From: Clostridiales bacterium
GTDB taxonomy: Bacteria > Bacillota > Clostridia > Christensenellales > Borkfalkiaceae
Assembly (NCBI GenBank): GCA_015069425.1
Contig: SVIP01000002.1
Location: forward strand, 102,048-166,047
Length of the DNA stretch: 64,000 nucleotides
Reading direction: 5' to 3'
The notes under the pieces: model-generated
What the model saw: the letters and a program-made list of their open reading frames with translations, nothing else
The model's database searches: none
Told to the model about the DNA's origin: nothing
In this document: positions 1-64,000 of the stretch, one piece after another
Layout of the letters: the number at the start of each line of letters is the position of its first letter
Position numbering within the stretch: position 1 is the first letter of the stretch
Position numbers and translations under genes: made by a program

Positions 1-1149
1 ACTTGCAGTGCCAGTAAGCATACCATAGGTAGCCAAAAACTGTTCTTCTGCATAACCTTTAAACAACGCCTTAGCAACTATACGCGTGTATATATAGGTA
101 ATTACTAAACCAACCGCACCTAAAATTAAAACTATTCCCCAATAATCCTCAAGTAGACTTAGTCTTATTGCAGCAATTCCAGAAACAACCATAATATCAT
201 AGAAAAAATTACTCGTTCTAGTCATCAAAAAGTTGTTTATGTAATCTTTTTTCATTATGTTCTTCTTTCTCAAGAATTTAATTCCCGTTTTAATTAAAGT
301 AGCACTTAAAACGCCTAGAAGAAAGTTAAAGCCGTAAATGGTTGATTTCATTCCCGAAAGGACTTCGCCTAAAAAATACATAATTCCAAAAGATAAAAGA
401 TACGCCCCTGCAATCAAAGCAATCTGAATAGTCATTTTATCAATACTGCCCTGCATTGGAATTTCGTTTTTCCCTTCAACCATTTCGTTAAACAATTCAA
501 CTTTATTGTTTGCCTTGATTTTACCGCGCTTTTTGAGTATATTAAGGTGAATTACCCCACCTATACTAGCGCTTAAAAATCCAAGCGCAGCAATGGTCAA
601 TCCAAAGTTTGTTCCACCATCATAATTATAAAACTCTCCGTAAATACTACCGTAATTCATTGCTTGCCCCGTGCCTTGTCCATAGCCAAACGGCAGTACC
701 AGACCTATCGCAGGGAAAAAGTCTTTGATAATCATAGCCGCAACTATAGTTATAGCAAGTCCGAAAATGCCTTGCAACAAATAAGTTGAAACGGTAGTCA
801 CGCCCGAATCAAACACTTCGCCAACTCTCTTTTTGTCTAGTTTCTTATCCGAAATCTTAAACGACGCCGCAATAAAACCGAGTGCCAAACAATGATAAGT
901 TATAATTTCTAAAAAGCGATACCCGTCTCCACCGAAAAGTTCGGTATTAAATAGTGGAACTTCGGAAAAAAGATTATAAACTTCCGCAACTATTAAAATT
1001 AAAATACCCCCAAGCACTGAAGTTGGCATTAAGGAGTTACGCAAAAACGGTATCCCCTTTTTCAATATATTTGCGACTAACAAACTGATTAGAACCAGCA
1101 TTATAATGAATAGTTCGCCCCAAACTGAAAAATCGTAAAAATGTATCAT
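1..1149 (-). CDS. Sodium/glutamate symporter family (GltS-like) membrane transporter; C-terminal part runs off the window
   Basis: Open minus-strand frame from ATG at 1149-1147 (MIHFYDFSVWGELFIIMLVLISLLVANILKKGIPFLRNSLMPTSVLGG...) down to position 1. The sequence is polytopic and hydrophobic and resembles the GltS N-terminus. ATGA start/stop overlap with the upstream gene. Absent from the ORF track because no stop lies in the window. Confidence 0.55.
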   Translation of the reverse strand, partial: MIHFYDFSVWGELFIIMLVLISLLVANILKKGIPFLRNSLMPTSVLGGILILIVAEVYNLFSEVPLFNTELFGGDGYRFLEIITYHCLALGFIAASFKISDKKLDKKRVGEVFDSGVTTVSTYLLQGIFGLAITIVAAMIIKDFFPAIGLVLPFGYGQGTGQAMNYGSIYGEFYNYDGGTNFGLTIAALGFLSASIGGVIHLNILKKRGKIKANNKVELFNEMVEGKNEIPMQGSIDKMTIQIALIAGAYLLSFGIMYFLGEVLSGMKSTIYGFNFLLGVLSATLIKTGIKFLRKKNIMKKDYINNFLMTRTSNFFYDIMVVSGIAAIRLSLLEDYWGIVLILGAVGLVITYIYTRIVAKALFKGYAEEQFLATYGMLTGTAS

Positions 1150-2354
1150 AAATTCTCCCCATCAAGTTCAAAAAGATGCAAATATTTTATAGCGTTAAAC
1201 CGCTTTGAACCTTTAATTTGTAAAGTTTTATCTCCGTCAAGATAAAAATTTATCTTACGCTTTCCTAAAATAGTCGCACCATAAAGGTTATTAAAGAAAT
1301 AAAATTTTTCTTCCCTCTTAAACACAACCCTAACACCGTTTGCTTGACCGAACATATCCACTTTACCTAGTTTGTGGCGTTTTTTATCTTGAATAAGTCT
1401 CGCCTTTAGATTAGTGTCGGAAAAAAGCACGCAGTCGTTATTAGTTTTTACTATGTTTCTCAAAGCCTCTTTTTGCTTTGTATAATACTCTGCCGTATCT
1501 TTTGCAGTAAGATTACCACTTATCGGCAGTAATTTTAAATCTTCTGAATACTCTGCTTTAAAATCACAATTCTTGCAATATATTCTATCTTTATGCGTTT
1601 CGAGTGAATTAAAACTGCCACAATTTTCACAATAATAAAGCGCACGCTCTAAAAATTCTGCACGACGGCGGTACTTAAACTTAGTTCCTTCGTAAAGGTC
1701 GGTAGTCGTAAGCGTACTTTTTATCTCGGAAAGTATTTGTTCGGGAGTTAAATCTTCTATTTCTTTTTCAGAAATAACTTTAACCACACCCGCAGTCATT
1801 TTCCCTTTTCGTATCTTGTTTCCCCATCTAGGGTCCGCACCGTATCCACCGTTAATTTTATAAAGCACGAGCGGTACTTTACATATTTTTACAAACTTTG
1901 CCGTTGATATATCAATTCCCCAATTGTTTCCAAACAGCGTTCTATTCCCCTCTGGAAATATAGCAACCGTTCCGCCCTCTTTTAATACTTTTAGCGTAGT
2001 TCTAATCGTACCGAAGTCGCTCTTTGATTTACTCTTTGGTATAGGATTAACTAGCCATCTTATTAACCTAGATGCGACTGGAATTGTAAATAGGTCGTCA
2101 CTTGATATATAGTAGATAGGGCGTAAAAAAGAACACCCCAACATAAACGGATCCATAGTGGTTGAGTGATTTGACATAATAAGTGCGGGTGAACTAATTT
2201 TCTTTTCGTCGTTGCTCACCGTAAGTTTATACTTTAACTTAAAATATAATTTAAAAATCGGACGCAATAAATTACACACTATTGCATGCCTTTTGAGCAC
2301 CCATTTTTTTGTTTTTTGCTTATTTTTCGTCTTAGCCAAATCCACACCTACCAA
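1146..2354 (-). CDS. PlsC/LPLAT-family acyltransferase with C-terminal four-Cys zinc-ribbon extension
   Basis: 402-aa ORF. Acyltransferase motifs NHSTTMDP (HX4D) and FPEGNR lie in the N-terminal half. CENC...CKNC lies in the C-terminal half. The stop overlaps the start of the downstream transporter. Confidence 0.7.
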   Translation of the reverse strand: MVGVDLAKTKNKQKTKKWVLKRHAIVCNLLRPIFKLYFKLKYKLTVSNDEKKISSPALIMSNHSTTMDPFMLGCSFLRPIYYISSDDLFTIPVASRLIRWLVNPIPKSKSKSDFGTIRTTLKVLKEGGTVAIFPEGNRTLFGNNWGIDISTAKFVKICKVPLVLYKINGGYGADPRWGNKIRKGKMTAGVVKVISEKEIEDLTPEQILSEIKSTLTTTDLYEGTKFKYRRRAEFLERALYYCENCGSFNSLETHKDRIYCKNCDFKAEYSEDLKLLPISGNLTAKDTAEYYTKQKEALRNIVKTNNDCVLFSDTNLKARLIQDKKRHKLGKVDMFGQANGVRVVFKREEKFYFFNNLYGATILGKRKINFYLDGDKTLQIKGSKRFNAIKYLHLFELDGENL

Positions 2355-2438
2355 ACTATTTCCTTTCTATTTTACCACTTTTAGAAAAGAAACACAAATA
2401 TAAATAAAAATTTTCTATATATTTGATTATTTTTTCTT

Positions 2439-2466
2439 TTGTTTATCTAAAATATTATGCTATAAT
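2439..2466 (+). promoter_or_regulatory. Sigma-A-type promoter (TTGTTT, 16 nt, TGC-TATAAT extended -10)
   Basis: Hexamers read directly from the sequence, 25 nt upstream of the 2492 ATG. Confidence 0.5.
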
Positions 2467-2491
2467 CGACGTAGTGTGTTGAGGAAAATAT

Positions 2492-3805
2492 ATGTTAGTA
2501 CCCGTTTTAGTCGCATCAATTACAGCAGTAGCAATGGTTGTAACCGTTCTAGCTAAGCCGTATATTGAAGTCAAAAAAATAAAAATAGGTCTTTACTGGG
2601 TTGTCTGTGTGCTTGGCGCAATTTTAATGCTCGTTTTTAAGGGCATATCTTTTAAGACAACTATTCAAGGCATAACGGCAGATGTTTCTGTAAATCCCAT
2701 TAAGATTTTGCTTTTATTCTTATCAATGACCTTACTTTCCGTTTATTTAGGAGACGCAGGCTTTTTCGATTACGTTGCGGATAGAATTTTCATAAAAACT
2801 CACGGCGGAAAACTAAAACTTTTTTTAATTTTATACGCCGTCGTTTCAATCCTAACCATTTTTACTTCAAACGACGTAATTATTTTGACCTTTACTCCTC
2901 CTATTTGCATATTTGCTAAAAAAGCAAAAATATCGCCACTACCTTATCTTTTAGGCGAGTTCGTTGCGGCAAACACTTGGAGTATGATTTTCATAATAGG
3001 AAACCCCACTAACGTTTATTTAGCAGGCTCTTTCGGAATTGGATTTATGGATTACTTTTCGGTTATGGCAATCCCAACTATTGTCGGTTCTCTAACCGCA
3101 CTTTTAGTGCTTTTGCTCATATTTAGAAAAGATTTATCTTCACCAATTCCTAAAATTGAACATATAGACAATTCTAATTATCACGGCAAAATACCGCATA
3201 AAGTTCCGCTAGCCCTTGCTTTAATACATTTATCTTTATGTATAATTTTATTAGCACTGTCCGATTTTTTAGGTGTGGAAATGTGGATAATCTGCGTACT
3301 TTTAGCACTTTCTTTAACCACATTTGATTTAGTTTACGATTTAGTGGTGGAAAAGACGGCTAAACCCATAATTCGCTCGTTAAAAAAGGAGCCGTACGAA
3401 CTTATTCCTTTCGTTTTATCTATGTTTATAATCGTACTCGCATTAAAAGAATGCGGTGCTACAAATGTTCTAAATTCACTTCTAGTTTCAGAGAATAAAA
3501 CGGACTGCTTAAAGATTGGTTTTTTATCCGCAATATCGGCTAATCTCTTAAACAATATTCCTATGAGCGTTCTCTTTGAAAGAATAATCGACGGACAAAG
3601 CATATCTGCCCTTTACGGTGCGGTAGTCGGCTCTAATATCGGTGCGTTCATTTCCCCCGTTGGGGCGTTAGCAGGTATAATGTGGAATAAAATCCTTGCA
3701 GGATATAACATTAAGCTTTCCTTTGCTAAATTTATGCTTTACGGAATACTCGTTGCAATCCCAACACTAATCGCAACGCTTTTAACCCTATTCGTCGTGT
3801 TATAA
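2492..3805 (+). CDS. ArsB/NhaD-superfamily (citrate/arsenite-type) permease
   Basis: 437-aa polytopic membrane ORF with a GAGGAAA RBS. Family assigned by overall sequence character only. Confidence 0.55.
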   Translation: MLVPVLVASITAVAMVVTVLAKPYIEVKKIKIGLYWVVCVLGAILMLVFKGISFKTTIQGITADVSVNPIKILLLFLSMTLLSVYLGDAGFFDYVADRIFIKTHGGKLKLFLILYAVVSILTIFTSNDVIILTFTPPICIFAKKAKISPLPYLLGEFVAANTWSMIFIIGNPTNVYLAGSFGIGFMDYFSVMAIPTIVGSLTALLVLLLIFRKDLSSPIPKIEHIDNSNYHGKIPHKVPLALALIHLSLCIILLALSDFLGVEMWIICVLLALSLTTFDLVYDLVVEKTAKPIIRSLKKEPYELIPFVLSMFIIVLALKECGATNVLNSLLVSENKTDCLKIGFLSAISANLLNNIPMSVLFERIIDGQSISALYGAVVGSNIGAFISPVGALAGIMWNKILAGYNIKLSFAKFMLYGILVAIPTLIATLLTLFVVL

Positions 3806-3815
3806 AGGTGAAATT

Positions 3816-5003
3816 ATGATGACTTTGCTACTACTTGTAATCTACATAACCTTTATCGGGCTAGGACTACCCGATTCTATTTTAGGCTCTGCGTGGCCGG
3901 CAATTTATATTGATTTTAATCTGCCGGTAAGTTCGCAAAGTCTTTTAACCATACTTATCTCAACTGGAACTGTTACGGCAAGCATATTTTCCGCTCGCCT
4001 AATTAATAAATTTGGAACGGGACTTTTAACTGCAATTAGCACATTGCTAAGCACCATTTGTCTACTTTGCTTTTCCTTTTCCAACTCTTTTTATTTTTTA
4101 TTGCTTTTAGCTTTCCCTTTGGGCGCAGGGGCGGGTGCAATTGACGCCGCACTAAACAACTACGTTTCCGTACATTATTCGGCTACTAAAATGAATTTCT
4201 TGCACAGTTTTTACGGTGTGGGGGTTGCACTTAGTCCGTACATAATGTCCTTTGCTTTGGCGATAGATAATAACTGGCGACAAGGTTATCGTATGGTTTT
4301 CTTTATAATGCTTGCTATATCAATTATTGCCTTTGCATCTCTTCCGCTCTGGGAAAAAGCCCAACAAAAGGATATTGAAAGTAAGAAAGAACAAAAAAAT
4401 AATTCTCTCTCGTTAATTGAAATTGCAAAAATCCCCACGATAAAATACGCTTGGATTGCTTACTTTTCAACCGTCGCTTTGGAGTTCACTTGCGGAATTT
4501 GGGGGTGTACTTATCTAGTTTCTTCAGAACTTTTATCCGAATCATTTTCCGCTAAACTCATTACCCTTTATTATATAGGTATTACTTTAGGTAGGTTTTT
4601 GTCGGGTATAGTTTCGGTTAAACTAAATAACCAACAGATTGTTGGACTTGGCTATTCAATAGTTGGCGTAGCGGTTATATTAATGCTCTTGCCCGTACCT
4701 GCAATAGTAAAAGGCGTTGCCCTTTTATTAATCGGCTTAGGAAACGGCCCCACTTTCCCCAATTTAATTTATCTCACTCCTAAATTTTACGGACAAGAAA
4801 ATTCTCAAGCAATCACAGGAACTCTTCTTGCCGTCTGCAACGTGGGAATACTGACTATTCCTCCACTATTTGGGGTTTTAGCACAAGTCTTAAGTTTAAA
4901 AATCTTTCCTTTAGTTATATTGATTTTTTACGTAATTATGGTTATAAGCACTATAATTTATCTAAAAACAGCCGAAAAAAATAGCAAAGGTATTGATTTA
5001 TAA
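3816..5003 (+). CDS. MFS transporter
   Basis: 395 aa with about 12 hydrophobic segments in 6+6 organisation around a central charged loop (QQKDIESKKEQKNN). RBS AAAGGTGA. Starts 10 nt after the previous gene. Confidence 0.7.
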   Translation: MMTLLLLVIYITFIGLGLPDSILGSAWPAIYIDFNLPVSSQSLLTILISTGTVTASIFSARLINKFGTGLLTAISTLLSTICLLCFSFSNSFYFLLLLAFPLGAGAGAIDAALNNYVSVHYSATKMNFLHSFYGVGVALSPYIMSFALAIDNNWRQGYRMVFFIMLAISIIAFASLPLWEKAQQKDIESKKEQKNNSLSLIEIAKIPTIKYAWIAYFSTVALEFTCGIWGCTYLVSSELLSESFSAKLITLYYIGITLGRFLSGIVSVKLNNQQIVGLGYSIVGVAVILMLLPVPAIVKGVALLLIGLGNGPTFPNLIYLTPKFYGQENSQAITGTLLAVCNVGILTIPPLFGVLAQVLSLKIFPLVILIFYVIMVISTIIYLKTAEKNSKGIDL

Positions 5004-5053
5004 GCGTTTTTGTGTTAAACTTTTGCTATAAAATACATAATCAAGGTTTTTTT

Positions 5054-5530
5054 ATGAGAAAAATTGCTAAGTTCTTAAAAGTAAGTGAAAACGAGTTCTT
5101 AAAAAGTGGAACTAAAGAAGAGTTTGATAGCGTAATATTGCCCAAAAGAGCAACGCTCGGCAGTGCTGGTTATGATTTTTTCTCCCCAAAAGAGTTTACT
5201 CTTAATGCTGGTGAAACCATTAAAATCGCAACTGGCGTTAGAGTTAAAATTGACGAGGGGTGGGTACTTAAAATATACCCTAGAAGTAGTTTAGGATTTA
5301 AGTATCGCTTAAACTTAAATAATACGGTGGGCATAATAGATAGCGACTATTACTTTGCGGAAAACGAGGGGCATATTTTTATAAAAATGACCAACTGTGG
5401 CGACAAGCCCTTAACAGTTGAAAAAGGCAAAGCCTTTGCACAAGGTATCTTTTTAGAGTACGGAATCACTATTGACGACGAGTGCGACACTTTAAGAACT
5501 GGCGGACTTGGTAGTACTGATAAAAAATAA
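5054..5530 (+). CDS. dut: dUTP diphosphatase (trimeric dUTPase family)
   Basis: SAGYDF and GIIDSDYY motifs. The ORF-track GTG start at 5012 is replaced by the ATG at 5054 (MRKIAKF...). Confidence 0.8.
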   Translation: MRKIAKFLKVSENEFLKSGTKEEFDSVILPKRATLGSAGYDFFSPKEFTLNAGETIKIATGVRVKIDEGWVLKIYPRSSLGFKYRLNLNNTVGIIDSDYYFAENEGHIFIKMTNCGDKPLTVEKGKAFAQGIFLEYGITIDDECDTLRTGGLGSTDKK

Positions 5531-5554
5531 ATTAAAATTAGATAAACGCATACT

Positions 5555-5590
5555 AAAAGCGGGGTGAAATTATTTCACCCCGCTATTTTC
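5555..5590. terminator. Bidirectional intrinsic terminator between convergent dut and aroQ
   Basis: GCGGGGTGAAAT-T-ATTTCACCCCGC hairpin flanked by an A-run and a T-run. Confidence 0.75.
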
Positions 5591-6016
5591 TTATAAATTC
5601 ATTAAAGTGTCTATTGCGTCAAGATAGCCTTTAAAACCACGACCTGTGATTTTTTCAATGGCGATACTAGAAACAAAAGAAATTTTCCTAAATTCTTCTC
5701 GCTCGTCCACTTTTGTGATATGTACTTCAACTGTCGGGATATCAACCGCTTTTAATGCGTCTAAAATTGCAACGCTAGTGTGCGTGTACGCTCCGGGGTT
5801 AATTATTATTCCGTCGTACTTGCCGTACGCTTTTTGAATTTTCCCTACGATTGCCCCCTCGTAATTTGACTGATAACAAGTAAGTTTTACCTTTTTTTCT
5901 TTTGCGTACCCCTTAACTTGTTTAATTAGGGCGCTGTAACTTTTATCCCCGTAAAGTTCTTTTTCACGAATACCAAGCATATTTAAGTTTGGACCGTTTA
6001 TTAATAAAATTTTCAT
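5591..6016 (-). CDS. aroQ: 3-dehydroquinate dehydratase, type II
   Basis: 141 aa, MKILLINGPNLNMLGIRE..., typical type II dehydroquinase. 4-nt overlap with the upstream gene. Confidence 0.9.
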   Translation of the reverse strand: MKILLINGPNLNMLGIREKELYGDKSYSALIKQVKGYAKEKKVKLTCYQSNYEGAIVGKIQKAYGKYDGIIINPGAYTHTSVAILDALKAVDIPTVEVHITKVDEREEFRKISFVSSIAIEKITGRGFKGYLDAIDTLMNL

Positions 6017-7236
6017 AATAAATCAATAACTCCTTTAACAGTGTCCTCTAAACTTCCACCGTTATCAATAGTAAAGTCTGCAAACTTTTCATAAAGTTCT
6101 TTTCTTTCTTCAAACAATTTTTTAACCGCTGTTAGGTCTTTAGAAAGCGGTCTACCTACCGTTGAAAGTTTTTCTATCGGTCTATCAATATAGAAAATCA
6201 CACCGTTTTGCTTTAATAAAAAGTAATTTTCCGCTCTTTTAACCGCACCGCCACCAGTTGAAATGATTTTTCCAGAAAGACAGCCAAACTCTTTTATAAC
6301 TTCGGTTTCTAAACTTCTAAAATAATCTTCGCCATCATCAGAAAAAATCTCGGGTATGCTTTTACCCGCCTTTTGTTCAATTTTTTGGTCAATATCAATG
6401 CACTCCATATCAAGTAAGGCTGAAAGGTTATTTGCCACCGTACTTTTCCCCGAGCCAGGCATACCGACAAGCACTATGTTTTTAACTTCCCTTTGCAGTT
6501 TTTCTAAAACGCTTTCAATAATACCGTCGTCAAACTTATCACTTAAAAACAAGTCCATTGCGTATTTTGCTTGTGCGACAAGCATTGAAAGTCCGTTCGT
6601 GTACTTTATTCCCCTTTCTCTTGCGTTAAAAAGCAATTTTGTTAAAGATGGATTATAAATAACGTCCGCTACGCCTAAAAGATTAGGGAATCTATTTATA
6701 TCAATAGGGCAATTATCCGTTTCGGGATACATTCCAACTGGCGTTGTATTGATTATAACTTCGGTCTCTATTAAATCATAACAGTTTTGATAATTATATT
6801 CGCCATTTCTTGAAATGGTTTTAGCTGACTTTGCGCCAAGCGTTTTTGCGACAGCTAGAGCCGTGTTTCTTGTTCCGCCACTGCCTAGAATTAGAACGCA
6901 CCTATCATGAAGTTCAATCTCCGCTTTTTTAAGCATATAAATCATACCTAAAAAATCGGTATTATAGCCTATTGTTTTTCCGTTTCTTTTTACAACCGTG
7001 TTGACTGCGCCTATTGCTTTCGCACTCTCGTCAACGAGATCAAGATAGGGCATTATTTGTTGTTTATAAGGAATTGTGACGTTAAAGCCTTTATATTCAC
7101 TCTCTTTAACAAATCTTTCAAGAGCGTCGCTTTCTAGTTCGACCAAGTCATATTGATATTTAGAAAAAAGCGTATGTATTTTTTTTGAGTAACTGTGCTT
7201 TAAGGTTTTACCTATAAGCGCAAACTTTTCTTTCAT
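6013..7236 (-). CDS. aroE/aroK: Fused shikimate dehydrogenase (N-terminal) / shikimate kinase (C-terminal)
   Basis: 407 aa. The N-terminal ~250 aa look like AroE (GSGGTRNTALA Rossmann loop). The C-terminal ~160 aa carry the P-loop GMPGSGKST and a shikimate-kinase-like sequence. Confidence 0.85.
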   Translation of the reverse strand: MKEKFALIGKTLKHSYSKKIHTLFSKYQYDLVELESDALERFVKESEYKGFNVTIPYKQQIMPYLDLVDESAKAIGAVNTVVKRNGKTIGYNTDFLGMIYMLKKAEIELHDRCVLILGSGGTRNTALAVAKTLGAKSAKTISRNGEYNYQNCYDLIETEVIINTTPVGMYPETDNCPIDINRFPNLLGVADVIYNPSLTKLLFNARERGIKYTNGLSMLVAQAKYAMDLFLSDKFDDGIIESVLEKLQREVKNIVLVGMPGSGKSTVANNLSALLDMECIDIDQKIEQKAGKSIPEIFSDDGEDYFRSLETEVIKEFGCLSGKIISTGGGAVKRAENYFLLKQNGVIFYIDRPIEKLSTVGRPLSKDLTAVKKLFEERKELYEKFADFTIDNGGSLEDTVKGVIDLL

Positions 7237-8381
7237 TAAACCGTCTCCTCATACGCGCCTAAGAAAGTAAACTGCTCGGTTGAATTATCAAGTTCGCTTA
7301 AAAGGTTTTGAACGCCCTTTTCTTTTATATCACAATTAAAGTCAAAGTAGAACATAAACTCAAAACTAGAGCCGACAATAGGTCTCGATTCAAGTTTTGT
7401 CAAATTTATCCCTAAATTAGCAAACTTTGAAAGTAATTTATTCAAACTACCCGGTGAGTTTTGCGGAAGAGTGGTCATAATACTGATTTTATTTGCACCT
7501 TGATAAAATTCCATTTCTTTGGCAATCAAAATAAATCTAGTGTAGTTGTTGTCGCTGTCTTGAACGTTGGTTTCTAAAAGTTTTAAGCCGTAAAGGTCGG
7601 CACATTCTCTTGAAGATATCGCCGCAATATCACTTCTTCCACTTTCTGCAACCATCTTTGCTGAAAGGGCTGTGTTTGCACACGCTGTTATTTTAGCATT
7701 TGGAAATTGCTCAAGATATTTTTTACACTGAGAAATGGCTTGTTCGTGTGATAAAATTTCTTTGATGTCTTCTTTTTTTGCATTATGGTTAGCCACTAAA
7801 TTATGACAAATTGGCAAGCGAATACTTTTTACAATATAAAATTTATGTTCTTTCATTAAGTCGTAAACTTGATTCACCGAGCCTGCCGAACTATTTTCAA
7901 TCGGTAAAACGCCATACTTGCAAAAGCCTTTTTCTACGGCTTGGAAAACACCCTCAAAATTCTTAAAATAACTTACGTCCGCAATCTCAAATAAACGCTC
8001 TGTGGCAATCCCCGAATATGCTCCCATAACCCCTTGACACGCTACCTTTGCTTTAACGGGGAATTTTAATTCGCCTTTAGCGATTGCGTTTTTAATGTTA
8101 TCGCTAATTTCCGAATGATACTCAGCGTTTGCCGTTTGGTAGGCTCTGCTTGTTTCAAACATAGTTTCAAACACTCTTTTTAGGTATGACTTTTTATCGT
8201 CTGCCACCATATCCGTCACTCTTAAAATAATGCTCTTTTCTCTTTCTGCATCTAGCGTCGCCTTTCCGCTCTCTTTTTTTGCCTCGCTAACCTTTTCAAC
8301 GAGTTTCATTCTCTCCCCATAAAGGGTTGCGATTTGGTCGTCAATTTTATCAATATCTTGTCTAATTTTATTTAAGTCCAT
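7236..8381 (-). CDS. pheA: Bifunctional chorismate mutase / prephenate dehydratase
   Basis: 381 aa. N-terminal AroQ-class chorismate mutase helices (IDKIDDQIATLYGERMKLV), then a prephenate dehydratase domain and a C-terminal ACT-like region (ESRP motif). Confidence 0.85.
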   Translation of the reverse strand: MDLNKIRQDIDKIDDQIATLYGERMKLVEKVSEAKKESGKATLDAEREKSIILRVTDMVADDKKSYLKRVFETMFETSRAYQTANAEYHSEISDNIKNAIAKGELKFPVKAKVACQGVMGAYSGIATERLFEIADVSYFKNFEGVFQAVEKGFCKYGVLPIENSSAGSVNQVYDLMKEHKFYIVKSIRLPICHNLVANHNAKKEDIKEILSHEQAISQCKKYLEQFPNAKITACANTALSAKMVAESGRSDIAAISSRECADLYGLKLLETNVQDSDNNYTRFILIAKEMEFYQGANKISIMTTLPQNSPGSLNKLLSKFANLGINLTKLESRPIVGSSFEFMFYFDFNCDIKEKGVQNLLSELDNSTEQFTFLGAYEETV

Positions 8382-8383
8382 AT

Positions 8384-9478
8384 TTATTCTCCTTGTAAAC
8401 TATCGAAAATTGCAATCGCTGAAATTGCTTCAATCACTGGAACTGCTCTCGGCACGATACACGAATCGTGTCTTCCCTCAATTTTTATCTTAGTATTTTG
8501 TTTATTTATTAAATCCACAGTTTCCTGTTCTATACCTATGCTTGGCGTTGGTTTTACTACTACGCTAAAGGTAATCGGCATACCGTTCGCCATTCCGCCG
8601 TTTATTCCACCGTTATGGTTTGTCTTGGTTTTCACCCTTTCTCCGTCGTAATAAAAGGCGTCGTTAACCTGACTTCCGTAACTTTCGGCAAGGTCAAACC
8701 CAGTGCCAAACTCTATGCCTTTTACCGCAGGCACTGCAAACGCTAAATGTGAAATCACGCTTTCTAAACTGTCAAACATATACTCACCCGTCCCTACGGG
8801 AACACCGGTTATTACGCAATCAATCACACCTCCAACAGAATCTAAATTCTTGCTTGCGTTTTCAATCTCCTCTTTCATTTTTTCTTTAGTCGAATTATCT
8901 AATAATGGAAAATTTATATCCTCAACGATTAAATCCTTTATATCCGCAGTTAACTCTTTATAACTTTTACCTTTAACTTTTCCTATTTTAGAGATAAACG
9001 CTTGAATTTTTATTCCTTTTCTTTCTAAAATCTGTTTACAAATTCCACCTGCTATACAGATTGGAGCGGTCAATCTCCCCGAAAATTTACCACCGCCACG
9101 GTAGTCGAAATCATCACCGTACTTACTAAACCCCACAAAATCTGCGTGTGACGGACGTGGTTTCTTTTCAAGGTTTAAATAATCTTTACTGCGTTGACAA
9201 TTGTTTTCTATTACCGCCTTAAATCGTCCTGAAAATCCGTCTTTTGACAACCCTTGTACAATCTTAATTTTATCTCCCTCAATTCGTTTTGTAGAATAAG
9301 CCTCGTTTTTTGCTCGACGCCTTTCTAAAAATTCTTGAAGTTTATCTAGGTCTATATTTTCCCCGTCAAGTCCGTCAATATAAACGCCCATTTCTTGTGC
9401 GTGCGACGCACCAAAAACTTCCAAACGGAGTTTTCTTCCATTAAAAACTGAATATTGTTTATCTTTAACTGTGTTCAT
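8384..9478 (-). CDS. aroC: Chorismate synthase
   Basis: 364 aa with FGASHA, RPSHAD and GRHDSC motifs characteristic of AroC. Confidence 0.9.
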   Translation of the reverse strand: MNTVKDKQYSVFNGRKLRLEVFGASHAQEMGVYIDGLDGENIDLDKLQEFLERRRAKNEAYSTKRIEGDKIKIVQGLSKDGFSGRFKAVIENNCQRSKDYLNLEKKPRPSHADFVGFSKYGDDFDYRGGGKFSGRLTAPICIAGGICKQILERKGIKIQAFISKIGKVKGKSYKELTADIKDLIVEDINFPLLDNSTKEKMKEEIENASKNLDSVGGVIDCVITGVPVGTGEYMFDSLESVISHLAFAVPAVKGIEFGTGFDLAESYGSQVNDAFYYDGERVKTKTNHNGGINGGMANGMPITFSVVVKPTPSIGIEQETVDLINKQNTKIKIEGRHDSCIVPRAVPVIEAISAIAIFDSLQGE

Positions 9479-10676
9479 TTATCCCTCCACCGAGTTTAAC
9501 GAAATCGTCAAAAAAAGTAGGATATGATTTCTTTACTGCCTCAGCCCCAATTATTGTGGACTGCCCTTTCGCCTTAATTGCAAGAATTGCCGTTGACATT
9601 GCTATCCTATGGTCGTTAAAAGAGTCTGCAATGCCACCCGTAACTTCCCCACCATACACTGTTAAATTTTTGCCGTCGCTTTCTGCTTTAATATTGAATG
9701 CGTTTAGCATACTAATAGTGGAAACTATTCTATCACTTTCCTTTATTTTTAGTCTTTCTATATTTTTAATTATACTTTTGCCATTTGCATACGCACCCAA
9801 AACCGCCACTATTGGCACTAGGTCAGGACAATCTTTAGCATCAAAAGTAAATGCGTTTAACTCGCTTTTTCTTACGCTAATGCCGTCTTTTTCCATTTTT
9901 AAGTTTGCTCCTGCCGATTTAAGAATTTCGATTATAGCCCTATCTCCCTGTACGCTATCGGGGTTTAACCCCGTAACTGTAATATCCCCGTTTATTGCGC
10001 CAGCAACTAAAAAGAACGCTGAGTTAGACCAATCCCCCTCAGGGATTAAATAACCTAGATAGGTTTGTCCACCCTTAATCTTGTAGCCATTTTCAGTTTT
10101 ATCAATGGTAACGCCAAAGTTTTTTAATACTTCTAAGGTTATTTCAACGTATGGAGCGGAAGAAAGAGGGGTTGTTAAAACTATTTCACTATCCCCTTTT
10201 AAAATTGGCAGAGCCATAAGCAACCCAGAAATATACTGACTGCTAATATCTCCACGAAGTTCAAACTTTCCGCTAGTTAATTTGCCCGAAATTAAAATTG
10301 TGCTTCCCTTTTTAACGGTTACACCGTGACTTTCTAAAACCGAAAAAAGTTCATCGTTTGGTCTTTCCATAAGTTTTCCGTGCCCGATAAACTCATATTC
10401 GCCACCAATTACACCCGCCAACGGCAACAAAAATCGCAAAGTTGAACCAGACTCTCCGCAATCTAGAACTTTTTCACCATTTTTAAGGGCGTTTAAGCAA
10501 CTTTCCGTAACGGCCATGTCGTTAGAAGTAAAATCCTTGCAACAAGCAGATGGCAAGTTCCCCGCTAAAAAATTGCAAATGGCTATTCTGTGTGCATAAG
10601 ACTTAGATGGAATAGAAGATATTTTACCGCCAAGAAAAGATTTTTCTATTACTTTTATCAATTCAAATACCCCCAT
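9465..10676 (-). CDS. aroA: 3-phosphoshikimate 1-carboxyvinyltransferase (EPSP synthase)
   Basis: 403 aa with PSKSYAHR, GESGSTLRFL and DHRIAMS motifs. Overlaps its neighbours on both sides. Confidence 0.9.
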   Translation of the reverse strand: MGVFELIKVIEKSFLGGKISSIPSKSYAHRIAICNFLAGNLPSACCKDFTSNDMAVTESCLNALKNGEKVLDCGESGSTLRFLLPLAGVIGGEYEFIGHGKLMERPNDELFSVLESHGVTVKKGSTILISGKLTSGKFELRGDISSQYISGLLMALPILKGDSEIVLTTPLSSAPYVEITLEVLKNFGVTIDKTENGYKIKGGQTYLGYLIPEGDWSNSAFFLVAGAINGDITVTGLNPDSVQGDRAIIEILKSAGANLKMEKDGISVRKSELNAFTFDAKDCPDLVPIVAVLGAYANGKSIIKNIERLKIKESDRIVSTISMLNAFNIKAESDGKNLTVYGGEVTGGIADSFNDHRIAMSTAILAIKAKGQSTIIGAEAVKKSYPTFFDDFVKLGGGINEHS

Positions 10677-11710
10677 AATTGGTCAACAGAAATCTTATTA
10701 AGGGAGATTTTCTCTACCCCGTTTATCATAACAAGGGTTATCTTATCGCCACTTCTTTTTTTATCTGAATATGATGCTAAGCAAATTTCTTTAACCGTGT
10801 AAGGACATTCATTTTCTCCAACGCATTTATATATAACTTGTTTTATCTTTTGATATTCCTTTTCGTTTATAAGTTTATGTCTTAAAGAATTTTCCAAAAT
10901 AATATTTAGTCCCATACTAACCGCTCTACCGTGTGGTATAGTATATCGGCTAAGTTTTTCTATGCCGTGCGCTGGGGTATGCCCTAAATTTAAGTATTTT
11001 CTTATGTTTTTTTCAAACTCGTCCTTTTCCACTATTCGTCTTTTATAATCTATACAAAGATATATTAATTCTTGCATGTCATAGTCGCCCTTTTCAATAA
11101 GCGAAAAGACTTTTTTATCCAAAACGGCATATTTTGCGACTTCGCCCATACCGTCTATAAAAGTTTCTTTTGGCAAACTTTTTAGTGAATCGGTATCAAC
11201 TATTACAAGTTCCGGTTGACAAAATGCTCCGACAAGATTTTTACCGCTAGTTAAATCTATAGCTGTCTTTCCGCCAACCGAAGAGTCGATTTGCGCTAAA
11301 AGAGTAGTGGGAATTTGAATATATTTTATTCCACGAAGATAGGTAGCGCTTGCAAACCCTGCCATATCCCCCGTAACTCCACCACCGAGCGCAATTATTG
11401 CGTCCGTTCTCGTCAGTTCGTTCTCTGCCAAAAACTCTAAGATTTCACCGTAAGTTTTTAAATTTTTACTCTCTTCGCCATGTTTAAAAACAAATTTAAC
11501 TACCTTAAATCCATTATTTATTAATGAGGTACAAACCTTATTTCCGTACAGTTTATCCACCGTATCATCAGTTATTAGAGCAATTTTACAATCAGAAACA
11601 ACTTCTTTAATATAAACGCCTGCGTTTTTAATAAGCCCACTGCCGATAACTGCGAAGTAACTTTTAGAAGTTCTTATTTTTATTTTTTTTATGGAAAGAC
11701 TATTTTGCAT
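10658..11710 (-). CDS. aroB: 3-dehydroquinate synthase
   Basis: 350 aa with a GGGVTGDMAGFASATYLRGI nucleotide-binding region and an HGRAVSMG metal-site region. Confidence 0.9.
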   Translation of the reverse strand: MQNSLSIKKIKIRTSKSYFAVIGSGLIKNAGVYIKEVVSDCKIALITDDTVDKLYGNKVCTSLINNGFKVVKFVFKHGEESKNLKTYGEILEFLAENELTRTDAIIALGGGVTGDMAGFASATYLRGIKYIQIPTTLLAQIDSSVGGKTAIDLTSGKNLVGAFCQPELVIVDTDSLKSLPKETFIDGMGEVAKYAVLDKKVFSLIEKGDYDMQELIYLCIDYKRRIVEKDEFEKNIRKYLNLGHTPAHGIEKLSRYTIPHGRAVSMGLNIILENSLRHKLINEKEYQKIKQVIYKCVGENECPYTVKEICLASYSDKKRSGDKITLVMINGVEKISLNKISVDQLWGYLN

Positions 11711-12563
11711 CGTTTCCCTTACTCCTTCTCATCTTTTCGGAAATAAGTTTTTTCTCGTTTCCATCGGAAAGTAATTTTTTCATTTTATCTAGGTCTTTAT
11801 CTTTAAGTGCATTTTTATAATCTTCAAGGTTAGCAATAATACTATCGATTTCTTTAACCAAAAAATCGGAATTATCAACCGTTAATTGCGCCCACATCTC
11901 AGGGGATAGTCTTGCAACCCTTGTCATATCTCTAAAACTACCAGCGGAAAATCCCATAAACTGCTCTGCAGTTTGGCTTTTGATATAGGAACTAGAAACA
12001 AGGTGGGCTAGTTGAGAAGTAAATGCAATTATTTCGTCGTGCTTTTCTGCACTAGTAATTGCTACGCTTCCAAACCCCAAACATAAAGAGTACTCTTTAA
12101 GCCAAGATATCGTACGGAGTTCCGCTTTAACAGGTACTAAAATCATACTTGCTTTTTCAAAAAGCGTTGCCGTCGAATGGCTAACTCCTGAAAACTCTCT
12201 CCCAGCCATCGGGTGTGTGCTAATAAATTTCAAGTCGGGATAAATGCTAGAGAGTTCTTTCATTTGCCTTACCACTCTGCGTTTATTTCCACAGCCATCT
12301 AATACCAAACAACCCTTTTTAAGTTTAGGGCAGTATTCGATAAGTGCTTTTTCTAACACTTCTGGATAAAGCGAGAAGAACACAACGTCCATCTCCTTTA
12401 TATTTTCGTCCGTTAATTCCTCATGATACGCTGACAAAAGTCTCCCTGCGAGCATTGCCTTTTTATCCACGTCAAAAGCATAAACTTGGTCGTTAGTCTT
12501 TTTTACTATCGTTCTGCCTAGCGACCCACCGATTAACCCTAAACCAATTATAGCAATTTTCAT
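11700..12563 (-). CDS. tyrA: Prephenate dehydrogenase
   Basis: 287 aa with the N-terminal GLGLIGGS Rossmann motif and HPMAG motif. Confidence 0.85.
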   Translation of the reverse strand: MKIAIIGLGLIGGSLGRTIVKKTNDQVYAFDVDKKAMLAGRLLSAYHEELTDENIKEMDVVFFSLYPEVLEKALIEYCPKLKKGCLVLDGCGNKRRVVRQMKELSSIYPDLKFISTHPMAGREFSGVSHSTATLFEKASMILVPVKAELRTISWLKEYSLCLGFGSVAITSAEKHDEIIAFTSQLAHLVSSSYIKSQTAEQFMGFSAGSFRDMTRVARLSPEMWAQLTVDNSDFLVKEIDSIIANLEDYKNALKDKDLDKMKKLLSDGNEKKLISEKMRRSKGNDAK

Positions 12564-12574
12564 TTTTATCTCTT

Positions 12575-13588
12575 TTAATTGTATTTTTTATTTACTATAG
12601 GTAACATTGTTTTTACCTTATCCATAAGCCCTTTAAACTGTACGGGATTAAGTGATTGCGCCCCATCGCAAAGTGCACGTTGCGGATCGTTATGAACTTC
12701 TATGATAAGACCGTCAGCACCTGCACCGACAGATGCAAGCGACATCGGTTCAACTAATCTTGCCACACCGGTTGAATGACTTGGGTCAATAATTATCGGC
12801 AAGTGCGATTTTTCCTTTAATACTGGTACAGCAGAAATATCCAAAGTATTTCTAGTCATTGTTTCAAAGGTTCTTATTCCTCTTTCACAAAGAATAACTT
12901 GGCAATCCCCCTCCGCCATAATGTATTCCGCACTCATTAAAAGTTCATTTAATGTATTTGCAAGTCCTCTTTTTAATAAAATAGGCTTGCACGTTTTTCC
13001 AACTTCTTTTAATAGTTCAAAGTTTTGCATATTTCTAGCACCAATTTGAATAATGTCTACGTCCTTAAATAAATCCAAATGGCTTACGCTCAATAATTCG
13101 GTTACGATAGGAAGTCCCGTTTCCTTTTTTGCCTTTAATAAAAGTTCAATACCCGTGTCTTTAAGACCTTGGAAAGCATAAGGAGAAGTTCTAGGCTTAA
13201 ACGCACCACCACGAAGCAAGGTTGCCCCCGCCTCTTTAACTGCTTTTGCAACTTCTATAATTTGAGATTCAGATTCAACCGAGCAAGGTCCTGCAATAAC
13301 GGTAAAATTATCACCGCCGATTTTATGACCGCCCACCTCAATAACCGTGTCTAAAGGATGAAATTTTCTATTCGCATTTTTATACGGCTCTTGAACTCGT
13401 TGAACTTGTTCAACGATATCTAAGGAAGAAATAAGGTCTATATCTACTCTACTTGTGTCACCAACTAAGCCTAAAACCGTAGAGTGTTCACCACGACTTT
13501 CGTGAACGGTAAGCCCTAAATCGTTTATCCATTCAACTAAATTTTGGTACTGTTTTTCTTCGCAGTTGTTTTTTACAACGATAATCAT
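12575..13588 (-). CDS. aroF: 3-deoxy-7-phosphoheptulonate (DAHP) synthase, type I-beta with N-terminal regulatory domain
   Basis: 337 aa. An N-terminal ~70-aa ferredoxin-like extension is followed by a KDO8P/DAHP synthase barrel (IAGPCSVES, LLRGGAFKPRTSPY, DPSH). First gene of the operon. Confidence 0.85.
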   Translation of the reverse strand: MIIVVKNNCEEKQYQNLVEWINDLGLTVHESRGEHSTVLGLVGDTSRVDIDLISSLDIVEQVQRVQEPYKNANRKFHPLDTVIEVGGHKIGGDNFTVIAGPCSVESESQIIEVAKAVKEAGATLLRGGAFKPRTSPYAFQGLKDTGIELLLKAKKETGLPIVTELLSVSHLDLFKDVDIIQIGARNMQNFELLKEVGKTCKPILLKRGLANTLNELLMSAEYIMAEGDCQVILCERGIRTFETMTRNTLDISAVPVLKEKSHLPIIIDPSHSTGVARLVEPMSLASVGAGADGLIIEVHNDPQRALCDGAQSLNPVQFKGLMDKVKTMLPIVNKKYN

Positions 13589-13652
13589 AATAATACTTCC
13601 TATATAAAATAATGTTTGATTTTTAATAATAATTTTTAAGTTATTTCTAATG

Positions 13653-13686
13653 AAAAAAGGGTTTTGCAGTAATTACTACAAAACCC
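13653..13686 (-). terminator. Intrinsic terminator inside the aro leader (attenuator)
   Basis: Minus-strand GGGTTTTGTAGT-AATT-ACTGCAAAACCC followed by TTTTTT, ending about 65 nt before the aroF ATG. Confidence 0.75.
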
Positions 13687-13724
13687 TAACCGTTTTTTGA
13701 ACGCAAAAACAATCCGTATAGTAA

Positions 13725-13790
13725 TTACCAACGCGATAGACAAGACTTGCTATAAAAGTAAAAATAAAAGTACGAATTGTTAATTTTCAT
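13725..13790 (-). CDS. Leader peptide MKINNSYFYFYFYSKSCLSRW (aromatic-codon-rich)
   Basis: AGGAG, 6 nt, then ATG. The 21 codons include seven consecutive Tyr/Phe codons and a terminal Trp. It lies between a consensus promoter and a terminator upstream of the aro operon. Too short for the ORF track. Confidence 0.6.
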   Translation of the reverse strand: MKINNSYFYFYFYSKSCLSRW

Positions 13791-13813
13791 TTTATTCTCC
13801 TAAAAACAATTTT

Positions 13814-13842
13814 ATTATACGCCTATAAAAAAACACTGTCAA
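13814..13842 (-). promoter_or_regulatory. Consensus sigma-A promoter of the aro leader (TTGACA, 17 nt, TATAAT)
   Basis: Read on the minus strand: TTGACA at 13842-13837 and TATAAT at 13819-13814. Confidence 0.7.
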
Positions 13843-13868
13843 GTATTTTTCTAAATAAATTAAATTTT

Positions 13869-14663
13869 TTACAATTTATAAACGCTATTAAAATTGTGAC
13901 TATTAATTATCACTCCAATCACTAAACCAATCATTAAAATATACACCCAAAGAAGAAAAACTATTATTCCAGCAAGACTTCCGTAAAAGGCGTTATAGGA
14001 ATTAAAAAATCTTAAATACAGAGTAAATCCAATAGTTCCCAACACTATAATAAATAAAGAGATAAGCGCACCTATTGCTAAATGAAAAAATTTTAATTTA
14101 ACGGGAGAAATAAACCTATTTAATATAATGATTAAGAAATAACAAAAAGTAATAATAACCAAAAGAGTTAAGGTCATACTTAAAATGGGGTTTTTATTAA
14201 ACACTGACGCCTTATTAATTAAATTACTTCCAAAAGCGACCAAAAATGCAACCGCTAAAAAAATTGAAAATAAGCACGCAAGCCCAAGTATTGCCCACGC
14301 CCGACGAAACAACCCTCGTTTTGAATTGGATTTTTTACCGTAAATATGATCACCGTCTTTAGACATTTGATTAAGCAGAGTTGAGCCTGAAAATATTACG
14401 GTAAACAAAAAAATAACCGTTGCTCCGCTTGATGCTTTTTCTGCGGTTGAAACGATTGCCTCTCCCGCCTCTCTGTACTCTATCGGAAGTCTTGCAACTA
14501 ACTCAAGCGACAAATCCACTCCAAAAACACCGAAAGCGGTCACCATTAAAAAAGCAAGTGGAAGAACGGACGTTAAAAAAAAGAATACCCACGCCCCCGC
14601 AACAGTAGTAAGCCGTTTTTGTGAAAAAAAGTGAAAAAAATCAATCATTCTATTTTTTTTCAT
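13869..14663 (-). CDS. YihY/BrkB-family membrane protein
   Basis: 264 aa, polytopic. N-terminus FFSQKRLTTVAGAWVFFFLTSVLPLAFL is typical of the YihY family. Confidence 0.65.
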   Translation of the reverse strand: MKKNRMIDFFHFFSQKRLTTVAGAWVFFFLTSVLPLAFLMVTAFGVFGVDLSLELVARLPIEYREAGEAIVSTAEKASSGATVIFLFTVIFSGSTLLNQMSKDGDHIYGKKSNSKRGLFRRAWAILGLACLFSIFLAVAFLVAFGSNLINKASVFNKNPILSMTLTLLVIITFCYFLIIILNRFISPVKLKFFHLAIGALISLFIIVLGTIGFTLYLRFFNSYNAFYGSLAGIIVFLLWVYILMIGLVIGVIINSHNFNSVYKL

Positions 14664-14699
14664 ACAAAAACAGTTTTTGCAAAAAGAAAACGTTTATAC

Positions 14700-14906
14700 T
14701 TAATAATCTTCGTTACCCAAAAGGTAGTCACAAGATACTGAAAAAATTTTGGAAATACGCACAAGCATATCATAAGCAGGCTCTGAAGTGTTATTTTCAT
14801 ATCTTGCATACGATTGTTGCCTTATATTTAATAATTTAGCTATTTCTGCCTGTGATAATTTATTTTCTTTCCTAAGTTCTCTCAATCTTAATGAAAATAA
14901 TTCCAT
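14700..14906 (-). CDS. XRE-family helix-turn-helix transcriptional regulator
   Basis: 68 aa. LSQAEIAKLLNIRQQSYARYENN is a classic Cro/CI-type HTH. Divergent from the three-gene module. Confidence 0.85.
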   Translation of the reverse strand: MELFSLRLRELRKENKLSQAEIAKLLNIRQQSYARYENNTSEPAYDMLVRISKIFSVSCDYLLGNEDY

Positions 14907-14934
14907 AATTTTACCCCAAATATTCTAATTTCAC

Positions 14935-14990
14935 TTGACAGGATACAGCAAATTGTTGTATAATTTGGCACATACAACAAATTGCTGTTA
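14935..14990 (+). promoter_or_regulatory. Promoter (TTGACA, 18 nt, TATAAT) overlapped by two 17-19 bp pseudo-palindromic operator-like sites
   Basis: TTGACA at 14935-14940 and TATAAT at 14959-14964. ATACAGCAAATTGTTGTAT (14943-14961) and ATACAACAAATTGCTGT (14972-14988) are near-reverse-complements of each other. Confidence 0.55.
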
Positions 14991-15005
14991 AACAAAGGAG
15001 TATTT

Positions 15006-15539
15006 ATGAAAGAAAACGTTTTAAGGGTTAAAAATCCCGTACCAATTACAGTATTTAAAATTATTGTATTAACATCAATTATTATATCAGTGATTTTAAT
15101 TCCTTTAATGTTTGTAAATTTTAGTGATAAATACGAAAAAATACAAACATTTGAAACAAAACAAGAAGTTTATAATTCTAAAGGTTATTCCGCCGCAAAG
15201 CAGTCGGTTGAAAAAATATTAGAAAAGGAAACAATTAATAATATAGAATCTATTTCTTGGTTGCTTCAAGGTCGAAAAGCAACAGATGAAATAGTATATT
15301 TAAAAATTACTTATGACTCTAATCAAACAATTAATACTAAATATTTTTGTTATTTAACATATTGGTCTAGTTTGTTTCATTATTATACATACGATTTAGA
15401 GGAAATAACAAATAAACAATACGAAAAAGAACTTATGTCTTGGCTAACAATTAGTGACGAAGAAAAAAGTTTATTAGCAAGAGAAAAAAGTTACGATGAA
15501 TTTGCAATTTCTGTTATTTTAGAGGAGGCTAAAAAATAA
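15006..15539 (+). CDS. Hypothetical signal-anchored protein
   Basis: RBS AAAGGAG, 7 nt, then ATG at 15006 (the ORF-track TTG at 14982 is rejected). One N-terminal TM helix followed by a ~130-aa soluble domain. No recognisable motif. Confidence 0.6.
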   Translation: MKENVLRVKNPVPITVFKIIVLTSIIISVILIPLMFVNFSDKYEKIQTFETKQEVYNSKGYSAAKQSVEKILEKETINNIESISWLLQGRKATDEIVYLKITYDSNQTINTKYFCYLTYWSSLFHYYTYDLEEITNKQYEKELMSWLTISDEEKSLLAREKSYDEFAISVILEEAKK

Positions 15540-16120
15540 TGGCTATCATAGTATGTAAAAACTGCGGAAAAAATATAAGTGATTCTTGTGAAAAATGCAT
15601 TCATTGTGGTGCGGATATAAAAGTTAATGATTTATCTACCGCAAATCAAGACAAACCACTAACAAAAGCAATACAAAAAACTTATGAAAACCTGCCTGAA
15701 TATGCACAATTAGAACTAGAAAATGAGTTTATTGAAAAAAACGAAGATATGATGAAATATAAAAGAAAAATAAAAGGAGCAGAAACTTTTTTTAGCAATA
15801 GCAAATTATTATTAATTATTAACCTTTTTATTCTTTTAATTAGTAGATTAATTTTTAATCTATATCCAAAAGTAGGAGTTTTTATTGAAAATAAGACAAT
15901 ATATAGCTTATTTGCAATTTGGGTTATTTTTTCAATACTTATAGGTTTGTTGCTTTTACTTATCGGCGGAATAATGAAATTAATTATGAAAAATAAAATT
16001 AAATCTTTTACATACATAAAAAAATTAAAACTCTGGTTAGAAAAAGAAAAAGAAATAATCTACAATCCTATTTTTCAACTTGAAGAAGACCAAGAATTAT
16101 TTAATCAATTAAATATATAA
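15539..16120 (+). CDS. Zinc-ribbon (CxxC...CxxC) membrane protein, hypothetical
   Basis: 193 aa. N-terminus MAIIVCKNCGKNISDSCEKCIHCG, then two long hydrophobic segments. The start codon overlaps the previous stop (TAATG). Confidence 0.65.
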   Translation: MAIIVCKNCGKNISDSCEKCIHCGADIKVNDLSTANQDKPLTKAIQKTYENLPEYAQLELENEFIEKNEDMMKYKRKIKGAETFFSNSKLLLIINLFILLISRLIFNLYPKVGVFIENKTIYSLFAIWVIFSILIGLLLLLIGGIMKLIMKNKIKSFTYIKKLKLWLEKEKEIIYNPIFQLEEDQELFNQLNI

Positions 16121-16142
16121 TCAATTTGCATAGGAGAAAATT

Positions 16143-17132
16143 ATGGCAATACTAAACTGTCCTGAATGTGGCGAGAAAATATCAAGCACAGCAAAACAAT
16201 GTGTACATTGCGGATGTAAAATTACTGTTTGTAGTGAATGTGGAAAAGTAATTTTAGGTGAAAGGGGCACCTGCCCAGATTGTGGATTTAAAATTGATAA
16301 TGAAAAAAAGAATGATACAACTAATAAGTATGGTGATTTATCTGAAATAGTTAATGAGTGGAAGGCAGAAAACAACTTATTAGCATTTGTTTTAAATAAT
16401 CTAACATTCTTAGCCTTGTGGGGCGTATCTATATTATTATTTATTATCTCGATTATTTATTTAATTTCGTGGAAAAGCGGTCCAGCCACTAACCTACTAA
16501 ATATAAAAGATGTACTTAATACTACAAAAACCTTATGCATAATTAGCGCTATTGTGTATGCTCTTTCATCTATGCTTTATATTTTTGACTTTCAAACATA
16601 TACCTTTAGGTCTTGGGCTAAAAGAAAAAATATAGATTTAAAATATTATTTAGAAAAAGCGTTACAAACTGATACTAAAAATTTAAGCGGAGAATCAGCA
16701 CTTATCTTTAACTCAAACATACTTTTAGCAGAAAAAAGCTTAAGATTTTCTAACGACTTACAATCTAAAATGAACGAACAAAAATTTTCAAAAATAAAAT
16801 TTTTATTATCAACAATTCTAACTTTTTTTATATGTTTTTTTATAGTCAACAATATAGAAAGTTACTTAGAAAAAGTTTTTATCACTTGGAGTGTTAAGTT
16901 TAAACTTTCCGACATAGTGGATTTTTGGATGGTAATAGTAGCACTTATTTTATACGCCATAAAATATATTGTAAATAAGATATATGAAAAAAAAGAAAAC
17001 GAATTGCAATATAAATGGATTAAAAACAATTTAACAGAATATTACGAAAATTTCAAAACAACTGAACACGCTGTTGCAGATTACTTTTCTTCATCCAAAT
17101 ACGCTGATAAAAAACATAATAATATTAAATAA
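16143..17132 (+). CDS. Double zinc-ribbon membrane protein, hypothetical (paralogous N-terminus to the previous gene)
   Basis: 329 aa. MAILNCPECGEKISSTAKQCVHCG plus CSECG...CPDCG, followed by about four TM segments. Confidence 0.65.
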   Translation: MAILNCPECGEKISSTAKQCVHCGCKITVCSECGKVILGERGTCPDCGFKIDNEKKNDTTNKYGDLSEIVNEWKAENNLLAFVLNNLTFLALWGVSILLFIISIIYLISWKSGPATNLLNIKDVLNTTKTLCIISAIVYALSSMLYIFDFQTYTFRSWAKRKNIDLKYYLEKALQTDTKNLSGESALIFNSNILLAEKSLRFSNDLQSKMNEQKFSKIKFLLSTILTFFICFFIVNNIESYLEKVFITWSVKFKLSDIVDFWMVIVALILYAIKYIVNKIYEKKENELQYKWIKNNLTEYYENFKTTEHAVADYFSSSKYADKKHNNIK

Positions 17133-17135
17133 TAA

Positions 17136-17175
17136 AAACTCCTGATCACTTTTATTTGTGTTCAGGAGTTTTTTC
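17136..17175. terminator. Bidirectional intrinsic terminator
   Basis: ACTCCTGA...TCAGGAGT hairpin with an A-run upstream and TTTTT downstream. Confidence 0.7.
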
Positions 17176-17177
17176 CA

Positions 17178-18104
17178 TTAAATTTTTTGCGAAAAGATTT
17201 TGGTATAAATTTCGTTGTACTTATCTTTATAGAAAAGGTTTGTTCCGCTAGTGGTCACAGCAGCAGTTCCCGCTGCTACTGACATTCTTAGTAGTTCGTG
17301 CATAGGTACGCCTTTCATTAATCCGACACACGCAGCCGCAACCATACAATCCCCCGCACCAACGGTAGAATTTACCGCAACCGACGCACTCTTGCAGAAA
17401 TAACTTTCCGTTCCGTCAGTTAAAACAGCGCCGTCTGCACCTAAAGAGAGCAACACGTTTTTTACACCCTTATCTATGTATTTACCGCACGCTTTAATCA
17501 TGTCTTTTAAATCCACAACTGGCGAACCTGCAAAACTTTCAAGTTCACGAAGATTTGGCTTAGCCATAAAAATTTCTCGTCTGCCTATCGCAGACAACAT
17601 ATTGTTCTTCTCTGTATCCACTATAACTTTTACGTTTTCGGGAATAACTGATAAAACTTCTCCGTAATAATCAGAACTAACGCCTTTTGGCAAACTTCCG
17701 CTCATAACGGCAATCTCACAGTCTTTAGAAAGTTCCTTGACTAAACTTACAAGTTCTAATTGTTTTTCTTCACTTACCGTTTCGCCTCTATCGTTAATTT
17801 CAGTAAGCATAGACCGTTTATCTATGATTTTATAATTTGTCCTTGCGTTTCCTTTATTGTAAACAAAACTATGTTTAACGCCCTCTTTATCCAAAACGTG
17901 TTCAAACATTCTGCCATGATTATCGAACATAAATCCGGTTGCACAACTCTTTTCTCCAAGCCTTGCAATTCCCATGGCTACGTTTAGCGCTTTGCCCGAA
18001 TAAGTTTCCACCTTGCTGTCTATTCTATTGAGCATACCTACGTTTAAACTATCAAGTTCAATCGTACAGTCAATGCTCGGGTTCGGGCATATTGATAATA
18101 CCAT
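17178..18104 (-). CDS. 1-phosphofructokinase / PfkB-family sugar kinase
   Basis: 308 aa with PfkB signatures (NPSIDC..., GKALNVA, GAGDCMVAA). Confidence 0.7.
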   Translation of the reverse strand: MVLSICPNPSIDCTIELDSLNVGMLNRIDSKVETYSGKALNVAMGIARLGEKSCATGFMFDNHGRMFEHVLDKEGVKHSFVYNKGNARTNYKIIDKRSMLTEINDRGETVSEEKQLELVSLVKELSKDCEIAVMSGSLPKGVSSDYYGEVLSVIPENVKVIVDTEKNNMLSAIGRREIFMAKPNLRELESFAGSPVVDLKDMIKACGKYIDKGVKNVLLSLGADGAVLTDGTESYFCKSASVAVNSTVGAGDCMVAAACVGLMKGVPMHELLRMSVAAGTAAVTTSGTNLFYKDKYNEIYTKIFSQKI

Positions 18105-18140
18105 TACTATTCATCTCCTATCCACTTTTTATAAAGTGGT

Positions 18141-20201
18141 TTATTTTTTTGCATCTGCTATAATTTTTTCTTGCGCTTGGTAAGGAACGTCTTCATAACA
18201 TAAGAATTCCGAACTAAACTTTCCACGACCTTGAGTCATACTTCTAAGGTCTGTTGCGTATTTAAGCATTTCAATTAATGGTGCTTCTGCAGAAATTTCT
18301 TGCAGACCGTCCACCATTTCCATACCTAAAATTCTGCCACGACGCTTATTCATATCCCCTAATATATCGCCCGTGTAATTATCTGGCACGATAATTTTAT
18401 ATGAATACACTGGCTCTAATATTACTGGTTGAGCACGAGTTAGTGCATCTTCAAAAGCAAGTTTTGCAGCAGACACGAACGCAACTTCCTTACTGTCTAC
18501 AGGGTGATATTTTCCATCAAACAATGTACACTTTAGATTTACCACTGGGTATCCGGCAAGCACGCCCTTTTGGATTGCCTCTCTTAAGCCCTTTTCAACC
18601 GCAGGAATAAATTGTTTTGGAACTGAACCGCCGACAGTTTCGTCAACAAACTCAAACACTCCGTCGCTTGCACCCGGTTCAAACCTGATGTTTACCACAC
18701 CAAACTGACCTGCACCGCCCGTCTGTTTCTTATGTTTTCCTTCGCCTTCGGCTTTTCCTTTTATAGTTTCCTTAAAAGCAACTTTCGGTTCGCCCAAAAC
18801 TGCCTCACAACCAAACTTGGCTTTTAATTTTTTACAAAGCACTTCAAGTTGTGTTTCACCTTGACCACGAATAACCGTCTCACCAGTATCTTTATCTTTT
18901 TCCACCTTAAAGGTCAAATCTTCTTCCGCTAAGCGGTTTAAACCTTGGAAAACTTTGTCTTCTTCTCCACTCTTAGCCGCACTTATCTTCATAGTAAGAA
19001 CGGGTGCGGGGAAAGGAATTTCATAATACTTAATCTTAAACGATTCTTCGCAAAGCGTGTCTACCGTGTTGGTGTTGTTAAGTTTATTAACCGCACCGAT
19101 ATCCCCTGCCACTAATTCGTCAACAACCTCTTGCTTTTTGCCTTTCATAACGTAAATTGTGTTAATACGTTCTTTTTCTCCCGTAGTAGAATTATAAACA
19201 GTCATACCGCTCTTAAGCGTACCTGTAAATACTCTAATCATATTGAGTTTACCAACGAAAGGATCGGCAACCGTCTTAAATACTTGCCCAGAAAATGCCT
19301 TGCTTTCGTCACAAACAACTGATAAAACGTCGCCTTTTTCGTCTGATGCTAAAACGGGTCTTCTTTCAAACGGTGACGGTAGTAAATCAACGATTTCATA
19401 CATTAAGTTAATAACACCCATATTTTGCGTAGCCGAACCGCCCATAATCGGAACGGTATCACCCACGGTAAGACCTTTTCTAACGCCCGCAACTATTTCG
19501 TCGTTAGTAAGCGTCCCCTCCGACAAGTACTTGTCCAAAAGTTCTTCGCTAGTTTCTGCCGCCGATTCGGTTAATGCCTCTTTTAATAATTCAACGTCGC
19601 CCACCATATTTTCTGGAACGTCAATGGGGTTTCTTCCACCTTGAGTAAATTCAAATGCCTTTCCAGAAATTACCGAAACGTATCCTTTCATTTTGCCGTC
19701 ACGTAAAATTGGCAAGTGAGTTGGAGAAATTTTCTTACCGTATTTTTCCCTAAACGCCTCAACCGTTGCAACGTAATTAGAATTCTCTTTATCTATACCA
19801 TTAACGAAAATCATAAGCGGAATATGACGACGCAAACAATAATCTATTGCTTTTTCCGCACCAACAGCGATGCTACCAGTGGCGTCCGCAACTAAAACCG
19901 CAGAACCAACCGCACGCATTGCACTTTCAAATTCGCCCTCAAAATCATAAAAACCTGGCACGTCCACTATGTTAATCTTAACGTCGTCCCAATAAGTATA
20001 CGCACAAGCAAGAGAAATAGATATACCCCTTTGCATTTCTTGTTCATCATAGTCCATTACCGTATTCTTATCGGCTGTTTTGCCTAGTCTGTCAATACTC
20101 TTGCCATTAAACAAAATTGCTTCGGCAAGAGAAGTTTTACCTGCTCCGCTATGTCCAATAATAGCAATATTCCTTATATCTTTGGAATTAATTTTACCCA
20201 T
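18141..20201 (-). CDS. Elongation factor G paralogue (translational GTPase)
   Basis: GHSGAGKTS P-loop, DVPG and NGID motifs, and full EF-G domain order. Start moved to M19 (RBS AGGGGGA). The ORF-track M1 lies within the predicted promoter/TSS region. Confidence 0.85.
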   Translation of the reverse strand: MGKINSKDIRNIAIIGHSGAGKTSLAEAILFNGKSIDRLGKTADKNTVMDYDEQEMQRGISISLACAYTYWDDVKINIVDVPGFYDFEGEFESAMRAVGSAVLVADATGSIAVGAEKAIDYCLRRHIPLMIFVNGIDKENSNYVATVEAFREKYGKKISPTHLPILRDGKMKGYVSVISGKAFEFTQGGRNPIDVPENMVGDVELLKEALTESAAETSEELLDKYLSEGTLTNDEIVAGVRKGLTVGDTVPIMGGSATQNMGVINLMYEIVDLLPSPFERRPVLASDEKGDVLSVVCDESKAFSGQVFKTVADPFVGKLNMIRVFTGTLKSGMTVYNSTTGEKERINTIYVMKGKKQEVVDELVAGDIGAVNKLNNTNTVDTLCEESFKIKYYEIPFPAPVLTMKISAAKSGEEDKVFQGLNRLAEEDLTFKVEKDKDTGETVIRGQGETQLEVLCKKLKAKFGCEAVLGEPKVAFKETIKGKAEGEGKHKKQTGGAGQFGVVNIRFEPGASDGVFEFVDETVGGSVPKQFIPAVEKGLREAIQKGVLAGYPVVNLKCTLFDGKYHPVDSKEVAFVSAAKLAFEDALTRAQPVILEPVYSYKIIVPDNYTGDILGDMNKRRGRILGMEMVDGLQEISAEAPLIEMLKYATDLRSMTQGRGKFSSEFLCYEDVPYQAQEKIIADAKK

Positions 20202-20257
20202 AATTTTTTGTCCCCCTATATTTTGTGGTAAAATCTCCGCAACTTGCGGTTTCATTC

Positions 20258-20286
20258 ATTATAAACCATAACCGCCTTTTTTTCAA
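20258..20286 (-). promoter_or_regulatory. Sigma-A promoter (TTGAAA, 17 nt, TATAAT) for the EF-G paralogue
   Basis: Minus-strand hexamers at 20286-20281 and 20263-20258. Confidence 0.6.
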
Positions 20287-20329
20287 GGGGGTTTTAAAAA
20301 ATAATTTGCTTTTTTTGGAATTTTTTGGA

Positions 20330-20749
20330 TTAATAATCGTCAAGGTCTGACAAGTCTAAATTAAATCCCATCTGTTCATCTCTGGGTTGCGGACGATTAG
20401 GAGGGCAAGACGGTGGACACGGTGGTGGACACGGCGATCTACAATCGCTACCTTTAGGCTTGCAGTTTGCACTAGGACTATTTAACTTTACGTTGGGAGC
20501 ACAAGTATCGTTGCACTTTAAGTCAACCAAAATTACGTCTCCACCTATTTTTATAATTTTACTTTCGTCAATATAGACCTCCGTTCTATTGAAACAAGTA
20601 AAGAGCCCCGTTCTTCTGCCTGGAACGACTATTCCCACAATCACGCCTTGTGGAAACTTAAACTTCATATCTATAATTCTGCCTAAGCATCTACCGTCAG
20701 AAATATTTATTACGTCTTTTTTCGCTAAATCCCTATAAGATAATTCCAT
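20330..20749 (-). CDS. ylmC: YlmC/YmxH-family (PRC-barrel) sporulation protein with Cys/Pro-rich C-terminal tail
   Basis: The first ~80 aa (LAKKDVINISDGRCLGRIIDM...IIKIGGDVILVDL) match YlmC/YmxH. The tail CRSPCPPPCPPSCPPNRPQP... is extra. Confidence 0.75.
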   Translation of the reverse strand: MELSYRDLAKKDVINISDGRCLGRIIDMKFKFPQGVIVGIVVPGRRTGLFTCFNRTEVYIDESKIIKIGGDVILVDLKCNDTCAPNVKLNSPSANCKPKGSDCRSPCPPPCPPSCPPNRPQPRDEQMGFNLDLSDLDDY

Positions 20750-20784
20750 AATACTAAAATATGATAGAGAGGGATAAAAAATGC

Positions 20785-20822
20785 AAAAAATTAACGCCTT
20801 GCTCGTCCAAAAAGCAAGGCGC
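20785..20822 (-). terminator. Intrinsic terminator
   Basis: Minus-strand GCGCCTTGC...GCAAGGCG hairpin followed by TTAATTTTTT. Confidence 0.65.
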
Positions 20823-20842
20823 TAAAGAAAATATTAAAATTA

Positions 20843-21616
20843 TTATTTATTGTTTATTGCTCTTTTTTTATTTATCGATCTAATAGCGTATACAACTCCG
20901 TAAACAGCAAGCACCGCCAAGAAAAATACGATAGGATTAAATATCATAAGCGACCATTTTGGAATAATCCCGTTTGAAACAAGCCCAATGTAAAATGCAT
21001 CTTCTTCTAAGAAAAACCAGTTGTGTTGCATTAATACGTTGCCAAGTTTTGCCCATAAAGTAATTAGGACAAGCAGTATTGCAGAAGTGTAACATTTTTT
21101 AATATTAGGTTTAACCTCTCCAAACGCTACGGTAAGCACACCCCAAACGAATAGCGTTCCGTGATAGAACATAGTTTGAACGGCTTGATAACACCATGGC
21201 TCGCCCTCACCAACACTTGCAGGGTAGCAAAGATACATAAGTGGTGCTAAAATAGAGAGCATTGCAATCGGCTCAATAATCTTTTTGCCGTTTCTATTAA
21301 ACTGCACGATGCCAACAAGCGGACAAAGAACGGTGCAGACGTGGAAAGGCAACTTATCCATATTTAGATAGCCAGAAGTGTAAACAAATTCATGCATAAA
21401 GAAATCTGATAAATACGAAAGTATCAATAGATATGCTAAAATTCGTAATACTTTCACTTTTTTATCAGTTTCTTTTTTTCTAAAAAGAAAATAAAGCAAA
21501 AATGCCGTGCCAAAAATCAAAAGCATATACACTATGTGTGGCACGGAAAAGGGGGTGATTTTTATCCCCGTGTTAAAATGCGAACTCTCAAATAACTTAA
21601 CAAATAAATCTCTCAT
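20843..21616 (-). CDS. YwaF/TIGR02206-like integral membrane protein
   Basis: 257 aa, polytopic, with an LPFHVC motif. Tandem paralogue of the next gene. Confidence 0.5.
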   Translation of the reverse strand: MRDLFVKLFESSHFNTGIKITPFSVPHIVYMLLIFGTAFLLYFLFRKKETDKKVKVLRILAYLLILSYLSDFFMHEFVYTSGYLNMDKLPFHVCTVLCPLVGIVQFNRNGKKIIEPIAMLSILAPLMYLCYPASVGEGEPWCYQAVQTMFYHGTLFVWGVLTVAFGEVKPNIKKCYTSAILLVLITLWAKLGNVLMQHNWFFLEEDAFYIGLVSNGIIPKWSLMIFNPIVFFLAVLAVYGVVYAIRSINKKRAINNK

Positions 21617-22389
21617 ACTCTTTCCTTAATTTCTTCTTCAATATATTTTTTTAGTCTAGAATACCATCTTTCTTCTTTGGGTAATCTATTCTCATAAAGA
21701 GCCAAAATGATAAACATTAATATAATTGCCCCAATGCCAAGTATCATAGGCGAAACAGGAAAATACGGATTAGATAGCAAAAACATTCCGTCAATAGGCG
21801 TCATGCCAAATTTGGTGTATAGCCAATTAACAAGCAAACCACAACAAACGAAAGTGCCAAGTCCAAAAATCACGCTAAGCACGTTAAACATTCCTATTTT
21901 AACGTATCCGCCCACCATTAAGTACAAGCAACCGAATAGCATGGTAGAGTGGCTAAGCATTCCTTTTAAAACGTTATAGTTTAAAAGGGTTGGATTTGCA
22001 TCAAAGTTTGCATTAAAGACTAACCCTATAACACCGCACACTATTCCGCCATAAAAACAAAAATCCGCAAGCAACTTAAAAATAACTCTGTTTTTATTTT
22101 TAATAAGCGAAACAATAAGCAACATCCACATAACCACGTTACAAGGATATACTGGCAAAATATGGTTTGCTTCAACCGTATTTTGACCGCCTGTAGTAAA
22201 AAATTCCACCCAAATGTTGCTATAGTGAATTATTACCGTTATCACTGCGGAAATCGAAACTATTAAATTTTTACTTTTTTGGTCTTTAACCTTTATTTCA
22301 AATAAGACTAAAAGTCCAATCGTCAAAGCAAAGGAAATAGCCAAATATAAAATATGCTGAAGATTAAACATTATATAATCATTATACAA
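21613..22389 (-). CDS. YwaF/TIGR02206-like integral membrane protein (paralogue)
   Basis: 258 aa, polytopic, with an LPVYPCN motif. 4-nt overlap with the downstream paralogue. Confidence 0.5.
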   Translation of the reverse strand: MYNDYIMFNLQHILYLAISFALTIGLLVLFEIKVKDQKSKNLIVSISAVITVIIHYSNIWVEFFTTGGQNTVEANHILPVYPCNVVMWMLLIVSLIKNKNRVIFKLLADFCFYGGIVCGVIGLVFNANFDANPTLLNYNVLKGMLSHSTMLFGCLYLMVGGYVKIGMFNVLSVIFGLGTFVCCGLLVNWLYTKFGMTPIDGMFLLSNPYFPVSPMILGIGAIILMFIILALYENRLPKEERWYSRLKKYIEEEIKERV

Positions 22390-22426
22390 CTTTCGACAAA
22401 TAATGCAAGTGTTTTTTACTAGAATA

Positions 22427-22470
22427 CAAAATACTCGACGACAAATTAAATTTGACGTCGAGTATTTTTG
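22427..22470 (-). terminator. Hairpin terminator downstream of sigG
   Basis: CAAAAATACTCGACG...CGTCGAGTATTTTG long inverted repeat that incorporates the A/T tracts. Confidence 0.55.
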
Positions 22471-22503
22471 TATAAAAATTAACTATTCAAAATAACAAGA
22501 GGT

Positions 22504-23277
22504 TTATACTCTTATAATCTGTTTTATTTCTTTTAAGGCGTTTTTTTCTAAACGGGAAACTTGGGCTTGACTTATCCCTACTTCCTTGCTTATTTCCGTT
22601 TGAGTTTTCCCCTCGTAATATCTTAAATATATTATCTTTTTTTCTCGCTCGGAAAGTGTGGAAACTGCGCTAGTTAGCGCTACTTTTTCCGTCCAGTTCT
22701 CATCAGTATTTTTTGTATCGCCTATCTGGTCGACAAGCAGTAATTCGTCGCCCGATTTATTATATACAGGATCATAAATTGACACCGTATCGGAAATTGC
22801 GTCTAATGCATACACGACTTCGGATAGTGCTACGTTCATATTTTTAGCAATATTTTCTAAACTAGCGTCCTTATCTTCTTTTTCAAGTTCAGTCCTTGTC
22901 TTTAGTGCAAGATATGCGGTATCTCTTATACTTCTAGATATCCTCATACTGTTACCGTCTCTCAATAATCTTTTAATGTCTCCGATTATCATTGGCACGG
23001 CGTACGTTGAGAATTTGACTCCAAAACTTAGATCAAAGTTATTTATCGCTTTTATAAGCCCTATACAGCCTGCTTGAAAAACGTCGTCCGAATTAGCGTT
23101 TTTTAAGTGAAAACGCTTAATGACCGATAAAACAAGTCGCATATTCGCAACAATAAATTCTTCTCTTGCCGTCTCGTCTCCTGATTTCAACCTAACCAAA
23201 AGAGCATTGCTTTCCTCTTCACTAAGTCGTGGCAAGGTTGCTGTATTCACTCCGCAAATTACTACTTTACTATTCAT
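22504..23277 (-). CDS. sigG: Sporulation sigma factor SigG
   Basis: 257 aa. VVICGVNTATLPRLSEEE...NMRLVLSVIKRF matches the SigG N-terminus. Synteny directly after sigE. Confidence 0.85.
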   Translation of the reverse strand: MNSKVVICGVNTATLPRLSEEESNALLVRLKSGDETAREEFIVANMRLVLSVIKRFHLKNANSDDVFQAGCIGLIKAINNFDLSFGVKFSTYAVPMIIGDIKRLLRDGNSMRISRSIRDTAYLALKTRTELEKEDKDASLENIAKNMNVALSEVVYALDAISDTVSIYDPVYNKSGDELLLVDQIGDTKNTDENWTEKVALTSAVSTLSEREKKIIYLRYYEGKTQTEISKEVGISQAQVSRLEKNALKEIKQIIRV

Positions 23278-23341
23278 AAATCCTCCTTTATGTACTCTCT
23301 TTAAAGGGAAGATTTATTTAGTATACCTTAATATAAAATTA

Positions 23342-24052
23342 TCATACCATTTTTGAAAATTCTTTTTTTAATCGCACTATTATTTTTTTCTCTAATCGTG
23401 ATATGTAACTTTGCGAAATCCCTAACATATCCGCAACTTCTTTTTGTGTTTTTTCTTCGCCACCTAACAATCCATATCGAAGTTCCATAATCTCTCGTTC
23501 TCTATCGTTAAGTTTTGTCAGTGCAACCCCTAAAAGTTCGGCTTCCACACCGTTCTCTATCTTTTTGTAAACCATATCTCCGTCCGTTCCCATAACGTCT
23601 GAGAGCATAAGTTCATTGCCCTCCCAGTCAGTATTTAACGGCTCGTCGAAAGATACTTCACTTTTTTGCTTTACCGTTCTTCTTAAATGCATAAGTATCT
23701 CGTTTTCAATGCATCTTGAGGCATAAGTGGCTAACTTTATATTTTTATCAGTATTAAAAGAGTTTACCGCCTTTATTAGTCCTATAGTTCCAACTGAAAC
23801 TAAATCATCTAAATCCACCCCCGTATTTTCAAAACGGCGTGCAATATATACTACCAATCTAAGATTATGTTCAATTAATTTATCTTTTACTTCTTTGTCC
23901 CCTTCGGCAAGTTTCCCAACCATCGCACTTTCTTCTTCTGTAGTATACGGCATTGGCAACACCTCACCGCCACCGATAAAACGCAAAAGATTTTCAGACA
24001 GACTTAATTTTTTAAGAAATTTTTTTAATTTTAAAAACACTTTCAACTTCAT
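23342..24052 (-). CDS. sigE: Sporulation sigma factor SigE (pro-sigma-E)
   Basis: 236 aa. Basic pro-sequence, then [26 protein letters not shown] and [11 protein letters not shown], close to B. subtilis SigE as remembered. Confidence 0.9.
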
Positions 24053-24839
24053 TGCTATTCTCCATGAGCGCAGGGTGTAAAATAACCTCGTAACCCTCCC
24101 CCACGCTTTTAACTGCGCATAAGGTTACGTTATTATATATATTCGGCTCGTCCTTATTATATATCTTTAATACATCTAATTTAACCGCAAAATTTTCGAC
24201 TTGTCCACTTACAGTATTAATAGGAATTTTTTTTAGTTTACATTCTAAAAGGGCATCTCCAATCAAGCGGAAAAAGGCGTCTTTCTCGCAAAATATTACG
24301 GGACTATCACCGTCATAAACCCCGTTTCCCGTATCATAAAAGCCACTTGCAACAATTTCTCTACCTCTAAAAACCATTTGCACTTTTGTTTTTAAAGACG
24401 CAATATCTTTTCTCCTATAAAGGTATTTAACAACACAAATAAACCCTTTGAGCAAAAAATAGACAGGTATGACTATTGTTGCAACGGAAAACTCAGTTGA
24501 ATAATTTATTCCGAGTAAATTATAAACCCCTAAAATCGCCCCGCCAGTTATAAAGGTGTAAGAAAAAAAGACAGTCGTGTTTATTACGTACCCTCTAATA
24601 CTCTTAAATTTAACGGCAAGTAAAACGATAAGTAACCCTGATAAAATCTTAAGCAAAGTTTGCAAAAGATAAAAATTTTCTAAAAGCGGAAATAAAAGCG
24701 CAACTATTCCCCCAAAAAGAGCGCAAAGAAAAAGCCTACTTTTCTTCACCGCAATGCCGGTAGTAGAAAAAGTGGCTTTTAGTAACAAATAATCGATTAT
24801 AAAATTATCAATTAAAACGTACTCGATATAAACAGTCAT
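24012..24839 (-). CDS. spoIIGA: Sigma-E processing peptidase SpoIIGA
   Basis: Starts [20 protein letters not shown] (RBS GGGAGA). Membrane N-terminal half and a C-terminal domain with a DTGN aspartic-protease motif. The ORF-track start at 24878 is trimmed. Confidence 0.85.
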
Positions 24840-24957
24840 CTTTCTCCCCGTGCCAAAGTATTCTAGCACGGAAAGCAACTGATTTTTAGTAACATTTTAG
24901 TATTAAATTTGGATTTTTGTAGAAAGTGCTTCGTCTTACAAAGTCAGTATTATCGAT

Positions 24958-25074
24958 AAAGGATTAGATGCGAGCAGGTCAAGGCACGCGAGTATTTTGA
25001 TGGGGCGTGTACTTTTTGTACACAACCCGAGAAACACGGAGCGTAACACAGAGATGCGACGCATATAAACCTTT
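24958..25074 (+). repeat. Structured intergenic element, copy A
   Basis: Homologous to 39617-39714 and 39739-39855. Closing helix AAAGGATTAGATGCG / CGCATATAAACCTTT (13/15). Central hairpin GGGGCGTGTAC-TTTTT-GTACACAACCC. Strand is the orientation shared by all copies, not a proven transcript. Confidence 0.7.
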
Positions 25075-25075
25075 T

Positions 25076-26188
25076 TTACCCTTTCATAAAGGCGAGTATA
25101 ATATCATTTTGAACGTATAAGTACTCTTCTTTTATTTTTAAATTATCTCCGTTTTTTTCTAAAAACTGTGCTTTTTTGTTTAGTTCTACCTTGTATTCAT
25201 TATCAAAATCACTGTCAAAGGTCTTATTGTATTCTTTTATATTTAGTCCGTCTTCCGTACGAAGAGCGAGCATTATGAACTCAAACCTTGCATCAGTATC
25301 TTCAATTACATCAGAAGAAATTTCGGGAGATTTATTATAAATAACCGCATTCATATACTCGTCTATACTGAAAGTATTAGTAAATCTCCTATTTTCCATA
25401 AACGAACTTGCAGAAACACCAACGCCTATATACTCACCACGTTTCCAATAATTCATATTGTGGCGTGAGCGGTAACCGTCTAAGCAGAAATTAGATACTT
25501 CATAACGGTTAAAACCTTTTTCCTTTAAGTACGCCCTAATACCATCGTAAATATCCGCAACCTCGTCGTCGGAGAGCAATTCCCCGTTTAAGTAATCGGT
25601 ATAAATTGGCGTACCGACTTCTGGGGTTAGAGCGTAAACGGAAATGTGTTTTGCTCCACCTGCGATTGCCAAATCCGCCGTCTTTTTAACTTGTTCTAAA
25701 GTTTGGTTGCTTAATCCTATTAAAATATCCGCACTTATATTTTCACCTTTTAATAGATTACAACAATTTAAAAAGTCTTTTGCAGTGTGAATACGATTTA
25801 ATCTTTTAAGTTGGTCGTCATAACCTGTTTGTAGCCCTATAGAAAAGCGGTTTATTCCTACTGATTTATATTCTTTAATTTTTTCTTCGTCTACCGTACC
25901 GGGGTTAAGTTCAATAGTGATTTCCGCAGTTTCACGAACGTGAAAGCATTTTTTAATCTGCCTAATTGCACCCGCAATAAATTTTGCAGGAACAACTGAC
26001 GGAGTGCCACCACCAATATAAATGGTGTCTATAACTCTACCGGGATATTGCTTACTTCTTCCCTCAATTTCACGATAAAGGCAAGCAAAATAACTTTCCG
26101 CTTTGCCTATTTCTCTTGGGTATGACGCAAAATCACAGTATGTACATTTTTGTTTGCAAAAAGGCACGTGTAAATAAATTCCACTCAT
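25076..26188 (-). CDS. hemW: Radical SAM HemN-like protein (heme chaperone HemW type)
   Basis: Starts MSGIYLHVPFCKQKCTYCDF (CxxxCxxC radical SAM). The ORF-track extension to 26296 overlaps lepA. Conserved lepA-hemW synteny. Confidence 0.85.
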   Translation of the reverse strand: MSGIYLHVPFCKQKCTYCDFASYPREIGKAESYFACLYREIEGRSKQYPGRVIDTIYIGGGTPSVVPAKFIAGAIRQIKKCFHVRETAEITIELNPGTVDEEKIKEYKSVGINRFSIGLQTGYDDQLKRLNRIHTAKDFLNCCNLLKGENISADILIGLSNQTLEQVKKTADLAIAGGAKHISVYALTPEVGTPIYTDYLNGELLSDDEVADIYDGIRAYLKEKGFNRYEVSNFCLDGYRSRHNMNYWKRGEYIGVGVSASSFMENRRFTNTFSIDEYMNAVIYNKSPEISSDVIEDTDARFEFIMLALRTEDGLNIKEYNKTFDSDFDNEYKVELNKKAQFLEKNGDNLKIKEEYLYVQNDIILAFMKG

Positions 26189-26192
26189 AACT

Positions 26193-28004
26193 CTACCTAT
26201 CGTTATCCGTTTTAAGGATTGATATAAACGCCTCACTCGGTATTTCAACCGTACCGATAGAACGCATTTTCTTTTTACCCTCTTTTTGTTTTTCAAGAAG
26301 TTTTTTCTTTCTTGTTACGTCACCGCCATAACACTTAGCAAGCACGTCTTTTCTAAACGCTTTAACTGTTTCTCTTGCAATAATTTTTCCGCCAACCGCT
26401 GCTTGAATAGGAATTTCAAACATTTGGCGAGGAATAACGTCTTTCAATTTTTCGGCAATCTGACGGCCACGTTCGTAAGCCTTATCCTTATGCACGATAA
26501 TTGAGAGTGCGTCACAGATATCTCCATTAAGGAGCATATCAAGTTTAACAAGGTCGCTCTTTTGATAGCCCGACACTTCGTAGTCAAATGACGCATAACC
26601 TTTAGTTCTTGACTTAAGACTATCGAAAAAGTCGTAAATAATTTCGTTAAGTGGCAAAGTATATTTTAATTCTACTCTGCTCTTATCAAGATAAACCATA
26701 TCCTTATAAACACCACGCTTATATTGGCATAGTTCCATAATCGGACCGACAAAATCGGGCGGAGTTAAAATACTCGCATTTATTATCGGCTCTTCCATAT
26801 AATCAATCTCAGTAACGGGCGGTAAATGTGTTGGATTTTCAATAACCAGTTCTGTTCCATCCGTCTTATATACCTTATATGATACGGAAGGTGCGGTTGT
26901 AATGATTTCCAAATCAAACTCACGCTCAATTCTTTCTTGAATAACGTCCATGTGGAGTAGCCCCAAAAATCCACATCTAAACCCAAAACCAAGCGCAGCC
27001 GAATTATCGGGTTCGATAGAGAGTGCTGCGTCGTTAAGTTTCAATTTAAGAAGTGCGTCTTTCAAATCGTTAAACTTACTACCGTCAAGTGGGAACACAC
27101 CCGAGAAAACCATTGGCAATGCTTTTTTATACCCTGGCAGTGGCTCTTTTGCAGAGTTTTCAACCGTTGTAATCGTGTCGCCAACAGCGGTATCTTCAAT
27201 GCTTTTAATGCTCGCTGCAATATATCCAACTTCGCCTGCTGACAAACTGTCTTTTGGTTGCATTTTTGGAGAGAACACGCCAACTTCAGTTACGTCAAAC
27301 TGCTTTTCCGACATAAAGGTTTTAATTTTAGTACCTACTTTAACAGTTCCGTCCATTATACGCACAAAACAAATAACACCTTTAAAGTTATCGTAATAAC
27401 TATCGAAAATCAATGCCTTTAAGGGTGCGTTTTCATCCCCTTTAGGTGCAGGGATTTTTTCTATAACTTGCTCTAAAACGTCTTCAACGTTAAGTCCTGT
27501 TTTTGCGGAAATTCTAGGAGCGTCCATTGCCTCAACGCCTAAAATTTCTTCCACTTCAGTTGCGACTTCGTCAGGACGTGCAGATGCTAAATCAATTTTA
27601 TTTATAACGGGCATAATCTCCAAATCATTATCTATTGCAAGATAAGCGTTTGCAAGCGTTTGTGCTTGTACCCCTTGCGTTGAGTCCACTATCAAAATTG
27701 CACCCTCACACGCTTTAAGAGAACGAGAAACTTCATAAGTAAAGTCTACGTGGCCAGGGGTATCAATTAGGTTAAAGATATATTCTTCACCGTTTTTTGC
27801 TTTATAGAACATTCTAACGGGGGTAAGTTTAATAGTAATCCCACGCTCTCTTTCTAGATCCATACTGTCTAGAAGTTGCTCTTCCATATCACGCTCACTA
27901 ACCTGCCCTGTTTTTTCCATAAGGCGGTCGGCAAGCGTACTTTTCCCATGGTCAATATGCGCTACTATACAAAAATTTCTGACGTTTTCTTTTTTTATTG
28001 ACAT
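26193..28004 (-). CDS. lepA: Translation elongation factor 4 (LepA)
   Basis: 603 aa. [28 protein letters not shown] and NKIDL motifs, plus the LepA C-terminal domain. Confidence 0.95.
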
Positions 28005-28101
28005 AAATTACCTTTTATAAGTTAAAATCGTTACTATTAATTTCAACAAATAGTATATAATATTATTAGATATTTTGCAAGTAAAATAAAAACGGAGTTT
28101 T

Positions 28102-28812
28102 ATGAGAATAGATAAAGATTGTTGGCTTTTGAATAAACCAATAGCACATCGTGGGCTGTGGGAGGGTAGTATTATTGAAAATTCTTTGCCCGCTTATGAG
28201 TTAGCAGTGGAAAAAGGCTTTCCTATAGAAATTGATTTATACTCTACTAAAGACGGAGAAATTGTCTGTTTCCACGATGACTGCCTCTATAGAATGACTG
28301 GAGAAAAAGGGTATATTTATGAAAAAACCCTTTCAGAGTTAAAGAGCCTATCGCTAAAAAACAGCGACCAAAAAATTCCAACCTTAAAAGAAGTTTTAAG
28401 CATCGTTAGTGCAAAAGTTCCCTTACTTATAGAATTAAAAGACCAACCTGATAAAAGTTATATCTCCCACGTAGTGAAAATCCTAAAAAACTACAAGGGC
28501 GAATTTGCTATTCAATCATTTAATCCTTTATATTTAATAAAAACCAAAAAACTTGCGCCCAATTTTGTGTTAGGAATTCTAGGCACTTCCACTCCGCCCA
28601 AAGATAAGAATTTTATAGTTAAAAAGATAGTAAAAAACCTATCTTTAAACTTTTTAATTAAACCTGATTTTATAAGTTATAATTTTGAAGGCTTACCTAT
28701 TAAAAACCCTCGTAAACTTCCGCTACTCGCTTGGACAATAACAGATAGAGAACAAGCAAGCACCGCATTAAAATTTGCAAATAATATAATTTTTGAAAAA
28801 TTTTCACCGTAA
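28102..28812 (+). CDS. Glycerophosphodiester phosphodiesterase family protein
   Basis: 236 aa. IAHRG...ENSLPAYE...IEIDL is typical of GDPD. Confidence 0.75.
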   Translation: MRIDKDCWLLNKPIAHRGLWEGSIIENSLPAYELAVEKGFPIEIDLYSTKDGEIVCFHDDCLYRMTGEKGYIYEKTLSELKSLSLKNSDQKIPTLKEVLSIVSAKVPLLIELKDQPDKSYISHVVKILKNYKGEFAIQSFNPLYLIKTKKLAPNFVLGILGTSTPPKDKNFIVKKIVKNLSLNFLIKPDFISYNFEGLPIKNPRKLPLLAWTITDREQASTALKFANNIIFEKFSP

Positions 28813-28813
28813 A

Positions 28814-28851
28814 AATTTAACTCGCTGAGCAAATTGCTCAGCGAGTTTTTT
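28814..28851. terminator. Bidirectional intrinsic terminator
   Basis: AACTCGCTGAGCA-AAT-TGCTCAGCGAGTT followed by TTTTTT. Confidence 0.75.
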
Positions 28852-29326
28852 AACCTTTTGCTAAATTTTCTAATTCTTTCCCTGTCAAGCGGAAAGTTCG
28901 CCACTCGTCTAATTTAATCGCACCTAAACGGTTATAAAAATCTATACTTGGCTTATTCCACTCTAAGCATGCCCACTCAACTCTTCCACAAGAGTTTTCA
29001 ACGGCTATCTTTGCCAAAGTGGAAAGTAAAAGTTTGCCGTACCCTTTTTTGCGGTATTTAGGTAAAACAAATAAATCTTCTAAATATATTCCACCACGCC
29101 CTAAAAAAGTGGAAAAATTATAAAAATATAACGCAAAACCTACTTCTTTTTGTCCGTCCAAGGCAAAAATCACTTGGGCAATACCTTTATCAAAAAGCCA
29201 TTGCTTTAGTAAATTTTCATCAGCAACGACTTCAAGGAGCATTTTTTCATAGTCTGCAAGTTGTTTTATAAACTCTAGAATTAACCCAACGTCTTTTTCA
29301 GTTGCTTTTCTTATATTTTTATCCAT
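28850..29326 (-). CDS. GNAT-family N-acetyltransferase
   Basis: 158 aa with the acetyl-CoA-binding stretch YRKKGYGKLLL. Confidence 0.75.
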   Translation of the reverse strand: MDKNIRKATEKDVGLILEFIKQLADYEKMLLEVVADENLLKQWLFDKGIAQVIFALDGQKEVGFALYFYNFSTFLGRGGIYLEDLFVLPKYRKKGYGKLLLSTLAKIAVENSCGRVEWACLEWNKPSIDFYNRLGAIKLDEWRTFRLTGKELENLAKG

Positions 29327-31614
29327 TATCTACCAAACTTTTTCATTAAAAGCGCAACCATGTCTTCATTGGACATTTGTTTCTTTTCATGCTCACGCTT
29401 TTTCTCTGCGTTCATTCTGCCTTGTTTTCTTTCCCTGTCAGTTTTTTGGTTTGCCACCGCAATTCCGTTAGGTAAGTCTGCCGTTTTCATAGTAAGTGAA
29501 ATCTTTTTCTTGACAGTATCTACTCCTAAAACTTTTACCTTAACAAGGTCTCCAACCTTAAGCACGTCTGACGGGTGCTTAATATAATTATCGGAAATTT
29601 GAGAAATATGAACAAGTCCGTCTTGATGCACGCCAATATCTACGAACACACCGAAGTCAATAACGTTTCTTACTGTTCCATTAATCTCCATACCCTCTTT
29701 TAAGTCAGATAAATCCATTAGGTCGCTTCTTAAAATAGGCTTAGGTAGACTGTCACGAATATCCCTACCCGGTTTTAAGAGTTCGGCGGAAATATCCTTT
29801 AAGGTAGGAACGCCCACGCCACATTCTTCTGCCGTCTTTTCCCAACCTTTTTCTTCGATTTTTGCAAGTAAATCGCCAATTTTTCCGTTTGCGACGTCGT
29901 CTAGTGAATACTCAACCGCTTTAAGAAGTTTTTCCACCGCTGGATAACTTTCAGGGTGAACACCCGTATTATCTAAAACGTTTCCGCCAACTATACGCAA
30001 GAACCCTGCGCATTGCTCGAATGCTTTTGCACCAAGCTTTTTAACCTTTAATAAATCTTCACGACAAATAAAGGGGGTTTTCTTTCTATACTCGGTAATC
30101 TCTTTTGCGATACCTTTATTAAGCCCCGCAACGTACGATAATAAGCTTTGAGATGCAGTATTTAAGTCTACACCAACGCTGTTTACACAGTCTTCAACCA
30201 CCCCACCCAAAACTTCTTCTAGTCTCTTTTCGGGCATATCGTGTTGATATTGACCTACACCGATTGACTTAACGTCAATTTTAATAAGTTCGGCAAGTGG
30301 GTCTTGCAATCTTCTCGCAATAGACACCGCACTTCTTTGTGCAGGCTCGTAATCGGGGAATTCTTCCGCACCCAACTTACTTGCACTATACACTGACGCA
30401 CCCGCCTCGTTTACAACGGCGTAAGATAAATCTTTTCCACTTTCCTTTATCATATTTGCAACGAAAATTTCACTTTCCTTGCTAGCCGTTCCGTTACCAA
30501 TAGAGATAACTGAAACGTTATGCTTTTCGATTAATTTAAGTAAAATTGCTTGCGCCTCTTCAATTTTGTTTTGTGGTGGCGTTGGGAATACAACTGCCGT
30601 ATCCAAAACGTTACCCTCGCTATCAACTACCGCAATTTTGCAACCCGTTCTATACGCTGGGTCAAGTCCTAAAATAATTTTACCTTTTAGCGGAGGTTGT
30701 AAAAGCAATGGACGAAGATTAACTTCAAACATTTTAATTGCTTGTTCGCTTGCTTTTTCAGTTAAGTCACTGCGCACTTCCCTCTCAATTGATGGGAAAA
30801 TCAAACGAGAATAAGCATCCGCACACGCATTTTTAACAATTTGACCGCTTTCGCTATCATTTTTAACGTAAACGGCACAGATTGCATCAACAAACTCTTC
30901 AGTATTAACACTAACGCCAACCTTTAAGCACTCTTCTTTTTCGCCACGGTTAACTGCCAAAATTCTGTGAGATGGTATTTTGCTAATCTTTTCAGAATAT
31001 TCTGCGTACATATCGTAAGTTTTTGCGTTCTCGTTTTCCAAAAGTTTGCAAGTGAGTTCGCCAACTTCGGTAATCTTTTTACGGAGTACTTTTCTAAGTT
31101 CGGCATCATCAGAAACTTTTTCCGCAATAATATCGGACGCCCCCGCAATAGCCTGTTCCACGTTTTCCACGCCTTTCTCTGCATCAATAAATTCTTTTGC
31201 CTTTTCGTTAACAGATAAATCCGTTTGTTCTAAAATAAAGTCGGCAAGTGGAGCAAGTCCTTTTTCTACAGCAACTGATGCACGAGTTTTTCTCTTTTGC
31301 TTATAAGGTCTATAAATATCTTCCGCCTCGGTAAGCGTTTCTGCTTTAACGAGTGCAAACGCAATTTCATCGGTCATCTTGCCTTGTTCGGTAATAGAAT
31401 CGACGATTTCTTGTTTTCTTTTGTCTAAGTTTCTTAAATATTTAAGTCTATCGTTAAATTCTCTTAAAACTTGGTCGTCACAAGAACCCGTCATTTCCTT
31501 ACGGTATCTTGCAATAAACGGAATAGTATTCCCTTCGTCTATTAAAGAGATAATGTTTGCCGAGTGGTCGGCACGTACGTTAAATTCTTTTGATAATTTT
31601 AATGCGTAGTCCAT
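29326..31614 (-). CDS. tex: Tex-like transcription accessory protein (YqgF/HhH/S1 domains)
   Basis: 762 aa. N-terminus TIPFIARYRKEMTG, RuvC-like LGLDPAYRTGCK, and a C-terminal S1 domain GTVRNVIDFGVFVDIG. Confidence 0.9.
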   Translation of the reverse strand: MDYALKLSKEFNVRADHSANIISLIDEGNTIPFIARYRKEMTGSCDDQVLREFNDRLKYLRNLDKRKQEIVDSITEQGKMTDEIAFALVKAETLTEAEDIYRPYKQKRKTRASVAVEKGLAPLADFILEQTDLSVNEKAKEFIDAEKGVENVEQAIAGASDIIAEKVSDDAELRKVLRKKITEVGELTCKLLENENAKTYDMYAEYSEKISKIPSHRILAVNRGEKEECLKVGVSVNTEEFVDAICAVYVKNDSESGQIVKNACADAYSRLIFPSIEREVRSDLTEKASEQAIKMFEVNLRPLLLQPPLKGKIILGLDPAYRTGCKIAVVDSEGNVLDTAVVFPTPPQNKIEEAQAILLKLIEKHNVSVISIGNGTASKESEIFVANMIKESGKDLSYAVVNEAGASVYSASKLGAEEFPDYEPAQRSAVSIARRLQDPLAELIKIDVKSIGVGQYQHDMPEKRLEEVLGGVVEDCVNSVGVDLNTASQSLLSYVAGLNKGIAKEITEYRKKTPFICREDLLKVKKLGAKAFEQCAGFLRIVGGNVLDNTGVHPESYPAVEKLLKAVEYSLDDVANGKIGDLLAKIEEKGWEKTAEECGVGVPTLKDISAELLKPGRDIRDSLPKPILRSDLMDLSDLKEGMEINGTVRNVIDFGVFVDIGVHQDGLVHISQISDNYIKHPSDVLKVGDLVKVKVLGVDTVKKKISLTMKTADLPNGIAVANQKTDRERKQGRMNAEKKREHEKKQMSNEDMVALLMKKFGR

Positions 31615-31626
31615 GTTTTTATATCC

Positions 31627-32934
31627 TTATTTGTTTTTTCCTTTTTTCTTCCTAATTTCTTTGACGGTCTTTTCATATCCGTTTTCTTTGGGATTATAAT
31701 AAACTCTATCTTTTAAACTGTCGGGCAAATATTGTTGCTCAACGTATCCACCGTAGTCGTGCGGATATTTATAGTTAGATTTGTTAAGTTTATCTTCCTT
31801 GCTTGCAAACTCGTAATTCTTTAAATGTGGTGGTATATTATCATCTCTAACGTTAATAGCATCACTCTCTGCCGAATACATCGCCTCGACAACGGTATTT
31901 GATTTTTCCGCCTCGCAAACGTAAATTATTGCCTCCGATAAAGGAATAAGCCCCTCGGGAAGTCCCAACCTTTCAAACGCTAAAAGTGCGTTTGTCGCTA
32001 CCACTAATGCGTTGGGATCTGCCATACCAACGTCCTCGGCAGAATGAACGACTAATCTTCTCGCTAAAAGCAATGGGTCGCACCCACCCTTAATTAGCCT
32101 TTGCATATAATATAATGCAGCGTTTGCATCAGAACCCCTTAGGCTTTTACAAAACGCAGATAAAATATCGTAATATAAATTCTCATCAAAAGAAAGTGCT
32201 TTTTGTTGAATACTTTCTTCTGCATCTTTTAAGGTTACACAAATTTTTCCGCTATTGTCGGGCGCAGTTGTAAGCGAGGCAAGTTCTAATGCGTTATATG
32301 CAACTCTAAGGTCCCCCGCAGATGCTCTGGCTATATGTTCTATTGCCTCTTCTTCTATTTCAATATCATAATTACCAAGCCCACGCTCGGTATCCTTTAA
32401 TGCTTTTTTTAGAGCGTTAATTATATTTTCTTCACTTAAGCGTTTAAGTTCAAAAACCCTACATCTCGAAACAATAGCAGGCGTCATTGATGCAAATGGA
32501 TTTTCAGTCGTTGACCCTATAAATATTATATCACCGTTTTCAATGGCTGGGAGTAGGCTGTCACTCTGTGTTTTATTAAAACGGTGACACTCGTCAAGCA
32601 GTAAATATGTTTTTTTGCCATATAATTTTTGCGCACGTTGGGCGTCCTCAACAACCTTTTTAACGTCCGCAACACCGCTGTTTACTGCATTTAATTTAAC
32701 AAAATTATTGTCCGTCCCATTTGCAATAACGTTGGCAAGCGTAGTTTTGCCACACCCTGGTGGCCCCCAAAAAATACAACTGCCCAAGCGGTCAAGTTTT
32801 ATTGCACGACGAAGTAGTCCCGTTTCCGAGACTATATGTTCTTGTCCTAAAAACTCTGAAAGCGTCCGTGCCCTCATTCGTTCAGCGAGCGGAGCATTCC
32901 CGCTCTTTTCTTTTGCTAAATCAAACAAATCCAT
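31627..32934 (-). CDS. rarA: Replication-associated recombination protein A (AAA+ ATPase)
   Basis: 435 aa. Walker A GPPGCGKTT, LLDECHRFNK, and the MgsA C-terminal region. Confidence 0.9.
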   Translation of the reverse strand: MDLFDLAKEKSGNAPLAERMRARTLSEFLGQEHIVSETGLLRRAIKLDRLGSCIFWGPPGCGKTTLANVIANGTDNNFVKLNAVNSGVADVKKVVEDAQRAQKLYGKKTYLLLDECHRFNKTQSDSLLPAIENGDIIFIGSTTENPFASMTPAIVSRCRVFELKRLSEENIINALKKALKDTERGLGNYDIEIEEEAIEHIARASAGDLRVAYNALELASLTTAPDNSGKICVTLKDAEESIQQKALSFDENLYYDILSAFCKSLRGSDANAALYYMQRLIKGGCDPLLLARRLVVHSAEDVGMADPNALVVATNALLAFERLGLPEGLIPLSEAIIYVCEAEKSNTVVEAMYSAESDAINVRDDNIPPHLKNYEFASKEDKLNKSNYKYPHDYGGYVEQQYLPDSLKDRVYYNPKENGYEKTVKEIRKKKGKNK

Positions 32935-32988
32935 ATAAATATTTTATCATATTTCATACTTTTTTTCAAGCCATAATAACATATTAAT

Positions 32989-33966
32989 ATGACTAAAAAT
33001 ATAAACCTTTTCATTGAATACGCTCTTTTTTTCTTGTGCCTACTTTTTTCGTGCATTATCGCCTTTTTCGGCAACTTCTCTAATAGCGTTAAAGAAGGAA
33101 TCGAACTTTGGGTTGCTTGCGTAATTCCATCACTTTTCCCATACTTTTTTATTACTGCAATTTTATCTTCACTTTCGATTACAAGTAAAATTTCATATTG
33201 CCTTTCCCCTTTTACAAAAAAAGTATTTAAGGTTAACGGAACGGTTAGTTACGCACTTTTTATAAGTCTAATTTCTGGATATCCATTGGGTGCCAAAATG
33301 GTTTCAGACTTAAAACTTAAAGGTCTGCTAAATAGTACGGAAGCCGTTCGTGCAAGTGTAATTTGCTCATCTTCTTCTCCCATGTTTTTAATAGGAAGCG
33401 TGGGAAGTATTATGTTTAACGATAAAAGATTTGGCATTACTCTTTTTTTGTGCCATATCTTAGCAGTGTTTGTTAACGGTTTTATTTTCTCTTTTTATAA
33501 AAAGAGTGAAAAACCATCTAGCCAAAACTTATCGTTACCGAATAAGCAAGTAGATAATCTTTTATATGAAAGCGTTTATTCGTCGGTAATTTCTATATTA
33601 ATCGTCGGCGGATTAATAACTATTTTTTATACTTTAACAAGAGTACTTTATCAACTAAACCTTTTCAACTCGCTTATAAATGCATTAAATCTAATAACCA
33701 AAGACCAAAATCTATCTCAAGGTTTAATATTTGGAATCTTTGAATGCACGCAAGGATTAAAAGAATTATCTAAGTCGGGCGTTGGCTTTTTAAGTTTACC
33801 GTTAACGCTTTTTATTTGTGGATTTGGCGGTTTATCAGTTATAGCACAATCGATTGCTTTTTTAAAGAGCGCAAAAATAAAAACCGCCCCGTTCCTTTTC
33901 TCAAAAGTAACTTCGGCGGTTATTGGTTTTTTAATTGGTGTAATCTTTTCTATTTTTCCTCTTTAA
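32989..33966 (+). CDS. ylbJ: YlbJ-like sporulation integral membrane protein (nucleoside-recognition/Gate domains)
   Basis: 325 aa, polytopic. Synteny next to coaD-rsmD as in Bacillus (ylbH-ylbI-ylbJ). Confidence 0.6.
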   Translation: MTKNINLFIEYALFFLCLLFSCIIAFFGNFSNSVKEGIELWVACVIPSLFPYFFITAILSSLSITSKISYCLSPFTKKVFKVNGTVSYALFISLISGYPLGAKMVSDLKLKGLLNSTEAVRASVICSSSSPMFLIGSVGSIMFNDKRFGITLFLCHILAVFVNGFIFSFYKKSEKPSSQNLSLPNKQVDNLLYESVYSSVISILIVGGLITIFYTLTRVLYQLNLFNSLINALNLITKDQNLSQGLIFGIFECTQGLKELSKSGVGFLSLPLTLFICGFGGLSVIAQSIAFLKSAKIKTAPFLFSKVTSAVIGFLIGVIFSIFPL

Positions 33967-34435
33967 TAATTTCGTTAAAATATTCGTAACAAGCATTAGG
34001 AATGTAAGGTTTTATATCCCCTTTAAGTCCCAAAATGTTACGCATTGCAGACGAACTAACGTGCTCTAAACTGTTTGGAGTAGGAATATAAATAGTACTA
34101 ACTTGTGGATACATATCGTAGTTATAATTCGCCATCGTCGTTTCGTATTTGTAGTCGTCTACGTTTCTTATCCCTCGAACAGTAACGGTAATGCCCTTTT
34201 CTTTCATAAAATCAACGAGCATTCCCGAAAAAGAGCAAACTTCTACTCTATCGTCTCCCTCATAAAGTTTTTTTATAGCAGTCATTCTTTGTTCTAGTGT
34301 AAAGTACGGAGTTTTATCCACGTTTACCCCAACCGCTACAACCACTTTGTCAAACGTGTCAAGGCACTTATTCACAACAAACTCATGCCCGTTTGTAAAC
34401 GGGTCAAACGTCCCTGCAAAAACACAAGTTTTCAT
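33950..34435 (-). CDS. coaD: Phosphopantetheine adenylyltransferase
   Basis: 161 aa. GTFDPFTNGH motif and ISSSAMR-type C-terminal motif. Confidence 0.9.
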   Translation of the reverse strand: MKTCVFAGTFDPFTNGHEFVVNKCLDTFDKVVVAVGVNVDKTPYFTLEQRMTAIKKLYEGDDRVEVCSFSGMLVDFMKEKGITVTVRGIRNVDDYKYETTMANYNYDMYPQVSTIYIPTPNSLEHVSSSAMRNILGLKGDIKPYIPNACYEYFNEIIKEEK

Positions 34436-34436
34436 G

Positions 34437-34970
34437 CTATTCTCCTTTTCTAAAAAACGTTAAACGAACCCTTCCGTACTTTCTTGTATCGTACTCGATA
34501 AGCCCCTCTACCGTACTGTTAAACGGTGTTTCACTTTCCAAAATTACTATGCCGTCGTCAGTTATAGAGTTTACCACTTCTTTTAACGCACTGACTCCTA
34601 AATCGGTTTTATAAGGTGGGTCTATATAAATAATATCGTATTTTTTATCCGCACGCTTAAGAAGTGAAATCGCATCATTATTTTTTATTTCGTACGCCTC
34701 TTCAACTTTTAATTTTTCTAGATTTTTCTTCAATATAATTAGGCTGTTTTTATCTGCATCATTAAAGGTAACTGATTTTGCGCCACGTGAAAGAGCCTCT
34801 ATGCCCATAGCACCCGTTCCGCAAAACAAGTCTAAAAAATCTGCACCGTAAATAACACCTTGTAAAATATTAAATAGGCTTTCTCTTGCCATATCTGAAG
34901 TTGGACGAATTTTTTCCCCGTCAAACCCGACTAGAACTCTGCCTTTATACTTTCCGCCAACTATTCTCAA
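34437..34970 (-). CDS. rsmD: 16S rRNA (guanine966-N2)-methyltransferase
   Basis: 177 aa. RPTSDMARESLFNIL, DLFCGTGAMGIEALSRGA and DPPY motifs. Confidence 0.9.
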   Translation of the reverse strand: MRIVGGKYKGRVLVGFDGEKIRPTSDMARESLFNILQGVIYGADFLDLFCGTGAMGIEALSRGAKSVTFNDADKNSLIILKKNLEKLKVEEAYEIKNNDAISLLKRADKKYDIIYIDPPYKTDLGVSALKEVVNSITDDGIVILESETPFNSTVEGLIEYDTRKYGRVRLTFFRKGE

Positions 34971-35557
34971 AATTTATCTCCGTAAATTTGGCGTTGTTTA
35001 TTTTTTATCATTTCTTGTTGAAGCTCAACCTTTCTTGCCCCTAACATATACGGAATTCCCGTCGCAAGCGGAATTATTACTAAGGCTACGAGTGAAAAGT
35101 AATAATGCCACCATTGGAAAGCACCAAAAAACATTTGCGAAAAAACATAGAACATTGCGTATATCAATCCAGAAATTGCACCCGCCCCAGTCCAAGAGGG
35201 GTTAATTGAGATTAATATTGTGTTAATTATTAAAAGAATAACTAACGGCACGCAAGATATTAATCCAAAAACAAAGCCTTTCCACGGCTTATATTCTTCC
35301 TTAAGTTTAAGCGGTCTATCTTCACCCGTTCTAATAATTTCTCTGCGTTCGGTGTCGTTTGCAATTCTTGTCTTTAGTGCTGTTTCCCCGTCTTTAAACG
35401 ACGCTGCGCACACGACAACAAGATATAAAGCAACACAAGCAAAATTTAGGACAATTCTTAACCACGCCACTTGTATTAATATAATTGACAAAGAAATCAT
35501 CGCCATAAATATCAAATAAATAAAAGATAAAAAGGATTGTTTAATATAATACCACAT
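34967..35557 (-). CDS. Hypothetical membrane protein (about 5 TM)
   Basis: 196 aa, hydrophobic. 4-nt overlap with rsmD implies co-translation. No recognisable family. Confidence 0.55.
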   Translation of the reverse strand: MWYYIKQSFLSFIYLIFMAMISLSIILIQVAWLRIVLNFACVALYLVVVCAASFKDGETALKTRIANDTERREIIRTGEDRPLKLKEEYKPWKGFVFGLISCVPLVILLIINTILISINPSWTGAGAISGLIYAMFYVFSQMFFGAFQWWHYYFSLVALVIIPLATGIPYMLGARKVELQQEMIKNKQRQIYGDKF

Positions 35558-35616
35558 AAAGCACCTTTAATACATAAGTTAATAATATTATAACCGTAAA
35601 AGTTAACATTTGCAAG

Positions 35617-35652
35617 TAAAAAAACACAAAACGCCACGATTGTGGCGTTTTG
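35617..35652 (-). terminator. Intrinsic terminator of ppdK
   Basis: Minus-strand ACAAAACGCCAC-AATC-GTGGCGTTTTGT followed by GTTTTTTT. Confidence 0.8.
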
Positions 35653-35683
35653 TTATAATTTTAATTAAAGTTTTTAATTAATT

Positions 35684-38311
35684 TTATGCTCTAGGATTCT
35701 TAAGTTGAGCTTGAGCAGCAGCAAGTCTTGCGATAGGTACACGGAAAGGTGAACAAGAAACGTATGAAAGACCTATCTTGTGACAGAATTCGATAGATGC
35801 AGGGTCACCACCGTGTTCACCACAAATACCGCAATGCATATCGCCACGAACTCCTCTACCAAGTTTTACAGCCATATCCATAAGTTTACCTACGCCGTTT
35901 TGGTCGATTTTTGCGAACGGATCGTTTTCAAAAATCTTTGTGTCATAATATGCGCTGAGGAACTTACCAGCATCGTCACGAGAGAAACCGTATGTCATTT
36001 GGGTAAGGTCGTTAGTACCAAAACAGAAGAATTCTGCTTCTTTTGCAATTTCGTCAGCAGTAATACATGCTCTTGGAATTTCAATCATAGTACCAACTTC
36101 GTACTTTAAGTCTGACTTAGCGTTTGCAATTTCTTCATCTGCAGTTGCAACTACAATTTGTTTAACGTACTTAAGTTCTTTTGCTTCGCCAATTAACGGA
36201 ATCATGATTTCAGGAACTACGTTCCAACCGTTCTTTTTGTTAACATTAATTGCCGCACGGATAACCGCTCTAGTTTGCATTTTTGCAATTTCAGGATAGG
36301 TTACTGATAAACGACAACCACGATGTCCCATCATTGGGTTAGATTCGTGAAGTGCTGAAATGATTGCCTTAATTTGAGCAACGCTCTTGCCTTGCGCTTT
36401 AGCGAGAACTTCTATGTCGTATTCAGATACAGGAACGAATTCATGTAGTGGAGGATCTAAGAAACGGATGGTAACGGGGTTACCTTCTAAAGCCTCGTAA
36501 AGTTTTTCAAAGTCACCTTGTTGCATAGGAAGAATCTTTTCAAGAGCAGCTTCTCTTGCTTCAACCGTATCAGAACAAATCATTTCACGGAAAGCATCGA
36601 TTCTGTTACCCTCGAAGAACATATGCTCAGTACGGCAAAGACCGATACCTTCTGCACCGAGTTCACGAGCCTTAGCAGCGTCCTTAGGTGTATCCGCATT
36701 GGTACGAACACCGAGCACACGGTATTTATCAGCCCAAGCCATAATTCTACCAAAATCACCTGAAATGGTTGCATCTACTGTAGGAATTGCACCGTCGTAA
36801 ATGTTACCTGTTGAACCGTCGATAGAAATTACGTCGCCTTCCTTGTAGGTTTTACCAGCAAGGTCGAAAGTTTTATTTTCTTCATCGAAGTTTGTGATTG
36901 CAGAGCAACCAGAAACACAACAAGTACCCATACCACGAGCAACAACGGCTGCGTGTGAGGTCATACCGCCACGAGCGGTCAAAATACCTTGTGATGCTTT
37001 CATACCTTCGATATCTTCTGGAGAAGTTTCAAGACGAACTAAAACAACTTTTTCGCCTCTTTCTTTCCATTCTTTTGCGTCTTCTGCGGTAAATACGATT
37101 TTACCACAAGCAGCACCAGGAGATGCGCCAAGCGCTCTAGCAGCAGGTTTTGCACTCTTGATTGCTTTTGCGTCGAATTGTGGGTGTAAAAGAGTGTCAA
37201 GGTTTCTTGGGTCTATCATTAATACTGCTTGCTTTTCATCAATCATACCCTCGTCAACTAAATCACACGCAATTTTTAACGCTGCAGCAGCCGTTCTCTT
37301 ACCATTTCTGGTTTGGAGCATATAGAGTTTGCCGTGTTCAACGGTAAATTCCATATCTTGCATATCTCTATAGTGATCTTCAAGAATTTTACATACTTGT
37401 TCAAATTGCTTATATGCTTCTGGGAATTTTTCTGCCATTTGTGCGATAGGCATTGGTGTACGAACACCAGCAACAACGTCTTCACCTTGTGCGTTTGTTA
37501 AGAATTCACCCATAAGTTTCTTTTCACCAGTAGCAGGGTCACGGGTAAACGCAACACCAGTACCACAATCGTCGCCCATGTTACCAAAAGCCATTGCTTG
37601 AACGTTAACTGCCGTACCCCAGCTATATGGGATATCGTTGTCACGACGGTATACGTTCGCACGGGGGTTGTCCCATGAACGGAATACTGCCTTAACCGCA
37701 CCGATAAGTTGTTCTTTCGGGTCTGACGGGAAGTCACTACCGATTTTTTCTTTATATTCTGCTTTGAATTGATTTGCAAGTTCTTTAAGGTCTTCAGCGG
37801 TAAGTTCAACGTCAAGTTTAACGCCCTTTTCTTCTTTCATTTTATCAATGAGTTGTTCAAAGTATTTCTTACCAACTTCCATAACTACGTCTGAATACAT
37901 TTGAATAAATCTTCTGTAACAGTCGTAAGCCCATCTAGCATTACCACTCTTTTCAGCAATAGTTTCAACAACTTGTTCATTTAAGCCAAGGTTTAAGATA
38001 GTATCCATCATACCAGGCATAGACGCTCTTGCGCCAGAACGAACTGATACGAGCAATGGATTTTCTAAATCACCGAATTTCTTGCCGGTAATTTCTTCCA
38101 TTTTTACAATGTTTTCCATAATTTCTGCCATTATAGAATCATTGATTTGCTTACCATCTTCATAATACTTTGTGCAAGCTTCAGTACTGATAGTAAAGCC
38201 TTGTGGAACTGGGAGACCGATTTTGGTCATTTCCGCAAGGTTTGCACCCTTACCACCGAGAAGTTCACGCATTGAAGCATCGCCTTCGCTAAATAAATAA
38301 ACATACTTCAT
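35684..38311 (-). CDS. ppdK: Pyruvate, phosphate dikinase
   Basis: 875 aa. GGKGANLAEM, catalytic GGMTSHAAVVARG, and a PEP-utilising C-terminal domain. GC-richer codon usage typical of a highly expressed gene. Confidence 0.95.
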   Translation of the reverse strand: MKYVYLFSEGDASMRELLGGKGANLAEMTKIGLPVPQGFTISTEACTKYYEDGKQINDSIMAEIMENIVKMEEITGKKFGDLENPLLVSVRSGARASMPGMMDTILNLGLNEQVVETIAEKSGNARWAYDCYRRFIQMYSDVVMEVGKKYFEQLIDKMKEEKGVKLDVELTAEDLKELANQFKAEYKEKIGSDFPSDPKEQLIGAVKAVFRSWDNPRANVYRRDNDIPYSWGTAVNVQAMAFGNMGDDCGTGVAFTRDPATGEKKLMGEFLTNAQGEDVVAGVRTPMPIAQMAEKFPEAYKQFEQVCKILEDHYRDMQDMEFTVEHGKLYMLQTRNGKRTAAAALKIACDLVDEGMIDEKQAVLMIDPRNLDTLLHPQFDAKAIKSAKPAARALGASPGAACGKIVFTAEDAKEWKERGEKVVLVRLETSPEDIEGMKASQGILTARGGMTSHAAVVARGMGTCCVSGCSAITNFDEENKTFDLAGKTYKEGDVISIDGSTGNIYDGAIPTVDATISGDFGRIMAWADKYRVLGVRTNADTPKDAAKARELGAEGIGLCRTEHMFFEGNRIDAFREMICSDTVEAREAALEKILPMQQGDFEKLYEALEGNPVTIRFLDPPLHEFVPVSEYDIEVLAKAQGKSVAQIKAIISALHESNPMMGHRGCRLSVTYPEIAKMQTRAVIRAAINVNKKNGWNVVPEIMIPLIGEAKELKYVKQIVVATADEEIANAKSDLKYEVGTMIEIPRACITADEIAKEAEFFCFGTNDLTQMTYGFSRDDAGKFLSAYYDTKIFENDPFAKIDQNGVGKLMDMAVKLGRGVRGDMHCGICGEHGGDPASIEFCHKIGLSYVSCSPFRVPIARLAAAQAQLKNPRA

Positions 38312-38374
38312 TTATATCTTTCCTCCAAATAGTTTTATAAATTAAATTTTTGTCTTTTTACCTATGACCTATTT

Positions 38375-38403
38375 ATTTTACTACAAACTGAAAAATTTTT
38401 CAA
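38375..38403 (-). promoter_or_regulatory. Sigma-A promoter of ppdK (TTGAAA, 17 nt, TAAAAT)
   Basis: Minus-strand hexamers at 38403-38398 and 38380-38375. Confidence 0.55.
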
Positions 38404-38437
38404 CAGATATTAAGTGCTTTTTTAATTAAATATAACG

Positions 38438-39157
38438 CTATGCGCAAATTTTTATCAATTCTTTAAGCGATATTATACTTTCTTCAGCCTTGTTTTCAAT
38501 ATAGTAATCCAAAAGTCTTAGTGCTTTGTCTACCCCTTGTCCATCAACTATTAGTTCTTTTTCTTTAATATTTTTAATGGTTTGATAGGTTATAAAGTTA
38601 ATCTCACGCCCCACACCGTCAAAACAATCCTCACAAAAAAACGCACCACGGCGATAATCAAAGTAAACTCTGTCTGTTATTTCTCCCGCACAACCGTAAC
38701 AGCACTTTTCAGTAAGTGCATACCCTGCGGTTTCTAACGCCAATACCAAAAATTTTGCAAGCGCTTCTTTAGGATTTCTTTCTCCATACGCTATTTCTTT
38801 AAGTGCGTTTGCGCACTCTATAAAGGTTTCTGCAGAAATTATATCTTCACGATAAAACTTTTTGACAAATTCCACCACTGCCCCTGCACAAAAATATTTT
38901 ACAACGTCCTCTCTTATCGGGTAAAAGCTGTCAATTAAACTTGCCCCAATTACCGTATTAAAATTACCTTTTTTAGATATTATGTATTCTACAAAACAAA
39001 AAGGCTCTGACGCAAACTTTAATTTTGCGCCCGCCTTTTTAACCCCTTTTATTTTAGCGGAAACAACACCCCTCTCAAGGGTGAAAATACTTAGTATTTT
39101 GTCGTTTTCTGAAAAGGGCACGCCCCCTAAAACGATTCCACTTAATTTTTCTTCCAT
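38438..39157 (-). CDS. recO: DNA repair protein RecO
   Basis: 239 aa. OB-fold N-terminus and CxxC...CxxC zinc motif (CCYGCAG...CEDC). Synteny era-yqzL-recO. Confidence 0.85.
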   Translation of the reverse strand: MEEKLSGIVLGGVPFSENDKILSIFTLERGVVSAKIKGVKKAGAKLKFASEPFCFVEYIISKKGNFNTVIGASLIDSFYPIREDVVKYFCAGAVVEFVKKFYREDIISAETFIECANALKEIAYGERNPKEALAKFLVLALETAGYALTEKCCYGCAGEITDRVYFDYRRGAFFCEDCFDGVGREINFITYQTIKNIKEKELIVDGQGVDKALRLLDYYIENKAEESIISLKELIKICA

Positions 39158-39160
39158 TTT

Positions 39161-39277
39161 TTAATCCTCGCCATTTAAGCGTTTATATAAAAGATAATAT
39201 GAAACGTTACCGGTTTTTTCAAACATTTCCCACGCAGAGTCAGCAGTATTTTTGGTCTGGTTCTTCTTTTTTTCCAT
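39161..39277 (-). CDS. yqzL: YqzL-family small protein (38 aa)
   Basis: Hand-translated MEKKKNQTKNTADSAWEMFEKTGNVSYYLLYKRLNGED. RBS GGGGGGAG. WxxFxxTGxxxxYLLYK resembles YqzL, which sits between era and recO in Bacillus. Below the ORF-track size cutoff. Confidence 0.6.
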   Translation of the reverse strand: MEKKKNQTKNTADSAWEMFEKTGNVSYYLLYKRLNGED

Positions 39278-39333
39278 ACTCCCCCCCTTTAGAGTAGTAT
39301 GCTTAATTTTCTATATTTAATACTCCATTATTT

Positions 39334-39585
39334 AATACGAGTATTTATCGTGAAACATATGTATCGAGTTAAGGCAATACGAGTATTTCTCGTGAAAAAT
39401 ACATATCAATCTAAAATAATACAAGTATTTCTCGTGAAACATACATATCAATCTAAAATAATACAAGTATTTCTCGTGAAACATACATATCAATCTAAAA
39501 TAATACAAGTATTTCTCGTGAAAAATACATATCAATCTAAAATAATACGAGTATTTCTCGTGCAATACTTGTATCCAACTAAAAA
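39334..39585. repeat. Tandem array, 6 x 42 bp, each unit with overlapping dyad symmetries
   Basis: Units start at 39334, 39376, 39418, 39460, 39502 and 39544. Consensus AATAC(G/A)AGTATTTCTCGTGAAA(A/C)ATACATATCAATCTAAAAT. The 39418 and 39460 units are identical. Confidence 0.9.
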
Positions 39586-39616
39586 ACAGAGATGCGCCTT
39601 AGCAAACCCTCGTGAA

Positions 39617-39714
39617 GAGGGATTAGAAACAAGCAGTTCAAGGCGCGTGAGTATTTCGACGGGACGTGTACTTCTTGTACACAACCCAAGAAACACGGAA
39701 CGCAACGCAGAGAT
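39617..39714 (+). repeat. Structured intergenic element, copy B (tandem partner, 3' arm decayed)
   Basis: About 95% identical to the core of copy C. Period of 121-122 nt marked by CAGAGAT at 39587, 39708 and 39830. Confidence 0.7.
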
Positions 39715-39738
39715 ATACTCTCAACAAACTCTAGTAAA

Positions 39739-39855
39739 GAGGGATTAGAAACGAGCAGTTCAAGGCGTGTAAGTATTTCGACGGGGCGTGTACTTTTTGT
39801 ACACAACCCAAGAAACACGGAACGCAACGCAGAGATATGAAGTTTATAATCCCTC
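39739..39855 (+). repeat. Structured intergenic element, copy C (closing helix includes the era stop codon)
   Basis: GAGGGATTAGAAAC (39739-39752) pairs with GTTTATAATCCCTC (39842-39855), 13/14. Core shared with copies A and B. Confidence 0.7.
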
Positions 39856-40725
39856 GTAACCGTATTGTTTCATTAATTGCGCACTATTCCTCCAATCTTC
39901 TTTAACCTTAACGTATGTAGTTAAAAAGACTTTTTTACCCAAAAACTTTTCCATATCTTGACGGGCGAAAGACGAAACTTCTTTTATGGCTTTACCACCT
40001 TTGCCGATTAAAATTGCTTTGTGGTTTGACTTTTCGCATACAATGTCAAGATTTATTTCGTACGTTCTTCCGCCGTCCATTAGCGCAAATTTATTTATGA
40101 TTATCGCAATGCCGTGCGGAATTTCCTTGTCAAATTTAAGAAGAATTTTTTCACGCATTATCTCTGAAATCATAAACTTTTCCGAACGGTCTGAAACGAT
40201 ATCTTCTTCAAAAAGTTTTCCGCCCTCAGGTAAATGCTTAAGTATAACTTTTATTAATTCTTTGACGTTTTTATTTTTTCTTGCCGATACGGGTACTATG
40301 TCAACATTTTCCTCACCAAGTTCTTTTAGTTCACTGATTAATAAACTCTCCGGCATAATATCCGTTTTGGAAAGTGCCAACACGGTTGGCACGTTTAAGC
40401 TAGAATATTTTTTAAGAAGTTCCCTATCCGTATCGCTTATTCCCTCGTGTGCATCCATTACAAATAATACCGCATCAACGTCCGCAACCGAGTCGTTAGT
40501 TGTTTTTTGCATAACTGAATTTAATAGATTATCCGCCTTATAAATGCCAGGCGTATCAATAAACGCTATTTGATAATCATCAGTTGTAAGAACTCCTAAA
40601 ATCCTATCTCTAGTAGTTTGAGGCTTTGGCGACACGATGGCTATTTTTTCTCCAACCATAACGTTTATCAAGGTGCTTTTTCCTGCATTTGCCCTACCCA
40701 CTACGGCAACAAATCCGCTTTTCAT
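39844..40725 (-). CDS. era: GTPase Era
   Basis: 293 aa. GRANAGKST, DTPG and SKTD motifs plus a C-terminal KH domain. Confidence 0.95.
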   Translation of the reverse strand: MKSGFVAVVGRANAGKSTLINVMVGEKIAIVSPKPQTTRDRILGVLTTDDYQIAFIDTPGIYKADNLLNSVMQKTTNDSVADVDAVLFVMDAHEGISDTDRELLKKYSSLNVPTVLALSKTDIMPESLLISELKELGEENVDIVPVSARKNKNVKELIKVILKHLPEGGKLFEEDIVSDRSEKFMISEIMREKILLKFDKEIPHGIAIIINKFALMDGGRTYEINLDIVCEKSNHKAILIGKGGKAIKEVSSFARQDMEKFLGKKVFLTTYVKVKEDWRNSAQLMKQYGYEGL

Positions 40726-41195
40726 TCGTCTTTTACTCCCTTATAAAGAAACAAAACGGCTTTTTCCATATCGCGCATTTCTTTTTTATCACTTTCATTC
40801 ATGTGGTCGTAACCAAATAGGTGCAATAGGCCATGAATAATTAAATAATCCCTTTCGTCCTCTTCACTATGCCCAAATTCCTCGGCTTGCGCACGAATTT
40901 TTTCCTCGCACAAAACTATTGACCCTAAAAAGATATATTTACCCTCAAGCTCTGTTGGGCAATCGTCTGGAACTAAAATTTTTCTCTTTATTCCGTCTAA
41001 ACTAGGATAAGACAAAACATCGGTCATACTGTCCACACCACGAGTGGTACGGTTAAGGGTTGTCATACCATCACCGTCTTTAAATACCAATTCTACTTTT
41101 AAATACGCAGTTTGTCCAAGCGTTTTATAAACGGCTCTCGCAAGTTTTCTGAGCTTTATTTTTTTATCAAAACATTCAATCTTTAATTTTCCCAT
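40722..41195 (-). CDS. ybeY: rRNA maturation endoribonuclease YbeY
   Basis: 157 aa with the HGLLHLFGYDH zinc motif. Confidence 0.9.
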   Translation of the reverse strand: MGKLKIECFDKKIKLRKLARAVYKTLGQTAYLKVELVFKDGDGMTTLNRTTRGVDSMTDVLSYPSLDGIKRKILVPDDCPTELEGKYIFLGSIVLCEEKIRAQAEEFGHSEEDERDYLIIHGLLHLFGYDHMNESDKKEMRDMEKAVLFLYKGVKDE

Positions 41196-41207
41196 AACTT
41201 CCTCTTT

Positions 41208-42674
41208 TTATTGTAATTCTATTCCGTCAAGATTTACTTTCGGATATTCTACTCGGCTGTGATATATACCCGTCAAATTATTTACTACAGTGTGAATAAT
41301 TATGTTAAGTTCTTTTAAGGTAATCTCGCAATCTTCAAACTGTCCCAATTCCATTCTTTCGTTTACTATTTTTCTAACCACTTGTTTAACGTTTTCTCTA
41401 GAACGGTCTTGAAGTGACCTTGCCGCTGCTTCGCACCCGTCGGCTATCATAATGATTGCGGCAATCTTTGTTTGTGGCTTAGGCCCAGCATAACAATATT
41501 GAGCGATATCTACTTCACCGTCAGTAAATTTTTGCGCTTTCCCATAAAAATATAAAATAGGTAAAGTGCCGTGATGCTCTCTACAAGCGTCGGCTATTTC
41601 TTTGGGCAAACGGTTTTTCTTTATTAAATTGTATCCGTCTTGAGTATGTGATTTTATAATATTTGCAGATAATTCTGGGGTTAAATCGTCGTGTGGGTTA
41701 ATACCGTCCGCTTGGTTTTCTTTAAAAAATTCTGGACGACGAAGTTTACCCACGTCATGATAATAAGCACACGTTCTTGCAAGCAAAGCGTCCTCGTTAA
41801 TGGCGATTGCGCACGCTTCTGCAATGTTAGAAACAACTATTGCGTGATTAAACGTTCCAGGCGCAATAGTTATCATTTTCCTAATAAGTTTTGCCTTGTG
41901 GTCGGTTAGTTCTGCTAATTTAAACTTAGAAACCTTTGTAAACATAGTTTCAAAAATAGGCAAAAGTATTATAAACGCTGACACGGTAAATGGTCCTGAA
42001 CACGCACTGAAGATTAAATCGGTCAGCCAACCAGAATTTGAAGTATTAATTAACATCATTCCAACGCAAATTACGGCTGGAACAGATAACAACAAACTCA
42101 TAAAAAGCAGTTTTATTCTTGAATATACGTTTTCTAAAATAAACACCGTCAAAATGCTTGACGCAAAGCCCATTAGCATTACGGGATATTCGCCTATAGT
42201 TATCTCCGCACTTCCAAGCGAGTCGAACAAGAAAGTCAATAAACAGTATATCATACTGATAAATACTGCTTTTTTCTTATCTGTCAAAAATAACGTTAGC
42301 AAGGTTGCAAGTGCAAGTGGACGAACGTAAAAGTTTAGATAGTTTCCACTAACGTGACAAATCAAAAGCGATATCTCTATAATTAAAAAAATCATTTCAG
42401 AATTGACAGGGTTTTTAAGAAAATCTCTATCCTCAAAGAAAAAGTACCCTGCCATTAACGCAACCAACAGTACCAACAATATAAAGAAATGAATAAAGTT
42501 TGACGAATCAGTTAACCAAGATTCATACTTCATTCCGCTAGATATTGAGTTAATGTATATTGCACCGATAAATAAAAACAGTATAAATATTAGATTAAGC
42601 ACGTATACGACAGCGTTTAACACTATGTCTTTAGTTACCCAAGGCAATATTTTTTTTGATTTTTGTTTCTTCAT
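41208..42674 (-). CDS. pgpH: 7TM-HD phosphohydrolase (PgpH/YqfF-like), short form
   Basis: 488 aa. The N-terminal half is multi-TM. The C-terminal HD domain carries HAIVVSN...YYHDVGK. Synteny with ybeY and era. Confidence 0.75.
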   Translation of the reverse strand: MKKQKSKKILPWVTKDIVLNAVVYVLNLIFILFLFIGAIYINSISSGMKYESWLTDSSNFIHFFILLVLLVALMAGYFFFEDRDFLKNPVNSEMIFLIIEISLLICHVSGNYLNFYVRPLALATLLTLFLTDKKKAVFISMIYCLLTFLFDSLGSAEITIGEYPVMLMGFASSILTVFILENVYSRIKLLFMSLLLSVPAVICVGMMLINTSNSGWLTDLIFSACSGPFTVSAFIILLPIFETMFTKVSKFKLAELTDHKAKLIRKMITIAPGTFNHAIVVSNIAEACAIAINEDALLARTCAYYHDVGKLRRPEFFKENQADGINPHDDLTPELSANIIKSHTQDGYNLIKKNRLPKEIADACREHHGTLPILYFYGKAQKFTDGEVDIAQYCYAGPKPQTKIAAIIMIADGCEAAARSLQDRSRENVKQVVRKIVNERMELGQFEDCEITLKELNIIIHTVVNNLTGIYHSRVEYPKVNLDGIELQ

Positions 42675-42702
42675 AATTTATCCCTTCTTTTATCTTCAAA
42701 AC

Positions 42703-43656
42703 TTATCCTGCTATTAAAATATGCTTATATCGTACGGAAACGGTGTATATATACTCTCCGTTTTCTTCTTTTACCGTCACCGAATAATCAATCGGCTGTT
42801 TATCGAAATAGAGTGCCTCCGCCAAAAGAGTTGCCTTTTCCTCTTCCCCTTTATCTTTAGAGCGGTAAACAAATTGTTCGCTACAAACAAGAGTAACAGA
42901 CGCCAAAACGTTTATTTTAACGGTCTGTTCTTTAATAGTGGCGTACCCGTCCACTAAAAGTTCACCGACTTTAACTTCTTTACCAACTTCTACGGTTGCC
43001 GTTCCCCTATAAACCTTAACGCTTTCAACAACGCCCTCTTTATCTGAATAAAGTGCGGTTACGTTTCCGTTTAGTGTTTTTACCGAATCGGTTGAAAGCG
43101 CCGATTCAATTATTAAGCGGTTGCCACGTTTTTTAACCGACACGAACGACAAATGCTCGTTGCACGACAAGATGCCGTCTTCTAACTCTTCAATGTCGAT
43201 TTGTGAAAATCTAGAAAACTCGCTTATCCCTTGCGAATAAAGATAGTCTTTTATCTCGTGTTTAACTACACTCCCCGTACCTGTAAACTCAAAGGAAAAG
43301 AGGTAGTCACTAAAAAACGTTACGATTAAAACGGATAGGAGTACACCTAGAGCAAGCCCCACGTTTCGATAAATAAAAAGTAGCGGATAACCCTTGCCGT
43401 TTTCACCGAGTTTTTTTATATTATAACACAATTCTTTTGCGATTGCAAAAAATTTTTGGTTATCGGTAAACTTTATCGACACAAGCATACGTTTATTGCC
43501 GAATTTTTTAAGATTGTACAGTTCAATTCCCTGTCTTTTTAATGTATTTATGAATTTATCTAAGTTTAATCCCTTAACTTCATAATCAGTATAAACAGAT
43601 TTTAGACACGCTCTAACGATTTTATTTTTCCGCAAACCACTAAGTCTCCTGCACAA
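42703..43656 (-). CDS. yqfD: Sporulation protein YqfD
   Basis: 317 aa. N-terminal region VKGLNLDKFINTLKRQGIELYNL, one central TM. Follows yqfC. The exact start is uncertain (the ORF overlaps yqfC by 55 nt). Confidence 0.7.
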   Translation of the reverse strand: MCRRLSGLRKNKIVRACLKSVYTDYEVKGLNLDKFINTLKRQGIELYNLKKFGNKRMLVSIKFTDNQKFFAIAKELCYNIKKLGENGKGYPLLFIYRNVGLALGVLLSVLIVTFFSDYLFSFEFTGTGSVVKHEIKDYLYSQGISEFSRFSQIDIEELEDGILSCNEHLSFVSVKKRGNRLIIESALSTDSVKTLNGNVTALYSDKEGVVESVKVYRGTATVEVGKEVKVGELLVDGYATIKEQTVKINVLASVTLVCSEQFVYRSKDKGEEEKATLLAEALYFDKQPIDYSVTVKEENGEYIYTVSVRYKHILIAG

Positions 43657-43862
43657 TATTTTTTAACGTATAACCCCTCTCCCCTAATTATTACCCCACC
43701 GTTTTTAACTGAAAGAGCAATTTCCTCTTCTGTATAGTGCGCTATTGATTTGACGCACTCAAAATATCCTGCCGTATCTCCCAATAACACCGCCTTAAAA
43801 TCAGGGGCTTTCAAGAGTTCATTTTCACTAAAACAACTGCACACACTTTCAATAAAATTCAT
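43602..43862 (-). CDS. yqfC: Sporulation protein YqfC
   Basis: Starts at MNFIESV with RBS GGAGGG (the ORF-track start at 43961 is trimmed). 86 aa with the motif pattern LLGDTAGYFE...GEGL. Confidence 0.7.
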   Translation of the reverse strand: MNFIESVCSCFSENELLKAPDFKAVLLGDTAGYFECVKSIAHYTEEEIALSVKNGGVIIRGEGLYVKKYCAGDLVVCGKIKSLERV

Positions 43863-43963
43863 ATTCCCTCCAATGATTATCTTATAAAATATATGCAAAA
43901 AAGGCGGAAAAAAGCACACTGCGATTACGCAGTGTGCTTTAGTTTTGTTATAAATAAGCACTA

Positions 43964-46132
43964 TTAGTTTTTGTAATAGTTAATCAAACAACCTTTTAAA
44001 ATTATTTGCTTTTCCGCATCGGTTAAAGCGTCCATTTTAAGGGTAATTTCACGTGTTTTTGCACCAATAACTTTCGCTTTGAATTCTTTCGCACCACTCT
44101 CTATTCCCTCTTTAACCTTTTCAATATAGATATAATCGCCTATTTCAAAATCGTTTTTATCTGCTAGTAACGGTAGCATACCCCAGTTAATGAGATTACT
44201 TCTGTAACGCTTAGTTGCGTACTCTTTAGCCACGTTAGCAACACCGCCAAGCACTCTTTGACAAGACGCTGCTTGTTCCCTTGCCGAGCCGTCGCCTGGC
44301 TTAATTGAGCAAACCACACTTCCGTAAGTAGTATTGTTTTCATCAAATCCAAGTTCGCTTGGGAAAGCACCGTCACGAACGGCTTTTGCTCTACCAACGT
44401 ATTCAGGGTCTTTCCTTGAAAGAGCAAACTCTGCAAGCTTTAAGGGGTTTGAACGATAAGACGAAGTTTCTCCTGACGGAATAAGTTCGTCAGTGGTCGT
44501 AACAGCATCGTTCAGTACGGAAACAACCTTTAAGAGTAGATTATCCTTAAGTGGTTGCATTTTTGGCCAATCGGCAATATTCGGTCCGTAAACAAGTTCG
44601 CTTGATTTGTTGCCGTTCTTAACCGCATTAAATACTCTCGCTTGATATATTTTATTGTTGAAACGGTATTTTTTGATCTTGTTTGAATATTCCATATCCA
44701 TAGCCGAAGTTATCGCACCACCGTTTTTAGCAGTTGCCGCAATACTTCTTGCATCCATAAGTGCAACGGCTGAAAGTTGACCATTTGCAGGTTTACTTCC
44801 CTCTCTAGATTCAAAGTTCCTTGTCGTGTGACGAATAGACAAACCATTGTTTTGTGGAACGTCGCCCGCACCAAAGCAAGGACCGCAGAAAGCCGTTTTA
44901 ATAACCGCACCATTTTCCATTAATTTGCCGATATAACCGCCCTCTACTAAGCCTTTATATACAGGTTGACTTGAGGGATAAACGTCTAAAGTAAAATCAT
45001 TGTTGTTTATAGGTGTGTCGGCTAAAATTTCGCTAGCCTCGGCAATGTTTTCATACATACCGCCAGCGCATCCAGCAATAACGCCTTGTTCAACGTAAAC
45101 CTTTCCGTCTTTGATTTTATCGGTAAGTTTAAATTCGCCCTTGCCTGCTGGTAAAAGTTTTTGACCTGCCTCTTCAGCCTCTTTTAAAAGTTCATAAGGA
45201 CGAGACAAGAAGTCTCTAATAGTGTACGCATTTGAGGGGTGGAAAGGAAGTGCTATCATAGGCTCAACTTTAGAAAGGTCAATCACTATGCCCCTATCGT
45301 AATATGCACCGTTTTCGGGATTTAACTCTTTGTAAGCATCTGCTCTGCCGTGATCAACATAGTATTTTCTCGTCTTTTCATCAGTAACCCAAACCGAAGA
45401 TAAGCAAGTAGTTTCGGTAGTCATAACGTCAATTCCATTTCTAAAATCCATAGAAAGAGTTTTAATGCCATTGCCAACAAACTCTAAAATTCTGTTCTTA
45501 ACAAAGCCGTTCTTAAAGGTTGCTTTAACGAGTGCAAGCGCAACGTCGTGAGGGCCGACACCCTTTCTTAATCTGCCCTTAAGGTTTACCGCAACTATTT
45601 CAGGCATATCGACGTCGTAAGTTCTATTAAGCAACTGTTTAACAAGTTCAGGACCGCCCTCGCCTACGGCAACAGTTCCCAATGCACCGTAACGAGTATG
45701 ACTATCCGAACCCAAAATCATTGCTCCAGAAAAAGCGCGCATTTCACGCATATATTGGTGAATTACTGCTAAGTGCGGAGGAACAAACGCCCCACCATAC
45801 TTTTTAGCAGCGGAAAGCCCGAAAACGTGGTCGTCTTCATTTATAGTTCCACCAACCGCACAAAGTGAGTTGTGGCAGTTAGTTAAAGTATAAGGGATTG
45901 GAAATTCCGTAAGTCCGCTTGCCTTTGCCGTTTGAATAATACCAACGTAGGTAATATCGTGCGAAGTAATTTCATCGAACTTGATATTGAGTTTTTGGTC
46001 ATTATTAGAAAAGTTATGTGCGGACAAAATTTTATAAGCAATAGTGCCTTTTTTTGCCTTGTCGTCCACGTTCTTTGCTCTAACGAGTTTACCGTCTTTA
46101 AAATATACGCCTTTTTCAATAAGTTTAATCAT
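43964..46132 (-). CDS. Aconitase-family hydratase (putative aconitate hydratase), catalytic and swivel domains fused
   Basis: [12 protein letters not shown] and CGPCFG Fe-S ligand regions, plus a swivel-domain [10 protein letters not shown]. Start placed at MIKLIEKG with RBS GGAGA. Confidence 0.7.
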
Positions 46133-46295
46133 AGTTTTCTCCATTAGTTATGAATAGAAATATTATACAACACCAAAAGAATTTTAGCAAGCAAAATAAA
46201 TCCCCAAGTAAAGTCAAAAAAAATTAAAATTCTCCCTTGATTTTTTAATAAAATTGTAATAAAATATATTTAATGAAAGTCTGTATGGAGGACAA

Positions 46296-46754
46296 ATGAA
46301 CAGTTTTAAATTTCGCTATACAAAAAGCGTATGGGTGCTTTTAATAATCGTTCTCATTTTATCGGCTTTAGGCATTGGCTGGAACGTGTTTAATCTTGTA
46401 ACTTTTTTAAATGAAGGCGCGATAAAAATTGTGGCTTATTCTCTAATTATTCTTTTGACGGCATTTTTGTTCGTTTTCGTTCTGAGCGTTATGGCTTGCG
46501 GTAGATATTTAATCAAAGACAATTATTTAATACAAAATTTTGGATTTATTAGCACTAAGACGCCATTAAGCGCCGTGCTTTCTATTATACACTTTAAAAA
46601 AAGCGATAAATTAGTTGTTTATTTTAAGGACGCTAAATACACGGTAATCGTTATCTCTCCAACCGAATATGACGATTTTATAAGTGCGTTAAGAAAACAA
46701 AATCCCTCAATCGCTTTCGATTGTAGGATTGACGGCGAAGATTTGCCCGAATAA
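46296..46754 (+). CDS. Hypothetical membrane protein, two N-terminal TM helices plus bacterial PH-like C-terminal domain (tentative)
   Basis: 152 aa, RBS GGAGGA. Architecture resembles YdbS/YdbT-type proteins. Weak call. Confidence 0.45.
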   Translation: MNSFKFRYTKSVWVLLIIVLILSALGIGWNVFNLVTFLNEGAIKIVAYSLIILLTAFLFVFVLSVMACGRYLIKDNYLIQNFGFISTKTPLSAVLSIIHFKKSDKLVVYFKDAKYTVIVISPTEYDDFISALRKQNPSIAFDCRIDGEDLPE

Positions 46755-46790
46755 TTTTTTATTTAACTGAAAAAATTTTTTCTTAAACGG

Positions 46791-46819
46791 TTGACAATAT
46801 TATTTTATAAGAGTAAACT
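46791..46819 (+). promoter_or_regulatory. Sigma-A promoter of the long mgtE leader (TTGACA, 17 nt, TAAACT)
   Basis: Hexamers at 46791-46796 and 46814-46819. I found no other good promoter between here and the M-box. Confidence 0.55.
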
Positions 46820-46846
46820 GTTTTTATAAATTGTTTAAATATTTTG

Positions 46847-46969
46847 TTTTTAAGTATTAGAAACGAGTTAGGCGAGGCTCGACAAGGCGTGGGGTGAGAT
46901 AGACCGTCTGGTCATCTAAATCCACGACGCAGTCAGTAAACGATGCATAACGAAGTTCATAACACATTA
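46847..46969 (+). repeat. Structured intergenic element, copy D1 (in mgtE leader)
   Basis: 127-nt tandem period with D2, about five substitutions between them. Core hairpin CGTGG...AGATAGACC-GTCT-GGTCATCT...CCACG. The 3' arm is degenerate. Confidence 0.7.
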
Positions 46970-46973
46970 TATA

Positions 46974-47099
46974 TTTTTAAGTGTTAGAAACGAGTTAGGC
47001 AAGGCTCGACAAGGCGTGGGGCGAGATAGACCGTCTGGTCATCTAAATCCACGACGCAGTCAGTAAACGATGCATAACGAAGTTTATAACACTTAAAAA
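46974..47099 (+). repeat. Structured intergenic element, copy D2 (in mgtE leader, intact closing helix)
   Basis: TTTTTAAGTGTTAGAAAC (46974-46991) pairs with GTTTATAACACTTAAAAA (47082-47099), 17/18. Shares TTAGAAACGAG, CAAGGCGTG, ACGCAG and GAAGTTTATAA blocks with copies B and C; copy A keeps diverged versions of these blocks (e.g. TTAGATGCGAG, CAAGGCACG, ACACAG). Confidence 0.7.
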
Positions 47100-47265
47100 A
47101 AGACCGGTAGGTAAGGCTACCTTAGGGATACGGACTGCTGCCGCAAAATAGTGGAGACACTATGAGATGGTTGAACAGACCACGTCGAAAACAAGGCGTG
47201 ATTTAATGCAGTTTCACTGCCCTACGGTGCTAAAGCCAGAATGGTTGCCCGAGATTTCGGTGTAG
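47100..47265 (+). promoter_or_regulatory. M-box (ykoK-type) Mg2+ riboswitch aptamer
   Basis: GGTAGGTAAGGCT, GCTGCTGCC, ATGGTTGAACAG, AAGGCGTGATTTAATGCAG and GTGCTAAAGCC blocks in canonical order. P1 is ACCG/CGGT. Lies directly upstream of mgtE. Confidence 0.85.
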
Positions 47266-47270
47266 TTTTT

Positions 47271-47304
47271 CCTGCCACGTTTAGTGCAGGATTTTTTATT
47301 TTTC
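47271..47304 (+). terminator. Riboswitch expression-platform terminator
   Basis: CCTGC-N10-GCAGG followed by ATTTTTTATTTTT. The stem is short, so confidence is moderate. Confidence 0.5.
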
Positions 47305-47315
47305 AGGAGGTGCTT

Positions 47316-48689
47316 ATGGATAGAGATTTACAGACGGTTTTTGAAAAACTCTCTTTTTGTTTTGAAACACGTAAGTTTGCAGATTTAAGAATTGTTTTGC
47401 TCGATTTAGAGCCAGCGGATATTGCACAATTTATGGAAAACAATCTTAATGAAAAAGAGCAACTTATGTTTTTTAGACTTCTGCCAAAAGAACTTGCCAG
47501 TGACGTATTTATTGAAACGGACACCGATACTCAAGAACGCTTTATTAAAGCGTTTACCGATAAAGAACTTAAAGCGGTTATAGACGATATGTTTCTTGAC
47601 GACACGGTCGATATTATTGAAGAAATGCCGGCAAACGTGGTTAAGAGAATTTTGAAAAACTCCGACCCTGAAAACCGCAAACAAATAAACGAGCTCTTAG
47701 TTTACCCTGATGATTCTGCGGGTTCTATTATGACCACCGAATACGTTTCTCTCTCCGCAACAATGTCAGTAGAGAGTGCGTTTGAAAGAATTAGGCGAAC
47801 GGGAGTTAATAAGGAAACCATATATACTTGTTACGTTACGGATAGAAAAAAGCGTCTTTTAGGAGTTGTTACGGTTAGGGATTTATTGCTTGCAGATAAA
47901 AGCGAACTAATTGCCGATATTATGGACTCAAACGTAATTACCCTTAACACCTTAGAAGATAAAGAACAAGTTGCACTAAAGTTTTCAAAATATGACTTTA
48001 TCGCAATGCCTGTTATCGACAAAGAGGGTTGTTTGGTTGGTATAGTAACAATCGACGACGCTGTCGACGTTATCCAAGAAGAGGCAACCGAAGATATTCA
48101 AAAGATGGCTGCTATGCTCCCAACCGAAAAGCCTTACTTAAAGCAATCTATTTGGAGCATTTGGAAAGCCAGAGTGCCGTGGCTACTTCTACTTATGATT
48201 TCCGCAACCTTTACAAGTATGATACTTTCTCATTACGAAAATAGTCTTGCACTGGTTGCAAACGGTGTGCTTTACGCTTTCGTGCCTATGCTCATGGGTA
48301 CGGCAGGTAATGCGGGAAACCAAACCTCAGTTACGGTAATTCGTGCTTTAGCACTTGGCGAAGTGGAATTTAGAAACGTGTTAAAGGTTATATTTAAAGA
48401 ACTCGGTGCGTCTTTCGTGCTAGGTTTAACCGTTTCTATCGCTTGCTTTTTAAAACTTTGGCTAATTGACAGCCTTTACAATAAAGTAACCATTGAAGTG
48501 GCGTTTATAGTTTCAATAGTATTGCTTTTAGCAATAATGATGGCAAAATTGGTCGGTTGTATTCTTCCACTTATCGCAAAAAAATGTAAACTTGACCCAG
48601 CGGTTGTTGCAAGCCCATTCATGACAACTATCGTCGACGTGTTAACTCTTGTAATTTACTGTGTAATTTCAATTGCAATCTTAGGATAA
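47316..48689 (+). CDS. mgtE: Magnesium transporter MgtE
   Basis: Starts MDRDLQTVFEKL with RBS AGGAGG. N-domain, tandem CBS domains, and a TM domain with GNAGNQ and PFMTTIVD motifs. The ORF-track start at 47241 lies in the riboswitch. Confidence 0.95.
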   Translation: MDRDLQTVFEKLSFCFETRKFADLRIVLLDLEPADIAQFMENNLNEKEQLMFFRLLPKELASDVFIETDTDTQERFIKAFTDKELKAVIDDMFLDDTVDIIEEMPANVVKRILKNSDPENRKQINELLVYPDDSAGSIMTTEYVSLSATMSVESAFERIRRTGVNKETIYTCYVTDRKKRLLGVVTVRDLLLADKSELIADIMDSNVITLNTLEDKEQVALKFSKYDFIAMPVIDKEGCLVGIVTIDDAVDVIQEEATEDIQKMAAMLPTEKPYLKQSIWSIWKARVPWLLLLMISATFTSMILSHYENSLALVANGVLYAFVPMLMGTAGNAGNQTSVTVIRALALGEVEFRNVLKVIFKELGASFVLGLTVSIACFLKLWLIDSLYNKVTIEVAFIVSIVLLLAIMMAKLVGCILPLIAKKCKLDPAVVASPFMTTIVDVLTLVIYCVISIAILG

Positions 48690-48703
48690 AACTTTTTATA
48701 ACA

Positions 48704-48742
48704 CAAAAGGCTAACGAAAATTTTTCGTTAGCCTTTTTTGTG
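48704..48742. terminator. Bidirectional intrinsic terminator (mgtE / Ca2+-ATPase)
   Basis: AAAAGGCTAACGAAAAA / TTTTTCGTTAGCCTTTT perfect inverted repeat with a T-run. Confidence 0.8.
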
Positions 48743-48751
48743 TTTTATCTT

Positions 48752-51433
48752 TTATTTGTGGCTATGTGATTTAATAAAGCCGACGGCTTTTGCAATTTCC
48801 ATAACGATAATGGGAAGAATTGAAAGCCCAAGTCCAACCAAATATAACCACCAATCTAACATCATCATTCCGAACACAGTTACAACGCCTGGAGTAAAGA
48901 GAACGAACGCAGTAAGCACGGTGCAAACTAAAAGTGATAAATTCATAGTCTTATTTGAGAAGAAACCTATCTTAAAGAGTGAATGCGAACTTCTCATATT
49001 GAGTGCTTGAACAAGTTGACTCATTGCTAAGACCATAAACGCCATTGTACTACCTGCCGTGTGGTTTAACGCACCCGATGCATTTTTCATAATAAACGCA
49101 CCGAAAACATAGCCTGCTAAAGTCGTAAGAGTAAGAAGCACGCCGTTTAGCCCGATTTTAATGCCCAAGCCGTGTGCAAATAAACTTTCGTTTTTAGACT
49201 TTGGTTTGTGATACATTATATCGCTTTCAACACCCTCCATACCGAGTGCAACGGCAGGGAGTGAGTCGGTAACAAGGTTTATCCACAATAACTGAATAGG
49301 AATAAATGGGTTGCCTAGCCCTGCAATAGAGCCTAAAACTACGGTAGAAAGGAAAACGACCAAAACTTCTGCAAGGTTTGTAGAAAGTAAAAATCCTACT
49401 ACCTTTCTAATATTTTCAAATATACCTCTACCCTCTTTAACCGCCTCAACAATAGTTGCAAAGTTATCGTCGGTAAGCGTCATATCCGCAGCGCCCTTAG
49501 CAACGTCCGTTCCAGTTATGCCCATTGCACAACCTATATCCGCTGCTTTTAATGCCGGTGCATCGTTTACACCGTCGCCAGTCATTGAAACTACTTGACC
49601 TTTCTTCTGCCAAGCCTTAACAATTCTTATCTTGTTTTCGGGAGAAACACGTGCGTAAACGGAAATGTTTACAACTTCTCTGTCCAACTCTTCATCACTC
49701 ATTTGGTCGAGTTCTAAGCCAGTAATTGCCTTATCCCCATCTACGAAAATGCCGAGTTCTTTTGCTATGGCTGTTGCGGTAATAATATGGTCGCCCGTAA
49801 TCATAACAGGCTTTATGCCTGCCTGACGGCAAGTTGCAACCGCTACTTTACACTCAGGTCTTGGTGGGTCAATCATTCCCACAAGCCCTATAAACGTTAG
49901 TCCGTTTTCCAATTCTTCAAACGAAGGATTTTCGGGTATTTTATCTAATTCTTTATACGCAATCGCTAAAACACGGAGGGCGTTAGAACTCATTTGGTCA
50001 CAAGCCTTTCTTGCCTTTTCCACGTCTCCTTTAACCGTTCTATTCGCAATAACGTCAAACGCACCCTTAACTATTGCAATCGGTTTGCCGTTTACAAGGT
50101 TTACCGTTGTCATAAGTTTTCTATCCGAGTCAAAGGGAAGTTCCCCAACTCTTGGACTTTCTAAGTTAAGTTGGTCTTGAACCCCACCCGCTTTGTGCGA
50201 AGCAAGAACGATTGCCGTTTCGGTTGGGTCACCGATATGTTTTTCCGCACCGTCTTCAAAAACCACCTTGCCGTCCGAACAAAGACTGCCGTAGCAAAGC
50301 ATTTTATAAGTGTCGCCATCTGCAACCCCGTTAAAGTCAACAATTTCGCCACCGTCAACGTAAGTTTTAACAAGTGTCATTCTGTTTTGAGTTAGAGTTC
50401 CCGTTTTATCCGAGCAAATTACAGATGCACTGCCGAGCGTTTCAACGGCAGGGAGTCTTCTAATTATAGCGTTTCGTTTAACCATTCTCTGCACACCGAT
50501 AGATAAAACGATTGTAACAACCGCAGGTAATCCTTCTGGTATTGCAGAAACTGCCAAAGAAATTGCCGACATAAATGCGTTTATTATGTTAGTGAAATTA
50601 AATCCGTCTCTGATTATTTGCACTAAAAACATTACAAAGCAGATACTCAAAACTAAAAAGCCGAGCATGCTTCCAAGTTTTGCAAGTTTTTCTTGGAGCG
50701 GAGTTTTGGTTTCTTCCTCGTTTGCAAGTATGCCCGCAATCTTACCCATTTCAGTTGCCATTCCCGTTGCGGTAACAACTGCAATAGCCGTTCCGTAAGT
50801 TATCGAACAGCCCGAGAAAACCATATTGGTCCTATCCCCTATAGGAGCGTTTTCCTTTACCATAACGTCTGCGAACTTTTCAGATGGAACGGATTCACCC
50901 GTGAGTGCTGATTCTTCTGATTTTAAGTTTACGCTCTTTATCAGTCTTGCATCGGCTGGAACAAAGTCGCCCGCCTCAAGTTTAATTATGTCGCCTGGAA
51001 CAAGTTCTGATGACATAATAATCTTTTCCACGCCATCTCGAATTACCCTTGCGTGCGGTGCGGACATATTTTTTAGTGCATCAAGCGCCTTTTCCGCCTT
51101 GCTTTCTTGCGCAACGCCCATTATAGCGTTGATTAATACGATTGCAAGAATTAAGAAAGGTTCTATCATTTCAATAATGTCAAAGCCGTGCGTTACTCCG
51201 TCATAGATAGCAACGCCAAGCGAAATTGCCGCCGCCACTAAAAGGATTATAATCATTACGTCCTTGAACTGCTCGAAAAAGCGTTGAAGATTAGTCTTTT
51301 TCTTTTTTTCTTCCAACTTGTTTGCACCATACTTTGTTTGACGCTCAATAACTTCTTCTTGACTCAACCCCTTGTTAAGGTCAGTATTAAGCGTTTTTAG
51401 TACTTCGGCAGTATCTGTTGAATGTGCTTTCAT
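48752..51433 (-). CDS. P-type Ca2+-transporting ATPase (P2 type)
   Basis: 893 aa with [15 protein letters not shown] and [11 protein letters not shown] motifs and 10-TM topology. Confidence 0.9.
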
Positions 51434-51451
51434 TTAGTTCTCCTTTTATTC

Positions 51452-51480
51452 ATTATATAAATATACCCAAAGTAAGACAA
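51452..51480 (-). promoter_or_regulatory. Sigma-A promoter (TTGTCT, 17 nt, TATAAT) of the Ca2+-ATPase
   Basis: Minus-strand hexamers at 51480-51475 and 51457-51452. Confidence 0.55.
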
Positions 51481-51570
51481 AAAATACTTTGGATAAATCT
51501 CTTATTTTTTACCCACGCACGCTCTAATTTCAATAATAATCAACTAGATAATGTGACAGAGCATTTTTTA

Positions 51571-52092
51571 TTAAAATTTTGGCAATAAATTTAGGGCATT
51601 ACAAATTGCTAGTGCAAACTTCATTGCCGATTTTGGTCCGTTTGCGGTAATAACGTTATCGAAAACCTCAACGTCGCTACCCGTATAACATTCACCAAGC
51701 ATATCAACAAATAAAGGTGCAGGATAGCAAGTTGCTCTTTTCCCTTCTAACACACCGCTACTTTTAAGGACTACGGCTGGGGAAGCGCAAATAGATGCAA
51801 TCAACTTGCCCTCTTTATCCATTTTTTTAAGAGCAAGCATAACCTTTTCTTCATTTGCAATATTAGTTGCCCCCGGCATTCCGCCAGGGATTACTATTGC
51901 ATCGTAACTACTTAAATCAACTTCGTTTATAACGCTATCGGCAGTAATTAACACTTGGTGTGAGCATTTAACCGTCTTATCGGAAACGGAGATTAAGTCG
52001 GCTTTTGCCTCAGTTCTCCTTAAAACGTCAAGCGGTGTTAAAACTTCTATTTCTTCACTGCCGTTTGCAATTAAAACCGCAATCTTTTTCAT
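51571..52092 (-). CDS. DJ-1/PfpI/ThiJ-family protein
   Basis: 173 aa with a nucleophile-elbow Cys in IASICASP. Confidence 0.8.
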   Translation of the reverse strand: MKKIAVLIANGSEEIEVLTPLDVLRRTEAKADLISVSDKTVKCSHQVLITADSVINEVDLSSYDAIVIPGGMPGATNIANEEKVMLALKKMDKEGKLIASICASPAVVLKSSGVLEGKRATCYPAPLFVDMLGECYTGSDVEVFDNVITANGPKSAMKFALAICNALNLLPKF

Positions 52093-52781
52093 TATGAATT
52101 CCTTTGAATAAACTTAATAATAGGAGTTGTATCGTCCTCTAATGAGTGTGGGTGGTGCTTGCAACCGTTTTTAACGTAGTATTCTAGTTCAATGCCCTTT
52201 TCTTTGCAATAATCAATAACTTTTTGACCGTTTACGGGAAGCGGAACGACGTCGTCCGCATCACCAGCCACTAAGAGCATAGGAATTTTATGCGCAAAAA
52301 ATTCTGCTAAATTGTCCACTGGATTGTCGTTAAAAGTTAAAAGCGTTTGTTCGTCTAGGTTATAACTATCAAGCATTTCGCCAAATTCTTTAGGCCAAAT
52401 ATTTTTTCTAGGCCAAGTCTTTAAATCCAAAACTGGTGCATCTAAATATATGCTCTTCACCGTTTCGGGGTGTGAAATTGCATAGTTAAATGCGTATAGT
52501 CCACCACGGCTAAAACCGAATAAATGGCATTTTTCATTAAGAGAGAACTCTTTTATTATATGCAAATAAAACTGATGCATTAATCTAACCGACTTATAAC
52601 AGCCATACATATCGCTGATTTTATAATATACTCTCGTATAACCTAATTTTAATAGGTCAACTTCGGCTTTATCAAACGCTGTGAAAAATTCAGTTTTCCA
52701 AAGCCATTCACCGTTTGGATTTTCCGGTCTAACAACGGTTACTTCTCCGCCGTTAAAAGTATAGTTAAAAGTTTGTTCCAT
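52092..52781 (-). CDS. Alpha/beta-fold hydrolase
   Basis: 229 aa with GFSRGG (GxSxG) and distal Asp/His candidates. Confidence 0.65.
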   Translation of the reverse strand: MEQTFNYTFNGGEVTVVRPENPNGEWLWKTEFFTAFDKAEVDLLKLGYTRVYYKISDMYGCYKSVRLMHQFYLHIIKEFSLNEKCHLFGFSRGGLYAFNYAISHPETVKSIYLDAPVLDLKTWPRKNIWPKEFGEMLDSYNLDEQTLLTFNDNPVDNLAEFFAHKIPMLLVAGDADDVVPLPVNGQKVIDYCKEKGIELEYYVKNGCKHHPHSLEDDTTPIIKFIQRNS

Positions 52782-52795
52782 TTTTTATCTCCTTA

Positions 52796-53596
52796 TTAAT
52801 CTTGAAACGTATATTTATAAAGCGAGGATTTTGAAACTCCTCTTTCTTTCGCAACTTGTTTTAATGCCTCTTTTTTGTCCATACCCTGACTTATATATAA
52901 ATCAATGTGTTCTTTTTCGGTAAGCATTAGGTTGTCGTTTTGTTTTTTTCCGCCCTCAACGAGCAGAACAAACTCGCCTTTCGGGGTTTGACTTAAACCG
53001 TCTTTTAAGTTAAAACGTTCCACCTTTTCAAAAAGTTTAGTTATCTCTTTGACGGCAACCGCTTTTCTATCCCCTAAGACTTCATAAATGCTCTTTATAT
53101 CCTTTTGCACGTCGTGCGGTGCAGAATAAAAGATAAGGGTTAGGTCTAAATCTTTATATTTTTCTAAAAATTCCTTTCTTTCCCCAGCCTTTTGGGGTAA
53201 AAACCCCAAAAAACAAAATTTAGAACTGTCAAGCCCCGCCAAAACCAATGCGGAAACAAAAGCGCACGCACCAGGAATAACTGTAAATTCTAAGTTCTCT
53301 TCAATGAGCATTTCACTTAAAATATTGCCAGGGTCTGACACTACAGGCATTCCTGCATCGGTTATAACGGCGATATTTTTCCCCACCTTTAATTTTTCTA
53401 TTATCTTTTCACCCGACTCTCGCTCGTTAAATTTATGATAAGAAAACAAGGGCTTTTTTATTTCATAAGCGTTTAAAAGTCCCAAAGAGTGCCTAGTATC
53501 TTCACAAGCAATCTCGTCAACACTTTTAAGCACTTCTAACGCTCTTAAAGAAATATCTTTTAAGTTGCCAATTGGCACTCCAACAAAATAAAGCAT
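52796..53596 (-). CDS. rsmI: 16S rRNA (cytidine1402-2'-O)-methyltransferase
   Basis: 266 aa. LYFVGVPIGNLKDISLRALEVL...CEDTRHS is typical of RsmI. Confidence 0.9.
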   Translation of the reverse strand: MLYFVGVPIGNLKDISLRALEVLKSVDEIACEDTRHSLGLLNAYEIKKPLFSYHKFNERESGEKIIEKLKVGKNIAVITDAGMPVVSDPGNILSEMLIEENLEFTVIPGACAFVSALVLAGLDSSKFCFLGFLPQKAGERKEFLEKYKDLDLTLIFYSAPHDVQKDIKSIYEVLGDRKAVAVKEITKLFEKVERFNLKDGLSQTPKGEFVLLVEGGKKQNDNLMLTEKEHIDLYISQGMDKKEALKQVAKERGVSKSSLYKYTFQD

Positions 53597-53604
53597 TTTC
53601 CCTC

Positions 53605-54270
53605 TTAGTTAATCACGTTCTTTTCTATCTTTATACCACTTTTACCGCCTTTAACCCCCTCGATAAGGAGCAAATACGGCTCTTTATTTCCGCCCGAAAC
53701 TAATTGCAAACGCTTGGGCTCAATGTTGTGTTTTTTAAATTCAAATATAACGTCGGAAAGCCTATCCGCACGATGAACCATATTTATACGCCCACCGAAC
53801 TTTAATGCCTTTGAAATTGATAGCACTAATTCACTTAGCGACAATTTAAGTTCCGTTCTGCACACAGCAATCGCCTCGTTCTCTTCAAAAAAGCCACAGC
53901 CTTTCGCCATGTATGGAGGATTGCACACAATAAGCGAAAACACCCCGTTATATTTAGCGTCTATTTTTTGAACTTCAGTATTGACCGCAAAAAACTTGTC
54001 GGATAAATTATTATGTTCTATGCTTTTAACCGAAAGATCAAAAAGCGGTTTTTGCATTTCAAAAAAAGTAACGCTCTTAATTTTTTCTTTGTTTAACCCG
54101 TAAAGGTTAAACCCGACTACCCCACTGCCCGAACAAAAATCGGCAACCACGTCGTTTGACTTTACTATGCAAAACTTTGAAAGTAAAATGGCGTCCGAGG
54201 TAAAACGATATAATTCGCCGTCTTGAAAAATCTCCAAATTAGACGGCTCTAAAAATTCTTTCTCTAACAT
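53605..54270 (-). CDS. tRNA (adenine-N6)-methyltransferase-like (YabB/TrmN6 type)
   Basis: Starts MLEKEFLEPS. SAM-binding DFCSGSGVVG and NPPY motifs. The ORF-track extension to 54432 overlaps a terminator-like hairpin and the ferredoxin gene. Confidence 0.75.
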   Translation of the reverse strand: MLEKEFLEPSNLEIFQDGELYRFTSDAILLSKFCIVKSNDVVADFCSGSGVVGFNLYGLNKEKIKSVTFFEMQKPLFDLSVKSIEHNNLSDKFFAVNTEVQKIDAKYNGVFSLIVCNPPYMAKGCGFFEENEAIAVCRTELKLSLSELVLSISKALKFGGRINMVHRADRLSDVIFEFKKHNIEPKRLQLVSGGNKEPYLLLIEGVKGGKSGIKIEKNVIN

Positions 54271-54371
54271 TATTATATATATAAATAAATTATATTCTAT
54301 TAAAAGGACGGAGTTTAGTAATAAGGTGCGAAAAACTTGTTTTTCGCACCTTGACAAATTTTTGCTATATC

Positions 54372-54542
54372 TTATTCTTCTGAAATAGCTTCTACAGGGC
54401 AACCTGCTGCACACGCACCGCAACTTACGCAAGCTTCTGCGTCAATAACGAATTGACCTTCGCCTTCGCTGATTGCACCACACGGACAAGTATCTGCACA
54501 TGCACCACATGAAATACATTGATCACTGATCTTATATGCCAT
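54372..54542 (-). CDS. 2x[4Fe-4S] ferredoxin (56 aa)
   Basis: Hand-translated MAYKISDQCISCGACADTCPCGAISEGEGQFVIDAEACVSCGACAAGCPVEAISEE. Two CxxCxxCxxxCP motifs. RBS GGAGG. Below the ORF-track size cutoff. Confidence 0.85.
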   Translation of the reverse strand: MAYKISDQCISCGACADTCPCGAISEGEGQFVIDAEACVSCGACAAGCPVEAISEE

Positions 54543-54604
54543 CTGAGTCTGCCTCCTAAATAGTTTTTTTATATTGTATCACAAACTTTTAAGTTTGTAA
54601 ACAA

Positions 54605-55492
54605 CTAATCTAAAATATTTTTCAGTTCTTGTAAAACCTTTTCTTCTTCAGCGTCTTCTTTTTCGGTATTTCCACCTTTTTTGAAGTTTAACCTATCCAC
54701 AGGGAAGTCTTTATAAACTTCACTTCCATCGCCTTTACTGATTTTAACTTTAGAAATAAGTTTTAACATATCGTTTGAAACGACCACGCCGTCACCCTCT
54801 GGTGTGCCGACTGTTCCGCCAACTTTGGGCATCTTTTTATAAACTTCAGAATAGTAGTCGTTTTCATATTCTAAGCAACACATAAGTCTTCCACATAATC
54901 CACTAATCTTACCGGGATTTAAGTGCAAACCTTGCGTTTTTGCCATTTTTATAGAAACTTTTCCAAACTCACTAATACAACTTGCACAACAGCACGTTCT
55001 TCCGCAAGGTGCAATCCCACCAAGTAGTTTAGTTTCGTCACGAATTCCTATTTGACGAAGTTCTATTCGCAAATGGAAACGAGCCGCCAAAACCTTAACC
55101 AGTTCTCTAAAGTCTACTCTTCCGTCAGAAGTAAAGAAGAACACTAATTTTTTCCCGTCAAACGCATATTCGCAACCGATTAACTTCATATCGAGTTTTA
55201 ACTCATTAATTTTGCTCTCGGCATATTCCATTGCTTCTGGAATTTTCTTTTCGTTATCCTTAACGGTCTTTTCGTCCTTTTCGGTAGCCTTTCTAAGAAT
55301 AGGTTTTAATGGGTGTACGATATCTTTATCATCCACTTCCTTAAGCCCGAAAACAATCGTTCCATATTCTAAACCCTTTGCCGTTTCCACAACGACACCG
55401 GTTTTTTCTTTATAATCGTCCTGCCCCTCTATAGGAGCAAAATAATATACTTTGGCGGTGTTCTTAAATTTTACGCCTATAACTTTTGCCAT
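54605..55492 (-). CDS. ricT: PSP1-domain protein RicT (YaaT)
   Basis: 295 aa with the Cys cluster CGRTCCC...CGRLMCCL. Synteny after holB. Confidence 0.85.
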   Translation of the reverse strand: MAKVIGVKFKNTAKVYYFAPIEGQDDYKEKTGVVVETAKGLEYGTIVFGLKEVDDKDIVHPLKPILRKATEKDEKTVKDNEKKIPEAMEYAESKINELKLDMKLIGCEYAFDGKKLVFFFTSDGRVDFRELVKVLAARFHLRIELRQIGIRDETKLLGGIAPCGRTCCCASCISEFGKVSIKMAKTQGLHLNPGKISGLCGRLMCCLEYENDYYSEVYKKMPKVGGTVGTPEGDGVVVSNDMLKLISKVKISKGDGSEVYKDFPVDRLNFKKGGNTEKEDAEEEKVLQELKNILD

Positions 55493-56460
55493 TTATATTT
55501 CCCCTCCAAAATTTTGAGTAGCAACCATTCTAAAAGCATGGTAGCGTTCACGTTAAATTTTCTGCGACGATGCGCTTCCCCTATACTCTCTAGTGCAAAT
55601 ATTATTGCTCCGCTAGAAAAATTTTCCGCATTTTTTACTCTATTTAATGCTGTTAAATTCCCAACTAGCCCCTCTTCCCCTTGTGCTTTAACAAGCATAT
55701 CTCTAAGTTTAAGTTCAAAGACGGACAAAAAGGTATCCATGTCGCACTTTGACGCTGTAATTTTCGTAGAAAATCTTAAAACGTCGCTACTGCTTTTCAT
55801 ATCCACGATAATTTCTTCTATTAACGCAGAAACTTCTTTTAACTTTTCATCTGAATAGTTTAGTACCGCTTGTCCTAAAGTTCCATCGCCACAAAAAATC
55901 GCTTCTTTTAGTCTTTCGGTATCCGTAAATTCTTCCTTAAGTACGCTAAATAATTTTTGGTGCGTAAACGTAGGAATTTCAAGTTTTTTAACCCTTGATT
56001 TTACCGTCGGTAAAATAGGAAACTCACTCGTTGCCCCAATAAATATATGTACGTTTTGGGGCGGTTCTTCTAGCGTTTTTAAAAGTTTGTTTTGCGCTTG
56101 CACGGTCATTGATTCAGCGTGACTTAAAATAAATATTTTCTTATCACTCTCTAAAGGCTTAACAAAACTTTCCTCTATTAATTGGTTAACTTCTTCACTA
56201 ACGATACTGTCCCCGTTTTTAGGATAAACGATTACGTCGGAAAAAGCATCCTTTTGTATTAAAGTACACGCACGACATTTTCCACAAGGAAAACTCTCCT
56301 TGCATACGGCAAGACTTGCAAAAATCTTTAGGTATTCAGTCAAATTCTCCCCGTCAGCAGTTAAAATAAGGTAGGCGTGAGAAAGTTTATTGCTCTCCAC
56401 GTCCCCTTTAACTGTGTTAAAAGCCGTTGTGTCTTTTATTAAATCAATAAGGTTTATCAT
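55477..56460 (-). CDS. holB: DNA polymerase III subunit delta'
   Basis: 327 aa. SHAYLI, zinc module CGKCRAC, and LLKTLEEPP. Confidence 0.85.
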   Translation of the reverse strand: MINLIDLIKDTTAFNTVKGDVESNKLSHAYLILTADGENLTEYLKIFASLAVCKESFPCGKCRACTLIQKDAFSDVIVYPKNGDSIVSEEVNQLIEESFVKPLESDKKIFILSHAESMTVQAQNKLLKTLEEPPQNVHIFIGATSEFPILPTVKSRVKKLEIPTFTHQKLFSVLKEEFTDTERLKEAIFCGDGTLGQAVLNYSDEKLKEVSALIEEIIVDMKSSSDVLRFSTKITASKCDMDTFLSVFELKLRDMLVKAQGEEGLVGNLTALNRVKNAENFSSGAIIFALESIGEAHRRRKFNVNATMLLEWLLLKILEGKYKWQKL

Positions 56461-57080
56461 ATAATACCCTTTTGTTTAAGAGCAGTAATAATCTTTTGAT
56501 GCGTTTGTTCTTTTTCCCCGCTCGCATCTATAACGATAAATCGGTCAGAATAACGCTTAGAAAGTTCAACGTACCCACCGTAAACCTTGTTATGGAATTC
56601 CATGCCAGAAAGTTCTAGTCTATCGTTTTTATCAACGCCACCTTTTCTTAAAAAGGCTTGTTCGGGCGGTAAATCTAAAAATAGCGTATAGTCGGGCATA
56701 AAGTTTTCTATTGCGTAACTGTTGATTTTTTCCACAAAGTCAACACCCAAACCTCTTGCGTAACCTTGATATGCAAAAGAAGAGTCGATATACCTATCGC
56801 AAAGCACTAACTCTCCCCTATCAAGACGGGGTTTGATTTCCTTTTCAAGCAATTGAACTCGTGCTGCGGCGTATAAAAGCGCCTCACAGCCGTCGCACAT
56901 ATCCACGTTTTTGCCGTCAAGAATAACTGAACGGATTTGTTCAGATACGCCCGTTCCACCAGGTTCACGGGTTAAAAAATATTCTATTTTATTTGCTTTT
57001 AAATATTCTTCTAATAGGTGGATTTGACGGGATTTCCCAACGCCCTCGCACCCCTCGAAGGTGATAAATTTTCCTTTCAT
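56457..57080 (-). CDS. tmk: Thymidylate kinase
   Basis: 207 aa. FEGCEGVGKS P-loop, TREPGGT and DRY motifs. Confidence 0.95.
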   Translation of the reverse strand: MKGKFITFEGCEGVGKSRQIHLLEEYLKANKIEYFLTREPGGTGVSEQIRSVILDGKNVDMCDGCEALLYAAARVQLLEKEIKPRLDRGELVLCDRYIDSSFAYQGYARGLGVDFVEKINSYAIENFMPDYTLFLDLPPEQAFLRKGGVDKNDRLELSGMEFHNKVYGGYVELSKRYSDRFIVIDASGEKEQTHQKIITALKQKGII

Positions 57081-57088
57081 ATTTCCCT

Positions 57089-58099
57089 CTAATCGAGAAG
57101 GGTACTACAATCCCTTACGATTTGGTTAATAAAACTGATTGTTTCATACTGCAAATGCGGTTGGTCGGAACGGAAGTTAAACACCATTGCAACAACGTCG
57201 TCAGCCGTTTCGCTACCCGACAACCTAAAATATTTGGACGGATCGTTTTTATTCGCACCGCCTTTTAATGCGGAAAGGCGAAGAGCGTACGGAACGTTCT
57301 CTCTTCCCTCTTCTTTTTCTCTCTCTACTGCAGTTTGGTACTGACCTTTATACTTGGTGTCGCCTTCTAGTTCAAACGATTGCTCATAACGAGTATAGTT
57401 GTAAAAGAGTTCAGGATATTCGCTAGATAAAGACAAAAGATAAGAAAAGTCCTTTACTTCTTCGCATAAATCTTTTAAGCGTTGCTCTTCAAGTTTAATA
57501 CCCTCTTGTATTTGCTCTTCATTGCGGAAACGATTATCCTTTTTCATCCTTTGACGGAAAGTACTTTCTATCTTTTCTTTGCTGAGCATATCAAAGGTGA
57601 TTTCCTCGTCCACAGTCACTCCGTCGGGCAAAAACCCTTTAAGATAACTAATTGCATCGTCTCGCAAGGTTGTAAACGCATAACCGTAATAATTGTCGAT
57701 AAGAGTTTTTACCCTTATTTCCTTGCTCGTGTTCTCGTCCGCTCCCTCTTTTTTAGTGTAATCCACACAATCGGTAAACATGACGTCACCCTCTTTGATA
57801 GAAAGTCTTGCACTCAAAATTTGATTGCTGTCTTTGGTTAAAGATTCCGAGTCAAAACTTAACACGTCATAACTGAGTGTCTCATTATCAATAATCATTT
57901 GATAAAAAGCCGAACTCCCTCCCGAATCAAGATTGTAGTCATAGTAGAACTTAAATTCTTGACCTACACTAAGTCTCACCGAGGCAACCGTATATACGAA
58001 TTCCCAAACGACGATTGCGACCACAGCGATAATTATCATTGTAATCCACTCGTACGCAAGGAAATCCGATAATCTTCTTTTTGTTAATTTGTTATCCAT
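57089..58099 (-). CDS. Hypothetical signal-anchored (extracytoplasmic) protein
   Basis: 336 aa. One N-terminal TM helix, then an acidic soluble domain. No recognisable motif. Tightly packed between lysS and tmk. Confidence 0.55.
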   Translation of the reverse strand: MDNKLTKRRLSDFLAYEWITMIIIAVVAIVVWEFVYTVASVRLSVGQEFKFYYDYNLDSGGSSAFYQMIIDNETLSYDVLSFDSESLTKDSNQILSARLSIKEGDVMFTDCVDYTKKEGADENTSKEIRVKTLIDNYYGYAFTTLRDDAISYLKGFLPDGVTVDEEITFDMLSKEKIESTFRQRMKKDNRFRNEEQIQEGIKLEEQRLKDLCEEVKDFSYLLSLSSEYPELFYNYTRYEQSFELEGDTKYKGQYQTAVEREKEEGRENVPYALRLSALKGGANKNDPSKYFRLSGSETADDVVAMVFNFRSDQPHLQYETISFINQIVRDCSTLLD

Positions 58100-58110
58100 T
58101 TTGTCCCTTA

Positions 58111-59613
58111 TTATTTTTTAATAGGCTTCATTGTTGGGAATAAAATTACGTCTCTTATTGACGCACTGTCGGTGAGGAGCATAACTAATCTATCCACACC
58201 AAAACCTAAACCGCCCGTAGGAGGAAGTCCGTATTCTAATGCGGTTACGAAATCTTCGTCCACCTTAGCATCGTTTCCGCCCTTAGCACGCTTTGCCTCA
58301 ACTTGCTTAATAAATCTTTCTTTTTGGTCGATTGGGTCGTTAAGTTCTGAGAAAGCGTTACCCATTTCTCTTGCGTAAATGAAGTATTCAAATCTTTCGG
58401 TAAACGCAGGATTACTTGGTTTACGCTTAGCAAGTGGAGAGTTTTCTACTGGGTAGTCGTAAATAATGGTAGGTTGAACGAGTTTTTCTTCAACAAACGC
58501 ATCAAAGAACGCAATGAGAACGTGACCTTTAGTCGCCTCGTCACCCTCTTCAACTTCTACGTTCATTTTCTTGGCAACTGCTCTTGCCTCTTCGTCACTA
58601 TTCCAGTCGTTATAGTCTACACCAGCGTACTTTTTAACAGCCTCAACCATGGTAAGTCTTTCCCACTTTTTGCCCATGTCGATGTCTACGCCTTGATAGG
58701 TGATTTTGTCCGTTCCACAAACTTGTATGGTTATGTTGCGATACATATCTTCGATAAGGTTCATCATATCGAAGTAATCGCTATATGCTTGATACATTTC
58801 AACGGTAGTGAACTCTGGGTTGTGTGAACGGTCCATACCTTCATTACGGAAAATTCTGCCTACTTCGTAAACCTTGTCAAACCCACCAACGATAAGTCTC
58901 TTTAGGTAGAGTTCGGTTTCTATACGCAAATACATATCTATATCAAGCGCATTGTGATGAGTCTTAAACGGTCTTGCTGCCGCACCTATTTCTAAAGGTT
59001 GAAGAACGGGCGTGTCAACTTCTAAATAGCCAACGCCGTCAAGATAACTTCTAATTGCCGACATTATTTTAGAACGCATAACAAAAGTCTTTTTAACTTC
59101 TGGATTTGCGATTAAGTCAACTTCTCTTTGACGATATCTAGTATCTTCGTCCTTTAATCCGTGATATTTTTCAGGGAGTGGTAAAAGCGACTTAGATAAG
59201 AGTTCAATAGAGTGTGCGTGGATTGATATTTCGCCCGTACGGGTTGTAAATACCAAACCTTTAATACCAACGATATCGCCTATATCGTATTCTTTGAACG
59301 CAAGATATTCGTCCCCCAAATCGTTTATAGAAAGGTAAGATTGAATAGTGCCTTTACCATCTAAAATAACGGCAAACGACGCTTTACCCATAATACGCTT
59401 AGAGATAAGTCTACCGGCAATACCAACTTCTTTGCCCTCGTATTCAGCATAATTGTCTTTAATGTCTTGACTGTAAGCGTCTCTATCGTATCTAACCTTT
59501 TCAAAAGGGTTCTTGCCAGACGCAATAAGTGCGTCGAGTTTTTCACGTCTTACCCTTAAAATTTCATTTAAATCCTGTTCTTGCATTTCAGGAACGTTCT
59601 TAATTTCTTCCAT
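58111..59613 (-). CDS. lysS: Lysine--tRNA ligase, class II
   Basis: 500 aa with an OB anticodon-binding domain and class II motifs (FRNEG, GLGFGVDRL). Confidence 0.95.
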   Translation of the reverse strand: MEEIKNVPEMQEQDLNEILRVRREKLDALIASGKNPFEKVRYDRDAYSQDIKDNYAEYEGKEVGIAGRLISKRIMGKASFAVILDGKGTIQSYLSINDLGDEYLAFKEYDIGDIVGIKGLVFTTRTGEISIHAHSIELLSKSLLPLPEKYHGLKDEDTRYRQREVDLIANPEVKKTFVMRSKIMSAIRSYLDGVGYLEVDTPVLQPLEIGAAARPFKTHHNALDIDMYLRIETELYLKRLIVGGFDKVYEVGRIFRNEGMDRSHNPEFTTVEMYQAYSDYFDMMNLIEDMYRNITIQVCGTDKITYQGVDIDMGKKWERLTMVEAVKKYAGVDYNDWNSDEEARAVAKKMNVEVEEGDEATKGHVLIAFFDAFVEEKLVQPTIIYDYPVENSPLAKRKPSNPAFTERFEYFIYAREMGNAFSELNDPIDQKERFIKQVEAKRAKGGNDAKVDEDFVTALEYGLPPTGGLGFGVDRLVMLLTDSASIRDVILFPTMKPIKK

Positions 59614-59630
59614 AATTTCTTCCTTAAATA

Positions 59631-60098
59631 TTAGTAAACTTTTTTAACTGTGATGGTAACGATACCAGCAGGAACAGAAACGTTAATGGTATCCCCTGCT
59701 TTATGCCCTAAAAGTGCGTTGCCGATAGGAGATTCGTTAGAAATTCTGCCTTGTTCAACGTCTGCCTCGGTTGTACCGACGATTTCGTAAGTTAAAAGTT
59801 CTTTGGTTTCTTCATCTACAAAATCAACCTTGCTACCGAGTGAAACAGTGCCCTTTTTAGCACCGTCTTTTATGATAACGGCATATTTTAATTTGTTTTC
59901 AATTTCGAGAATTTCACCCTCAATCATTGCTTGTTCGTTTTTAGCAGCATCGTATTCAGCGTTTTCTGATAAGTCACCGAATTCTCTTGCCGTTTTAATT
60001 CTTTCGGTAATTTCCGCACGTTTTTCCACCTTTAAGTATTCAAGGCGTTTCTCCAGTTCTTCTTTACCTTCTTTTGTAAGTATTACTTCTTCTGCCAT
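59631..60098 (-). CDS. greA: Transcription elongation factor GreA
   Basis: 155 aa with the acidic coiled-coil tip DLSENAEYDAAK. Confidence 0.95.
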   Translation of the reverse strand: MAEEVILTKEGKEELEKRLEYLKVEKRAEITERIKTAREFGDLSENAEYDAAKNEQAMIEGEILEIENKLKYAVIIKDGAKKGTVSLGSKVDFVDEETKELLTYEIVGTTEADVEQGRISNESPIGNALLGHKAGDTINVSVPAGIVTITVKKVY

Positions 60099-60195
60099 AA
60101 ATATGACCTCCGTACAATTATTCCTTTTATTTTTCTTTTATTTTGGAGCATTGCTTTTAAAAAGCATACTCCCACTATATATTTTAAGTTTAAAT

Positions 60196-60224
60196 ATTAT
60201 AATATATATAAAGCACTTTGTCAA
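60196..60224 (-). promoter_or_regulatory. Consensus sigma-A promoter of greA-lysS (TTGACA, 17 nt, TATAAT)
   Basis: Minus-strand hexamers at 60224-60219 and 60201-60196. Confidence 0.65.
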
Positions 60225-60318
60225 CTCTCTTCGTACCCCTTAACGCCCTTAAAAGGGGTTTAAGTAAAGTTTTTTTGAAAAAAAACTAAAATTTTTTGAA
60301 AAATTTTTTCAAAACCCC

Positions 60319-60346
60319 TTGACAAACGATTTTTTTGTGATATACT
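60319..60346 (+). promoter_or_regulatory. Orphan promoter (TTGACA, 16 nt, TGA-TATACT extended -10)
   Basis: Hexamers at 60319-60324 and 60341-60346. No annotated gene lies downstream before the terminator at 60436. Confidence 0.5.
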
Positions 60347-60352
60347 ATAATC

Positions 60353-60479
60353 CGTCGAAAGGCTAAATTTGAATGTTTTTACTATCTTTAAGCGGTTTTT
60401 ACCGCACAATTGATATGATTCCGAATAATATATGAGAAGAAGGTTGCTAAAGTAGCAACCTTCTTCATTTTAAATTTTT
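60353..60479 (+). ncRNA. Candidate small RNA (~125 nt) or 20-codon sORF transcript
   Basis: Bounded by the orphan promoter and a 14-bp terminator hairpin with a T-run. Contains the hairpin GCGGT-TTTT-ACCGC and a possible sORF MFLLSLSGFYRTIDMIPNNI (60373-60435) with a weak RBS. Confidence 0.3.
60436..60479. terminator. Bidirectional intrinsic terminator
   Basis: GAAGAAGGTTGCTA-AAG-TAGCAACCTTCTTC followed by ATTTTAAATTTTT. Confidence 0.75.
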
Positions 60480-60502
60480 CAACTTTCAATAAACCGTGTG
60501 GC

Positions 60503-60649
60503 TTATTCTTTTTCAGAGTAGTTTCCGCAACAAGTGCAAGCATCACCACAACCGCAAGTTACTTTAATGCTTGAAAGTTGGCAATACTCACCTGTTGAAT
60601 TGTGTTTACAGCCAGTTACGTCACATTTAATACAATAATTCTTTTCCAT
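60503..60649 (-). CDS. DUF1540-like small Cys-rich protein (48 aa)
   Basis: Hand-translated MEKNYCIKCDVTGCKHNSTGEYCQLSSIKVTCGCGDACTCCGNYSEKE. RBS AGGAG. The C.V..C.....G.YC....I.V pattern is typical of DUF1540. Below the ORF-track cutoff. Confidence 0.6.
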   Translation of the reverse strand: MEKNYCIKCDVTGCKHNSTGEYCQLSSIKVTCGCGDACTCCGNYSEKE

Positions 60650-60704
60650 AATTCACTCCTTTAACCTTATTATGCGATAATTTAAAATTTTCTATACAGT
60701 ACTA

Positions 60705-60733
60705 TTGACTTTTTATAACTTTTAAAGTAAAAT
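60705..60733 (+). promoter_or_regulatory. Sigma-A promoter of rplI (TTGACT, 17 nt, TAAAAT)
   Basis: Hexamers at 60705-60710 and 60728-60733. Confidence 0.55.
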
Positions 60734-60760
60734 ATTTAAAAACAGTTTTAGGAGTACAAG

Positions 60761-61201
60761 ATGAAAGTCGTTTTATTAAAAGACGTTAAAGGCTCGGGAA
60801 AAGCGGGCGATATAATTGAGGCTAAAGACGGGTTTGCGCAAAACTTTTTAATTAAAAAAGGGCTTGCTAAACCTGCGGACAATCAAGCGCTTAATGAAAA
60901 TAAGGCGCAAAAACAAGCACAAGAATTTCACAGACAAGAGCAACTTAAATTTAACAAAGAACTTCGTGAAAAGTTAGACGGTATCAGCGTTACAATTCAA
61001 GTTAAAAGTGGTGCTGGCGGTAAATTTTTCGGTAGCGTTACCAACAAAGAAGTTGCAGATAAACTTTTTGAACTCGGTTTTGATATTGACAAAAAGAAAA
61101 TTACCGTTCCAAACGGCATTAAAACTGCTGGAACTTACCCTGTAACTATCAGAATTTCCGCAGAAGAAACTGCAAAAATCTCAGTTGATATTATCAACTA
61201 A
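60761..61201 (+). CDS. rplI: 50S ribosomal protein L9
   Basis: 146 aa. [36 protein letters not shown] is a canonical L9 N-terminus. Confidence 0.95.
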
Positions 61202-61224
61202 TTAATCAAACCAATCAACTAAAC

Positions 61225-61265
61225 GCCCCCGTTCAACGATTGTTGAACGGGGGCTAACTTTTTTA
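61225..61265. terminator. Intrinsic terminator (rplI / convergent glycosyltransferase)
   Basis: GCCCCCGTTCAAC-GATT-GTTGAACGGGGGC followed by TAACTTTTTT. Confidence 0.8.
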
Positions 61266-62393
61266 TTTAATTTTCTTTTTCTCAATTTCCTCTTTATAAA
61301 TATCTAAATATTCTTCCGAAACTTTATCCCAAGTCACAACAACCGTCTTGGCGTTTTTTCCAACCGTGTGCAACTTTTCTCTATCTTCCATTAACTCATC
61401 AATTTTTTTAGCGACTGCTTTTTGGTCGTTTTCAACGATAAACCCCGTCTTGTCATTAGTAAACCGTTCTGAAGACCCAGTTTTTTCTATTACCAAAGAC
61501 GGAGTCTCTCTTTGTGCCGCTTCCATCAACACCAATGCGTCGTTGTCAATTAAACTCGTAAACAAAAATAAATCGCTCTTTCCGTATATCTTTTTAAGTT
61601 GCTCTTTATCGGTTATAGCACCAGTAAAGATTACCTCTTCTCCAAGTCCAAACTTTTTGACAAGTTTTTTAAATTTCTTTTCTTGCGGTCCGCGTCCAAC
61701 GATATAAAAAACAAAATCCGAACGCATTTTTTTAAGTTCTTTTAGGCACTTTAGTGAAAAGGCTATATTTTTATAATCGGCAAGCATTCCCACGAATAAT
61801 AAGGTAAACTTTTCATTTTGTTCTTTTATTATTTCCTTTTCTATAGGTTTTTCAAAGCCGTTTCTAACAATGGTAACTTGTTTGCCTTTAAGTCCGTAAG
61901 ATTTTAGTTCTTCTATCATTTTATAAGAAACCGAACAAACCCTATCCGCCTTATTCGCCCTCTTTATGACGTGAGCAAGTAAAATTTTTACAAAAAGGTT
62001 GATTTTAAGTACGTTTTTATAGCACGCCCTAAAATTAGTATGTACTGTGCAGACAACGGGAATATTGTTCTTCTTTCCGTAAGAATTTGCAAAACCTGCC
62101 ATCATTCCGATAGTATGCGTGTGTAAAATATCAGGCTTAAACTCGTCTAGCACCTTTACTATATTTTTTGTTAAAGAGGGCAACGCCCAACATTCGTTCT
62201 TAGTAAACGCAATGCTTTTCGCCCTAAAAACCTTAAAAGGTAATTGTAGATTTTCTTCATAAGGGCGGTGGTAATCGGGTGCAAAAACCATTACGCTATG
62301 CTCTTTTGAGAGTTCTTTTGCAAGTCGCAAAACAACGTTTTCCGTTCCCCCAATACCAGGCAAAAAGCTATCAGTAAATAAGGCTATTTTCAT
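61263..62393 (-). CDS. GT4-family (GT-B fold) glycosyltransferase
   Basis: 376 aa. N-terminus KIALFTDSFLPGIGGTENVV and a C-terminal EX7E-like region (LMEAAQRETP). Confidence 0.8.
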   Translation of the reverse strand: MKIALFTDSFLPGIGGTENVVLRLAKELSKEHSVMVFAPDYHRPYEENLQLPFKVFRAKSIAFTKNECWALPSLTKNIVKVLDEFKPDILHTHTIGMMAGFANSYGKKNNIPVVCTVHTNFRACYKNVLKINLFVKILLAHVIKRANKADRVCSVSYKMIEELKSYGLKGKQVTIVRNGFEKPIEKEIIKEQNEKFTLLFVGMLADYKNIAFSLKCLKELKKMRSDFVFYIVGRGPQEKKFKKLVKKFGLGEEVIFTGAITDKEQLKKIYGKSDLFLFTSLIDNDALVLMEAAQRETPSLVIEKTGSSERFTNDKTGFIVENDQKAVAKKIDELMEDREKLHTVGKNAKTVVVTWDKVSEEYLDIYKEEIEKKKIK

Positions 62394-62489
62394 CCGCCGT
62401 CTCCTTAAATAATTTAACTTAATTTTAGTCTATTTTGTATTTTGTTGTCAAGTTTATTTGGTTTTAAAGTGCTAAATTTTTAAATAAGG

Positions 62490-62518
62490 TTGACAAGACC
62501 CCTTTTTTATTCTATAAT
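62490..62518 (+). promoter_or_regulatory. Consensus sigma-A promoter (TTGACA, 17 nt, TATAAT) placed 7 nt before the ATG
   Basis: Hexamers at 62490-62495 and 62513-62518. The ATG is at 62526 with no Shine-Dalgarno sequence in between. Confidence 0.6.
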
Positions 62519-62525
62519 ACAGTCT

Positions 62526-63872
62526 ATGGATACAGACAATCAACAAACACAAACTAAAAAAATTAAAGCGAAAACGAAACTACAACAAGAGCAAAAGGAA
62601 ATTTTACAATCCCTTAATACTCCGCCCGAAAATGAACTTTGTAGCGATTCGGAAATTGTTAAAAACGCTAATTTTGTAGAGCATAAAAGCGATAAGAAAC
62701 TTCGTAAAGAAGATGTTATGGACAGAATGCTCGGCATTAAAAAAGATGAAGAAATAAACAAAAGGCAGAATCTTTTCAAAACAATTTGTACTGTTATCTT
62801 TGTGATTTTCGTGCTTGCCGTGCTCGCTTTTACCGCTTATCACGATTTTTCAGGTAGTGGTGATAGACAGTTCCCTGAGTGGGAAGATTTTAAGGCCCTT
62901 CTAATCCAAGGTTGGAAATTTATATTACTTGCCTTTTTATCTCTCTTTTTTAACTATGTTTTTAAAAGCCTTAAGTTTTCCTTAATGTGCAAATCAGTAA
63001 CAGGCAAGTGGCATTTTAAAACCTGTTTTGAAACAGCGATTATCGGTAACTATTACAATAATATTACCCCTCTTGCTGTTGGCGGTCAACCTTTTGAAAT
63101 TTATCACTTAAGCAAACACGGAATTCATGGTGGTGCAGCCTCTTCTATTCCTATTGCGGCGTTCTTTCTAAACCAATCCGCCTTTGTTATTATCGGTGTT
63201 ATAAGCATTGCTCTCTTTACGAATAATCGCCTAAACATACCTGGCGTTCTTTACAATGCTTTTCCCGACACTTTTAAGGTTATGGCGATTATCGGCGCAA
63301 CGCTTTGCACGATAGTTCCTTTCTTGGTAGTGCTTTTTTGTATGTTACCTAAACTTACCTCTAAACTCGTGCATTTCGTCATGTTTTTAGGCGGTAAATT
63401 AAGAATTGTTAAAGACGCAAAAGGCACAACACTTAAGACTATAAACAACGTTTACCATAACGCAACCTGTATTAAAGGAATTGCAAAAAAACCTTTGGTT
63501 TTTATATCTACAACCATATTAAGTATATTGCAGTATATAGCAAGTCTTTCAATTATTTATTTCGTTTTAAGAGTATTTAACTTTAATATTGAGAATTTTA
63601 ACAGCGTAAAAGGGTGGCTACAAATTTGTCAACTAGGCGCAATGTTACTGCTATCGGTTTCGTTTATTCCAACACCTGGTAACTCTGGCGCTGCCGACCT
63701 ATCGTTTTACGTGTTGTTTGCTGTTGGTCTCCCCGCTGGTTTTGCTTTCCCAGCAATGGTCGTTTGGAGATTGATAAGTTTTTACAGTTATATAATTATA
63801 GGTTTTATCTTTGCTACCCTTAAAAAACGAGCGGATTTAAAAAAGCAAGTAAATGATGCACAAATAAATTAA
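62526..63872 (+). CDS. Flippase-like / lysylphosphatidylglycerol-synthase transmembrane-region family (UPF0104) membrane protein
   Basis: Starts MDTDNQQTQ. Hydrophilic ~90-aa N-terminus, then about 8 TM segments. Divergent from the GT4 gene, a common pairing. The ORF-track TTG at 62490 is the -35 hexamer. Confidence 0.6.
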   Translation: MDTDNQQTQTKKIKAKTKLQQEQKEILQSLNTPPENELCSDSEIVKNANFVEHKSDKKLRKEDVMDRMLGIKKDEEINKRQNLFKTICTVIFVIFVLAVLAFTAYHDFSGSGDRQFPEWEDFKALLIQGWKFILLAFLSLFFNYVFKSLKFSLMCKSVTGKWHFKTCFETAIIGNYYNNITPLAVGGQPFEIYHLSKHGIHGGAASSIPIAAFFLNQSAFVIIGVISIALFTNNRLNIPGVLYNAFPDTFKVMAIIGATLCTIVPFLVVLFCMLPKLTSKLVHFVMFLGGKLRIVKDAKGTTLKTINNVYHNATCIKGIAKKPLVFISTTILSILQYIASLSIIYFVLRVFNFNIENFNSVKGWLQICQLGAMLLLSVSFIPTPGNSGAADLSFYVLFAVGLPAGFAFPAMVVWRLISFYSYIIIGFIFATLKKRADLKKQVNDAQIN

Positions 63873-63892
63873 ACGTAATAAAAAATAATAAA

Positions 63893-63925
63893 GAAAAAAA
63901 GACTTCTCGTGAAGTCTTTTTTTCT
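63893..63925. terminator. Bidirectional intrinsic terminator
   Basis: AAAAAAAGACTTC-TCGT-GAAGTCTTTTTTT. Confidence 0.75.
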
Positions 63926-63952
63926 TCTCCTACTGCTTTTATTGTCCGGAAG

Positions 63953-64000
63953 TTAGTCTATTTCATCCCCCGTCAACTGCTCGTAAAGGCTCATTGCGTT
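63953..64000 (-). CDS. 3' end of an unidentified gene entering from beyond the window
   Basis: Open minus-strand frame ...NAMSLYEQLTGDEID* ending at TAA (63955-63953), just upstream of the shared terminator. Too short to identify. Confidence 0.3.
   Translation of the reverse strand, partial: NAMSLYEQLTGDEID

Follow-up and report, generated by a model that had tools for sequence, protein, structure and literature searches.

The window analysed here is the whole 64,000-nucleotide stretch of contig SVIP01000002.1 from a Clostridiales bacterium. It carries an aro operon on the minus strand at positions 5591-13588. According to the NCBIfam assignments, the operon consists of aroF (12575-13588), tyrA (11700-12563), aroB (10658-11710), aroA (9465-10676), aroC (8384-9478), pheA as a chorismate mutase fused to prephenate dehydratase (7236-8381), an aroE-aroK fusion (6013-7236), and aroQ (5591-6016). 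All of them lie on a single strand, where they adjoin or overlap one another, and they cover nine functions, namely the complete set of seven shikimate steps together with pheA and tyrA, as an earlier sequence-only reading of this DNA had proposed. A bidirectional terminator (5558-5584; 12 pairs, 7 of them G-C) closes the operon. On the other side, a yihY-like gene (13869-14663) lies on the same strand as the leader of the operon.

The leader was read directly on the minus strand. A sigma-70-type promoter occupies 13814-13842, with the -35 box TTGACA at 13842-13837, a 17-nt spacer, and the -10 box TATAAT at 13819-13814. The promoter scored 12/12, was one of only two perfect matches within the 10.5 kb scanned, and separates the hairpin described below from the yihY-like gene. 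Promoters at the same position were also present upstream of the leaders of two relatives (TTGACA-17-TATAAT at locus L002 and TTGACA-17-TAAAAT at locus L081). The promoter and the 5' leader would place the whole element inside the predicted aro operon transcript.

The Shine-Dalgarno (SD) sequence AGGAG (13797-13801) is followed, after a 6-nt gap, by the ATG at 13790 of a candidate leader ORF (13725-13790), which consists of 21 codons, MKINNSYFYFYFYSKSCLSRW, and a TAA stop codon (13727-13725). With its SD, start codon, and 21 codons the ORF appears translatable, and it was left uncalled by gene callers on every contig examined. Codons Tyr7 to Tyr13 (13752-13772) form a run of seven alternating Tyr/Phe codons, UAC UUU UAU UUU UAC UUU UAU, and the first of these regulatory codons is Tyr. 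This codon cluster matches the products of the downstream operon, which encodes both tyrA and pheA. A scan of the whole window for other leader-type ORFs gave none convincing, and the MKINNSYFYFYFYSKSCLSRW ORF was alone in its quality.

The ORF is followed by an intrinsic terminator (13653-13687) with a 13-bp stem (13687-13675 paired with 13670-13658), an AAUU loop, and a U6 tract (T6 in the DNA) at 13658-13653. The hairpin at 13687-13658 has 13 pairs and a predicted energy of -17.7 kcal/mol. From the end of the terminator it is 64 nt to the aroF ATG (13588), and aroF has its own SD. Direct reading reproduced the promoter, the AGGAG with its 6-nt gap to the ATG, the 21-codon ORF with its seven alternating codons, and the terminator with its U6 tract at the positions given in the sequence-only reading, which had counted 12 pairs in the hairpin and about 65 nt to aroF.

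To describe the conservation of these elements, aroF loci of related genomes and metagenomes were compared. A short sense ORF upstream of aroF, with an ATG start and at least five Phe/Tyr in seven residues, was detected at 55 of the 79 related genome loci. The antisense strand of the same loci gave no such ORF (0/79), and dinucleotide shuffles led to an expectation of 0.9. Under a looser candidate criterion of at least four Phe/Tyr in seven residues, 65 genome loci were obtained, and 63 of them had an intrinsic terminator between the ORF stop and aroF. A crude SD motif was found upstream of most of these 65 ORFs, and the remainder were without it. Among the metagenome loci, the ORF was present in 51 of 72, and all 51 of those had the terminator. 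The search for Tyr/Phe-rich short ORFs upstream of aroF in relatives, suggested as a check in the sequence-only reading, found them conserved at more than 100 loci. The start codon, SD, and reading frame were kept across the family, whereas the RNA sequence of the Tyr/Phe run was not. The upstream neighbour gene varied among the loci and was divergent in 17 of 54, which argues that the hairpin is not the terminator of an upstream gene.

The family comprises at least 105 distinct leaders from Christensenellales-, Oscillospirales-, and Lachnospirales-type genomes and from metagenomes. Both Tyr and Phe were found in the densest 7-residue window of 99 of the 105 leaders, while three had Tyr only and three Phe only. 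The Tyr/Phe order differed between leaders, and both synonymous codons were used for each amino acid (TAC 207, TAT 187, TTT 446, and TTC 106). Since the order varies, both residues are kept, and both synonymous codons are used, the leaders indicate that selection acts on amino-acid identity. Phe was somewhat more frequent than Tyr (18.6% vs 13.3% of leader residues).

Outside the Tyr/Phe run, the length (14-43 residues) and the sequence of the leaders diverged widely. Short motifs beyond the run, such as FAAEY and SDLCC, were retained in some subfamilies. At locus L033 (Angelakisella massiliensis Marseille-P3217), the leader reads MNKFAFAAEYYFTFIFTFAYFSKGSLRLAAKGASC. The three closest relatives of the window (L001, L002, and L081) have their leader stop about 16 nt earlier. 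The terminal Trp noted in the sequence-only reading is present in the window; it belongs to the tail SKSCLSRW, which is lineage-specific, and Trp occurred in only 19 of the 105 leaders. Trp as a third sensed residue was rejected, and the residue is regarded as a product of a lineage-specific ORF extension.

T-boxes and TRAP are the usual control of aromatic genes in Firmicutes. A TRAP-regulated leader, as in Bacillus trp, has nine to eleven (G/U)AG triplets at a regular spacing of 2-3 nt. The T-box covariance model (RF00230) gave no match at the gathering score in the window and none at E-values up to 10 in 13400-14000, and no T-box was found upstream of aroF in 38 related loci. The sequence-only reading had likewise seen no T-box core in this leader. 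The sole T-box in the related-locus scan was located downstream of a leaderless aroF. In a sensitive Rfam scan of the leader, no more than four matches were obtained; each scored far below the gathering score of its family, and none was to a leader family. The window leader likewise had no covariance-model match to Phe_leader, the leu/phe leader, or other curated Rfam amino-acid leaders. Direct reading of 13807-13687 gave no GAG array and no more than four UAG triplets, which were scattered; the repeated units in this region are the UAY/UUU codons.

The minimum free energy structures predicted for the window switched with the ribosome position, in the manner of a four-segment switch. Segment 1 (13771-13781, minus strand; AACAAUUCGUA, codons 4-7) is the 5' strand of helix P1 and pairs with 13718-13708. 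Helix P1 has 11 bp and a duplex energy of -10.8 kcal/mol on folding, and segment 1 lies under a ribosome whose A site is at Tyr7 to Tyr11. The stop codon, the GUAAUUACUAUACGG motif, and the 3' strand of P1 (13718-13708) lie within segment 2 (13705-13728, minus strand), which forms the 5' half of the antiterminator. A ribosome that has reached the stop codon has a footprint of 13742-13714. Segment 3 (13669-13697, minus strand) consists of an A-rich stretch, the terminator 5' arm, and the loop, and it can pair with segment 2 or with segment 4.

The predicted antiterminator pairs 13728-13705 with 13697-13669, through an outer helix (13728/25-13717:13680-13669/72) and an inner helix (13716-13705:13697-13686). 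The probability of the outer helix was 0.80-0.88 with the ribosome on Tyr7-Tyr11 and 0.00 with the ribosome at the stop codon, and these values held under four different ribosome-footprint assumptions. The sequence-only reading had drawn the antiterminator as ACCUA (13722-13718) paired with UAGGG. The bases at that position read ACUAU, and the pairing is absent from the sequence. The proposed switch by ribosome position is nevertheless retained in its general form, as mutually exclusive terminator and antiterminator structures were predicted on folding, with the antiterminator at 13728-13705:13697-13669 in place of the one drawn. The folding model still gave an antiterminator probability of 0.59 when no ribosome was placed, and hence does not predict that the switch is cleanly off by default.

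An alignment of four sequences (the window, L001, L002, and L081) was used to examine these structures further. The terminator was conserved, with two compensatory pairs. The GUAAUUACUAUACGG motif of segment 2 was kept in the three relatives, and the GUAAUUACU motif and the antiterminator helix were also conserved in them. The consensus fold of a shortened version of the alignment was UAAUUACU:AGUAAUUA. Covariation in the antiterminator was almost nil in this alignment of n = 4. The antiterminator of the window is A/U-rich, and its duplex energy (-8.6 kcal/mol; p = 0.11 vs shuffles) was not distinctive; the arm-pairing metric for the window alone was likewise no better than shuffles. Because the stop codon of the relatives lies further upstream, a terminating ribosome there would barely reach the antiterminator strand. 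Helix P1 was not conserved in L001, L002, and L081. Its role as a conserved anti-antiterminator is therefore unsupported, and the helix may be lineage-specific.

At equilibrium, the terminator had a folding probability of 0.97 in every ribosome state. This value is uninformative about the ribosome position, and a co-transcriptional model was used instead, in which pairing of the terminator 5' arm was computed before the terminator 3' arm exists. As the terminator wins at equilibrium, the attenuator model depends on kinetic co-transcriptional control, like classical attenuators. In the co-transcriptional model, the 5' arm was more paired with the ribosome on the Phe/Tyr codons than at the stop codon at 39 loci against 6. 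The mean difference in 5'-arm pairing was 0.163, compared to 0.025 with shuffled linkers (p = 1.3e-6). Furthermore, across 108 non-redundant loci the best duplex between the linker and the 5' arm had a mean energy of -14.8 kcal/mol, compared to -10.9 kcal/mol in shuffles (p = 1e-17), and the 5' strand of this duplex was inside the footprint of the stop-codon ribosome in 77 of the 108. A hungry-codon +1 frameshift into the terminator arm was also considered and rejected as a family feature, with a suitably open +1 frame in only 29 of the 108 loci. The window itself has an open +1 frame as far as the UAG at 13679-13677.

These results point to a ribosome-mediated (leader-peptide) transcription attenuator, which probably adjusts expression of the aro/pheA/tyrA operon to the availability of charged tRNA-Tyr and tRNA-Phe. 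The conservation at more than 100 loci, the folding models with different ribosome positions, and the lack of an Rfam match support this core claim of the sequence-only reading. The elements seen in the sequence, the extent to which they are conserved, and the alternative pairings predicted for them lead us to infer the following course of stalling, kinetics, and response to Tyr and Phe. Transcription would start from the consensus promoter, and a ribosome would translate the 21-codon leader behind the advancing RNA polymerase. When Tyr- and Phe-tRNA are ample, the ribosome would reach the UAA at 13727-13725 and cover segment 2 (13728-13705). Segment 3 would then pair with segment 4 to form the 13-bp terminator, and transcription would stop at the U tract (~13653), upstream of aroF. 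A shortage of either charged tRNA would stall the ribosome with its A site within the seven Tyr/Phe codons at 13772-13752. The stalled ribosome would mask segment 1, so that helix P1 would not form and segment 2 would stay free to pair with 13697-13669 ahead of the synthesis of the terminator 3' arm. This antiterminator would engage the terminator 5' arm at both its base and its top, and would allow the polymerase to read through into aroF. With no ribosome, P1 (segment 1:segment 2) would be in competition with the antiterminator.

Several other explanations were weighed against the same data. The ORF could have arisen by chance in A/T-rich DNA, with the hairpin as the terminator of the yihY-like gene on the same strand. 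The perfect promoter between that gene and the hairpin, the occurrence of the ORF and terminator with aroF next to a wide variety of upstream genes, including divergent ones, and the overwhelming enrichment relative to shuffles and the antisense strand effectively refute this explanation. Alternatively, an RNA switch could work without translation, as a T-box, a riboswitch, or a TRAP-like or other protein site on U-rich repeats, and the ORF would then be a by-product of composition. This would agree with the customary use of T-boxes and TRAP for aromatic genes in Firmicutes and with the 6-nt period of the UAY-UUU repeats. Such a switch is extremely unlikely, given that no Rfam family reached threshold in the window, the leader (E up to 10), or the 38 related loci, that conservation extends to the start codon, SD, and frame but not to the RNA sequence of the run, and that such ORFs are essentially missing from the antisense strand and the shuffles.

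The ORF might also act apart from termination control, by producing a small hydrophobic peptide or as a uORF that tunes how aroF is translated or how stable the mRNA is; the hairpin would then only stabilise or insulate. The hydrophobic nature of the leader peptides, the motifs kept in some subfamilies (FAAEY, SDLCC), and the terminator predicted at equilibrium regardless of ribosome position are in line with such a role, whereas the wide variation in length and sequence apart from the Tyr/Phe run, the hairpin and U tract after the ORF at nearly all loci and always before aroF, and a linker:5'-arm complementarity that, like its placement beneath the terminating ribosome, far exceeds shuffles, make it very unlikely. 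In addition, the distance of 64 nt from the terminator to aroF and the SD of aroF itself make translational coupling unlikely. If the element is an attenuator, it could still sense one amino acid, the Tyr/Phe alternation being partly incidental. For the aroR-aroF attenuator of C. glutamicum, the summary in PMC11802643 describes a response to Phe limitation and none to Tyr availability, and Phe is somewhat more common than Tyr in the leaders. However, nearly all leaders have both residues in their densest window, with as few Tyr-only as Phe-only cases, the operon carries both tyrA and pheA, and the first regulatory codon in the window is Tyr. Sensing of a single amino acid is thus considered improbable, and an attenuator reading both Tyr and Phe codons remains the preferred explanation.

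The kind of control proposed here is a classical one. The proteobacterial leaders trpL, pheL (Rfam Phe_leader), and pheM have tandem cognate codons, four segments with mutually exclusive 1:2, 2:3, and 3:4 pairings, and a terminator before the biosynthetic genes. The window leader shares this logic but differs in having no sequence or covariance-model similarity to them and in belonging to another phylum. Moreover, trpL, pheL, and pheM sense one amino acid, whereas the window leader interleaves codons for two. In Firmicutes, the leu/phe leader of Lactococcus is an Rfam family and a leader-peptide attenuator. The His leader peptides of Bacillus hisS/hisZ are likewise leader-peptide attenuators in Firmicutes (Naville and Gautheret 2010, PMC2965389). 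The Lactococcus and Bacillus leaders, like that of the window, occupy a position where a T-box would be expected; unlike it, they involve other amino acids, genes, and lineages, and the window has no Rfam match.

The sequence-only reading named pheL/trpL of Proteobacteria and the Lactococcus leu/phe leader as precedents. The kind is indeed known from these, but two closer precedents were found. In C. glutamicum, the aroR leader (Phe-Tyr-Phe) upstream of aroF mediates ribosome-dependent attenuation in response to Phe limitation (Mentz et al. 2013, PMC4046766; PMC11802643), and the study of aroR by Neshat et al. 2014 is summarised in PMC11802643 and PMC7356990. This sole experimentally studied aroF leader that we found resembles the window in having a short ORF with Phe/Tyr codons immediately before aroF, the DAHP synthase gene. 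It differs in lineage (Actinobacteria vs Clostridia) and in its Phe-Tyr-Phe triplet compared to seven alternating codons. The aroR operon is described only as containing aroF (PMC11802643), while the window leader precedes pheA, tyrA, and genes for each of the seven shikimate steps. The two were compared by description.

The second precedent is the uORFC-13-1 motif (Brewer et al. 2021, PMC8632094), a predicted uORF that was reported before aroF and nowhere else. The motif combines promoter-like boxes with an RBS, a start codon, and a U-rich Phe-coding run; an intrinsic terminator comes directly after it, and its 24 representatives come from Acholeplasma and unassigned environmental sequences only (PMC8632094). 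According to its description, it encodes one or more Phe, with no mention of Tyr (PMC8632094). Compared by description, it resembles the window in its aroF context, its uORF followed by a terminator, and its low-G+C Gram-positive lineage. Some environmental members of uORFC-13-1 could belong to the Clostridia Tyr/Phe leader family.

The mechanism is therefore classical, and the large Clostridia family of Tyr/Phe aro leaders appears undescribed. No report of a Clostridia aro leader peptide was found in a literature search that covered mostly non-subscription journals, and this absence is not proof. That the window belongs to a large, undescribed family of dual Tyr/Phe attenuators, absent from Rfam and taking, in gut and rumen Clostridia, the place before aroF that T-boxes hold in other Firmicutes, is a proposal for which we judge the case evenly balanced.

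Leader-peptide attenuation is usually presented as a trait of Proteobacteria and Actinobacteria, and Firmicutes as users of T-boxes, TRAP, and riboswitches. The present results point to a family of Tyr/Phe leaders that is widespread before the shikimate genes in uncultured Clostridia of the gut and rumen. If this is true, classical attenuation would be a major control of the common aromatic pathway in Clostridia and no longer a proteobacterial or actinobacterial speciality. If confirmed, the family would be a new one for RNA and small-ORF annotation, currently missed by gene callers and Rfam, a natural case of one leader integrating two amino acids through interleaved codons, and a compact Tyr/Phe-responsive part for anaerobe engineering. 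It would also explain how aromatic amino-acid output is set in these bacteria, which is relevant to host-microbe metabolite exchange.

The leader region was read directly from the minus strand between 13950 and 13500. The promoter (TTGACA at 13842-13837, a 17-nt spacer and TATAAT at 13819-13814) scored 12/12 in an independent consensus scan, being one of two perfect matches in 10.5 kb. A Shine-Dalgarno AGGAG (13801-13797) is followed after 6 nt by an ATG at 13790, which opens the 21-codon leader ORF MKINNSYFYFYFYSKSCLSRW, ending with TAA at 13727-13725. The terminator stem-loop AGGGUUUUGUAGU-AAUU-ACUGCAAAACCCU (13687-13658, 13 pairs, -17.7 kcal/mol), also picked up by the consensus scan, continues into six Ts (13658-13653), the first of which is also the closing base of the stem. 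Between it and the aroF ATG at 13588 lie 64 nt, which carry a ribosome-binding site of their own. A second 12/12 sigma-70 promoter (TTGACA-18-TATAAT, 14935-14964, plus strand) lies just upstream of an ORF at 14982-15539 (plus strand), divergent from the yihY-like gene.

The operon downstream, assigned with NCBIfam, contains on the minus strand aroF (DAHP synthase, 12575-13588), tyrA (prephenate dehydrogenase, 11700-12563), aroB (3-dehydroquinate synthase, 10658-11710), aroA (EPSP synthase, 9465-10676), aroC (chorismate synthase, 8384-9478), pheA (chorismate mutase/prephenate dehydratase, 7236-8381), an aroE-aroK fusion (shikimate dehydrogenase and shikimate kinase, 6013-7236, a single 407-residue ORF) and aroQ (type II dehydroquinase, 5591-6016). 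A strong bidirectional terminator closes it (5558-5584). The sequence-only reading had described the promoter, Shine-Dalgarno, ORF, terminator and operon accurately. It had also hand-folded an antiterminator from ACCUA at 13722-13718 and UAGGG; the actual bases are ACUAU, so this pairing does not exist.

The nascent RNA was folded computationally to 13671, where the 3' arm of the terminator is still absent, with the ribosome footprint kept single-stranded. The outcome was a four-segment switch. With no ribosome, segment 1 (13781-13771, codons 4-7) is predicted to form an 11-bp helix, P1, with 13718-13708 (-10.8 kcal/mol for the duplex). When the A site is at Tyr7 to Tyr11, segment 1 is covered, and segments 2 (13728-13705) and 3 (13697-13669) form two stacked helices: an outer one of 9-12 bp (13728/25-13717 with 13680-13669/72, -11.3 kcal/mol) and an inner one of 11 bp (13716-13705 with 13697-13686). 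Together they consume the base (13687-13686), upper half and loop of the terminator 5' arm. When the A site is at the stop codon (footprint 13742-13714), segment 2 is occluded, segment 3 pairs with segment 4 (13670-13658) and the terminator forms. In the ensemble, the outer helix had a probability of 0.80-0.88 when stalled at Tyr7-Tyr11, 0.00 with the ribosome at the stop and 0.59 without a ribosome, and these values were stable under four footprint assumptions. Mutually exclusive terminator and antiterminator structures, as anticipated earlier, are both predicted, the antiterminator with other helices.

Because the 3' strand of P1 lies wholly within segment 2, pairings 1:2, 2:3 and 3:4 exclude each other in turn, following the same logic as the trp attenuator. 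A ribosome held on the Tyr/Phe codons would cover segment 1 and let the 2:3 antiterminator block the terminator, and one arriving at the stop codon would occlude segment 2 and permit 3:4. In equilibrium folds with the complete hairpin the terminator always wins; control must therefore be kinetic, as it is in classical attenuators. We give the specific helices modelled for the window roughly an even chance of being correct. Starting in the slippery, U-rich stretch of Tyr/Phe codons, the +1 frame (13772-13677, minus strand) is open to a UAG at 13679-13677, within the terminator 5' arm; it is probably incidental, since it is present in just 29 of 108 family members.

Conservation was analyzed across 80 genome loci whose AroF is 63-86% identical to that of the window. 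They are labelled Christensenellaceae, Oscillospiraceae, Lachnospiraceae, Acutalibacteraceae and similar, and nearly all are uncultured Clostridia, with one cultured species (Angelakisella massiliensis). Short Tyr/Phe-run ORFs, for which the sequence-only reading had suggested a search, were defined by an ATG start, 8-45 codons, at least 5 Phe/Tyr in 7 residues and a position at most 300 nt upstream of aroF. They were found on the sense strand in 55/79 genome loci and on the antisense strand in 0/79; dinucleotide-preserving shuffles predict 0.9. At a looser threshold (4 Phe/Tyr in 7), 63 of the 65 loci with an ORF carried an intrinsic terminator, with energies of -8 to -28 kcal/mol, placed 10-80 nt past the stop and 14-130 nt ahead of aroF. 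In an independent metagenome set (80 loci, 72 with sufficient upstream sequence), the ORF was present in 51/72 and a terminator in 51/51 of those. The upstream neighbour gene varies and is divergent in 17/54, so ORF and terminator belong to aroF rather than to that neighbour.

Tyr and Phe occur together in the densest window of 99 of the 105 distinct leader peptides, in variable order (YFYFYFY, YYFYNFYFF, AEYFYFSF, YYYYYYF and others), and both synonyms are used for each (TAC 207, TAT 187, TTT 446, TTC 106). This pattern is the signature of selection on the decoded amino acid, not on a fixed RNA motif. Oscillospirales-type leaders (L020, L023, L026, L028, L036, L052, L059, L068 and others) have common motifs, FAAEY before and KSxSDLCC after the run, which look like RNA-level conservation within the ORF; their terminators have a common core CCGCAGUGA...CACUGCGG. 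The four loci with non-Clostridia labels (Bacteroidaceae, Treponema, Spirochaetales and Victivallaceae; L025, L037, L060, L072) hold close AroF relatives without a convincing leader ORF; mis-binning, or a transfer of the gene that left the leader behind, could account for this.

Across 63 genome loci, the terminator 5' arm was more sequestered by upstream RNA with the ribosome on Phe/Tyr codons than at the stop in 39 loci, vs 6 with the reverse (p = 9e-8). This asymmetry could be a geometric artefact, given the shorter distance from stop codon to terminator, and the linker was therefore shuffled as a control. The stall-minus-stop difference was 0.163 as observed vs 0.025 with shuffled linkers (p = 1.3e-6; the 12 sets of shuffles spanned -0.013 to 0.064). 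Over 108 non-redundant loci, the strongest duplex formed by post-run linker and 5' arm averaged -14.8 kcal/mol vs -10.9 for shuffles (p = 1e-17); it was stronger than 95% of shuffles in 49 loci, and its 5' strand lay within the terminating-ribosome footprint in 77. Such predicted complementarity and position under the terminating ribosome are both properties required of an attenuator's antiterminator. The window antiterminator alone is A/U-rich (-8.6 kcal/mol) and not distinctive against shuffles (p = 0.11).

The leader type of the window is common only to its three closest relatives (L001, L002, L081). The terminator, in which two pairs are compensatory, is kept in them, as is the core GUAAUUACU(A)UACGG...UUUUGCG; P1 is not conserved among them. 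Folding the truncated alignment as a consensus gives the antiterminator helix UAAUUACU:AGUAAUUA, for which four sequences provide almost no covariation. All three ORFs end about 16 nt earlier (NSKV*, NILF*, NSLC*), and a terminating ribosome there barely touches the antiterminator strand. Having lost this stop codon (13736-13727 vs columns 66-76 of alignment A1), the window's ORF continues for another five codons and ends within the conserved GUAAUUACU element, so that its own stop lies right on the antiterminator strand. The terminal Trp mentioned earlier is present, but the tail that holds it is a lineage-specific extension and its significance is reduced. Same-species metagenome contigs (L164, L165) have an identical leader save one SNP, G13715A, which disrupts the P1 pair C13774-G13715 and also sits within the antiterminator inner helix. 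In L001, the closest relative, about 300 nt (~1270-1570) with no clear ORF separate the leader terminator from aroF, compared with 64 nt in the window; its upstream neighbour is also different, a PfkB-like kinase, whose window homologue ends at about 17178.

At gathering thresholds, Rfam 15 matched only an M-box (Mg2+) riboswitch aptamer in the whole window, away from the leader (47096-47256, plus strand, 96.5 bits vs a gathering score of 44). With permissive settings, 13400-14000 gave only four matches, all far under the gathering scores of their families and none a leader family. No T-box or other Rfam family was found upstream of aroF in 18 leaderless and 20 leader-bearing loci, in agreement with the earlier failure to see a T-box core. 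The single T-box in these loci (L074 4759-5003, 93.6 bits) lies downstream of a second copy of aroF that has no leader; this MAG, CAJJZS01, has another copy (loci L057 and L074) with a Phe/Tyr leader and terminator.

Family conservation and ribosome-dependent folding thus support the original reading with one structural detail corrected, and we consider it quite likely that the element is a Tyr/Phe-responsive leader-peptide attenuator, of the classical kind of trpL and pheL. Precedent is less rare than was claimed. The closest functional one is aroR, the aroF leader of C. glutamicum, in which Mentz et al. 2013 (PMC4046766) noted a Phe-Tyr-Phe motif; according to PMC11802643 and PMC7356990, both citing Neshat et al. 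2014, its attenuation responds to Phe but not Tyr limitation. The closest phylogenetic one, by its published description, is uORFC-13-1 (Brewer et al. 2021, PMC8632094). Its 24 representatives, which come from Acholeplasma and from environmental DNA, lie exclusively upstream of aroF and have a uORF with a Phe-encoding U run and a terminator directly after the motif. Some environmental members may belong to the same family as the Clostridia leaders. Ordinary His leader peptides can stand in for T-boxes in Firmicutes (Naville and Gautheret 2010, PMC2965389). The literature searched, most subscription journals being outside its scope, yielded no account of Tyr/Phe leaders from Clostridia.

The interest of the element lies in breadth more than in mechanism. 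More than 100 distinct Tyr/Phe leaders, which gene callers miss and Rfam lacks, precede aroF in Clostridia of gut and rumen, in the position where a Firmicute T-box would be expected.

Follow-up and report, generated by a model that had tools for sequence, protein, structure and literature searches.

Background

The described systems closest in behaviour are two kinds of dispersed bacterial hairpin. REPINs and REP sequences, known with RAYT from Pseudomonas and Enterobacteria, are imperfect hairpins of about 100 nt that occur in tens to hundreds of copies, keep their hairpin through compensatory changes, leave no target-site duplication and rely on an enzyme that is a single gene elsewhere in the genome (Bertels & Rainey, PMC3116915; PMC3337134). 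Hairpin MITEs, such as ERIC/IRU, Correia/NEMIS, RUP and bcr1, are near-palindromic intergenic sequences of 100-160 bp that are often co-transcribed and sometimes overlap gene ends, that come in tandem and deleted variants, and that have direct target duplications (TA, TTTAT) and an identifiable parent IS or terminal inverted repeats (PMC3184786, PMC2229807).

The element described here is repeated within the window, by which we mean the whole 64-kb stretch of Clostridiales DNA that was analysed. An earlier note on this DNA had reported five copies of a structured intergenic element and had read them as a folded RNA or cruciform DNA under selection, in contrast to a passively decaying mobile repeat.

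The copies in the window

The window holds exactly five copies, all on the plus strand and at the positions reported earlier, as direct reading, a motif scan and a covariance model agree: the degenerate motif TTAGAWRCRAGNNNNNCRAGGC matches five times in 64 kb, each time on the plus strand, against a chance expectation of 0.1, and a model made from 124 relatives and scanned over both strands recovers the same five copies and none besides, scoring D2 at 103.6 bits, D1 at 71, C at 69, A at 67.6 (E 2e-14) and B at 19.8. A repeat search of the window separates two groups, A/B/C and D1/D2. The copies lie 7-15 kb apart amid housekeeping genes, a density of about one site per 20 kb. Every full copy folds as one long imperfect hairpin, or rod, with z of about -6 relative to dinucleotide shuffles; both strands fold far above shuffles, and copies A, C and D2 have the complementary closing helices that had been described.

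Copy A (24958..25074, plus strand), identified by motif, folding and model alike, consists of a 5' arm AAAGGA (24958-24963), a core TTAGATGC ... GCATATAA (24964-25068) and a 3' arm ACCTTT (25069-25074). Copy C (39739..39855, plus strand) has arms GAGGGA and TCCCTC around a core at 39745-39849. Copy B had been delimited as 39617-39714; it is a complete unit (39611..39728, plus strand), the middle one of a 122-nt tandem array, not truncated, whose last ~25 nt have diverged so that the closing helix is lost. A degraded 3' end, CAGAGATGCGCCTTAGCAAACCCTCGT, at about 39587..39613 on the plus strand probably belongs to a third unit of this array, judging from its likeness to the 3' ends of A and C. 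A spurious 149-aa ORF at 39299-39748 runs over element copies. Copies D1 (46847..46969) and D2 (46974..47099), both on the plus strand, belong to a subfamily with an apical hairpin GATAGACC and form a 127-nt tandem pair, in which the first unit, D1, has an imperfect closing helix and D2 has the arms TTTTTAAGTG and CACTTAAAAA.

The G-opposite-A mismatch inside TTAGA/TATAA, previously pointed out in three of these copies, is present throughout the family, and the exchange of an internal helix between ACGC:GCGT in A, GCGT:ACGC in B and GTGT:ACGC in C can be read directly in the sequence. The block ACGCAG, earlier listed as shared by all copies, does not extend to D1 and D2: their homologous block is AACGATG, and the ACGCAG that was matched there sits in the apical stem.

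Genes around the copies

Pfam assignments place copy A in the order lepA-hemW-[A]-spoIIGA-sigE-sigG (minus strand), copies C and B with the remnant in era-[C, B, remnant]-42-nt repeats-yqzL-recO (minus strand), and the D copies in bPH gene-[D1, D2]-M-box-mgtE (plus strand). Copy A ends at 25074, 1 nt from the stop codon TAA of hemW (radical SAM / HemN_C) at 25076..25078 on the minus strand (TTA on the plus strand), exactly as had been noted. The gene era ends within copy C: its stop codon is the TTA at 39844-39846, in the segment GTTTATAA, and the 3' arm of the copy encodes the last residues of Era. Copy D2 is placed between a promoter-like site and the M-box riboswitch of mgtE (47096..47256, plus strand), which begins within the D2 3' arm and is not part of the element; D1 and D2 are the exception in that their plus strand is sense to the flanking genes.

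Copy A had also been proposed to fill most of the interval in which the spoIIGA promoter must lie. It does take up 117 of the 197 nt between hemW and spoIIGA, but the other 79 nt hold a promoter-like TCTACA-18-TAAAAT (24894..24923, minus strand) outside copy A. The motif TTTCTACAAAAA upstream of spoIIGA is conserved at orthologous hemW-spoIIGA loci whether the element is present or absent; thus, the spoIIGA promoter region appears to lie outside copy A. A regulatory link to spoIIGA-sigE-sigG, as had been implied, is not supported, and the nearness to spoIIGA is incidental: the conserved feature is the position next to the stop codon of hemW, whose orthologues mostly lack the element. Copy A is a passenger behind hemW, as other copies are behind era and in the mgtE leader; it is no dedicated control element of spoIIGA-sigE-sigG, although it may affect local mRNA ends, and it should not be counted as part of the control region of these genes without experiment.

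A family found in Clostridia, Bacilli and a phage

The existence of further copies, on which the earlier note had made its reading depend, is plain: a scan of species-representative genomes for the 5' motif together with ACRCAG gave at least 119 loci, and the covariance model gave 141 copies in 100 loci, on one strand only at each locus. The hosts are dozens of human and ruminant gut MAGs assigned to Christensenellaceae, Clostridia or Clostridiales; Candidatus Scatosoma and Candidatus Coproplasma; five species of Bacilli, namely Oceanobacillus sojae (two strains), Bacillus timonensis, Alkalihalobacillus sp., Pseudalkalibacillus salsuginis and Tepidibacillus; and two MAGs labelled Fibrobacter. 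One IMG/VR contig also matched, with its copies inside a siphophage structural module.

The unit of the family is a core of ~110 nt (TTAGAWRC ... GYWTATAA) with locus-specific arms of ~10 bp, about 130 bases in total. On the 5' side the consensus runs from the ~10-nt arm through TTAGAAAC, AAG, CAAGA, C, AAGGC and TCG into variable helices, and on the 3' side it runs GATAGACC-loop-GGTCATC ... CAG (T)AACGCAG TATTG CGNNG TTTATAA into the complementary arm. The base of the rod is conserved and its apex variable, and the invariant or nearly invariant letters (TTAGA, C.AG, CAAGGC, AACGCAG, CG and TATAA) are mostly unpaired or mismatched. A closing helix that is locus-specific yet complementary, first described from three copies, is the rule across the family. 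The orthologous spot behind hemW in loci L136 and L121 holds a related second family.

An Rfam scan, which had been suggested earlier, yields no family for the element in Rfam 15 at gathering or permissive thresholds. The whole window gives only the M-box; permissive settings on the B/C region bring up nothing beyond chance matches of microRNA level (E>0.5); and the matches at the Bacilli loci are the host T-box, L21 leader and rRNA, with none to the element itself. A literature text search with core sequence strings returned only chance matches in unrelated papers, a keyword search (stop-codon-linked repeats of Clostridia or Firmicutes, bcr1, REPIN/RAYT) found no such family described, and copy C had no BLAST match among PLSDB plasmids or INPHARED phages. 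The family is new to Rfam 15 and to the literature searched. Being abundant in gut and rumen Clostridia and lacking an Rfam entry, it will be missed by annotation pipelines or called as spurious ORFs.

Covariation and the folding strand

In a model-based alignment of 141 sequences, which was fitted to the structure and so favours it, 82.6% of the cells in paired columns are standard pairs, compared with 61% when partners are shuffled and 35-44% when the structure is slid by one to three columns; 48 of the 52 pairs have changed on both sides, and the covariation score is 0.498 against 0.09-0.13 for slid structures. A separate MAFFT/RNAalifold analysis also gives outer helices with heavy double-sided change. 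Taken together, these analyses make the earlier claim of compensatory change sound: along the rod, such change is real and statistically strong.

In 121 of 129 copies the plus strand, in the orientation of the earlier note, forms the more stable fold of the two strands, the mean difference being 6.2 kcal/mol. On this strand the cells of paired columns that are not Watson-Crick comprise 624 G.A or A.G against 72 C.T, and 389 G.U against 158 A.C; the four innermost positions of the arms, where no sequence is conserved, give 57 G.U and 6 A.C. The folding strand has more C than G, a lagging-strand-like GC skew (leading-strand-template type), in 81 of 87 loci, a figure measured on 8-kb loci and confounded with gene strand in a way that does not let the two effects be cleanly separated; at loci with most coding on the other strand, and in the phage, the orientation still follows the adjacent gene. 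The mismatch asymmetry persists though mutation bias on this strand would act in the opposite direction, and the plus strand is therefore the one whose pairing is kept.

Position, polarity and stop codons

With the element in plus orientation, the right-hand neighbour lies on the opposite strand and converges on it in 109 of 115 cases, and the left-hand neighbour is usually the next gene in the same direction of transcription, 50-400 nt off. In ~95% of cases the strand that folds better runs antisense to the flanking genes; D1/D2 of the window and the B. timonensis locus L031 are exceptions in polarity. About 60% of copies have their TATAA end at or next to the stop codon of an opposite-strand gene. 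Of 129 full copies, 70 have the stop codon of the converging gene no more than 40 nt from the TATAA end, and in ~65 of these it falls within the arm or core or directly touches it, in three classes: the stop is the TAA of TTATAAAC (20 copies), stands in the arm at a fixed offset (~15 copies) or abuts the first base of the arm (~30 copies). The 70 stops near the TATAA end are 60 TAA, 8 TGA and 2 TAG; this 86% share of TAA compares with ~71% among stops of the window, although about half of the abutting TAA codons come from the element itself, which leaves a smaller excess among native stops. The phage obeys the same rule with two copies, one after a head-completion gene and one after a 525-aa ORF upstream of the Dit gene. 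On the other side, the distance to the next start codon ranges from 9 to 2000 nt, and the neighbours are unrelated genes. Some sites, for instance behind a putative AMP-forming acyl-CoA synthetase-like gene, are occupied in at least ten species; long-occupied sites with covarying arms fit host-level selection as well as they fit repeated targeting.

No conserved signal precedes the element, information content being ~0 beyond position -10 of the arms, and site scans found no consistent promoter or terminator with the copies. No terminator-like site overlaps any scanned copy and no U-tract follows the hairpin; the positions downstream are A-rich in plus orientation, and the organism's ordinary terminators look different. 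A reading as a dedicated RNA gene, one form of the folded RNA proposed earlier, finds no support in a family in which promoter and terminator are not conserved and the better-folding strand is antisense in ~95% of cases. Two cis-acting roles were considered and set aside. A regulatory leader or riboswitch would be expected to keep one position and orientation upstream of a single gene family, and the element does not, being tied to the stop codon of the upstream gene. An outward, gene-sense promoter built from the core (TTGNNN) and the arm (TAAAAT) could be drawn in 27 of 128 copies (21%) and in no copy of the window.

Origin of the arms

The ten positions beside the core are paired at 7.75 of 10, against 4.9 with shuffled partners, and 59 copies with atypical arms give 7.6 against 4.3; beyond position 12 arm pairing is at background level. 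Young subfamilies repeat the arms together with the core (for example TTTAAAGGN / NCCTTTAAA). In other copies the arm on the gene side consists of native coding sequence, to which the distal arm is complementary, as in L049, where a gene that we take from its C-terminal similarity to be rplK-like ends in GAA TAA and can be compared with three empty orthologues; in L003; in the gene ending ...SGKIQRNKL* (ten species), presumably an AMP-forming acyl-CoA synthetase-like gene by its C-terminal SGKI motif; and in a family ending ...FGDACLFL* (eight species). Within orthologous sets the distal arm follows the synonymous changes of the coding arm, and a TGA stop in the proximal arm is answered by TCA in the distal arm.

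These cases lead us to infer that the distal arm takes its sequence from the proximal flank. Quasi-palindrome correction by template switching is an established mutational route, and an intrastrand template switch at the long hairpin could be the source; alternatively, the distal arm might arise from a hairpin intermediate at insertion or be built stepwise by selection. Two other sources for the arms were rejected: the stems of a common pre-existing hairpin, since 120 loci show no excess of empty TTTAARG...CYTTAAA hairpins, and the stems of ordinary terminators, since the flanks are without U-tracts and the organism's terminators differ. In a single case, L123, the arm resembles a neighbouring terminator.

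Turnover and signs of mobility

Among about 30 hemW orthologues (51-83% identity), a copy recognised by the model stands behind hemW only in L121, L123 and L150, besides the window. A copy in L173 lies upstream of hemW in another gene context and is uninformative; the L128 site keeps a 32-nt remnant of both terminal segments; and the remaining sites have an intrinsic terminator or nothing, at least 12 being empty by inspection. The element often stands where empty hemW sites have their intrinsic terminator. MAG SIG399 carries four copies, spread over three contigs, that share 94-97% identity over core and arms, alongside others at 60-72%. It is common for copies to stand in tandem arrays, together with 5' halves, 3' fragments and nested copies. 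The mgtE locus differs between assemblies of the window species, with two copies, a single copy, a single copy minus its apical 37 nt, or a mini copy plus a full one; the era array is identical in 10 assemblies, and only the adjoining 42-nt repeat varies. In Bacilli, a T-box stem and an L21-leader hairpin each carry a copy exactly in the terminal loop, antisense in the former and sense in the latter, and a 23S-5S spacer contains one (sense) next to a 53-nt mini copy. The contrast that had been drawn with a mobile repeat is contradicted by these observations: the family shows presence and absence at orthologous sites, near-identical copies on different contigs, tandem arrays, partial copies, variation in copy number between strains, and copies in RNA loops and in a phage.

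The hallmarks by which the earlier note would have recognised an ordinary MITE, target-site duplications and a linked transposase, were not found. Direct repeats of at least 8 nt flank 15 of 127 copies, compared with 1 in a shuffled control, and a tandem copy or fragment next to the element accounts for nearly all the cases inspected. None of 120 loci holds an autonomous copy with 5' and 3' ends split by 0.3-3 kb, the ORFs of the 64-kb window include no transposase, integrase or reverse transcriptase, and no copies in inverted orientation surround a gene in the 8-kb loci examined.

Competing explanations

The reading that we favour, with a probability of roughly one half, is that the family is a non-autonomous, structure-dependent mobile repeat of the REPIN/MITE kind. 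It rests on the spread and covarying structure of the family, presence and absence at sites, young near-identical copies, tandem and deleted forms, copies in RNA loops and phage, the polarity, the strand bias of the fold, the lack of consistent promoters and terminators, and the complementary arms. The active form would be a rod of single-stranded DNA or, less likely, of RNA, on which an enzyme from another locus of the genome would act, and the sites behind stop codons and at hairpin tips would be those where insertion is targeted or tolerated. We infer that single-stranded DNA is the form that matters because the maintained strand is antisense to transcription in Clostridia, is promoterless, and lies in either orientation in the RNAs of Bacilli. 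Against mobility stand the lack of target-site duplications, of a transposase in the window and of a split-end copy in 120 loci, the sites occupied in ten or more species, the sharp stop-codon adjacency, and the lagging-strand-like skew of the folding strand, the reverse of what single-strand transposition of the IS200/IS605 type leads one to expect. A role for the host at mRNA 3' ends may exist alongside mobility.

Such a role might also be the main explanation, the rod acting in the 3' UTR of the upstream gene by protecting the mRNA from 3' exonucleases, as a processing site (for example for RNase III) or in the termination of translation or transcription at the stop codon; REP, ERIC and Correia elements have been reported to play roles of this sort. 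In its favour, the hairpin base lies on or against the stop of a co-directional gene in ~65 of 129 full copies and in the phage, sites are held in at least ten species with arms that covary with the coding arm, both strands fold far above shuffles, and the element often replaces the terminator of empty hemW sites. In the sense strand, however, the mismatches become C.U and A.C and the fold is 6 kcal/mol weaker in 121 of 129 copies, and the arm wobbles (57 G.U against 6 A.C) favour the antisense strand. The hairpin is also without a U-tract, most hemW orthologues manage without the element, copies in Bacilli occur in either orientation in other RNAs, and D1/D2 are opposite relative to their neighbours; we consider a primarily host-useful 3'-end RNA unlikely. 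An ordinary double-stranded MITE, that is, an internally deleted IS whose DDE transposase would read TTAKAAAC-N2-3-GCAAKAC ends and whose rod would be a by-product, is decidedly unlikely. The ends are indeed imperfect inverted repeats, one strand reading TTAGAAAC-AA-GCAAGAC and the other TTATAAAC-GGC-GCAATAC; copies are many, are missing from some orthologous sites and include tandem and deleted forms; and A/T-rich sites containing TAA are preferred (86% against ~71%, less for native stops). Yet the repeats that flank the copies are inverted, not direct, with no target-site duplication; covariation runs along the whole rod, apical helices included, for which an end-binding transposase would have no need; the mismatch types are strand-asymmetric; and neither a transposase in the window nor a split-end copy in 120 loci was found.

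Two further readings are less probable still. In integrons the folded bottom strand of the attC site is antisense to the cassette ORF, whose stop codon often lies in the inverse core site; integrons are not known from Firmicutes. An attC-like recombination site, folded from one DNA strand for a site-specific recombinase with the upstream gene as its cassette, would account for a folded strand antisense to the upstream ORF and of leading-strand-template composition, for the stop inside the terminal box TTATAAAC in 20 copies, and for two short helices with an unpaired spacer, conserved mismatches and a variable apex. It is nonetheless very improbable, since no gene-plus-site arrays occur, the neighbours being housekeeping genes spread over the chromosome; the window has no integrase; the gene-sense ends TTATAAAC ... 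GTTTCTAA misfit RYYYAAC / GTTRRRY, agreeing only in AAC and GTT; and pairing runs ~10 bp past the boxes, which a crossover within the box would not preserve. Least probable of all is a family of independently transcribed sRNAs, antisense or trans-acting and read from the plus strand. The conserved G.U and tandem G.A pairs on that strand are like those of functional RNA, covariation is strong, and the plus strand is co-transcribed with its host in the mgtE leader, the L21 leader and the rRNA spacer; but nothing is conserved upstream of the arms, no terminator follows, and about one copy per ~20 kb with near-identical cores and turnover between relatives is not what such a family would show.

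A bolder form of mobility is that the family is structure-dependent mobile DNA of a new kind, which moves as a single-stranded rod, homes to stop sites or hairpin tips and writes a ~10-bp inverted copy of its flank, whereas known transposases leave a direct duplication of the target. We regard this as quite unlikely; were it true, it would mean a hairpin-capped or snap-back insertion intermediate and an enzyme common to Clostridia, Bacilli and their phages. If the family is REPIN-like, REPIN biology would be extended to Firmicutes and phages. Stop-codon contact, an antisense folding strand and an inverted flank copy are explained by no known transposition chemistry, and they offer testable handles on hairpin DNA in compact genomes. 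The element overlaps the ends of the essential genes era and hemW and can thereby alter gene ends; it parts a promoter from a riboswitch at mgtE and occupies T-box and L21 leaders, and so can alter RNA structures.

Comparison with known systems

The family resembles REPINs in being a long, multicopy, covarying hairpin with conserved ends and a more variable middle, in lying between genes and often at gene 3' ends, and in its long-lived orthologous sites. It differs in having no GTAG or CGTC tag, its conserved ends being TTAGA and TATAA, in which no short REP palindromes are recognisable; in that no RAYT gene was identified, the analysis covering the 8-kb loci around the copies; in its strict polarity, stop-codon contact and ~10-bp inverted flank copies; and in its occurrence in Firmicutes, a phylum unmentioned in the REPIN/RAYT papers found by the literature search. 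With hairpin MITEs it shares size, near-palindromy, dispersal, occasional overlap with gene ends and tandem or deleted variants; in contrast to them, it shows no target duplication or parent element in 120 loci and the window, it covaries over the whole rod with strand asymmetry, and its flank duplication is inverted.

Like attC sites, the element is a single-strand-folded site behind an ORF and antisense to it, often with the stop in the first box, and its structure is conserved beyond its sequence; unlike them, it has no cassette arrays, no integrase in the window and no attC box consensus, its helix extends into the flanks, and its core sequence is highly conserved, which attC sequences are not. 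Intervening sequences (IVSs), which are limited to rRNA and excised by RNase III, provide a further parallel: in the T-box stem, the L21 leader and the rRNA spacer the element is likewise a self-contained hairpin at the tip of an existing helix, sporadic in occurrence, although the family lies mainly behind protein-coding genes, in antisense, with a core conserved across loci. The family fails the defining test of MITEs (target duplication), of REP/REPIN sequences (tag) and of attC sites (boxes, arrays), and yet it behaves like them.

Copies within leaders and an rRNA spacer

Two copies of the element (D1 and D2) stand between a promoter-like TTGACA-17-TAAACT (46791-46819) and the M-box aptamer of mgtE (47096-47256). 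Because strains of the window's species exist that carry a single copy or apically deleted copies at the mgtE locus (L212, L214, L215 and L220), the Mg2+ riboswitch leader of mgtE is polymorphic in length. In other genomes, the element is found as a 130-140-nt insertion in the terminal loop of a T-box leader (L014 6416-6764) and of the L21 leader of B. timonensis (L031 6152-6366); both leaders still meet the Rfam gathering score despite the insertion. In Alkalihalobacillus sp. BA299, the spacer between the 23S and 5S rRNA genes (L008 1070-1290, minus strand) contains a full copy together with a 53-nt mini copy that retains the basal helices only.

Sequences behind hemW and beside era

The position 3' of hemW is shared by a second, related element family, characterized by ATAGATGCGAGTCAGAC ... 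GGGCGCATAC ... CGCATATAA and by complementary arms of its own, which is present at about 860-1010 of L136 and about 4380-4500 of L121, with fragments in L020, L034, L074 and L116; a scan with model R1, the covariance model of the element built from 124 relatives, missed this family. At a further hemW orthologue (L128), the first 35 nt past the stop codon contain a 32-nt hairpin, AAAAAGATTATATGTTTCACTTCTAATTTTTT, that corresponds to the element's two terminal segments only and resembles a scar left by excision of the element or by a deletion inside it.

The element array next to era is separated from yqzL-recO by a 42-nt tandem repeat (39333-39562; 5.5 copies, 92% match). The number of units varies among assemblies of the same species, in which era and yqzL stand 441, 525 or 567 nt apart, and every unit contains an inverted repeat and, on each strand, promoter-like hexamers. 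A 149-aa open reading frame on the plus strand (39299-39748) that spans the 42-nt repeats and copy B, and that public assemblies likewise call as a gene, has no match in Pfam and is almost certainly spurious.

Copies in a phage

Two copies of the element are located on the minus strand of a siphophage structural module (L001 5290-5420 and 10110-10239) that encodes portal, capsid, head-completion and Dit proteins, and each copy overlaps the end of the gene before it, stop codon included. Carriage by this siphophage may offer a route for horizontal spread of the element.

Follow-up and report, generated by a model that had tools for sequence, protein, structure and literature searches.

The leader of mgtE contains two tandem structured units, D1 and D2, between a putative promoter and a genuine M-box (Mg2+) riboswitch. 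These units are members of a large family of imperfect hairpins that are 85-125 nt in length. They are probably passenger copies, within the mgtE leader, of a dispersed, non-coding, REP/MITE-like hairpin repeat. The window, which is the whole 64-kb stretch of DNA that was analysed, holds exactly five copies of the family at three loci, all on the + strand, as identified with a covariance model (R1). The riboswitch side of the locus appears to be ordinary, with a repeat that would have landed in the leader; the positional and strand rule of the family is unusually sharp. An earlier note on this DNA had described the tandem units, the promoter, the M-box, and the related copies elsewhere, and all of these were found. 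It had also described M-box-like fragments within the units, but these did not survive an Rfam scan and shuffling.

The mgtE leader and its two hairpin units

The features of the locus and the other family copies in the window are collected in Table 1.

Table 1. Features of the mgtE leader region and of the remaining hairpin copies, as positions in the window.
Feature	Position	Strand	Remarks
bPH_4-domain gene	ends 46754		first item in region order, ahead of the mgtE promoter
Putative mgtE leader promoter	46791..46819	+	sigma-70-type, TTGACA-17-TAAACT, consensus 10/12
D1, upstream hairpin copy	46848..46971	+	D-type (two nested loop modules), closing helix weakened
D2, downstream intact hairpin copy	46975..47098	+	closed by 17/18 helix TTTTTAAGTGTTAGAAAC / GTTTATAACACTTAAAAA
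M-box (Mg2+) riboswitch aptamer	47096..47256	+	genuine; RF00380, 96.5 bits
Terminator-like hairpin and U-run	47264..47299	+	sequence reading: CCTGCCACGTTTAGTGCAGG then TTTTTTATTTTT
mgtE, magnesium transporter gene	47316..48689	+	457 aa; Pfam domains
E1, first of tandem pair E1/E2 (39614..39858)	39614..39735	+	single-module type; R1 51.3 bits
E2, second of tandem pair	39736..39858	+	single-module type; R1 100.3 bits
era (ORF)	39844..40725	-	stop codon inside the TTATAA end of E2
F, single copy	24955..25077	+	R1 97.2 bits; also aligned and folded

A consensus scan of the + strand of the region returned no promoter match other than TTGACA-17-TAAACT, in agreement with the earlier note, which had found no other good promoter. 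It would serve as the promoter of the mgtE leader, a function read from its sequence, and transcription of the leader is predicted to start near 46826. D1 and D2 are sense to that predicted transcript, as had been described. The aptamer downstream of D2 matches the full-length model RF00380 well above the Rfam gathering score of 44. The hairpin and U-run that follow it are probably the expression platform of the M-box. A simple terminator scan made no call at this hairpin. The same hairpin and U-tail are also visible in a chance alignment from a permissive Rfam scan. An AGGAGG and then the ATG of mgtE both lie 3' of the hairpin. MgtE_N, CBS, and MgtE domains (Pfam) are present on an identical protein in public contigs, and the homologues of MgtE carry the name magnesium transporter.

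The two structured units of 127 nt were borne out by Tandem Repeats Finder (46847-47092, period 127, 1.9 copies, 96% matches) and by folding. They do differ by few substitutions, but the count is 8 of 127 positions and not about five, as had been stated. D2 folds into a single long imperfect hairpin (-45.7 kcal/mol, z = -7.1) with the expected closing helix. The fold of D1 is weaker (-32.4 kcal/mol, z = -2.75), owing to decay of its closing helix; the decay of its 3' arm had been pointed out before and is seen in the folds. The core hairpin that had been described is present in both. In D1/D2 and their nearest relatives, which are referred to as D-type, the loop module is present twice, with one copy nested in the other. 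Model R1, which was built from copies of the element, matched both D1 (74.9 bits, E = 2.7e-14) and D2 (91.6 bits, E = 5.2e-18).

D1 and D2 do not appear to be related to the M-box. A permissive Rfam scan of 46700-47320 at E<=10 returned only the true aptamer, and there was no RF00380 match in either unit. The best local alignment between D2 and the aptamer is an exact 10-mer, ACAAGGCGTG; its score is equalled or exceeded in 58 of 1000 shuffles of D2 that preserve dinucleotides, which is the level of chance. The strings GTTAGGCGAGGCTC and AAGGCGTG, which the earlier note had quoted as pieces of an M-box, are recurrent motifs of the hairpin repeat family and occur far from any M-box. Homology to the M-box was therefore rejected, on Rfam scans at both the gathering threshold and E<=10 as well as on the shuffle test. 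It had been proposed that D1/D2 are decayed or internally deleted duplicates of the M-box that seeded the dispersed family. The shared 10-mer and a loose likeness of GTTAGGCGAGGCTC to the 5' strand of the M-box are all that speaks for this. At the level of the tools used, this proposal is refuted and has next to no probability left, given the absence of any RF00380 signal, the chance level of the 10-mer, and motifs that are family-wide, in phyla and at loci that have no M-box and no connection to magnesium.

A dispersed family of imperfect hairpins

The related copies that had been noticed elsewhere in the window, E1/E2 and F, are both recovered by model R1 (Table 1). D1/D2, E1/E2, and F have in common a 5' (R)TTAGAAAC-RAG, a CAAGGC-type loop, a variable apical hairpin, an AACGCAG-type loop, and a 3' GTTTATAA. 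E1 and E2 are antisense to era, and family copies are found at the same place at the era locus in relatives. Copy F is antisense to both of its neighbouring genes, the adjacent ORF ending 6 nt from it, and its basal stem carries a compensatory variant, AUGCG/CGCAU. The strand that carries D1/D2, E, and F is the C-rich one in the window (GC skew -0.14), which with three sites is a hint only.

The family was sampled beyond the window in two ways. The first sample of the species-representative genome collection was chosen by a pattern that contained CAAGGC and ACGCAG. It gave 38 loci, 34 of them real family members; the four chance matches do not match model R1. This model was built from 38 copies. 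When it was run on the loci from the genome collection and the viral loci, there were 52 matches at E<=0.001, and the 45 that fell below E = 1e-7 were spread over 36 unrelated loci. Extra copies were also found with R1 inside the 8-kb loci around the sampled sites. The apparent invariance of CAAGGC/ACGCAG is partly circular because the first sampling pattern forced those motifs. As a check on this bias, a metagenome collection was sampled with a pattern of the ends only, which gave at least 120 loci. There were 81 unique sequences among the matches listed, and most are clear members. Exact CAAGGC is present in just 36 of these 81, and the loops are better written as YNAGGM and AACNNNG.

More than 100 copies were found outside the window, in Clostridia, Bacillaceae, Fibrobacter, and one prophage, among others. 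The hosts include Christensenellaceae, Candidatus Scatosoma, other Clostridia MAGs, four Fibrobacter MAGs, Pseudalkalibacillus, Bacillus, Tepidibacillus, and one Parasutterella bin. Pseudalkalibacillus sp. A8 (NZ_CP174509.1) is an example of a carrier with a complete genome. The prophage-like contig is from IMG/VR and is the only real copy-bearing contig in two scans of that collection. Searches of phage and plasmid collections gave no blastn match to the family. A phage or plasmid origin was rejected on these two results. Rfam 15 had no relevant match at E<=10, either to D1/D2 or to a consensus-like array (L041), and an earlier description of the family was not found in the literature searched, by sequence string or keyword. 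The family is apparently uncatalogued, and apparently abundant in poorly studied gut Clostridia.

The hairpin structure is supported by the pairing of its members. When 50 copies were aligned to the model, 90.8% of the cells formed standard pairs, and double-sided changes were seen in 20 of 24 pairs (287 cells); these numbers are inflated, as the alignment was fitted to the model. None of 500 shuffles reached the pairing and covariation values of the family, and pairing fell to 29-46% in a control in which the 3' partners were slid. Pairing also extends beyond the sequence that was used for sampling. In the 9-nt flanks outside the ends-only pattern, at least 7 of 9 positions pair in 62 of 73 copies among the matches listed. 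The inner basal stem covaries from AAAC/GUUU to AUGC/GCAU, AACC/GGUU, and UUGC/GCAA, and a G.A mismatch beside UUA/UAA is kept throughout the family. Terminal inverted repeats are present, consisting of TTAGAAAC / GTTTATAA and an outer helix of 6-10 bp.

The two strands do not fold equally well. On the purine-rich TTAGAAAC...GTTTATAA strand there are 69 G.T pairs vs 18 A.C pairs. This strand is the more stable one in 45 of 50 copies with RNA parameters, by a mean of 5.5 kcal/mol, and in 49 of 50 with DNA parameters. The same is true for 64 of the 73 ends-only copies among the matches listed.

Several known roles were considered for these hairpins and rejected. The CAAGGC / AACGCAG loop cannot be read as a K-turn or loop-E motif, as the bulge is followed by GC and not by tandem G.A pairs (sequence reading). 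A terminator role does not fit D, E, or F, at which no terminator-like site was called on either strand and no U-tract is present; the bases of the helices are A/U-rich, and A-runs lie on the 3' side. The hairpins do not appear to be independent sRNA genes either. Upstream of 42 arrays, the reverse strand gives promoter-like scores that are just as good, with no promoter at a fixed distance in the orientation of the element, and no convincing promoter was found upstream of E or F.

Turnover and position of the copies

The mgtE locus was compared with the same locus from four related genomes, whose MgtE proteins are 87-96% identical to that of the window. In the three relatives that were measured, the mgtE DNA is ~84% identical and third codon positions are ~60% identical. 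The promoter and the M-box are kept, and the copy number of the repeat is variable. All four relatives retain the -35 box, the ATAAGAGTAAACT block, and an M-box of 92-100 bits. The -35 box and the ATAAGAGTAAACT block are thus invariant across five species, and two of these have no repeat before the M-box. The window has two copies between the promoter and the M-box. One relative (L049) has a single copy there that is orthologous to D2, and another (L048) has one copy orthologous to D2 and a wrecked copy upstream of it. In L050 there is no copy in the leader, and the downstream side of mgtE has one that abuts the stop of a convergent gene. The leader of L047 also has no copy and retains just TTTTAG-GTTTATAAAAGCTTAAAA, a match to the element's 3' end. 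A further leader from the same strain as the window (L003) has one hybrid of D1 and D2, which is either a real recombinant or an assembly collapse. In the leaders without a repeat, the -10 box is ~60 nt from the M-box. From this presence and absence it follows that the units are an insertion into a pre-existing short leader, and on this comparison D1 and D2 are dispensable for the unit of promoter, M-box, and mgtE.

The earlier note had also suggested that D1/D2 are extra cis-regulatory RNA modules that act on mgtE in series with the M-box. The units are sense to the predicted leader and lie ~30 nt 3' of the conserved promoter, D2 has a very stable fold, and the site has kept a copy in three lineages with 91-94% identity, all of which speaks for such modules. 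However, the leaders of L047 and L050 keep promoter, M-box, and mgtE and have no copy, L048 has a wreck for an upstream copy and the window a weakened one, and the same sequence is found at the era and queA loci. It is also rare for a copy to be sense to the gene at its GTTTATAA end (4 of 56 copies among the matches listed). Modules in series with the M-box are thus unsupported and quite improbable. A repeat insertion, which was the remaining suggestion of the earlier note, is favoured by the evidence; strict neutrality is not claimed.

The conservation of the copies is at the level of the family. The copies in the mgtE leader are 91-94% identical between species vs ~60% at the third codon positions of mgtE. 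In one genome, the copy in the mgtE leader (L049) and the copy at the era locus (L052) are 96% identical. In another genome, the era-locus copy (L054) and the copy downstream of mgtE (L050) are also 96% identical and have a private inner-helix variant in common. Between L052 and L054, which are orthologous copies at the era locus, identity is only 77%. The conservation is therefore not specific to mgtE, and the D-type identity matrix implies that either gene conversion or turnover from a master copy keeps the copies of one genome similar. In Fibrobacter, three of four species have elements that are 98-99% identical, and identity to the fourth is 93-94%, vs 76-90% in the flanking coding DNA. 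Within-genome homogenisation could explain this conservation, and real purifying selection could as well. The conservation of the family is stronger than would be expected for junk.

Copies are also duplicated, exchanged, and lost. Arrays are made by tandem duplication, in which the complete unit is copied together with both strands of its outer helix. Where two units adjoin, the distal arm of one pairs with the proximal arm of the next to give a small hairpin, and inner copies of arrays lose the GTTTATAA end. At the queA/tgt junction, different subtypes are found side by side in different genomes, and some sites are therefore hot spots. Remnants with an internal deletion that fuses their 5' and 3' ends are common. 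One relative (L053) has lost the element at its era locus by deletion between GCAT microhomologies, and the first 17 nt of the element were kept. The leader of L047 and this era locus both look like deletions, as each apparent empty site retains a terminal piece of the element. The junction of TTAG with GTTTATAA in L047 is suggestive of precise excision, but this was rejected because the 'empty' era site is a microhomology deletion and remnants are common. No clean empty site was found that would define a target-site duplication, and mobility of the family is only presumed. As a guess, a TTAA target with a TA duplication would fit the TTA...TAA ends.

At the era locus, the C-terminus of Era (...YGYEG[L/V/T]) has retained the native length. 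The last codons of era are complementary to the distal arm of the outer helix, and where these codons differ between species the arm differs with them (GAGGGA/TCCCTC, GAAGGCG/CGCCTTC, GAAGG/CCTTC). This tracking may be due to selection for pairing or, equally, to template switching between the palindrome arms. Such template switching is a known mutational process at quasipalindromes, and it can give compensatory changes without selection.

The copies follow a rule of position. In the first sample, both neighbouring genes are opposite to the folding strand at 27 of 39 sites. The rule was examined further with 64 hairpin-like intergenic copies from the ends-only pattern, among the matches listed. 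In this independent sample, 52 of 56 copies among the matches listed have an opposite-strand gene at their GTTTATAA end, and in 43 of those 52 the stop codon of that gene lies within -8..+12 nt of the end of the core. Often, the stop codon of the abutted gene is the TAA of TTATAAAC itself. The neighbours are housekeeping genes, as in ruvC-ruvA-ruvB-queA and tgt-yajC, era and yqzL-recO, rplJ and rplL, pdxT and serS, divIVA and ileS, and Rrf2 and cysteine desulfurase. In the prophage, copies sit at the junctions of head-closure with tail-terminator genes and of tape-measure with minor-tail genes. No recurrent transposase, RAYT, or recombinase was found beside the elements in ~150 loci. All-against-all clustering of the neighbouring ORFs returned only housekeeping and ribosomal-protein genes, and a linked transposase or recombinase was rejected on that basis. 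In the mgtE leader, the flanking genes have the same orientation as the folding strand, and the riboswitch lies at the GTTTATAA end. This placement is an exception, because typical copies face a stop codon on the opposite strand.

In a rival reading, the family would not be a selfish repeat but a structured element at the 3' ends of genes that is useful to the host. The mgtE copies would then be displaced members, and the element could be an ssDNA or cruciform signal on the template strand, or an RNA from the antisense strand. The closeness of the stop codon points in this direction, and so does the antisense position of the folded strand, which is the more stable one in ~90% of copies. Other points in its favour are the Fibrobacter copy that is better conserved than the adjacent coding DNA, the compensatory tracking of era's last codons by the outer helix, and copies that are tolerated within rplJ-rplL and phage late operons. 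The conservation in Fibrobacter, the identity among the mgtE leaders, and the era-codon tracking could reflect such a function at the level of the host instead of homogenisation. However, these elements have no fixed-distance promoter in their own orientation and no terminator-type U-tract, and close relatives readily lose or wreck copies or swap them for another subtype at the same site. Purifying selection can also be mimicked by within-genome homogenisation, and compensatory changes can be produced by template switching. An element that serves the host is a minority reading and rather unlikely.

The preferred reading is that D1/D2 are passengers. An ancestor of the lineage would have acquired one copy of the repeat between the mgtE promoter and the M-box, and this copy would later have been duplicated in tandem to give D1 and D2. 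Copying and homogenisation would take place at the level of DNA, possibly by gene conversion, by template switching across the palindrome arms, or by an enzyme that recognises the folded strand. Transcription from the conserved promoter would give D1/D2 as two hairpins at the 5' end of the RNA, followed by an ordinary switch of M-box, terminator, and mgtE. The two hairpins would not sense Mg2+ and at most would alter the stability or processing of the leader. For mgtE, a false lead is thus removed, as the long leader does not appear to be a compound or tandem magnesium sensor. Since the leader is an ordinary M-box with a repeat upstream, annotation pipelines should not count the units as parts of the riboswitch. 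The family could also possibly serve as a marker for strain typing and for the detection of assembly errors at tandem copies.

Comparison with known repeats and recombination sites

REP/BIME and MITE-like repeats such as ERIC come closest to the family in lifestyle, and integron attC sites do so in geometry. The M-box (RF00380) adjoins D2 in the same leader and has one 10-mer in common with it, but there is no detectable homology of sequence or structure, and the hairpin family is independent of magnesium genes.

Like REP/BIME (REPIN) elements, the hairpins are short imperfect palindromes with many dispersed copies and frequent tandem clusters. They lie mostly just after genes, within or between operons. 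They are intergenic and homogeneous within a genome, with five copies at three loci in the 64 kb of the window, and the strand-specific folding is presumably read by an enzyme in both cases. In contrast to REP, the family forms one longer rod of 85-125 nt with conserved asymmetric internal loops. The GT[AG]G head and palindrome of 20-40 nt, often in inverted doublets, are absent, and the conserved head is TTAG. REP elements are proteobacterial and come with RAYT transposases, whereas this family is found in Firmicutes and Fibrobacter and no RAYT gene was seen nearby. It also abuts the stop codon directly, with the better-folding strand antisense to that gene.

ERIC/IRU, Correia, RUP, BOX, and bcr1 elements are also intergenic imperfect palindromes, of ~100-130 nt, with relatives that differ in copy number and in presence/absence. 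ERIC/IRU and MITE-like elements occasionally land in leaders and are co-transcribed there. However, there is no sequence similarity to them, no target-site duplication or parent insertion sequence was identified, and the strong rule of orientation and position relative to the stop codon sets the family apart.

The likeness to attC lies in a site that begins on or across the stop codon of the ORF before it and in a functional folded strand that is antisense to that ORF. Structure that is conserved above sequence, the length (57-141 nt for attC), and the occurrence in arrays are further points of likeness. The family differs in its ends, which are TAGAAAC / GTTTATA and do not agree with the R''/R' consensus RYYYAAC / GTTRRRY. 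AAC/GTT is not fixed, as AAAC/GTTT is swapped for ATGC/GCAT, AACC/GGTT, or TTGC/GCAA in several copies. It is flanked by housekeeping operons and phage structural genes and not by promoterless cassettes, and no integrase or attI was seen. Classical attC sites were therefore rejected, as both the box consensus and the gene context fail.

To our knowledge, a folded strand that is antisense to the gene whose stop codon it covers is otherwise a geometry of integron attC sites alone. It is possible, if somewhat doubtful, that the TTAGAAAC...GTTTATAA hairpins are an undescribed class of element that would be recognised in folded, single-stranded form on the strand antisense to the stop-covered gene. 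If so, a dedicated enzyme as yet unknown, or a host function at the 3' ends of genes, would be implied, and the copies in the mgtE leader would be rare members that are on the sense strand and transcribed. If a dedicated enzyme or a host role underlies the position rule, REP/RAYT or attC/IntI biology would have a counterpart in Firmicutes in this family.

Recurrent placements between housekeeping genes

The junction of queA and tgt is a hot spot for insertion or retention of copies of the hairpin-repeat family. Copies were located there in four genomes (Table), and the combination of subtypes differs from genome to genome. The C-terminus of QueA ends in a leucine codon followed by the stop (TTA TAA) in 4/4 of these genomes, with the stop lying within the end of the element.

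A further copy was observed in the secE-nusG-rplKAJL cluster, between rplJ (L10) and rplL (L7/L12), where it is antisense and abuts the rplJ stop codon. The same placement recurs at about 40 loci from human-gut metagenomes (e.g., L060, L080, L103, and L106) and belongs to one uncultured Clostridia species that has often been sampled. This gap is a surprising site for a 106-nt hairpin.

Coordinates of family copies and associated features
Feature	Source	Position	Strand	Remark
queA/tgt copies	L014	2198-2475		
queA/tgt copies	L023	4668-4917		
queA/tgt copies	L026	5682-5938		
queA/tgt copies	L031	3542-3644		
rplJ/rplL copy	L012	5816-5939		
mgtE-leader copy	L003	1828-1954		same-strain contig
prophage-like, copy 1	L007	5293-5417		
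prophage-like, copy 2	L007	10113-10236		
weak model match	window	6285-6329	-	
tandem repeat	window	39333-39562		42-nt unit, 5.5 copies, 92% matches; between E array and yqzL/recO
38-aa ORF	window	39161-39277	-	between era and recO

The mgtE leader and era-recO spacer

A contig of the same strain (L003; ENA megahit k141) carries one copy in the mgtE leader, which corresponds to D1 in its 5' half and to D2 in its 3' half; D1 and D2 are the two tandem copies in this leader in the window. Compared with the window, there is an exact 127-nt deletion that merges D1 and D2. The hybrid copy is either a true recombinant in the population or an assembly collapse of the tandem repeat.

The 42-nt repeat lies beside the E array, the tandem family pair antisense to era. 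Each unit contains a small hairpin, ACGAGAAATACTCGT, as well as weak promoter-like hexamers on both strands. The related genomes compared (4/4) lack the repeat in their era-recO spacer. The 38-aa ORF, MEKKKNQTKNTADSAWEMFEKTGNVSYYLLYKRLNGED, falls under the 50-aa cut-off of the ORF listing for this region. At the era locus of a relative (L053), the homologue of this ORF has been called as a gene and matches Pfam YqzL weakly. Elsewhere in the window, the family covariance model R1 gave one weak match (15.9 bits, E = 0.39), which is probably an unrelated A/T-rich hairpin.

Parasutterella-labelled, Fibrobacter and prophage-like contigs

Two tandem copies are present upstream of tgt-yajC in a bin labelled Parasutterella excrementihominis (L039). 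Its tgt-yajC genes group with Christensenellaceae homologues by clustering of neighbouring ORFs, and the contig has a G+C content of 42%. The label may reflect mis-binning rather than a genuine occurrence in a betaproteobacterium.

Four Fibrobacter MAGs (L015, L021, L029, and L035) possess an orthologous copy flanked by genes for a PLP-dependent (Orn/DAP/Arg-type) decarboxylase and a beta-lactamase-fold protein. The copy is 98-99% identical among three species and 93-94% identical to the fourth; the flanking coding DNA has 76-90% identity in the same comparison. The outer helix shows one compensatory change, GAG/CTC to GAA/TTC.

Two copies were also observed in a prophage-like IMG/VR contig (L007). 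These occupy the head-closure/tail-terminator and tape-measure/minor-tail gaps, both antisense to the late operon. This contig is a possible vehicle for spread of the family between taxa.
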